This document shows positions 1 through 31,255 of a stretch of DNA of 31,255 bases, piece after piece (position 1 is the stretch's first letter; each line of letters starts with the position of its first letter). The notes under the pieces were generated by a model. The model did no database searches. It was not told where the DNA came from and worked only from the letters and a program-made list of their open reading frames with translations. A program made the position numbers and the translations under genes. Source of the stretch: Synechococcus sp. (GTDB lineage Bacteria > Cyanobacteriota > Cyanobacteriia > Thermostichales > PCC-7336); contig JBFRWD010000065.1 in the NCBI GenBank assembly GCA_051439425.1, positions 1-31,255 of the forward strand, given 5' to 3'.

Positions 1-67
1 TCTTTTCTCCTCGTTCGATTGCTTTGAGGACTTTCAGGCGTAGGTCCATGCTGTAGGCGGCTGGCAT
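1..67 (-). CDS. IS630-family transposase, N-terminal fragment (truncated by window edge)
   Basis: Manual translation from ATG at 67-65 gives MPAAYSMDLRLKVLKAIERGEK, matching the MPAPYSxDLRxKV start of IS630 HTH domains. Not in the ORF track. Confidence 0.75.
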   Translation of the reverse strand, partial: MPAAYSMDLRLKVLKAIERGEK

Positions 68-127
68 AAGCGAGATGGCACTCATCAATCCAACCAATAT
101 GTCCTAACTGCCTATTCGTTTGCAATA
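1..127 (-). mobile_element. Left end of an IS630-family insertion sequence (continues off the window)
   Basis: The minus strand from 127 reads TA-TTGCAAACGAATAGGCAGTTAGGACA, resembling cyanobacterial IS630 termini (TATAGCA...GTTAGGACA). A transposase-like ORF starts ~60 bp inside. Confidence 0.7.
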
Positions 128-224
128 CGAAGGCATCAAAGTTGCTCGCTACGTGCTCTAACTTGGACTTAATAAACGCCTAGCTCTGGTTGGGCTGGGC
201 GTTTGAATGCTTAGTCTATGAGGA

Positions 225-297
225 TGGAGCTTAGCGGACTCGAACCGCTGACCCCTTCAATGCCATTGAAGTGCTCTACCAGCTGAGCTAAAGCCCC
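225..297 (-). tRNA. trnA: tRNA-Ala (anticodon GGC)
   Basis: Reverse complement GGGGCTTTAGCTCAGCTGGTAGAGCACTTCAATGGCATTGAAGGGGTCAGCGGTTCGAGTCCGCTAAGCTCCA. Acceptor stem GGGGCTT/AAGCTCC, anticodon stem CTTCA/TGAAG with GGC, T-arm GGTTCGAGTCC. 73 nt, CCA not encoded. Confidence 0.97.
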
Positions 298-314
298 GTA
301 ACTTACGGACTTAT

Positions 315-343
315 AGAATGCAGGATGCCAAGCCGCTTGTCAA
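315..343 (-). promoter_or_regulatory. Probable sigma70-type promoter of tRNA-Ala
   Basis: Minus strand TTGACA (343-338), 17-bp spacer, CATTCT, ending ~17 bp upstream of the tRNA 5' end. Confidence 0.5.
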
Positions 344-372
344 TACTTGAGAGAATACTGCTCGAAAAGAGC

Positions 373-417
373 TGACTTCTGAGCGATTGACTTTTGAGCC
401 ATTGACTTCTGAGCGAT
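373..417. repeat. Three tandem 15-bp repeats
   Basis: TGACTTCTGAGCGAT / TGACTTTTGAGCCAT / TGACTTCTGAGCGAT. Confidence 0.85.
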
Positions 418-423
418 CTCGAT

Positions 424-453
424 GGAGGAGACTGATGTGGGTTCGTCTCCCCC
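424..453 (-). terminator. Possible stem-loop downstream of apcD
   Basis: GGAGGAGAC (424-432) pairs with GTCTCCCCC (445-453), running into a C10 tract (449-458). No clear U-tract. Confidence 0.3.
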
Positions 454-469
454 CCCCCACAATCGATGA

Positions 470-958
470 TTATGCAGCCATAGCGCTGATGATGTAGTCG
501 AAGAAAGGCTCTGCTTCCGAAGCGTCCTCAGTATTGAGGAGGGACAGAGACACTTCTTTCATAAATTGCATTGCATCGACCATTCCGGGAATGGGCACGT
601 TCAGGGCGTTGTACATTTCTCGTACACCAACTAGGCCGATGGATTCGATCGGTCCCTTGTCGCCAGCGATGATGCCGTAGGTGATCAGGCGTAAGTACCA
701 GTCGTAGTCGCGCAAGCACTGATTGTATTGTTTAGGACTGGATGCGTTCCCGCCCTGCTGACGATATTCGGGACGTTTGGCGAACAACAGTCGTTGGGAT
801 TCATCTACGATTTTCTTGCGATTCTCCGTTAGCACTTCTGCAATCCGCAGGCGACGGGCACCGCTGCCCATATAGTCTTTAACTGCGGCTAGCTCGCTCG
901 ATGTCGGGTAGCGCAGTTCGTCATCGGCGACTTCGATAATGTCATTGATCACGCTCAC
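470..958 (-). CDS. apcD: Allophycocyanin subunit alpha-B (ApcD1 type)
   Basis: 162 aa, GTG start. ADDELRYPT, GGNA, chromophore Cys in CLRDYxWYLRLITYG, and IGLVGVREMYNAL are ApcD hallmarks. Confidence 0.93.
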   Translation of the reverse strand: MSVINDIIEVADDELRYPTSSELAAVKDYMGSGARRLRIAEVLTENRKKIVDESQRLLFAKRPEYRQQGGNASSPKQYNQCLRDYDWYLRLITYGIIAGDKGPIESIGLVGVREMYNALNVPIPGMVDAMQFMKEVSLSLLNTEDASEAEPFFDYIISAMAA

Positions 959-1118
959 AATAGAGAGTCTCCGGTTGCTAATGAGATTTGATTAAAAAGG
1001 GTTGCCACAAGTTGTAATCGAACTCGCTGGAGAAACGCAACTGTCAAACGGGCCTCAGCGAATGGTTCGAGGATTCAATCCAAGATAGCTGGACTGAGCC
1101 ACCGAGTCCTTCGAATAA

Positions 1119-1126
1119 GCGATCGC
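1119..1126. repeat. HIP1 octamer GCGATCGC (one example of many across the window)
   Basis: Further exact copies at e.g. 1980, 3654, 6120, 6893, 8591, 10286, 11015. Over-representation is typical of cyanobacteria. Confidence 0.9.
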
Positions 1127-1544
1127 CTGCGGCAACAGAGTTACGAGTTCGCATTTGTAACAACCAGGTTTATTTTACTAAACCCAGCACCACTCCCATC
1201 AGAAATCATCTCCAGCTTTGTAGCGCCTTTGATCTGAGGGCAGGAGGTCAGCGAGTTCTGCATTCCTCAGTCGAGATTGCAGCAGAAAAAGACCATTGGA
1301 TCGGCTGTACAGAAAGGGATACAGATATTATTGGAATGAATCAAACATGCCAACTGACCTCTAGCCGATTGACGTGAATACTGGTAGAAGCGCCTTTCGA
1401 AAATGTGAAGAAACACAAAGGAGGTCGATCTGCAAGCAGTTACTCGAGCAGTTGCTCAAATGGGTGGAGATCGCATTGGGTGAGCTGAATAACCCCTTCC
1501 CCCAATGATGGATCGCCTTGTCAAAGGTCAAGTTTTTCACCCAG

Positions 1545-3008
1545 TTAAATGCGTCCTCTCAGCATTTGACTCATCTCATTCGAACGCGGAGATGCTTCCA
1601 ATGCCACCTCTGCCGTGATCTTGCCTTCTTCATACAGGTTGTAGAGGGATTGATTCATGGTCACCATGCCGTCATAGGTCGACTGAGGAATTAAGGCTTC
1701 GATGTCGTCGATCGCCCCTCGCTTGATGTAGTCCTTGACCGCATCAGTATTCACCAAAATTTCGTGGGCAGCAGCACGTTTGCCGTCAGTTGTTTTCACT
1801 AGGGTCTGTGCGATCGTGGCCACCATCGTTTCGGCAATTTGCAGACGCATGGGTTCCTGTTCGTCAGGATTGTAGATGTTGAGCAAACGTTCGATGGTTT
1901 TTACCGCACTGTTGGTGTGTAGGGTTCCAAACACCAAGTGACCAGTTTGACCGGCTTTGAGAGCGGTATCGACAGTTTCGCGATCGCGCATTTCGCCAAT
2001 CAGAATAATGTCGGGGTCTTCACGCAGCGACGCTTTCAGGGCGTTAGAAAACTCCAACGTATGAATCCCTACCTCCCGCTGCCGAATCATACTTTTCTGA
2101 CTGGAGTGCACGAATTCAATTGGGTCCTCAATCGAAATAAGGTGCTTGGCCATGGTGCGATTGATGAAATCCACCATCGCAGCCAAGGTCGTGGACTTAC
2201 CAGACCCCGTCGGGCCAGTGACCAGTACCAATCCTTTATGCTGCTTGGAAATATCTCGCAATACTTCCGGCAGATTGAGCTGTTCCATTGTCAAAATGGT
2301 CAGCGGAATTAGTCGCAGCACCATTGCAGGCCCGAGCAACGAGACAAACACGTTGACGCGGCAGCGTACAAATCCTTCGTAGTGAATCGCGGTATCCAGC
2401 TCCATGCGCTGGTTAAACTCTTCCACCTGCGATTCCGGGATTGATTCACGCATCCAACTGTAGAAGACGTCCTCAGTGGTGACGGGGTGAGAGCTGGGAA
2501 CCATTTCCCCTCGACCTCTAAACCGGGGAACTTCGCCAACTCCCAGATGAATATCGGAGTAATTATTTTCGAATGCTTCCCGCACTAGCTGCTCTAGCGT
2601 TACGTGATTGACCTTTGTTCGGGGGGCTGCAGTTTGAGGGGCATTCGTCCCAGGGCGAGCGGGAGGTCTTACCGGCGGAGCGGGAGGAGGAGGGGCTGCC
2701 GCCGCTAAAGGTCTGGCGGATATCGGCGGCGGCGGTGGAATTGCAGCAGAATCGATCGCCGTGGATGTTGAAATTGCTGTGGGAGTAGGAGGGCGATCGA
2801 AAATATCGGCAGGTAGTGGGGTTTGAGGAGGAGCAGGAGACGCCGCCGGAACCGCCCGTTTCCCCGATCGTGTGGGAGGACTATCCGCCAGAGTTTTATT
2901 CAAGGGATCGAGGGCGGTGCTGTCGGGGGATGCATCAGTACCGGTAGGGATAGGGGGTAACCCATTGACATCTGCAAAGGTGGGGGGCAGTCCGTTCGTT
3001 TCGCTCAT
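1545..3008 (-). CDS. pilT: Type IV pilus retraction ATPase PilT, PilT2-like with Pro-rich N-terminal extension
   Basis: SDIHL, Walker A GPTGSGKST, TIEDPIEF-like SIEDPIEF, LREDPDIILIGEMRD, GHLVFGTLHTNSA. About 130 aa Pro/Ala-rich N-terminus. Confidence 0.92.
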   Translation of the reverse strand: MSETNGLPPTFADVNGLPPIPTGTDASPDSTALDPLNKTLADSPPTRSGKRAVPAASPAPPQTPLPADIFDRPPTPTAISTSTAIDSAAIPPPPPISARPLAAAAPPPPAPPVRPPARPGTNAPQTAAPRTKVNHVTLEQLVREAFENNYSDIHLGVGEVPRFRGRGEMVPSSHPVTTEDVFYSWMRESIPESQVEEFNQRMELDTAIHYEGFVRCRVNVFVSLLGPAMVLRLIPLTILTMEQLNLPEVLRDISKQHKGLVLVTGPTGSGKSTTLAAMVDFINRTMAKHLISIEDPIEFVHSSQKSMIRQREVGIHTLEFSNALKASLREDPDIILIGEMRDRETVDTALKAGQTGHLVFGTLHTNSAVKTIERLLNIYNPDEQEPMRLQIAETMVATIAQTLVKTTDGKRAAAHEILVNTDAVKDYIKRGAIDDIEALIPQSTYDGMVTMNQSLYNLYEEGKITAEVALEASPRSNEMSQMLRGRI

Positions 3009-3244
3009 GAAACCTCGTCTTAATCCGAGTCTGTTGGCCGCGAACAGATGCTCGGTCGCAGGGTGGACAGGAAAGGGATAGCAGTCCGATCGGCCACGGA
3101 TGTCTCATACCGCAGTTAAGACATAGTGCTGTTTGTGACTGCCAAACATCGATAGTCTACCCAGGCCCTTCCATGACAATACGTTGAGTCTTCGTGCGAT
3201 CGGGAAATGGCGAACTCTGTGCCGGTTTTGGGGGAAGCGTGGCT

Positions 3245-4462
3245 TTAGGTCAAGCGCTCTTTTGGGGCCAACAGTTGCTGGATTTGGGCTGCGATTCTTC
3301 GGGATGCTCCAGGGTGTCCCATGCGTAAAGTTGCATTCGCCTTTAAATTCGGAGGGTGTTCGAGAACATGCTGGATGGCAGTCGCGGCACCTTCGGGATT
3401 ACTGGCCAGCGTCACACTGGGCCCCAGCAATCGCCGTTGAGTTTCTGCAAAGGTATGGGTAAACTGCGGCCCCTCTCCCGGCATCGAAATAACAGGTTTT
3501 CCCAACCCCACACATTGTTCGTTAGCGGTACCGGCCATGCCCAGAACGGCATCAGCCCGTTGCGCGCACCCTGCAAAGTGCCCCTGAAACACAATGGGAG
3601 ATGGCAACTCATTGGGCCAGGCGTCTCGCAATCGATCGCAATCTAGCTGAGGCGCGATCGCCGCAAAGCAACAAATGGTATTCGGTAACAGACGAACAGC
3701 TGACGCCATCAAACTCCAGTTTCGATAGGCTTCAGGGCTGCGAGACCCCGGCAATAGCAGCAGCGCTGGCCGCTCGTCAGGGATGCGTGCCAAAAGGTTG
3801 GGATAACTGGAATTCAAGCGATTTGGATCGAGATCGTCCATCATTGGATTACCCATATCGAACACAGGCAATCCAAACTGCTTCAAGCTAGAGGCGGTCA
3901 AGGAGTCTCGGGGAAATACCGCCAGGCAGCGATTGGGGCGCATCAACCAACGCTCCCAGGGGGCGTACACCGTCAATGGTTTTTGATTCAATAGCATTCG
4001 GCCTTGGAGCCGCAGCTTGAGACGATTCCACCACCGATAAGGACCGCGATCTCCCACAATGAAATAATCGGACTTTGCCGTTCCAATAAAGGCATAAGGA
4101 CGACGACTCCAATAGGCCAACAGTTGTACGACGATATCCCCAACAGCCAGCACCAGATCGAATTGGGAACCGAACTGACGAATTGCCCTCATTTGACGCA
4201 GGGTTAATCCGGCCAGACCGCCACGGATGTCCCCTAAAAACTGCTTCCAATCCATGTACAGAAAGCCTCCTGAGGGCATTGTGTCTTGGACTGGACCTAC
4301 GAGCGGTATTCCTTGCTGTCGATAGGCATTTCCCCGCCCCACTATGGGCATCGCACTGACATCGATACCGAGCTGGCGAAGTTCCGCAGCTACCTGGATA
4401 GCAATTCGATCCTCTCCATAGCCATTACTGAGGCACAAGATACGCAGTTGCTGGGTGGGCAC
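3245..4462 (-). CDS. Lipid-A-disaccharide synthase-related protein (cyanobacterial GT-B family, TIGR03492-like)
   Basis: LCLSNGYGED, MPSGGF, AVGD, FIGTAKSDY, GNPMMD, LLPGSRSPEA, MAGTANEQCVGLGKP and GPQFT motifs. Confidence 0.82.
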   Translation of the reverse strand: MPTQQLRILCLSNGYGEDRIAIQVAAELRQLGIDVSAMPIVGRGNAYRQQGIPLVGPVQDTMPSGGFLYMDWKQFLGDIRGGLAGLTLRQMRAIRQFGSQFDLVLAVGDIVVQLLAYWSRRPYAFIGTAKSDYFIVGDRGPYRWWNRLKLRLQGRMLLNQKPLTVYAPWERWLMRPNRCLAVFPRDSLTASSLKQFGLPVFDMGNPMMDDLDPNRLNSSYPNLLARIPDERPALLLLPGSRSPEAYRNWSLMASAVRLLPNTICCFAAIAPQLDCDRLRDAWPNELPSPIVFQGHFAGCAQRADAVLGMAGTANEQCVGLGKPVISMPGEGPQFTHTFAETQRRLLGPSVTLASNPEGAATAIQHVLEHPPNLKANATLRMGHPGASRRIAAQIQQLLAPKERLT

Positions 4463-4989
4463 AGGGAAAACGGTAGCAACAATGGGCGATACACTCTATC
4501 AATCAATGAATTGAATAGCTCGTCAAGCAACGCTACATTGCTGCTGCTCGCATTCCTATGAACAAGACACGCCTTCATCGAGCAGGTGCCTAAAATCGAA
4601 CGTTCTGTGAAAAATCTTTAACCAAAGAGCACTCGGAGCATTCTAATCGGTGGGTCTAGGAGTTTTGCGTAACAAGTCAAGTTGCTTTCTTTGTGAAAAG
4701 GCACAAACGATTTGATTATTTAATGTTTCATTTAAGCCCCATTCGTTGTCAGCAATATAAACGTCTTGCATTGCCTATCTTTTCTGATGCGGCTCGGCGA
4801 CAATGAGGGCCGTAATGCTTATAGATGCTGGAGTTGTGCTTAAACGGGAGGACAAAATGCGTTATCCAAGCTTCCTCAATGATGTGCAATCCTTATTTAG
4901 ATCCGGGTGGATCTGAGTTCGTTTCTGGGAACATTGATATTCCGACGTGGAAAAACGGGCTCAGCTTCAGCCAGTAAACTAGGAGCGAA

Positions 4990-5772
4990 ATGGTATCGAT
5001 CTCTGCAAAATCAGTGGCATTTTCCCTGTCAATTGGGCCGCGCACAATCGGCACAGACGACCTTCCTAGCTTGCTCGAACGCTACCAATTGATGCCTCAG
5101 TTGGTTCGAGAGCTGGTGATTGATGATGCGATTTCATCAGTGGCCTTGGAACCTGGGGCGGTTGATGATGGGGTGATGCAGGTGCGTCTGCGGAATCAGA
5201 TTCAAACGGACGAACAGTTTTCAGCGTGGTTGGCCCATAACGACCTAACACAAGAGACTCTCGCCAGTCGACTGGAGCGCACGCTCAAAATTGAGCAGTT
5301 CAAACAGGATCGCTGGGATTCCAAGCTTGATGGCATCTTTCTGGAGAATAAAACCCAGTACGACAAGGCCATTTATTCGCTAATTCGGACTGAAGATGCT
5401 TATGCGGCTCAAGAGCTCTATTTCAGGCTGCAGGAAAACGACAAGGCGTTTGGCGAGATTGCCAGTCAGTACAGCCAAGGTCCCGAGGCCAAAACGGGGG
5501 GGATGGTTGGCCCTGTGCCGCTAGGCAACATCCATCCTTCATTGATACAAATCCTGTCTTCGAGCAAGCCGGGTCAGCTCCATCCTCCGGTTCGCCTGGA
5601 CAAGTGGAATGTGATTGTACGTCTGGAGCAAATGCTCCCGGCTCAATTGGACGATGCCATGCGTCAAACACTACTAACGCAGCTTTACGATGATTGGCTG
5701 GCCGAGGAAGTGGCAGACGTACTTGCGCACCACAATCAGCCAGCCACAACAGAATCAGCATCGCCCCAATAG
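4990..5772 (+). CDS. Parvulin/PpiC-type peptidyl-prolyl isomerase associated with type I secretion cassettes
   Basis: YSLIRT..AQELYFRLQE...FGEIASQYSQGPEAKTGGMVGPV parvulin-like core. No signal peptide. Directly upstream of the ABC transporter. Confidence 0.85.
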   Translation: MVSISAKSVAFSLSIGPRTIGTDDLPSLLERYQLMPQLVRELVIDDAISSVALEPGAVDDGVMQVRLRNQIQTDEQFSAWLAHNDLTQETLASRLERTLKIEQFKQDRWDSKLDGIFLENKTQYDKAIYSLIRTEDAYAAQELYFRLQENDKAFGEIASQYSQGPEAKTGGMVGPVPLGNIHPSLIQILSSSKPGQLHPPVRLDKWNVIVRLEQMLPAQLDDAMRQTLLTQLYDDWLAEEVADVLAHHNQPATTESASPQ

Positions 5773-5821
5773 CGCGCGACTGTAACCGATATCGAAGTAA
5801 CGGCCCTTCTTAAACGGCACT

Positions 5822-8800
5822 ATGACTTCAACATCTTCCCCGTCTTCGTCCTCTCCGTCCTCTACCGACAGTTGGTTGAGCCAGCAACCACCATTCGACC
5901 GATTGCCCCCCAACGCTATTTCTCAGCTGAGTCAGCAAGTTCGGTGGGTGCGTTATCGCATGGGGCAACCGATGGTGCCCCGCGATCGTCTCCCCGGCCA
6001 AATCTATATTCTGTCCAAAGGGCAAGCACGGACGATTGGCCACGATCCCGACACCAATATGCCTGCCTCTCTCGCATCGTTGGGCACCGGCCAGCTAGTG
6101 GGATGGTTAGGACTAGTACGCGATCGCCCCTGTGAAGCGGTGATTTCGTCAACCGAATCAACTGCGGCTGTCATGCCGTCGACAGCATTCCTCGAACTCC
6201 TCGAGCGCTATCCCGAACTGGCAAAGTGGACGCAAACGCCACAATTGTTGGAGGTGTATGACCTGCTCGGTATTTACTTGCAGGGTCGAGCAGATGGCAA
6301 AGTCATCTTCGAGCGACAAGGGGTTAACGATTTGCGGGAACTGACCCTCAAATTAGCTCCGCGAGCCACCCTGCAGATAGTAGAACGGGCCACCGATGCC
6401 GAATCTTTGGATGAAGATACCCTGTGGCTGGTGAGTAATGGGGCCGCTGTTGGCAGCGAAATTGAATCCGTAGGAGATGCGCAGCGGGTATTGGCTGAGG
6501 TAGAGGCCCCCCTGCGATTGATTGGCATTCCTGTTACAGCCTTGCTTAGTTCTAGCTCGGTTGCCCACGCCCTCTCTGTGGCGAGCAATGCCAAAACAAC
6601 AAAAACCTCAGCTCTAGCCAGTAGTGGGTCAAGTGCGTTGGCGCTAGACGGTACTGAAATTCCCTTTGCTGAAGGGGCACTAGAGACGTTACCGGATAGC
6701 CGCAAGCAGCGCCGCCAGAGTTCCAGCGAGCGGTTTCCGTTCGTGCGCGGTCGCGGACCGATTGACGCTCCGATGGCCTGCTTTCAGATGCTGAGCCAGT
6801 ACTTCAATGTTCCTTTCCGGCGAGATGTAGTGCGGCGGGTATTGCTCAATCAACAAGAGCGCGTTGGAACGATTTCGCTGCAGGCATGTGGAGCGATCGC
6901 CGAAATGATGGGGCTGAATGCTCAGTTGTTTGCTGCTCCCTCGGTGGCGATCGGGCAAATTCAGACTCCATCAATGCTGGAATGGCGCGATCGGTTAATC
7001 GTTGTGTTTGCCGCTAATGCCAAAGAACTAACGATTGCAATTCCCGAGGAGGGAATGCGCACGATCTCCATTGATGATTTCGTGCAGGCAGCAGGCGATG
7101 AAATTGAGGTGGTGTCACTGCAGAAAACGCAGTACACCCCCGAACAGCGATTCAGTCTCAAGTGGTTTTGGCCATCCATTGTCAAGTACCGAAAAGTACT
7201 GCTGGAAGTTCTAATTGCATCGATCTTCGTCCAGCTCTTTGCCTTAGCTAACCCGTTGATGGTGCAAATCATCATTGACAAGGTGATCGTGCAAGGGAGC
7301 CTCGCCACTCTGAATGTGTTGGGAGGCTTGCTGATTGCGGTCGCCCTGTTTGAAGGCATTTTGACTGCCATTCGTACCAATCTATTTGCCGATACGACGA
7401 ACCGAATTGATATGGCATTGGGAACGCAGGTGATTAATCACCTGCTGCACTTGCCCATGCGGTATTTTGGTCGGCGACCGGTGGGTGAGTTGGCCAGCCG
7501 TGTAAACGAGCTAGAAAATATCCGTCAGTTTTTAACGGGTACAGCTCTAACCGTGGTCTTGGATGCCATCTTCTCGGTGGTTTATATCGTTGTCATGCTG
7601 TTCTACAGCTGGCTTCTCACGCTTGTGGCCTTATCCACCGTGCCGCTGTTTGCCTTGCTGACCCTCACTGTTGCTCCCGTATTAAGACAGCAGGTTAGAA
7701 CTAAGGCAGAGCGTAATGCCGAGACCCAGGCCTATCTGGTTGAAGCAGTTTCGGGGATTGAAACAGTAAAGGCCCAAAATATCGAACTATCGACTCGCTG
7801 GCAGTGGCAACAAAAATATGCCCGCTACGTAAGTGCAGGCTTTAAAACAGTAATTACGTCCAGTACGGCTGGTTCTATCAGTAGCTTCTTGAATAAACTC
7901 TCAGGACTACTCCTGCTGTGGGTAGGCTCGGCCCTGGTATTGAGTGGCGATCTCACTCTAGGTCAAGTCATTGCGTTCCGGATTATTGCAGGCTATGTAA
8001 CCCAACCTCTATTGCGTCTGATTCAGCTTTGGCAAAACTTCCAAGAGACGGCTCTATCTCTAGAACGACTTAGCGACATCCTCGATCATCCTCAAGAGGT
8101 GGAAGGGGACGATCTCAACAACATCCCCATGCCTTCTATTCGGGGCGCTGTCGCGTTTGAGGATGTCAGTTTCCGCTTCAAAGACAGCGGGCCATTGCAG
8201 CTTAAGTCGGTTAATCTATCGTTCTCCCCCGGTCAGTTTGTCGGCATTGTGGGACAGAGTGGCTCTGGTAAGAGCACATTGATGAAACTGTTGATGCGGC
8301 TGTACAACCCTGTGGAGGGACGGATTACGGTCGATCGCTACGACATCCGCAAGGTCGACCTCTACTCGCTGCGACGTCAAATTGGCATGGTGTTGCAAGA
8401 CTCGTTGTTGTTTGAAGGAACGGTGCAGGAGAATATTGCGCTCACCAATCCTGACGCATCAGTTGAAGAAATCGTACAGGCGGCCAAAGTCGCATTTGCC
8501 CACGACTTCATCATGGAACTGCCCAATGGGTATAACACTCGGGTGGGTGAACGAGGGACAGGGTTGTCGGGCGGTCAGCGCCAACGGATCGCGATCGCTC
8601 GTGTTGTTTTGCAAAACCCCACTTTATTGATCATGGACGAGGCTACCAGTGCCCTCGATTACAATTCAGAACGGCAGGTGTGCACCAACCTAGCCAAAGC
8701 GTTCTCCGATCGCACGGTATTCTTTATCACCCACCGACTCAGCACGATTCGTCAGGCAGACACAATTGTAATGATGGATAAAGGCGCTCCCGCGGAGCAA

Positions 8801-8875
8801 GGGACTCACGATGAGCTCATGGCCCTTCGAGGTCGCTACTACACCCTTTACCAGCAACAAGAAGCAATGACGTAG
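5822..8875 (+). CDS. HlyB-family type I secretion ABC transporter (cNMP-like + C39-like + TMD + NBD)
   Basis: 1017 aa. N-terminal cNMP-fold segment, C39-like segment (DAPMACFQML), TMD (QIIIDKVI, ELENIRQFLTG), Walker A GQSGSGKST, LSGGQRQR, LIMDEAT. Confidence 0.92.
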   Translation: MTSTSSPSSSSPSSTDSWLSQQPPFDRLPPNAISQLSQQVRWVRYRMGQPMVPRDRLPGQIYILSKGQARTIGHDPDTNMPASLASLGTGQLVGWLGLVRDRPCEAVISSTESTAAVMPSTAFLELLERYPELAKWTQTPQLLEVYDLLGIYLQGRADGKVIFERQGVNDLRELTLKLAPRATLQIVERATDAESLDEDTLWLVSNGAAVGSEIESVGDAQRVLAEVEAPLRLIGIPVTALLSSSSVAHALSVASNAKTTKTSALASSGSSALALDGTEIPFAEGALETLPDSRKQRRQSSSERFPFVRGRGPIDAPMACFQMLSQYFNVPFRRDVVRRVLLNQQERVGTISLQACGAIAEMMGLNAQLFAAPSVAIGQIQTPSMLEWRDRLIVVFAANAKELTIAIPEEGMRTISIDDFVQAAGDEIEVVSLQKTQYTPEQRFSLKWFWPSIVKYRKVLLEVLIASIFVQLFALANPLMVQIIIDKVIVQGSLATLNVLGGLLIAVALFEGILTAIRTNLFADTTNRIDMALGTQVINHLLHLPMRYFGRRPVGELASRVNELENIRQFLTGTALTVVLDAIFSVVYIVVMLFYSWLLTLVALSTVPLFALLTLTVAPVLRQQVRTKAERNAETQAYLVEAVSGIETVKAQNIELSTRWQWQQKYARYVSAGFKTVITSSTAGSISSFLNKLSGLLLLWVGSALVLSGDLTLGQVIAFRIIAGYVTQPLLRLIQLWQNFQETALSLERLSDILDHPQEVEGDDLNNIPMPSIRGAVAFEDVSFRFKDSGPLQLKSVNLSFSPGQFVGIVGQSGSGKSTLMKLLMRLYNPVEGRITVDRYDIRKVDLYSLRRQIGMVLQDSLLFEGTVQENIALTNPDASVEEIVQAAKVAFAHDFIMELPNGYNTRVGERGTGLSGGQRQRIAIARVVLQNPTLLIMDEATSALDYNSERQVCTNLAKAFSDRTVFFITHRLSTIRQADTIVMMDKGAPAEQGTHDELMALRGRYYTLYQQQEAMT

Positions 8876-9106
8876 CTTGCATTGCGTCGTACCACCACCA
8901 ACATGCATCGGTGGAATGAGCCGATAGTGGGTAGCTCGCCTCGTTGACCGGTGTACGCTTATTTTTTCATTGTCTCTGGCTGCAATAACCCATTCGATCG
9001 CTCCCCCTAATCAGTAATGCTTTTGCGCCGGAATCGGCATCAACCCATCTAGCGCCAACCCATCTCACCTGACCCATTTCGAGGAATCCACAGAGGATTG
9101 TGTCCC

Positions 9107-10894
9107 ATGATTCGCATCCTGATTGTTGACGACCTAAAAACTGTCCGCCAAATGTTGCGGATGTTTGTTGAAAATCAGCCGGATCTGGAAGTGATCGGAA
9201 CTGCTGCAGATGGTGATACGGCCCTCGAACAGATTGCCATGCTGCAACCGGATGTTGCACTGGTTGACCTCGAAATGCCCGGCACCAACGGTTTGGAAGT
9301 GGTGCGCATTGCCGGACAGAACCACCCCAAAACTAAGATCCTGGTGTTGACCACAATGGATGGGGTGGATGTGGTGTCGCAAGCACTGCAGGCCGGGGCT
9401 AAAGGGTATTTGTTGAAAACAGCCTCGGAAGAGGATCTCATTAGTGCCATTCGCTCCGTGCACAAAGGATTTGTGCAACTCAGCCCCGGAATGCTAGAGC
9501 GGTTGGTAGATGCAGGAAACACGGGATCTGCACTAGCTCCGGTGGGGACGGGAGCCGCGATCGCTTCTGCTGACGACGTTACGGCGTTGGCGGCAAAATC
9601 CCCAACACAGCAGGATTTGCACCGCTTCGACCAACCCGTTGTGTTGCGGCAAGATCCCGTCTGGTCCCGCTGGATCTTACGCACGATTGTGGGGGCATCT
9701 GCTGGAGCGATTCTGTGGGCATCATTTGCCAAAATAGAGGCCGCTGTCCCTGCTCGCGGAAAATTAGAACCTAGCGGAACGGTTCAAGAAGTGCAGGTGC
9801 CCGTACCGGGTGTGGTCTCTGAAATCTTTATTCGGGACGGAGATACGGTTGAAGCGGGAGAGCTGCTCATGCGGCTAGATGCCACAGTCTCGACAGCTCA
9901 GTCCGAATCCATTCAGGATCGTCGTTCTCTGTTGCAAGAAGAGCGGGCTGTTTATCAAGCGCTACTGGCCAATCGGGGAGAGGAGTTGACTTGGTCATCC
10001 GAGGCTCGCGATCTCTACCGCTCGAATTCAGATCGCTTCCGCTCCGATGGTGAGGCTGCGCGATTGCAGATTAATCAGCTTCAACAGCAGTTGGCGCAGA
10101 CGGATGTTCAATTGCGCAATGAACGGGCCAATTTGGAGCTCAACGAGACCATCTTGGGGGATATTGAGCCGCTGTTCGAAGAGGGGGGAGTATCTCGCTT
10201 GCAATACCTCCGCCAGCAGCAGGAGGTGCAAACAAATGTATCGGAAATCGCTCGTATCGCCGAACAACAGGGCGAGCTTCGGTTTGCGATCGCTCAGGCC
10301 AACGAGCAGGTAACCTCTACCACATCCGAGTACGAACGGAACTGGAACAATCGCCTGCGCGAGGTGGAGCAGTTGCTGATTGAATCTGAATCTGAGTTGA
10401 CAGAGGTGGCCCAGACCCAGTTGTACGAAGAGATTCGGGCCCCAATTGACGGAACTATTTTTGATGTTCAGACTCCTCGGGTAGGAGCTGTCGTGAATGC
10501 CAGCGAACCGATCCTGAAAATTGTGCCTGGGGACACACTGGTCGCACGGGTGTTTATTACCAACCAAGACATCGGATTTTTGCGGATAGGTATGCCAGTT
10601 GATGTACGAATTGACTCGTATTCCTACAGCGAGTTTGGCGATATTAAAGGAGAGTTGGTTCATATCGGCTCGGATGCATTACCCCCCGATCCGGAGGCCA
10701 ATCGTCAGTTTGAAGCGTTTCCAGCCGAAGTAGTATTGGACGATCAGGTCCTGCGGGCGGGCAATTTCGAATTTAGCCTGCAGTCCGGGATGTCAGTCAG
10801 TGCCAACATTCGCACCCGCAAGCGGAGAGTCATTAGCATCTTTACAGAGCTATTCCAGAGAGGGGTGGTAGATCCCTTGACTCAAACTCAGTAG
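9107..10894 (+). CDS. Response-regulator receiver domain fused to HlyD-family membrane fusion protein
   Basis: ATG at 9107 with GAGGA upstream. aa 1-125 NarL-like REC (IVDD, LVDLEMP, VLTT, GYLLK). Then FDQPVVLRQ, a TM helix, lipoyl-like halves (VPVPGVV..IRDGDTV; IRAPIDGTI), a coiled coil and GMSVSANI. Confidence 0.9.
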   Translation: MIRILIVDDLKTVRQMLRMFVENQPDLEVIGTAADGDTALEQIAMLQPDVALVDLEMPGTNGLEVVRIAGQNHPKTKILVLTTMDGVDVVSQALQAGAKGYLLKTASEEDLISAIRSVHKGFVQLSPGMLERLVDAGNTGSALAPVGTGAAIASADDVTALAAKSPTQQDLHRFDQPVVLRQDPVWSRWILRTIVGASAGAILWASFAKIEAAVPARGKLEPSGTVQEVQVPVPGVVSEIFIRDGDTVEAGELLMRLDATVSTAQSESIQDRRSLLQEERAVYQALLANRGEELTWSSEARDLYRSNSDRFRSDGEAARLQINQLQQQLAQTDVQLRNERANLELNETILGDIEPLFEEGGVSRLQYLRQQQEVQTNVSEIARIAEQQGELRFAIAQANEQVTSTTSEYERNWNNRLREVEQLLIESESELTEVAQTQLYEEIRAPIDGTIFDVQTPRVGAVVNASEPILKIVPGDTLVARVFITNQDIGFLRIGMPVDVRIDSYSYSEFGDIKGELVHIGSDALPPDPEANRQFEAFPAEVVLDDQVLRAGNFEFSLQSGMSVSANIRTRKRRVISIFTELFQRGVVDPLTQTQ

Positions 10895-11111
10895 TCGAGA
10901 CGACGATGCTTGCAAGGTCATTTGCCATTCTTTAGCCTTCTGTACTTGCGTCAGCCTCGTTTCGGGTCAGGATAACGTCAGCGAAATTCCATCGAAAATA
11001 CAGGTTGTAGATGCGCGATCGCCATCCGATGCCCGTTACTATAAACTAAGGGCTGTCTAGTTCATTCAGGGCAGATCCGACAGATTTTCCGCTGTTTGGT
11101 TTGAGTAGGTT

Positions 11112-12623
11112 ATGGATCGGTTTGAGGATTCTGCACAGGCCCAGTCCCCATCCACTGACGATCTAGACCGACTCTCATCCAACAGTACTTCTACCCTGAT
11201 TCCAGAACCGCCGTCGCCAGCTTTTCCCAACAGCTCGAATCCATCCAACCAACGAGATCGGGTTATTCGGGACAGCATGGATAGTCATTGCCAAGATGCG
11301 GAGGCGGACGGCAATTATGCAGATGTATTGCAGAACAAGAATTTCTTAGTGCTGTGGGGAGGGCAGATTTTTTCCCAATTGGCAGACAAGGTGTTCTTAG
11401 TCCTACTGGTGGCGCTTGTCTCCTCTCACTACGCCCTGCAGCAAGATTCCATTAGTTCTTGGGTGGCAGCCATCATGGTGGCGTTTACCATCCCAGCCGT
11501 GCTGTTCGGCTCGATCGCGGGAGTGTATGTCGATCGCTGGTCCAAGAAATGGGTCATGGTCGGCACCAATCTGGTGCGCGGTCTCCTCGTGTTAGCTGTT
11601 CCGCTCTTGTTTGCGGGATTCAACTCGATGATTGACTCACCCCTCTATCTGTGGGGGTGGCCGCTCGATTTTGTTGCCCTGTTGGGGATTACCTTTGCTG
11701 TGTCTACGCTGACGCAGTTTTTTGCCCCAGCCGAACAAACGGCCATTCCGCTGATTGTACGTAAGCGCAATCTACTGCCTGCGAATTCCCTTTACACCAC
11801 AACCATGATGGCGTCTGTCATTATTGGTTTTGCCATCGGAGAACCGATTTTGGCACTGGCTAACCAAGTATCGATGTGGCTGAATTGGGGGCCGGAACTC
11901 GGCTCCGAGCTGGCAGTGGGGGGAGGGTATGCCATTGCTGGTGCGCTTCTATTGGCAATGGTCACCGGGGAACGCCGCCAGCAGCCCAGTAGCTCGGAAC
12001 CGAACCGCCAAGTGTGGCAAGACATTCGCGAGGGGCTGCGCTATTTGGGACGCACTGTTAGGGTGCGGACTGCAATTGGCCAAATGGTCATTTTGTTTTC
12101 GATATTTGCGGCTCTGGCAGTTCTGGCAGTCAGATTGGCCGAGTTGATCCCCGAGTTATCAGCCGCTCAGTTTGGTGTACTGTTGGCTGCTGCTGGCATT
12201 GGGATGGGGCTGGGAGCACTAATCGTCGGGCAATGGGGAGCGCGCCTTTCCCGACAGATGTGGAGTGCGATCGGGTCTGTAGGCGTTGCAGCTTCATTGA
12301 TGGCATTGGCTATGATGGATCCGGTGCTTTGGCCTAGCTTGCTTGGAATTGCTGGATTGGGATGTGCGGGGGCAATGGTTGGGGTTCCGATGCAAACGTT
12401 GATCCAGGAAGAAACGCCATCGGCGATGCGGGGTAAGGTATTTGGCCTGCAGAATAATTTGGTGAACATTGCTTTGTCCCTGCCGCTAGCTTTGGCCAGT
12501 GTGGCTGAAAACAAATTTGGGTTGTCTCCAGTCCTCATGACTCTTGCTGCCCTGTCCGTTCTCTCTGCTGTCGTGGGCTGGAAAGCAATGGAGTCAGACA
12601 CGAGTGCAAGTAGTTGCCAGTAG
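11112..12623 (+). CDS. MFS transporter (conserved cyanobacterial family)
   Basis: NFLVLWGGQIFSQLADK, AGVYVDRW, TQFFAPAEQ, MRGKVFGLQNN. About 12 hydrophobic segments. True start may be downstream (e.g. Met at 11277). Confidence 0.87.
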   Translation: MDRFEDSAQAQSPSTDDLDRLSSNSTSTLIPEPPSPAFPNSSNPSNQRDRVIRDSMDSHCQDAEADGNYADVLQNKNFLVLWGGQIFSQLADKVFLVLLVALVSSHYALQQDSISSWVAAIMVAFTIPAVLFGSIAGVYVDRWSKKWVMVGTNLVRGLLVLAVPLLFAGFNSMIDSPLYLWGWPLDFVALLGITFAVSTLTQFFAPAEQTAIPLIVRKRNLLPANSLYTTTMMASVIIGFAIGEPILALANQVSMWLNWGPELGSELAVGGGYAIAGALLLAMVTGERRQQPSSSEPNRQVWQDIREGLRYLGRTVRVRTAIGQMVILFSIFAALAVLAVRLAELIPELSAAQFGVLLAAAGIGMGLGALIVGQWGARLSRQMWSAIGSVGVAASLMALAMMDPVLWPSLLGIAGLGCAGAMVGVPMQTLIQEETPSAMRGKVFGLQNNLVNIALSLPLALASVAENKFGLSPVLMTLAALSVLSAVVGWKAMESDTSASSCQ

Positions 12624-12889
12624 GCGCGCCTCTCTAGCGATCGCTCTGGATTCCAGCGAAACGTACGTGCAAGGTTGTGTGTGCCAGAGTTGCTCGCCAG
12701 AGACAACAGGCATGCAGAGGTTATCGAGCTGTTGTCTCTCTGCACCCAGAGATTGAGTGTTTTGTCAGCTTTTTCGACCCCTCTTCCATTTGCGCCGAAT
12801 AGCAGTGGCCATCGTACTGCGGATATTTCAGCTACGGTCAATCCCTGACTACGACTGAAAGCCTTTGTCCTAAATTAGATGGCAGACAC

Positions 12890-12994
12890 TATAGCGCGAG
12901 GTAATCCACTATGGAGAGTTCTCTACTCATTTCTCCTGGTAGATTAAGGCTTTGAGCTGCCTCCCGACTCTAGACCTGACAACGGATTGCCATA
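12890..12994 (+). mobile_element. MITE-like dispersed repeat, copy 1
   Basis: TATAGCGCGA-GGTAATCCACTATGGAGAG...AGACCTGACAACGGATTGCC-ATA. 105 bp, aligns without gaps to the other copies. Confidence 0.8.
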
Positions 12995-13060
12995 CATTTG
13001 CCCTCAACCGTTCATATCGCTTACTTTTAAAAATGTTAAACAAACGTTTCGGTTGTCTGC

Positions 13061-14260
13061 ATGCATATTGCTTGGCTGGGCAAGAAGTCTCCGTTTTGTG
13101 GCAATGTCACCTACGGTTTGGAGGTTACTAACGCACTGATTCAGCGCGGGCACAAAGTCAGCTTTATTCACTTTGCAGACGGAAACACCGAGCACTCTAA
13201 CAATGGCGAATTAATCCAAGATGGTAGTTGGGAGGAAGAGGTTTCTCTGCCCTTCCTGTATAAATCTCAAATCCTCACCATTCACACCCCAAAATCGAGT
13301 AAAGTTCTGGCCAACGCTCTGCAGGATATTCAGCCCGATCTGGTGCATGCCTCACTCACTCTTTCCCCTCTCGATCTCTCGTTGCCCGAACTGTATAAAG
13401 ACTTAGGAATTCCGGCTGTTTCGACATTTCACCCAGCCTTCGATCGCCGCCGTCGCAATATTGCCTCGCGCACTCAACACTTTTTGTACAAGCTTTACGC
13501 GCCTTCGCTAGCCAACTACGACAGCACGGTTATCTTCTCTCAGATTCAGAAGCGGATTTTGGAGGAGATGGGGGTGCCGGGCGATCGAATCGCGATTATT
13601 CCTAATGGGGTCGATGTGGCGAAATATTCTCCCGGCCCTTCGAATATCAAGGAAGAGCTGGGGGCCGAGCGTCTGTTTGTGTACCAGGGGCGCATTTCCC
13701 CCGAGAAGAATGTAGAAGCCTTGCTGAAAGCTTGGAAGCAAGCCCAGATGGGGCCTCAAGCCAAGCTCGCTATTATCGGCGACGGACCGATGGCAGCCAC
13801 ATTGAAAAGCTTCTACCATGCTGAACATGGAATTGAGTGGTTGGGTTATATCTCAGATGAGGCCAGAAGAGTTGAGATTCTGCGCGGAGCAGATGTGTTT
13901 ATCCTGCCGTCCTTGATTGAAGGGTTGTCGCTATCGATGTTGGAGGCGATGGCATGTGGAGTGGCTATTGTGGCTACTGACGTGGGGGCCGATGGAGAGG
14001 CGATCGGAGATGGAGCCGGTATCATCCTGTCTCCTTTCAAAACGGCAAATGAACTGGCAACACTTCTGCCCATATTGCGCGATCAGCGAGAGTTTACGCA
14101 ATTGTTGGGGGTGAAGGCGCGACAACGAGTGTTGCAGCGTTATACTTTGAGCCGCAATATCTCCCAATTGGAAGAGCTGTATGCTAGGGTCACCGGACAG
14201 CTGAAAGAGCAAGATTTACCAATCCAGGAACATCCACTGTCAGCGCAACGATCTCGCTGA
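13061..14260 (+). CDS. dgdA: GT4 glycosyltransferase, probable digalactosyldiacylglycerol synthase
   Basis: MHIAWLGKKSPFCGNVTY N-terminus, as recalled for cyanobacterial DgdA/Ycf82. GT4 motifs IPNGVD, GRISPEKNV, EGLSLSMLEAMACG. Confidence 0.72.
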   Translation: MHIAWLGKKSPFCGNVTYGLEVTNALIQRGHKVSFIHFADGNTEHSNNGELIQDGSWEEEVSLPFLYKSQILTIHTPKSSKVLANALQDIQPDLVHASLTLSPLDLSLPELYKDLGIPAVSTFHPAFDRRRRNIASRTQHFLYKLYAPSLANYDSTVIFSQIQKRILEEMGVPGDRIAIIPNGVDVAKYSPGPSNIKEELGAERLFVYQGRISPEKNVEALLKAWKQAQMGPQAKLAIIGDGPMAATLKSFYHAEHGIEWLGYISDEARRVEILRGADVFILPSLIEGLSLSMLEAMACGVAIVATDVGADGEAIGDGAGIILSPFKTANELATLLPILRDQREFTQLLGVKARQRVLQRYTLSRNISQLEELYARVTGQLKEQDLPIQEHPLSAQRSR

Positions 14261-14305
14261 GCAGGCAGATCGTTTTTCTGGTCATTCTGGTCATCCAGTA
14301 AGATC

Positions 14306-14401
14306 GGCAATCCGCTATGGAGAGTTTCCTAAGTACTTTTCCTTGCCAATAAAGGGTTCTAGCTATCTCGATACTCCAGACCTTAGAGCGAATTGCCTAT
14401 A
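14306..14401 (+). mobile_element. MITE-like dispersed repeat, copy 2 (left outer end decayed)
   Basis: GGCAATCCGCTATGGAGAG...AGACCTTAGAGCGAATTGCC-TATA. 92-bp core at 14306-14397. Confidence 0.8.
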
Positions 14402-14418
14402 GTCTGCAGCAGAACTGG

Positions 14419-14922
14419 TCATTCGGAGGTGGTTGGGGACTCTCGCAATCGCCAGTCTTTACTGATGCTACGGATGCGGTCGATCATCAACACACCATCC
14501 AAATGATCTAGCTCGTGCTGAACAACAACCGCTTCAAATCCTTCTAAGTCGTGCTCGAAGGAGTTGCCGAGGCGATCGCAGCCCTTCACCGCTAGTCGCT
14601 TAGCCCGTTTGACAGTTGCCAAGTACTCGGGGAAGCTCAGACACCCTTCTCGTGCCATCTTCCAGCGGGAGCTACGCACAATGATTGGGTTAACGTAGAC
14701 TCTCAGATCGGATTCTGGCTGTTGAGGATGGAGATCGACGAGAAAAACCCGCAATGGCAATCCCACCTGGGTTGCAGCTAGCCCAATAGCCCCTGGGGAG
14801 GCGTATAGAGTCTCGATCAAGTCATCAATTCGCGCTTGAAATTCATGGCCAAAATCCACAACGGCCTCAGCAGGCTGCCGCAGAATGGGGTCGGGATACT
14901 CGTAAATGTCTAAGACGGCCAT
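14419..14922 (-). CDS. def: Peptide deformylase
   Basis: All three motifs present: GAIGLAATQVG, EGCLS, QHELDHLDG. Confidence 0.93.
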   Translation of the reverse strand: MAVLDIYEYPDPILRQPAEAVVDFGHEFQARIDDLIETLYASPGAIGLAATQVGLPLRVFLVDLHPQQPESDLRVYVNPIIVRSSRWKMAREGCLSFPEYLATVKRAKRLAVKGCDRLGNSFEHDLEGFEAVVVQHELDHLDGVLMIDRIRSISKDWRLRESPTTSE

Positions 14923-15005
14923 AGCTGCTCTGGGGCAAGCGCTGTGTAAGAATTTGCCAGCGATTAAGTTGTCTCAAGTTGCCCTTACATGTGGCAAGCT
15001 CGGGC

Positions 15006-15557
15006 TTACAACGTCATTACATCAATAGGCTCAACTTGAATATCGAGTTCCAGTTGTGCTTGGAGTTGTTCCATCCCTTGCACGAAGCTTTCTGATGTGA
15101 GGTCATCAGGCAACACAATCTCCAGCAACAGCAGATAAACGGCTTGCTTGCTGCCCATCAACCGTCTGGAAGAGACATCGACAACATTGATACTGCGGCT
15201 GGCCAAGTAATTGGTAACGCTAAAGACAATTCCGGGTCTGTCTGCACCCGCCACCCGGATCAGATAACGGGGAGCTTCAGACTCTTGACGGTGCCCATCT
15301 CCTTCGACTGCAGACACGCGCAAATGAAGATCCAGTGCCCCTAACTCTGAGCGTCGTCGAGCGATCGCGGCTTCAATCTCCTGAACGCTCAGAGGGGTAT
15401 CGCCATCGCTAAGCAACATCAGCATCGCAAACTGACCCCCCAATCGAGTCATGGAGGTGTCTTCAAGATTGGCCCCTAAATCCAGCAACAACTTACTCAC
15501 TGCTGCCACCATTCCAGGGCGATCTCGACCAAATCCGCTCAACAAAAATCGATGCAT
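15006..15557 (-). CDS. Tandem ACT-domain protein (GcvR-like)
   Basis: Two ACT repeats starting GRDRPGMVAAVS and GADRPGIVFSVT, plus NLEDTSMTRLGGQFAM. Confidence 0.85.
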   Translation of the reverse strand: MHRFLLSGFGRDRPGMVAAVSKLLLDLGANLEDTSMTRLGGQFAMLMLLSDGDTPLSVQEIEAAIARRRSELGALDLHLRVSAVEGDGHRQESEAPRYLIRVAGADRPGIVFSVTNYLASRSINVVDVSSRRLMGSKQAVYLLLLEIVLPDDLTSESFVQGMEQLQAQLELDIQVEPIDVMTL

Positions 15558-15736
15558 GATTCTAGTTGATGAACTGTATGACGTAGCCAGACTCTCTGAA
15601 GGAGAGCCGACCTTTGGAGTAAAGCTATCCAGTCAGGCTTGAGGAGCTACTAGCCGAATCGATGCGGTAAAGGCTGGTATCGATGGGAGACTCGTATTTG
15701 GACTACTTGGACGCAAGCTAGGATTGCTCTTGCAGA

Positions 15737-15961
15737 CTAATCCCCGATAATCTCGGGTTCTACTAACTCATCAGACATTTCCAGTACTGCTCGTTTGACA
15801 GGCTTGAGCATGCTGTCGTCCACTTCATCAGATTCGTCGTAACGACGGCGCTTCGCACGATTGGCCACCTGTACGGTAATGCGATAGCGGTTATTCGAAT
15901 AGGTAATCAGTTCTTCTACGCGACGTGCCAAATCGGCATCGTCCATCTGTAGTTGATTCAT
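15737..15961 (-). CDS. rpoZ: RNA polymerase omega subunit (cyanobacterial RpoZ/Ycf61)
   Basis: SNNRYRITVQVANRAKRRRY and KPVKRAVLEMSDELVEPEII. Confidence 0.9.
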   Translation of the reverse strand: MNQLQMDDADLARRVEELITYSNNRYRITVQVANRAKRRRYDESDEVDDSMLKPVKRAVLEMSDELVEPEIIGD

Positions 15962-16047
15962 GGGGGCGGGTAATCCGTAATGGGATGGGCGTTCGCAGAC
16001 AATGATTATATCAAGAGGGCTGCGGGTGTAGTGAAAGGGGCTCTTAT

Positions 16048-16089
16048 TGGTCCCTGGTCCTTAGTCCTTGGTCCCTTGTCCTTGGTCCT
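16048..16089. repeat. STRR-like heptamer tandem array (6 x TGGTCCY-like)
   Basis: TGGTCCC TGGTCCT TAGTCCT TGGTCCC TTGTCCT TGGTCCT. Confidence 0.88.
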
Positions 16090-16121
16090 CTTCGTGAGTT
16101 GTTGTTGATTCATTGCGCCAG

Positions 16122-16163
16122 CGACGAATGACCAATGACTCGTGACTCGTGACGAATGACTCA
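16122..16163. repeat. STRR2-like heptamer tandem array (6 x TGACNNN)
   Basis: CGACGAA TGACCAA TGACTCG TGACTCG TGACGAA TGACTCA. TGACCAA is the reverse complement of STRR2 TTGGTCA. Confidence 0.85.
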
Positions 16164-17582
16164 CCTCCCATACCAACTAAACCCATCTGGCACTTCATCC
16201 AAAATCTCCCCAAATAAGTCATACGGCTCCGCTGCCGAGATCCGAACAGGCACAAGCCCACCCAGACGTCCATTGCCTCGCACGTACACAACACCGTCCA
16301 CCTCAGGGGCAAATCGGGGAGAGCGGCCGATAAAGATTCCAGTACTGGGATTTTCCTGCTCTAACAGCACGGGCACTACCGACCCCACGAGTTCGCGGTT
16401 GCGCTTGAAGGTGATTCCCTGCTGAACGGCCATGAGGCGATCGCGTCGGTCGTCCATGACGGTCTGCTCAACTCGATTGGGGAGATCGTAGGCAGGGGTG
16501 CCTTCCTCCGGGGAAAAGGTAAACACCCCAACATGATCGAACTCGTGGCGTTGCACGAACTCCAGTAGGTGTTGGAAGTGTTCTTCGGTCTCTCCGGGGA
16601 ACCCCACAATGAACGTGGTGCGCATGGTGGCATTGGGGAGAAGTTCGCGCATTTTGGTGATGATGCGATCGTTGACCTGCCCCTGCCAGGGACGGTTCAT
16701 TGCCTTTAGCACGTCTGGGTGGCTGTGTTGCAGGGGGAGGTCGAGATAGGGAAGAAAGTTGGGAGTCTCTTCAATTGCTTTCAATACATCAGCTGTTAAC
16801 CCTGTGGGATAGGCGTAGTGCATGCGAATCCAAGGAACATCCACGTCACCAAGAGCACGAATTAATTCCGCCAGTTGGGGCTTTCCGTACAAATCCAGCC
16901 CGTAGTTTGTGGTGATCTGGGAAATCAACACTAGTTCTTGGACACCTTCTGCGGCCAATTGCTTAGCTTCCGTCACAATGGACTCGATCGATCGCGATCG
17001 TTGATTGCCTCGCAGGTGAGGAATGATGCAAAAGGCGCAGCGGTAATCGCAGCCTTCTGCCACCCGCACATAAGCAACTGATGCATTAGTGGTGCGGTAG
17101 CGAGGGACAGTCTCATCTGCGATGTAATTTAAATCGGAGGTGACCGCATTGACCCGCTCGCCATTCTCCACTCGGGAAATCACGTCAACAATATTTTGAT
17201 AATCCCCCGTTCCCACCAGAGCAACGGCCTCTGGAAGTTCATCCAGAAGTTCTTGCTGAAAATGTTGTGCCATGCAACCCGCGATGACCACTTTTTTGCC
17301 CTGTTCGGCCAAGTTCACCAACGTGCGTACGGACTCCGCCCGAGCCTCGGCAATGAAGCTGCAGGTGTTGACGATCGCATAGTCAGCCTCGTCTTCATTC
17401 ACGCTGACGTCATATCCTGCCCGAGCAAGTAGCCCCAACATGTGTTCGGTATCCACCCGATTTTTTTCACAACCCAGATGGGCCACAGCAATAGTTGGCT
17501 TGCGGCTGTTGGTCGATTGGGTATCGGGCGATTGATTATCGGGCGATTGAGTTGCTTGAGGGGACAGTGAGGCGGAGGCCAT
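16161..17582 (-). CDS. rimO: Ribosomal protein S12 methylthiotransferase RimO
   Basis: [27 protein letters not shown], radical-[15 protein letters not shown]-terminal TRAM (APEVDG). Start placed at ATG 17582 rather than the ORF-track 17675. Confidence 0.95.
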
Positions 17583-17747
17583 AACATAAACTTGAGCAGA
17601 GCCTACAGATCGTAACCTGTCAGTCTCGGCAGTACAAACCTCAGGCATTGTTTCGCGGTCGTTGAACCGTGACAACGTGCCAACTCACATAGGCTACGGA
17701 AATACGTTTGGGCAATCTGTTGAGTGGTTTACCTGTCACTGAAGACA

Positions 17748-17852
17748 TATGGCAATCGGCAATCCGCTATGGAGACCTCCCTGACTACTTTTCCTTGATA
17801 ATCAAGTATTTTCGCGGTCTCAACCCTTCAGACCTTACAGCGGATTGCCATA
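17748..17852 (+). mobile_element. MITE-like dispersed repeat, copy 3
   Basis: TATGGCAATC-GGCAATCCGCTATGGAGAC...AGACCTTACAGCGGATTGCC-ATA. 105 bp. Confidence 0.82.
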
Positions 17853-17869
17853 GTCCGTAAAACGCAAAA

Positions 17870-17902
17870 TGGCGATCGCCCTCCCGGTACAGACGATCGC
17901 CA
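17870..17902. terminator. HIP1-containing inverted repeat, possible terminator/hairpin
   Basis: TGGCGATCG(CC)...(GA)CGATCGCCA, preceded by AAAA, which gives a U-tract on the minus strand. Lies downstream of the 17998 gene. Confidence 0.4.
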
Positions 17903-17997
17903 ATTCATCACCAACTAGCTGTCGAAAGGCTGTTACAGATTAGCTATTAACATCGACAAAGTTCGGGATGGCCGGTTTCTATGGAAATATTCCACTC

Positions 17998-18435
17998 TTA
18001 GCGGAGCCCGCCAAACAGATCGCGATCTTTCGTGACATTAATCAACACGCCGGTTGCAGCACCACCGATCGCATTCTGGGTGACCGAACCATTGCCCAGC
18101 ACCGCTCCAGTCACCGTATTGGTGGCGGCTCCAACGGCAGCATCTTGCACAACGCCTCCGATCCCTGTTCTCGATTCGTCGTGAGTCGCGCTAACCGCAG
18201 CTCCAGTCGCTGCGCCACTGAGAGCATTCTCTAATAGATCGCCATTGCCAGTGACAGCGCCGTAAACGGTGTTACCACCAGCGCCCACCAATACGTCTTG
18301 TACCAGCTGGGCCTCCGCTGGGCGCACGGGCAGCAGAATGGCCGCGAAGGTACCCACTGCGATCGCAGACTTCAGGAGTACTTGCTGCACCGACCGCTGT
18401 TGAGCGGAAACTTCTAGGGGTTGGGAACACATCAT
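17998..18435 (-). CDS. Secreted glycine-zipper-like protein with internal tandem duplication
   Basis: Hydrophobic signal segment ending PAEA-Q, followed by two ~45-aa GxxxGA-rich repeats. Confidence 0.7.
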   Translation of the reverse strand: MMCSQPLEVSAQQRSVQQVLLKSAIAVGTFAAILLPVRPAEAQLVQDVLVGAGGNTVYGAVTGNGDLLENALSGAATGAAVSATHDESRTGIGGVVQDAAVGAATNTVTGAVLGNGSVTQNAIGGAATGVLINVTKDRDLFGGLR

Positions 18436-18705
18436 GCCAAAAATCCTTGTACGACACCGATGCATTAACCCTACTCAGTGGCCCGATGATGCGTGAGTTG
18501 AACGGGCGTATGAGTGCCTGCCCAGATCGGAGTAGCTGTGTGCGCGAGCGAGCGATCGGGACTTGCGCGATCGCGTACACCCTCGAATCAGATCTTCAAT
18601 TTAAGCGCAGAGTTCAACTGGGGCGGGTGCTGCATCTGCGATTCACGCCCGATGCTGGACCGCATTCTCACCGACACAACCGACTCAAAAAATGGAATGG
18701 TACTT

Positions 18706-20322
18706 TCAACTCGCCTGAGCATCTTTCACGAACTGAACGAGTCCTCCGCTGTTGTAGCCAACGGTATGGCTTTGGCGAAGGGTAGGCCTAAGGCCCTGGT
18801 TAAACAAGGGATAACGTCCAATAAGCACTTGCGCAGGGTCGTATTCCGCCAATATTCTTTGCAAATCTTCCTTCGTCAGGTTCCCAGTATTCACTCGCTT
18901 AGAAGACACGGTTGCTAGATACGGCGGGACTTTGAGATTACTGAGAAAGCCATAAATGGGAAAATCGGTCAGCAGCCACTCGTCCCCAGGCTTAATCTGG
19001 GCTTCGATCGCGGCAAGAGCCTCCCAATGCTGTTGAGACCGTTCGACAAATTGTTCATGGGTATGCATGTGGATGGCAATTCGTACCGGAATAGCAACAG
19101 TTGGCGCGAGGAGAGCCAGACTGAGTAGGCTTGCCAACAGTCCCTGACGGATGGTGGTGGGTATTGAGCGTTGCGAGCCTTCGAAGGGGCGCGAGCGCCA
19201 CCACGACAGAATGAATCGGATCCCAAATGCTCCCAACCAAATCATGGGGATGGATAAGAAGGGATAGTAATGTCCCCAGAGTGGACGGTAGTAAAGAAAT
19301 ACCAGGATGACAGAAGCAAGCCAAAGCAAAGGCAACAACGCGATCTCCCTTAGCTTGGTTATGCCTACGAGTAGACCAACGAAAACCAGAAGTAAATAAT
19401 CGTAATCTTGCAGCAGTATGACTTCAAGCGGTCTTAGACCACGGGAGTAACGCCAGCCGGAGTCATGGTTACTTTGGGCTTGGATATGGCCTCCAACAAG
19501 TTGCTGCCAGTCAAAAGACCCCACTGCAAGTCCAATGATTAGAAATGCAACAATGACGCTCCCTAACCAGATCGCGATGGGTTGCCAAACAGTAGGGGTG
19601 AGGATATAGTTGAATGCTGGTGATTTTGAATCGGCGGGTTGTTGGGCGGATCGGATTAAGGACGATCGCCGGTTGATGAGAAGATAGCAGCAAAGCGGAG
19701 GAATCAGAATGATGGAAATGAGCTTGATCTGCATCGATGCCCCGAATAGGAGCCCGGAGATCGCCAGCCAGTAACCCCGCGTCGATATTGCGTACCTTAA
19801 CAGCAGGTACACCGATAGCATTGCAAAAGCCAAGCCCGGCAGCCCAATCATCACCGACTGACTGAGTTGTAAATAGCTGCTGCTCAACAGCAAGAATAAT
19901 ACCGATAGCAGAGCAGGAACGGTTCCAGCGGTGGCCTTAACAGAGCGACCAAATGCCCAGACCAGTAGGCTAGACAATGTCAGTGTTAGGTGTCTGGCAT
20001 TGCTCAAAGATTGGCCGAACAGTTTCAACCAGTTGGACAGTAACACTGTATGGAGAGGCGGTTGGTCGCTCCAAATATCCCGATACATGCGATAGCCCGC
20101 CTGCAAGAGGCGAGCCTTCGCCAACTGATTCCCTTCGTCGTTGCTGAACTGAAAGACATCTCCTGCTGGCATAATCCACATGGCCAAGGCGATCGTCAGG
20201 ACTGGAACCAAAAGATCGAATGCGAGATGTTCCCGCATTTTCAAGGATATGAATTGGGACGACGGATTATTTGGCTGTGGAGATGAGGGATGTTGAGTCG
20301 AAGAATGCTTGTCTGGCTGCAC
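18706..20322 (-). CDS. Polytopic GT-C glycosyltransferase (GT39/ArnT/PMT-like)
   Basis: FSNDEG after the first TM, YRDIWSDQPPL, about 11-12 TM segments, HYYP motif, soluble C-terminal domain. Confidence 0.8.
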   Translation of the reverse strand: MQPDKHSSTQHPSSPQPNNPSSQFISLKMREHLAFDLLVPVLTIALAMWIMPAGDVFQFSNDEGNQLAKARLLQAGYRMYRDIWSDQPPLHTVLLSNWLKLFGQSLSNARHLTLTLSSLLVWAFGRSVKATAGTVPALLSVLFLLLSSSYLQLSQSVMIGLPGLAFAMLSVYLLLRYAISTRGYWLAISGLLFGASMQIKLISIILIPPLCCYLLINRRSSLIRSAQQPADSKSPAFNYILTPTVWQPIAIWLGSVIVAFLIIGLAVGSFDWQQLVGGHIQAQSNHDSGWRYSRGLRPLEVILLQDYDYLLLVFVGLLVGITKLREIALLPLLWLASVILVFLYYRPLWGHYYPFLSIPMIWLGAFGIRFILSWWRSRPFEGSQRSIPTTIRQGLLASLLSLALLAPTVAIPVRIAIHMHTHEQFVERSQQHWEALAAIEAQIKPGDEWLLTDFPIYGFLSNLKVPPYLATVSSKRVNTGNLTKEDLQRILAEYDPAQVLIGRYPLFNQGLRPTLRQSHTVGYNSGGLVQFVKDAQAS

Positions 20323-20931
20323 AGTAAAGTCTGCCCCTAGCGGATCGTCTGAGCCCCTAATTGACCGATAACTGGTTAAGGGGGGTTATCTCCTAAGTCA
20401 ATGCGTCTGCAAGTCTATAGAGATATAGCATTCCTGCGACACAACCTAGAGTAGCGGGGGGTGACTCAGTACAGACGCCTTTTATTTGAGAGAAATAGTG
20501 TTCTAGCTGGGTGATCTCGCCTTTATTTGGAGAAAACTTGCCCGAAAAAGGGATTGGGCTTTGCCTGTAGGCAACATGCCCCATATGCAGCGCGGGTAAT
20601 TGCTCCCCAAACAGGCACAAGATTGGCCAGCAGCTCAACATCTGCAAGCCGCGTCACCGCCAATTTCCCGAAACCGATAACCATCGATAGTAGGTCAAGA
20701 GGTCAAAGGCCGTTGTCCAAGTCTCTATATCCGCGATAGGGGACCATCGTGAAGCGGTCTCATTTTCGAATGTATTGCCGTACAACACTTCGGAAGCTGA
20801 TTACGGCTAGCGGTGAAGTCCGGCGTTTAGGCCCTGTGATACCTCAATCTACAACGGTAGTAATGTGGTTACGTGGCACCTCCGCAAAATTGTCCGAACT
20901 ATTCCTATTCAAAATCGATCGAACTTAAACC

Positions 20932-21927
20932 ATGTCAAAACAAGTGTGGAGTGTTGGGCGTTTATTTTGCCTGTACTGCTGCCTGCTGCTGCTGTGTTGT
21001 GGGTGCGTGCAATATCGCATGGAGCTGTCCTTCAACTGGCTCACGGGTGGCACCATCGTGCAAAATCTCAAGTGGGATTCCAGTGTGGGGAATTTCATTG
21101 GGAATTATAGTGATTCGGCAGCAGACGAACTATTAGACGAGATCGAACGGCGAGCGGCTGCAGCGGGCGGTACTGCCGACTATGTATCCGATAGCGAGAT
21201 GCGGGTTGAAATCCCCTTTGATAATTACACTCAGTTGGAATCAAAATTTAATTCCTTTTTCAATCAACCCTTGTTGCTGCTATCGCAGTTAGTGCTAGGG
21301 GAGGAGTTGTCGTCTCCGCCTATCGCAGGTCGGCCTCCTGCCACGGTTTCTTCCAGTCAAGATCCCTCTAAGACAGACCATCCGGCTCAATTCTTGCCAG
21401 CAAAAGCGACACTATTAGAGACGGTAGTACCGGTAACCCAGGGAACTGACGAGCACATTCAACAATCTGCCCCCGGATTGAACCGTCAATCGAGATCGGG
21501 GCAAGAAAGTGCACTAATGTTAGCGAACAGACGAACGCTTCCGCTGCATTTGTTGGCTCAGAATAGAGCAGGAGAGGAGCTTAAGGTTACCAAACACGGG
21601 TTTGGCATTGCCGATCGCTACGATCTGACCTACACTCTCGACCTCAGCGATGTTCGCTTACCCGTGTCGGGGCGCTTCTTCACCCTGTCCGTCGATCGCC
21701 TGCTCGATTTACAAATGGCATTGACCACCCCTATTCCAGCAAGTCGTTCTAACGCCACCGTCAGAGATGGCAACCGACTGGAGTGGCAGATCGAGACGGG
21801 AGCTGTTAACCACTTATCCGTGTCCTTTTGGACTCCCAGCCCGATTGGCATTGTTGGGATTGTAGTGGTTGCATTGGCTGCGTTTCTGTGGGTGTGGCGG
21901 TTAGACCGACCCCGCAGGAGAGGATAA
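20932..21927 (+). CDS. DUF3153-like lipoprotein with C-terminal TM anchor
   Basis: Lipobox LLCCG-C followed by VQYRMELSF, IPFDN..LESKFNSFF, LEWQIETGAVNHL, FWTPSPIGI and a C-terminal hydrophobic helix. Confidence 0.72.
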   Translation: MSKQVWSVGRLFCLYCCLLLLCCGCVQYRMELSFNWLTGGTIVQNLKWDSSVGNFIGNYSDSAADELLDEIERRAAAAGGTADYVSDSEMRVEIPFDNYTQLESKFNSFFNQPLLLLSQLVLGEELSSPPIAGRPPATVSSSQDPSKTDHPAQFLPAKATLLETVVPVTQGTDEHIQQSAPGLNRQSRSGQESALMLANRRTLPLHLLAQNRAGEELKVTKHGFGIADRYDLTYTLDLSDVRLPVSGRFFTLSVDRLLDLQMALTTPIPASRSNATVRDGNRLEWQIETGAVNHLSVSFWTPSPIGIVGIVVVALAAFLWVWRLDRPRRRG

Positions 21928-21968
21928 GCTAAGCTTGCCGGCGGGAGATTGAGACCCAGGTTTCACGT

Positions 21969-22556
21969 ATGTACGACCAACACCCAACTGCTATTTTGCG
22001 GGGTCATCCCGAGCATCGTCCCCAGCAAGGAACTGCCGCTACACACTATATAAAGCGAGAGATTCGGCGATTCAGTTTCTTCCGACAAGCTGTTACTTGC
22101 GCTGCTATGACGGTTCTCTCCGCAGGACTGTTTTGGCTTGCAGCTCCCCCTGCCTTTAGCGAGCCAACCCTGACCTTCGACCCACCTCCAGGAACTCGGC
22201 TATCTAATTTTGACGCCTATTTGACGGTCACCTTCGAGCTAGATGGCGAGAGTTGGGAGTCATTGCCGTGGGATTGGCAAAATCCTCGGGTGCGCTTGAA
22301 TGGCACAGATATTTCACTTCCGGTGCGCTCTCTTATCTCTGGGGCCACTGCTTCAGTCCTCACGCCAGACGAAATTGTGGTGTCGCAGCAGACGATGACA
22401 GGAGATCGCATGGTGCTGGCCTTGAGTGGATTGCGACTGGATGATGGCTTTAACCGATTAATTGTTGAACTCACCCCGACACAAGAAGGGATTGAGCCTC
22501 TCAAGTTCGATGTTTCCTATCCCGTTATTGCTGGCCAAGATCAAGCTACGCAGTAA
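21969..22556 (+). CDS. Hypothetical exported protein (beta-rich)
   Basis: 195 aa ORF. Signal-like segment AMTVLSAGLFWLAAPPAFS, then beta-strand-like sequence. Start uncertain. Confidence 0.6.
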   Translation: MYDQHPTAILRGHPEHRPQQGTAATHYIKREIRRFSFFRQAVTCAAMTVLSAGLFWLAAPPAFSEPTLTFDPPPGTRLSNFDAYLTVTFELDGESWESLPWDWQNPRVRLNGTDISLPVRSLISGATASVLTPDEIVVSQQTMTGDRMVLALSGLRLDDGFNRLIVELTPTQEGIEPLKFDVSYPVIAGQDQATQ

Positions 22557-22593
22557 CTACCCCAGTTCTAGCAGTAGTAATGCTTGCCCACAG

Positions 22594-22619
22594 AAAAGCA
22601 GCGTCTACTGACGCTGCTT
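22594..22619 (-). terminator. Intrinsic terminator (minus strand, possibly bidirectional)
   Basis: Perfect 10-bp stem AAGCAGCGTC-TACT-GACGCTGCTT (22596-22619). AAAA at 22594-22597 gives a U-tract on the minus strand. Sits between convergent genes. Confidence 0.75.
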
Positions 22620-22670
22620 CAACAACCTATTGCCTATACCTACAGTCCTGGTATCCAGCGTGGAGGGTGA

Positions 22671-22838
22671 CTACGAGGAACCTACCGTTGGATAATCATC
22701 TGCATGGCAGGCTGTCCCTTTATCGTTGTGACAAATATCCGAAGTAATGGACTGATAGCCAACGGTTACATTTGTTTTGGGCGGCGGTGCGAAAATATCG
22801 GCGATTGCCCGAATAATTTGCTTAATAAACGCTAGCAT
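22671..22838 (-). CDS. Small protein, 55 aa (not in ORF track)
   Basis: MLAFIKQIIRAIADIFAPPPKTNVTVGYQSITSDICHNDKGTACHADDYPTVGSS*. AGGAGG lies 6 nt before the ATG and a terminator ~50 bp downstream. Confidence 0.72.
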   Translation of the reverse strand: MLAFIKQIIRAIADIFAPPPKTNVTVGYQSITSDICHNDKGTACHADDYPTVGSS

Positions 22839-23939
22839 TGCTGCCCTCCTACGGCTAATCGGCGCGTACGGTCAAATTACGTCGAAAGTGCAGGGAAAAG
22901 ACTCGCGATTAACGCTCTTTGAAGGCTCTTAGTACAGCGACTCCACATTGCCAGAAACATTAGAGCACCATCACCTAACCAGGCTGAAAACACTCACGAA
23001 CCTACTTTGCACGTTCAAAATACAGTCAATAAGTGAATAGGTATCTGCCCTCCAACATGCCCGCTCGAGAAACTTCATTGGAGATTCAAAGACAATACCT
23101 CTTCGAATGCAACCACAAAAAGCGAGGTCATAACAGGAAACGACAGATACCTGACTTGCCACAACACTGGTGGCGATTTAACCAATGAATGATAAGTTTT
23201 TCGCTATCTCCTTTGCGTACGTGAATGTGTTTCTGCAGTCTTTTCGCCGACATCCAATGCCGCAATGCGGACTTACAAATGAATAACAACTGGATTGGAG
23301 ATCGGATTGACTCTCGTTAAATTTGAAGACCTCTGATGTGTCGGTATAAACTAGAGACTACAGCTTCAGAAATCGCGATATCGGAGCGCCTGCGACAGTA
23401 AAACTGATATTCTCTCATGGCCTATTGGAGGCCGAAACTCACGAGAGCCGTTTGTGGGCGAGACGATAAGATTGGGACTACGTCCAGACAGATGTCACCG
23501 ATTAATAAGGTAGTGGAAGTAGTCATCATCTCGCAGTTAGAAAAAGGAACCGAGATGTTGCCTCCTTTGGCAGAACTCTATCTGAGTTAACTATAGCCTT
23601 TTGATGACATGCCTCTCGGACTAGTCAGGAGAAATAAATCTTTCTTTACGCTTGTTTAAATCGCTAATAATGTGTTCTTGATGCTGAATAGCCGTAGAGC
23701 GTAGATCCATTAAGTAAGAGAAATGGTGTCAGATCGTGGGGTTCCATAATGGAACGCTTCGTCCCTCAGCATAATGAAGCATAGCAGCTGCATCAATTAG
23801 TCAATTCGGAATAAGCAACCATTGTAAATTCTGCGTGAATCTCGATCTCAAAGACCTACCGAAGTAACCCGTATCTAACACAATTAACACGGTAGAGATA
23901 AAGGCCTAAGCCATAAGAAGTGGCTTGAAATGGGGGCTT

Positions 23940-24260
23940 CTATCTGCGGCGTCGACGACGGCTCACCCATCCGCGTAGCTGGGTACGTTGAATGGTGCGA
24001 CCCAGTTGTGTGGTTAGGGACAAGCGACGGCTTAATTGTGCGAGTTTTTGATTGCTGTCGAAGAGCGACTGATTGAGGCGATTGAAGCGTTGGGGAACCT
24101 CCTCTAGGGCTTGACTGGCTTCCAGGCGGTTATCAAAGAACCGTCGGCCAAGCCCCACCCAGCGAGGAAGTTTCATTACAACTTTCAAACACTGCATCAA
24201 GAGGACGAACACACCAACGTTAAATGAGACAACGGCGATCGCGGCTATATCTACAGTCAT
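23940..24260 (-). CDS. Hypothetical membrane-anchored coiled-coil protein
   Basis: N-terminal hydrophobic helix (IAAIAVVSFNVGVFVLL), helical body, Arg-rich tail. Start placed at ATG 24260. Confidence 0.55.
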   Translation of the reverse strand: MTVDIAAIAVVSFNVGVFVLLMQCLKVVMKLPRWVGLGRRFFDNRLEASQALEEVPQRFNRLNQSLFDSNQKLAQLSRRLSLTTQLGRTIQRTQLRGWVSRRRRRR

Positions 24261-24413
24261 ATTGATTTCTTCCAAAACAGCTCGATCCAAGTCTGCTCTC
24301 TGATGGTTTTATTATCTTGGACTGGCCGCAAGGGGTGGCAAATGACAGCAAGATATTCGTCGAGCATTTTTGACGCCAGCCTACTTGCTGCTACTGGGCT
24401 GAGAGCAATTGAG

Positions 24414-25136
24414 ATGCCGCTTTCGATCGCAGTCGTGGTTCCCACCTATCAGGAAGAGTCAGCGATTGAAACCTGTCTCGCGAGTCTGCAAGGGCAAGCG
24501 CCACCATTTGAGGTGATTGTGACGGATGGCGGATCGAGCGATCGCACCCAAGAAATTGCAGCAGCATACCGAATTCTGGATGCTGCTGGTTCTTTCGCTC
24601 CTATTCAGGTGGTTCGTTCCCCAGAGCAAGGTCGTGCTCAGCAGATGAACTTTGGCGCTCAGCAGGCCAATAGTGCCGATATCCTGTTGTTCCTACATGC
24701 TGATTCGCAGTTGCCTGCAGATGGACTGCAAGCTGTGCGGCACGCTATGCTTGGCTCCAGCGCAATTGGTGGAAGGTTTGCCGTTGGTCTGGATCGGCAG
24801 GAATTACCCTATAGTGCGATTGAGTGGGGCATGAATGCGCGTACGCGCCTCACGGGGTGTTTTACGGGGGATATGGGGATCTTTGTTTGGCGATCGCTAT
24901 TCGAGCAATTGGGAGGTTACCCCCATCAACCTTTGATGGAAGATTACGAACTGTCCCGTCGCATGCAACAACGGGGGCAGGTTGCCTACCTTCCTCAAAA
25001 AATCGTGACTTCTAGCCGTCGTTGGCAACAGCATGGCCCTCTCAGAACCGTTGCTCTCATGCAAGCCATTCGAGTCGGCTATCGCTGCGGGGTGTCTGCA
25101 GAACGCCTCGCCAACTGGTATCACGTGGTTCGTTAG
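24414..25136 (+). CDS. GT2 glycosyltransferase (TIGR04283-like family)
   Basis: IAVVVPTYQEE, DGGSSD, GRAQQMNFGA, LFLHADS, GDMGIF, PLMEDYE, TSSRRW. Start placed at ATG 24414. Confidence 0.85.
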   Translation: MPLSIAVVVPTYQEESAIETCLASLQGQAPPFEVIVTDGGSSDRTQEIAAAYRILDAAGSFAPIQVVRSPEQGRAQQMNFGAQQANSADILLFLHADSQLPADGLQAVRHAMLGSSAIGGRFAVGLDRQELPYSAIEWGMNARTRLTGCFTGDMGIFVWRSLFEQLGGYPHQPLMEDYELSRRMQQRGQVAYLPQKIVTSSRRWQQHGPLRTVALMQAIRVGYRCGVSAERLANWYHVVR

Positions 25137-25159
25137 TTTATGAAGGCAGGTCAAATGAA

Positions 25160-25264
25160 TATAGCAATCCGCTGTAAGGTCTAGAGTCGGGAGACAGCTC
25201 AAAGAATTAATCCACAAGGAGACATTATTGGAGAACTCTCCATAGCGGATTGCCAAGCGCTATA
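25160..25264 (-). mobile_element. MITE-like dispersed repeat, copy 4 (inverted)
   Basis: Reverse complement TATAGCGCTT-GGCAATCCGCTATGGAGAGTTCTCC...AGACCTTACAGCGGATTGCT-ATA. 105 bp, closest to copy 1. Confidence 0.82.
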
Positions 25265-25417
25265 GAAGGAATGGGATTTCCCATAAACCTGAGTTCGATA
25301 GCCCCCCCAGTCCCCTTCCACATTGAGAGAGGGAATCGAGAGGCTTCAAACCCCAATGCTTTCGTTGCACGGCGAGGGAATGATTCAACTCAAATCGCCT
25401 GGTCTAACTGACGTTCT

Positions 25418-26425
25418 TTAAACGTTCATCGCTTGCCGAGGATCGTAGGATTGCACCTGCTTCAGTTTTTCGTATAACTCTCGCTCTGTTGGAGTGATTT
25501 TGCTCGGGACGTTCACTTGGATCACCACAAACTGGTCACCACGGTCACTTTTTCCCTTCGGAAACCCTTTGCCCCCCAACCGCATCTTCTGCCCCGATTG
25601 CACCCCAGCAGGTAAGTTCAATTTGACCGATCCGTCTAGAGTAGGAACCTCCACAGGGCCACCGAGGGCTGCCTCGCTAGGAGAAATCGGCAGATTGCAA
25701 TATACATCTGCTCCCTCCATACGATAGAAGGGATGGGGTTTAATCTCTACCTTAAGATACAAGTCTCCTTGCCCGCCGCTGGGATTGGGGTGGCCCTGCC
25801 CCTTGAGACGAATTTTTTTGCCATCCGTCACTCCGGCTGGAATGTTGATTTCCAGCGTACGAGAGCCCTCTACCCGTAACCGTCGCTTTCCTCCGGCATA
25901 CGCTTCCGGAATCGTCAGTTGAATAGAGGCTTCGGCATTGTAGTCTTGCTTGGGCCGAGAACCGCCCGCAAACCCGGAGTTTCCAAACCCCGAATTACCA
26001 AATCCTGGACTAGCGCCAAATCCCGAGGCACCAGCAGCATAGCCCCCTCGTGCTGCGCCACCTCCCATCCGACCCAAGAGCTGGTCGATAAAGTCCTGAA
26101 AATCATCAAACTGACTGAAATCAACCGTTTGGCCTACAGCAGGATCGAAATCTCCAAATGGACTCCCTGAGGCTCGTCGGCCCCCACGAAATCCTCCCTG
26201 ATTGAAATACTGGCCAAATTGGTCGTACTGGCGACGTTTAGTGCTGTCGGAGAGGACTTCATAGGCTTCGCTAACGTCCTTGAACTTATTCTCTGCCGCC
26301 GTATCTCCGGGGTTGATATCGGGATGGTACTTGCGAGCGAGTTTGCGGAAGGCGCGTTTGATGTCGTCCTGGGTAGCACTACGACTCACTCCCAGAATGT
26401 TGTAGTAGTCTTTGAAATTTTGCAT
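25418..26425 (-). CDS. dnaJ: DnaJ-class co-chaperone, class B (J domain, G/F region, C-terminal domain, no Zn finger)
   Basis: [16 protein letters not shown]-rich linker, [15 protein letters not shown]. No CxxCxGxG repeats. Confidence 0.9.
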
Positions 26426-26753
26426 TGCGTCTTCCTCAACGACCGTGGGAATGGAAAGCAGGGCTCGATATTCGACAAGAACTCTCTTCGACAGTCAAGC
26501 GTCCCAAGCGTCCATTGTGTGAAGCTCCAATCTCATGCTGGCCAGCTAGTCATGGCTGGGAGATGGGTTGACTAATCTCTAGTGACTAATCGCTAGCAAG
26601 TTTAGCTGACCCCGTGCCGTTGCCCTTAACTCGACCTCGGCCTGACGCGATTCAGATACTTCGACAGTTCTAAAAATATCTGTCTCTGCTGCGACTCGCC
26701 CGTTCACTAGATAGCTCCGCAAGGCTTGGCTGCGAACGAATTAAATGCAGCAA

Positions 26754-26787
26754 AGGCGTGCGGTCAGTGGCCCTAACACGCACGCCT
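26754..26787 (-). terminator. Stem-loop just downstream of dnaK
   Basis: AGGCGTGCG...CGCACGCCT 9-bp stem, extendable by flanking CAGCAAA/TTTGCTG. Confidence 0.5.
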
Positions 26788-26823
26788 CAGTTTTGCTGAC
26801 TTGCCACATAGGGCTAGGCCGGT

Positions 26824-28737
26824 CTAGCTTTCGGTGAATTCGGCGTCGATGACATCGTCATCAGCCGCAGTGCTGCCGCCAGCGCTCGCGCCATCGGTAG
26901 CTCCTGCATCGGCCGGTGCACCTTCTGGAGGAGCCGCTTGTTGGTACAGCTCGCTGCTGATGGCATAGAGAGCCTCTTGCAGCGCTGTTTCCTTCGCCTG
27001 AATGGCGTCATCGTCTTCCTTCTGAATTGCTTCTCGCAACTCAACAATCAAGGTCTGCAGATTGTCTTTCTTGTCGGCAGAGATCTTGTCGCCATTATCG
27101 GCAATTTGCTTCTCTGCCTGATAAGCCAAGCTGTCAGCCCGGTTACGACGCTCGATTTTCTCGCGGCGTTCTTTGTCTTCATCGGCGAACTTCTCGGCCT
27201 CGGATACCATGCGATCGACTTCGGAATTGTCCAGAGTCGACGCACCCGTAATCGAGATACTTTGCTCTTTGCCCGTTCCTTTATCTTTTGCGGAAACGTT
27301 GAGCAAACCATTGGCATCGATGTCGAAGGTGACTTCGATTTGAGGCACGCCACGAGGGGCAGGGGGAATACCGTCCAGCTTGAAGCGACCGAGGGACTTG
27401 TTGTCCCGAGCCATTTCACGCTCCCCTTGGATGACGTGAATTTCAACGGAAGACTGGCTGTCTTCGGCTGTCGAGAAGGTCTCGGATTTGCGGGTAGGAA
27501 CGGTGGTGTTTCGGGGGATTAGCTTGGTTGCAACGCCACCTAAGGTTTCGACGCCCAAAGACAGCGGGGTCACGTCTAGCAGTAGGACGTCCTTAACTTC
27601 ACCGCCCAATACGCCAGCTTGAATAGCCGCACCAACTGCAACCACTTCGTCGGGGTTGACCGACTCGTTCGGTGCTTTGCCGATCAGATCTTGAACCAGA
27701 GTCTTAACGGCGGGAATACGGGTGGAACCACCCACTAGTACGACTTCGTCGATGTCAGACTTGCCCAGTTTTGCATCGGCCAGTGCTTGCTCGACCGGAT
27801 GACGGATGCGATCGAACAGTTCGGAGGAAATCTTCTCGAATTGTGCCCGAGATAGCTTCAAATCGAGGTGCTTGGGACCTTCGGCTGTTGCGGTGATAAA
27901 GGGCAGGTTAATGCTGGTTTCGGGAACGCTGGACAGCTCGATCTTGGCTTTTTCTGCAGCTTCAGTCAGACGTTGCAGAGCTTGACGATCTTGACGGAGG
28001 TCAACACCCTCCAACTTTTGGAATTCTGCAGCCAGCCAGTCAACGATCGCCTTGTCAAAGTCGTCACCCCCTAATTGAGTGTCGCCACTGGTAGACTTAA
28101 CTTCAAACACGCCATCGCCCACTTCCAGGACGGAAACGTCAAAAGTACCACCCCCCAAGTCGAACACGAGAATCATCTCGTTGCTCTTGTTATCGAGGCC
28201 GTAGGCCAGCGATGCCGCAGTGGGCTCGTTGATGATTCGCTTGACTTCTAGGCCAGCGATGCGGCCGGCATCTTTGGTGGCTTGACGCTGAGAGTCGTTG
28301 AAGTAGGCAGGAACGGTGATAACGGCCTCGGTAATTGGTTGGCCGAGGTACTTGCTGGCTTCATCTACCAGCTTGCGCAGCACCATTGCCGAAATTTCTT
28401 CGGCAGCGAAATCTTTGCCCTGTCGGGGGCAATTAATCTTGACGTTGCCCTTATCGTCCTTGAAGGCTTTGTAGGGAACTTCGAGGGTGGAAGGGTTGAG
28501 CTCGTCAAACTTGCGACCGATAAACCGCTTGACGGAATAGAAGGTGTTTTCGGGGTTGAGAACTGCTTGGCGACGGGCCATCTGACCGACCAGGCGCTCG
28601 CCGTCTTTGCTGAAACCTACAACGGAGGGGGTGGTGCGGGTACCTTCAGCGTTAGCGATTACGGTGGGCTGGCCCCCTTCCATAACGGCAACCACCGAGT
28701 TAGTGGTTCCCAAGTCAATTCCGACAATTTTGCCCAT
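26824..28737 (-). CDS. dnaK: Molecular chaperone DnaK (Hsp70)
   Basis: [49 protein letters not shown]-terminal DDDVIDAEF. True ATG at 28737 with AGGAGG upstream (637 aa). Confidence 0.97.
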
Positions 28738-29220
28738 AAATTTCAGCCCTCCTAGCGGCTGCAATTCTGACGTGGTTGATGTTCGCGCTGATTTAGTTCT
28801 GTTCGCATCTTGAGGCAAAGCCCGCGACACGAAAGAGTCTAAAAGCCACGAGAAGACTCGATACCAGCGCGAGATCGAGCCGGTACGGGCCAAGCTTGTT
28901 CCTGAGAAGCAACGCCTAGTTGAATAGGCTTAGAATCCGACCTTGCAACAACCGTCAGCCGTTAGGTCATTGGTGCTGTTGTCGACTTTTACTCTTCTGA
29001 AGAGCGATCGCGACGGCAGGTGGATTCTGGCCCGACGAGGTTATTTGCATGATAAAAAATCAGCTTTGGGAGGACTGTAGAGATAACCCCACCTCAAGTG
29101 TGGTGATTCCCTTGAAGGATGCGGCTAGAGTGCAGGAGTGGTCGGCCCAGCAACAATGTTTGGAGCCCAATAGCCAGACCCGAGAGTAGAAGCCCAACAG
29201 TAGAAGGAGAGAGGACAAGC

Positions 29221-29955
29221 ATGGTGGGACAATCGTGGCGGCTTGAGGTGTTGGCTGACTCTGACAGGATGGTGCAGCGCGGCATTCAGCTATGGCAGCA
29301 GTGGGCGGTTGAGGCGATCGCTGAGCGGGGATTTTTCTCGGTTGCGTTGTCGGGGGGTGGGACTCCGAAAGTGTTTTACGAAGCGCTAGCGGGCGCGGAG
29401 TTGCCGTGGGACAAGGTCTACGTATTTTGGGGGGACGAGCGCTACGTGCCTGCCGATCATCCCGACAGTAATTATCGAATGGCGAAAGAAGCCTTACTCG
29501 ATCGCGTCCCTATTCCCGCCTCTAACGTATTTCCCATGCCCACTCAGGCTGGCAACCCCCAGGCTGACGCAGAGACCTACGCCAAAACCCTGCAGCAGGT
29601 GTTTAACAGTCCGTTGCCCACCATCGACTGCACGTTATTAGGGGTGGGTGGGGACGGCCATACTGCGTCGCTGTTTCCAGGTACAGAAGTCCTTAAGTCT
29701 GAAGCTGCGGTCGCGGTTGGTAACAAAGATGGGGCTCCGCGCATCACTCTGACGTATCCGGCATTGAATGCTAGCAAGCGAGTGGTGTTTTGGATTGCAG
29801 GAGGGGGCAAGGCCGACATTGTCAAAACACTTTTGACAGAGACGGCGGGTTTACCGGCCCAAGCAGTTAATCCTGCCGGGGACTTGATTTGGATTTGCGA
29901 TCGCGCGGCGGCGGCCAAATTACCGTTAGTAGCCTTGAGCGAGTTCTGCAGCTGA
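29221..29955 (+). CDS. pgl: 6-phosphogluconolactonase
   Basis: ALSGGGTPK, FWGDERYVP..HPDSNY, LLGVGGDGHTASLFPG, RITLT. ATG at 29221 with GAGAGGA upstream. Confidence 0.93.
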   Translation: MVGQSWRLEVLADSDRMVQRGIQLWQQWAVEAIAERGFFSVALSGGGTPKVFYEALAGAELPWDKVYVFWGDERYVPADHPDSNYRMAKEALLDRVPIPASNVFPMPTQAGNPQADAETYAKTLQQVFNSPLPTIDCTLLGVGGDGHTASLFPGTEVLKSEAAVAVGNKDGAPRITLTYPALNASKRVVFWIAGGGKADIVKTLLTETAGLPAQAVNPAGDLIWICDRAAAAKLPLVALSEFCS

Positions 29956-30153
29956 TTGCAGATACCTATAGATGACTGGTATTGATGACTGGTACTGATA
30001 CGGACGGTAAACCGAACGTTGTTAAGATCGATATAGCTTTGATTCAACTGGGCTTGAATTCAATATTTGTTTTGCAGGGTTACGTTGCTGCATCAGATGT
30101 TGAGGGTTGAGTCAACATATTCTTACTACACATTCGTACTGCTGGAAGATGCC

Positions 30154-30603
30154 ATGCATCGTTGGATTACGCGCAGCCTCATTGTTTTAATCACCCTCTG
30201 CTTACTGGCATTTCCTAGCCATGTTGCGGCGCGCACTACCCATACGTCCCAAGAGACTATTCATATCTCTGTAGAGCTGGGATCTCCGGAAAATCGCTTT
30301 CATTTTTATCCGGATACGATGCCGTTCAAAGTGGGCAAACAGTACAAGCTGACACTGAGCAACCCCAGTCCGGTGAAGCATTATTTCACGGCGAAAGATT
30401 TTGCTGATGTGGTGTGGACTCGCAAGGTGGATGTTGCCGGGGTTGAGGTGAAAGGAAAGGTGAGCGAACTGGAGCTGAAGCCTGGAGCAGAGGCGGATTG
30501 GGTGTTTGTGCCGGAGAGGGCTGGAGAATATTCGCTCAAGTGCATTGTTCCCGGTCACGAGTTGGCAGGGATGGTTGGCAAGTTGATTGTTGAGGATGCT
30601 TAG
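30154..30603 (+). CDS. Exported cupredoxin-domain (blue-copper-like) protein
   Basis: Signal peptide, NPSPVKHYF His, and C-terminal C-x4-H-x4-M (CIVPGHELAGM) type 1 copper ligand pattern. Confidence 0.85.
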   Translation: MHRWITRSLIVLITLCLLAFPSHVAARTTHTSQETIHISVELGSPENRFHFYPDTMPFKVGKQYKLTLSNPSPVKHYFTAKDFADVVWTRKVDVAGVEVKGKVSELELKPGAEADWVFVPERAGEYSLKCIVPGHELAGMVGKLIVEDA

Positions 30604-30810
30604 AGATTAGCTGGCGAGGGGACGAGAGCTGTAGAAAGCGATGTTTGGAGCCGAGCACGAGAGCGAATGCTCCATTTGATATTGATTTCACCTGGTTGGG
30701 TGAGAGATCTGTTAGGGCAGATGTCGTAACTGTCACGGACTGTTTCCATTTCGGGCGATCTCGAATCAGCGAGACTACACTGCTACGACGTCGAGACTGG
30801 CTGGGAATGT

Positions 30811-31255
30811 ATGGCTCATCTCTCTGCAGCAGACTGGTTGCAGCAGGTTAAAACCGATCGCGTTATTGCCGTCATTCGTACGGACGAGTTATCTGTATCT
30901 ATCAAGCTTGCCGAAACGGCGATCGCGGCGGGAATGCGTCACATCGAAATCACCAGTACCTCCCACCGATTTACGGAGGCGATTGCCCTATTGCGAGAAC
31001 GCTTTCCCGAGATTGCGATTGGTACCGGGACGGTGGTGGACGAGCGGGTGGGAAAGGAGGCGATCGCTGCTGGGGCGCAGTTTGTCTTTAGTCCGTATTT
31101 CACCTCAGAAGTAATGGAATTGGCATTGCAGCGCGATATTGCGATGGTGCCGGGGGCGCTGACGCCGACGGAGATTGGGACGGCTTGGCGGGCTGGGGCG
31201 ACGGCTGTGAAGGTGTTTCCGATTCAGTCGGTGGGGGGAGCACAGTATTTGAAGG
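30811..31255 (+). CDS. eda: KDPG/KHG aldolase Eda (truncated by window end; not in ORF track)
   Basis: Manual translation MAHLSAADWLQQVKTDRVIAVIR...GMRHIEIT...IGTGTV...AGAQFVFSP...PGALTPTEI..AWRAGATAVKVFP. Confidence 0.92.
   Translation, partial: MAHLSAADWLQQVKTDRVIAVIRTDELSVSIKLAETAIAAGMRHIEITSTSHRFTEAIALLRERFPEIAIGTGTVVDERVGKEAIAAGAQFVFSPYFTSEVMELALQRDIAMVPGALTPTEIGTAWRAGATAVKVFPIQSVGGAQYLK

Follow-up and report, generated by a model that had tools for sequence, protein, structure and literature searches.

Organisation of the locus

The DNA analysed here (the window) is a 31,255-nt stretch of contig JBFRWD010000065.1 from a Synechococcus sp.; the host is a marine cyanobacterium. At 9107-10894 on the forward strand, the window encodes a receiver (REC) domain and an HlyD-type adaptor in a single frame of 595 amino acids, giving a full-length protein of about 65 kDa, with no internal stops in its translation (Table 1). 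The gene is enclosed by an open frame spanning 9098..10894 (+) in the ORF list, and the ATG at 9107 is the likely start because the MIR with which it begins also opens close homologues. The product (REC-HlyD) begins with a NarL-class REC, continues through a disordered stretch of about 50 residues and a single membrane helix, and ends in a complete HlyD adaptor; in Pfam it is matched by Response_reg at residues 4-116 (E 6e-25) followed by Biotin_lipoyl_2, HlyD_D23 and HlyD_3. An earlier note, made from the letters of the window, had described one uninterrupted frame joining a NarL-like receiver devoid of a DNA-binding helix-turn-helix (HTH) to a complete HlyD through an Ala/Gly-rich linker; each part of this description stands, and the fusion is both real and conserved.

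Table 1. Features of the REC-HlyD locus, in positions of the window.
Feature	Position	Strand	Details
PpiC-type peptidyl-prolyl isomerase-like gene	4990..5772	+	260 aa; Pfam Rotamase, E 1.6e-9; first gene of the locus
HlyB-type ABC exporter	5822..8875	+	1017 aa; Pfam, TIGR01846, 7sgr_J
hlyB / REC-hlyD intergenic spacer	8876..9106		231 nt
REC-HlyD fusion gene	9107..10894	+	595 aa plus stop; ORF list, Pfam, NCBIfam
Receiver (REC) domain	9107..9466	+	aa 1-120; PF00072 at 4-116; D54 codon GAC at 9266-9268
Post-receiver motif HKGFVQLSPGMLERL	9461..9505	+	aa 119-133; short helix 129-137
Ala/Gly-rich flexible linker	9518..9625	+	aa 138-173; low pLDDT, least conserved
Cytoplasmic HlyD motif FDQPVVLRQDPVWSR	9626..9670	+	aa 174-188, directly before the membrane helix
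Single transmembrane helix	9671..9730	+	aa ~189-208; hydropathy and model
Periplasmic adaptor part: lipoyl domain, long alpha-helical hairpin, beta-barrel	9731..10891	+	Pfam, TIGR01843, model

The integrity of the junction was assessed against contigs from three sequencing runs. A contig from run X1, a possible source run, covers 8800-10557 and one from run X3, belonging to another study, covers 9418-9611, both with 0 differences, while those of run X2 (97-98% alike) cover the ORF to 10793 except for a contig break at 9476-9512, with 10794-10863 uncovered. No indels inside the REC-HlyD ORF were found in the contigs of these three runs, and four species assemblies of the genus carry this fused frame. 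A frameshift or misassembly at the REC-HlyD junction, which the earlier note had wanted checked over 9480-9640, is thus ruled out, as far as contigs show, by the indel-free contigs and the four assemblies.

The genes run in the order PpiC-like, HlyB-type ABC exporter and REC-HlyD, and this operon is present in 73 of 80 fetched related cyanobacterial loci, 32 of which also have a PpiC-like homologue upstream in the same orientation. The HlyD of these loci nearly always lacks REC (77 of the 80 best loci); since the orthologous system operates without it in most cyanobacteria, the receiver is an optional add-on. Counterparts of the spacer ahead of REC-HlyD, taken as the distance to the conserved HlyD part, have a median length of 246 nt, and a promoter and terminator scan found no sigma-70-like site and no convincing terminator in the spacer itself. 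Over 4600-11300, chance alone would give 4.4 promoter-like and 7.0 terminator-like sites, and the same scan returned 0 and 7, respectively.

The exporter is composed of a cNMP-binding domain (aa 43-130), a C39-like domain (aa ~315-421), a transmembrane domain and an ATPase, and scores 761 bits against the TIGR01846 cut-off of 725.55. Its C39-like domain, which scores 20.5 in Pfam, under the cut-off of 22, is devoid of the catalytic Cys, Ala316 aligning to Tyr9 of HlyB. No other frame of this genome passes the TIGR01843 cut-off, and the HlyD/HlyB pair of the window is its only pair to pass both TIGR01843 and TIGR01846. A TolC-like partner is encoded elsewhere in the genome as one 582-aa frame with two OEP repeats (contig C85), and RTX repeats give 108 matches in about 21 frames, which are, from their sequences, candidate export substrates.

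Receiver, linker and adaptor

The REC domain is matched by PF00072 over its full length (88 bits, cut-off 30.2, profile 1-111 of 111), and in the AlphaFold2 model it is predicted to form a (beta-alpha)5 fold with strands at 2-7, 27-33, 50-54, 77-82 and 100-103 and five helices, at a block pLDDT of about 80-91. A search against solved structures matched it to VraR (5hev_A, E 6.6e-21). Its nearest receiver matches are of the NarL class, namely MctR, MadR, NarL and UvrY among NCBIfam models and VraR, DesR and NarL among structures, in line with the class given in the earlier note. None of the five Pfam families matched by REC-HlyD is DNA-binding, and full-length NarL-type NCBIfam models all score far below their cut-offs. 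Given the lack of a LuxR/GerE HTH and these sub-threshold scores, REC-HlyD is not a member of the NarL/FixJ transcription factors, and the name 'response regulator transcription factor' carried by relatives is therefore misleading.

All six residues named as catalytic in the earlier note (D8, D9, D54, T82, Y101 and K104) are found in the REC of the window. Across 34 aligned fusions, the phospho-acceptor D54, whose conservation the note had proposed to check, is invariant (34/34), as is T/S82 (34/34), and D9, D8, Y101 and K104 are kept in 32, 30, 33 and 33 of the 34, respectively. The REC of the window keeps phospho-acceptor chemistry and is, judged by its residues, phosphorylation-competent. 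A few fused homologues carry degenerate receivers, K104 being replaced by E in P0028 and both acidic residues (8 and 9) being absent from P0096, and in some such lineages phosphorylation may be irrelevant. Just past the receiver, the 34 fusions share the consensus HKGYxQLGPGLxEK (G121 in 32/34, P127 and G128 each in 30/34), a motif shared with tail-anchored REC paralogues.

The linker that follows contains 9 Ala and 4 Gly among 29 residues (137-165), in line with its description as Ala/Gly-rich, and residues 137-182 have a pLDDT below 50 in the AlphaFold2 model. It is also the region of lowest conservation, with 62% and 47% identity to the orthologues that are 79% and 61% identical overall. 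In the FDQPVVLRQDPVWSR motif, conservation among 23 fusions is complete or reaches at least 90% at F174, V178, L180, W186 and R188. The motif is also found in REC-less orthologues, so that REC was added upstream of the cytoplasmic motif of the adaptor rather than replacing it.

The sole hydrophobic segment of REC-HlyD lies at 190-208 (best 19-residue hydropathy window, 1.5), the membrane helix of the AlphaFold2 model spanning 184-207, and REC, N-terminal to this single helix, must be cytoplasmic. The N-terminus of HlyD ahead of the transmembrane helix is cytoplasmic and, in E. coli HlyD, is needed for substrate-triggered TolC recruitment. On the periplasmic side, the model has helices at 260-287, 298-358 and 364-439 with flanking strands. 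The TIGR01843 type_I_hlyD profile covers residues 188-582 (profile 5-410 of 422) with 256.5 bits against a curated cut-off of 208.65; the HlyD part is complete, as had been claimed, given this near-full coverage above the cut-off. A complex prediction of REC (aa 1-140) with residues 1-445 of the exporter, run without controls, scored 0.00 both times, a score that speaks neither for nor against binding.

Conservation and spread of the fusion

The fusion is kept in 4 of 4 species of the genus, at 100, 90, 79 and 61% identity. REC is 94%, 89% and 57% identical to its three congeneric orthologues, the periplasmic part showing 87%, 76% and 59%, and the dN/dS of REC against the closest orthologue is ~0.03, with dS saturated. 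The receiver is under strong purifying selection.

Among the 150 best clusters at 50% identity, 45 combine REC with HlyD, and atlas clusters with both domains have 213, 88 and 65 members. The architecture is clearly already in protein databases, where relatives are named 'HlyD family type I secretion periplasmic adaptor subunit' or 'response regulator'. Few genomes carry such a fusion, only 4 of the 401 sampled across the phylum having long REC frames, but the fusions are diverse and recur across several cyanobacterial lineages and several adaptor classes. When the label REC is mapped onto a tree of 238 adaptor domains, 9 changes are needed, with at least 7 of them forced by supported branches, and in P0088 a receiver of the window's clade is joined to a different adaptor class. 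Our literature search found no paper on a receiver-HlyD fusion or on a tail-anchored receiver family, and classic response-regulator surveys may mention the fusion.

The genome of the window encodes five further membrane-tethered receivers without output domains. The closest REC paralogues in the genome are membrane-tethered and have no DNA-binding domain, from which this receiver subfamily seems to work at the membrane. Taken from sequence, the REC-adaptor fusion is a conserved design by which a phosphorylation signal may act straight on the secretion machine.

Candidate kinases

No histidine kinase domain was found by Pfam in the 20 scanned ORFs among the 26 of at least 150 aa in the window, which agrees with the earlier note that no kinase is encoded there; the other 6 are nested in, or overlap with, larger genes read in a different frame or from the opposite strand. 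Similarly, no kinase gene stands beside the fusion in 5 other fused loci with annotated neighbours. The genome has a single HisKA_3-class kinase, a cytoplasmic multi-GAF protein of 1187 aa (contig C108). Orthologues of this kinase occur in 3 of 3 congeners, in one of which the HisKA_3 profile overlooked it, and in two related genera with REC-less HlyD; the presence of the kinase therefore does not track the fusion.

Comparison with characterised systems

The closest structural references are from the E. coli haemolysin system. HlyD (8dck_C) aligns, from its residue 58 onward, to adaptor residues 188-591 (E 7e-29), and HlyB (7sgr_J) aligns over nearly its whole length (8-705) to exporter residues 315-1013 (E 2e-172). 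Both systems have an adaptor with a single membrane helix and a cytoplasmic N-terminus, and an exporter with a C39-like domain minus the catalytic cysteine. In contrast, E. coli HlyD has a short cytoplasmic tail and no receiver whereas the HlyD of the window bears REC, and E. coli HlyB lacks the N-terminal cyclic-nucleotide-binding domain present in the HlyB of the window. To our knowledge, the E. coli haemolysin operon has no PpiC-like gene.

Among cyanobacteria, the operon of the window is part of a widely conserved HlyB-HlyD locus and is here set beside Sll1180/Sll1181 as a putative counterpart. Where the adaptor of the window has REC, the N-tail of the REC-less cyanobacterial orthologues is just 20-80 residues of low complexity. 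In the account given in PMC11594277, Sll1180/Sll1181/Slr1270 of Synechocystis sp. PCC 6803 (ABC, adaptor and TolC, respectively) form a characterised cyanobacterial type I system exporting the S-layer RTX protein Sll1951.

Another cyanobacterial exporter with the same kind of N-terminal cNMP-type domain as the HlyB of the window is HetC of Nostoc PCC 7120; PMC10986499 describes in vitro binding of ppGpp by its cNMP domain, which is also required in vivo. In the same paper, the C39 peptidase of HetC is active and no adaptor gene lies nearby, whereas the exporter of the window has a degenerate C39-like domain and a REC-carrying adaptor.

In architecture and logic only, REC-HlyD resembles Alg44 of alginate secretion, as both lead from a cytoplasmic signalling domain through one helix to an adaptor-like part. 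Alg44 is described in PMC8892547 as having a cytoplasmic PilZ domain, one membrane helix and a MexA/HlyD-like periplasmic domain, with post-translational control of export. Its input is c-di-GMP on PilZ and its cargo a polysaccharide, whereas for REC-HlyD the predicted input is aspartate phosphorylation and the cargo would be proteins; no PilZ match was found in REC-HlyD by Pfam. As for the receiver, NarL, VraR and DesR are 30-40% alike to it over ~135 residues and share all active-site residues, and the region just past helix 5 of the NarL/FixJ class is also alignable. These regulators carry a LuxR/GerE HTH, whereas REC-HlyD instead has a membrane anchor and a secretion adaptor.

Proposed function of the receiver

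It is suggested that phosphorylation of REC gates secretion, a plausible reading of the anatomy, the conservation and the behaviour of NarL-class receivers to which a probability of roughly 0.55 is given. REC-HlyD is the membrane-fusion adaptor of the genome's only bona fide type I secretion system, with a NarL-class receiver tethered to its cytoplasmic N-terminus through a flexible linker of ~50 residues. D54 would be phosphorylated by an unlinked kinase, the multi-GAF HisKA_3 protein being one candidate, or by a small phosphodonor, and the phosphorylated receivers would dimerise as in NarL, DesR and VraR-type receivers, an extrapolation from soluble regulators. Dimerisation could rearrange the cytoplasmic ends of the adaptor oligomer beside HlyB, and this rearrangement would activate or block assembly, the engagement of substrate or the recruitment of TolC. 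Control of secretion would thus be post-translational, in parallel with the nucleotide-binding domain on HlyB.

Other roles for the receiver have been considered. REC could be phosphorylated without controlling secretion, serving as a membrane-held phosphate sink or docking site or as a reporter of machine state back to a two-component pathway; as a sink or docking site, a receiver on an abundant envelope protein would tune such a pathway, which has its output elsewhere. The REC-HlyD sequence shows no readable output, the five additional output-less tethered receivers and one HisKA_3 kinase are like a multi-receiver network sharing few kinases, and the same operon runs with REC-less orthologues in most cyanobacteria, all of which would suit such a role. 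However, a sink needs no covalent link, yet REC has repeatedly been joined to several adaptor classes, REC-to-adaptor swaps exist (P0088) and the fusion is retained by all four species of the genus, so that this role is considered unlikely. It appears slightly more improbable that REC is a phosphorylation-free pseudo-receiver with a structural role in oligomerisation or docking, helping adaptor and HlyB to assemble. The degenerate active sites of P0028 and P0096 and the absence of a linked cognate kinase point in this direction, but between 30 and 34 of the 34 fusions retain each of the acidic-pocket residues, D54, T/S82 and K104, and the persistence of active-site residues in the genus despite saturated synonymous change is unexpected for unused chemistry.

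The receiver could also be a separate or dispensable upstream product if an internal start yielded a REC-free working adaptor. ATG, GTG and TTG codons do occur between residues 102 and 195, for example an ATG at residue 129, and REC-less orthologues begin 20-80 residues ahead of the membrane helix. Against this, no Shine-Dalgarno-like sequence precedes the internal start codons, M129 is confined to the clade of the window and is L in other fusions, four species and dozens of clusters have the frame unbroken, and the linker is stop-free though it is the fastest-evolving part, which leaves an internal start very improbable.

The gating of secretion by REC phosphorylation might extend to a broader, possible but doubtful, picture, in which a class of membrane-tethered receivers wires two-component signals to envelope export, bypassing transcription, and REC dimers gate RTX secretion. 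Its members may include REC fusions on type I, DevB-like and polysaccharide-export adaptors as well as a large family of tail-anchored RECs misnamed transcription factors. In the type I case, six adaptor-borne receivers may pair into three dimers, matching the three HlyB dimers, and REC pairing together with the HlyB nucleotide-binding domain may constitute a two-input gate for the secretion of RTX proteins.

Implications for type I secretion

The control of type I secretion is usually described in terms of transcription and substrate arrival. If the proposed gating is true, a receiver within the adaptor itself would provide a further, fast, kinase-fed and post-translational layer of control, and two cytoplasmic signals, received by REC and by the nucleotide-binding domain of the exporter, could converge on one machine. 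As this genome has about 20 RTX export candidates and no second bona fide type I system, the switch could govern many proteins together, and surface layers, motility or adhesion proteins could be ruled simultaneously. A phospho-switchable adaptor would, if true, also be useful for controlled protein export in cyanobacterial biotechnology. Cultured carriers of the fusion include a strain with the source name Synechococcus sp. PCC 7336 as well as Altericista sp. CCNU0014, which opens the gate idea to point-mutant genetics.

An uninterrupted receiver-adaptor frame

The fused gene occupies a single open frame (9098..10894, + strand), for which ATG 9107 is the likely start codon because close homologues likewise begin MIR, and translation from this codon gives 595 residues with no stop, in agreement with an earlier note that described a NarL-like receiver (REC) joined to a complete HlyD adaptor in one uninterrupted ORF. 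Pfam matches comprise a full-length receiver (residues 4-116, E 6e-25) and, C-terminal to it, lipoyl, HlyD_D23 and HlyD_3, with no DNA-binding family among them; TIGR01843, the NCBIfam type I adaptor model, covered residues 188-582 with 256.5 bits, above its curated threshold of 208.65. The closest receiver matches were NarL-class regulators, with VraR, DesR and NarL as the top solved structures, and the catalytic residues listed in that note (D8, D9, the phospho-acceptor D54, T82, Y101 and K104) are all present. The adaptor part belongs to the HlyD type I family and the receiver to the NarL class of the REC superfamily; identity as a NarL/FixJ transcription factor was ruled out because the defining helix-turn-helix was tested for and is absent. 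The linker is Ala/Gly-rich, as had been noticed (13 of 29 residues at 137-165), and no segment other than 190-208 is strongly hydrophobic. From an alignment of 23 fused homologues, AlphaFold2 predicted with confidence a (beta-alpha)5 receiver, and beyond it a short helix (129-137), a disordered segment (137-182, pLDDT <50), a membrane helix (184-207) and an adaptor part with a long helical hairpin.

Misassembly or a frameshift at the junction, against which the same note had cautioned, was rejected as the source of the fusion. A contig of the probable source run showed 0 differences over 8800-10557 and one from another study 0 differences over 9418-9611, a third run (97-98% alike) covered the ORF to 10793 except for a contig break at 9476-9512, and no insertion or deletion was present inside the ORF in any run's contigs. 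The same fused frame was found in all four species of the genus (100, 90, 79 and 61% identity), which is more telling against an artefact than contig coverage. Synonymous sites are saturated among the four species, and dN/dS is near 0.03 against the closest. Receiver identity to the three congeners (94, 89 and 57%) is comparable to or higher than that of the periplasmic part (87, 76 and 59%), the linker being the fastest-evolving part of the protein.

The operon and its relatives

The exporter encoded upstream matches E. coli HlyB over near its whole length (E 2e-172), exceeds the curated HlyB cut-off (761 vs 725.55 bits) and carries an N-terminal cyclic-nucleotide-binding (cNMP) domain. Its C39-like domain scores under the Pfam cut-off, and an Ala aligns to HlyB Tyr9, where the catalytic cysteine has been lost; the C39-like domain of HlyB is a degenerate peptidase.

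Features of the REC-HlyD locus and of loci elsewhere in the same genome (coordinates without a handle refer to the window; L137 to L140 are other loci)
Feature	Coordinates	Strand	Remark
PpiC-type rotamase-like gene	4990-5772		first of three-gene locus
HlyB-type exporter, 1017 aa	5822-8875		second of three-gene locus
REC-hlyD	9107-10894	+	third and last of three-gene locus
Tail-anchored receiver protein	L137:933-1652	+	
Tail-anchored receiver protein	L137:3163-3915	+	
Tail-anchored receiver protein	L138:8708-9589	+	
Tail-anchored receiver protein	L138:9998-10789	+	
Tail-anchored receiver protein	L139:8496-9320	-	
HisKA_3 kinase, 1187 aa	L140:4270-7833	+	three GAF, HisKA_3, HATPase
870-aa gene, RTX repeats and beta-helix	L140:18-2630	+	adjoins HisKA_3 kinase

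Among the best 80 related loci from a scan of one genome per species, a homologue of this exporter lies just upstream on the same strand in 73 (core identity 69-95%), with the cNMP part present in 68 of these exporters and the other five cut by contig ends; a PpiC-like gene occurs in 32 loci and a fused receiver in only three, namely two congeners and Altericista sp. CCNU0014. The operon therefore represents a type I system widespread among cyanobacteria, with Nostoc, Leptolyngbya, Scytonema and Gloeobacterales MAGs among its hosts, and the receiver is a lineage-specific addition to it. Orthologues without REC begin with a low-complexity tail of 20-80 residues and share with the window's HlyD the motif FDQPV.L.Q...WSR just before the membrane helix, so that the receiver was added upstream of the adaptor's cytoplasmic element rather than replacing it. 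The PpiC-like/cNMP-domain HlyB/HlyD arrangement is conserved across very distant cyanobacteria (window 5822-8875; loci L039-L118).

Several neighbouring genes were also recorded. A 405-aa ORF with no Pfam match (window 3245-4462, - strand), which has a type II/IV secretion ATPase gene (1545-3008) on one side and the PpiC-like gene on the other, is conserved in two congeneric loci (79% and 62% identity). In the 61% orthologue's complete genome (L130, G404:C1, 3008-16259), the REC-HlyD system and another exporter system stand back to back, the latter consisting of a cNMP, true C39 peptidase and ABC exporter protein (1051 aa), an adaptor of 472 aa and a further rotamase-like gene, and a TIR-domain gene adjoins both systems. 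The Altericista sp. CCNU0014 locus (L090, 9108-19240) has the PpiC-like gene and REC-HlyD with no exporter within 10 kb, then a DDE transposase and a 1422-aa RTX/Calx-beta/CARDB protein, a likely type I substrate.

Distribution and history of the fusion

The fusion is rare per genome. In 401 sampled genomes of the phylum, the whole protein matched 99 at E 1e-40 or better, the matches starting at residue 1 being limited to the window, a 761-aa frame in genome G101 and a 616-aa frame in G288. The receiver alone matched 75 at E 1e-28 or better, with frames of at least 550 aa in only four (the window's own genome, G101, G288 and G290); the last three have two to three long receiver frames each, and two of the long frames were confirmed as adaptors. 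It is also diverse in sequence space: receiver and adaptor occur together in 45 of the best 150 50%-identity clusters, with adaptor only in 105, and ESM Atlas clusters with both domains have 213, 88 and 65 members. Fused hits with a source organism name are all cyanobacterial (Synechococcus sp. PCC 7336, Hydrococcus, Acaryochloris, Pleurocapsa and Xenococcaceae).

On a FastTree phylogeny of 238 adaptor domains (those of 253 matching proteins that cover at least 330 profile positions), the receiver label requires nine changes, at least seven of them being forced by supported branches and at least one being due to the truncated protein P0009. In a receiver tree (99 rows, 135 columns) with an unresolved backbone, the window's receiver groups with Acaryochloris/Altericista-type fusion receivers (support 97) and Pleurocapsa-type receivers are placed elsewhere. 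These patterns suggest that the receiver has been gained, lost or shuffled as a domain more than once. The metagenomic protein P0088 (594 aa) bears a window-clade receiver on another adaptor class, about 31% identical overall, which suggests that the module moved between adaptors. At L132 (G288:C88, 127-5495), genes for a UDP-glucose dehydrogenase and a GT2 glycosyltransferase of 686 aa come immediately after a 608-aa fusion, with a DUF4388-REC protein nearby; these neighbours point to polysaccharide export, possibly under receiver control.

A possible phosphorylation gate

The receiver is cytoplasmic, chemically intact and under selection, and a flexible stretch of about 50 residues links it to the adaptor's cytoplasmic end in a complete type I system. 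The earlier note had proposed that it gates secretion by phosphorylation; the conserved fusion, its receiver chemistry and its placement stand, and the gating itself we infer. An unlinked kinase or small phosphodonor would phosphorylate D54, the receiver would then dimerise, as do NarL-class receivers, and dimerisation would rearrange the adaptor's cytoplasmic ends beside HlyB, thereby switching assembly, substrate engagement or TolC recruitment. We consider this whole chain slightly better than an even bet (about 0.55). With six copies each of HlyB and HlyD in the solved E. coli entries 7sgr and 8dck, three receiver dimers to a secretion complex would be a geometrically tidy, though speculative, arrangement.

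Across 34 aligned fusions, D54 is kept in all, as is T or S at position 82, and D9 is kept in 32, D8 in 30, and Y101 and K104 in 33 each; the HKGYxQLGPGLxEK motif after helix 5 is likewise conserved, and a few fused members (P0028, P0096) have degenerate receivers. A receiver serving as a phosphate sink or reporter, with secretion unaffected, is unlikely, and a docking domain acting independently of phosphorylation is a slightly weaker contender. Production of a REC-free adaptor from an internal start seems highly improbable.

Functionally, the nearest precedent is Alg44, whose PilZ domain in the cytoplasm is linked, via a single membrane helix, to an adaptor-like domain and places alginate export under c-di-GMP control (PMC8892547). 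Among cyanobacteria, the closest parallel for an exporter of this kind with a regulatory domain is HetC, of which the cNMP domain binds ppGpp (PMC10986499), and Sll1180/Sll1181/Slr1270 of Synechocystis is the characterised cyanobacterial type I system (PMC11594277). No description of a receiver-HlyD fusion was found in the literature searched, and older response-regulator surveys may include it; hundreds of such members are already in databases under generic names. The fusion is real, well conserved and, within the searches made, functionally uncharacterised: the parts are familiar, as is the logic by which a sensor in the cytoplasm is fused to an adaptor, and the receiver and type I adaptor combination, with its possible two-input gating, is undescribed within that search.

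Candidate partners and related receivers

As previously noted, no histidine kinase is encoded in the window: no kinase domain was present in the 20 of 26 ORFs of at least 150 aa that were scanned, the remaining six overlapping larger genes. Nor does a kinase lie beside the fusion at five other annotated fused loci. Elsewhere in the genome (4.8 Mb, 96% complete), a single HisKA_3-class kinase was detected, a cytoplasmic multi-GAF protein with no adjacent regulator gene and with orthologues in congeners and in related genera with REC-less HlyD; it is a candidate donor. Only the window's exporter-adaptor pair passes the curated HlyB and type I adaptor cut-offs, a second, weaker pair being on contig C126, and there is one TolC-like frame. 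RTX repeats gave 108 matches in about 21 open frames on 17 contigs; RTX proteins are described as abundant in cyanobacteria (PMC3034196).

The closest receiver paralogues in the genome are five proteins of 239-293 aa on contigs C12 (two), C103 (two) and C156, each joining the same type of NarL-class receiver, with its HKGYxQLGPG motif, through a linker to a membrane helix at the C-terminus. None has a DNA-binding domain, and transcription-factor identity was rejected on this architecture; relatives are labelled 'response regulator transcription factor' by their sources. Among the best 120 database relatives of one paralogue, 119 end in such a helix and all 120 have the receiver as their only Pfam domain. 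As these proteins are membrane-tethered and devoid of a DNA-binding domain, the receiver subfamily seems specialised for action at the membrane. On C12, an S-adenosylmethionine synthetase (L137:4286-5580, - strand) is split into two overlapping ORFs (N domain; central and C domains), which may reflect a frameshift or an assembly error, and the C103 pair adjoins WecG, Bac_transf and GT2 sugar-transferase genes.
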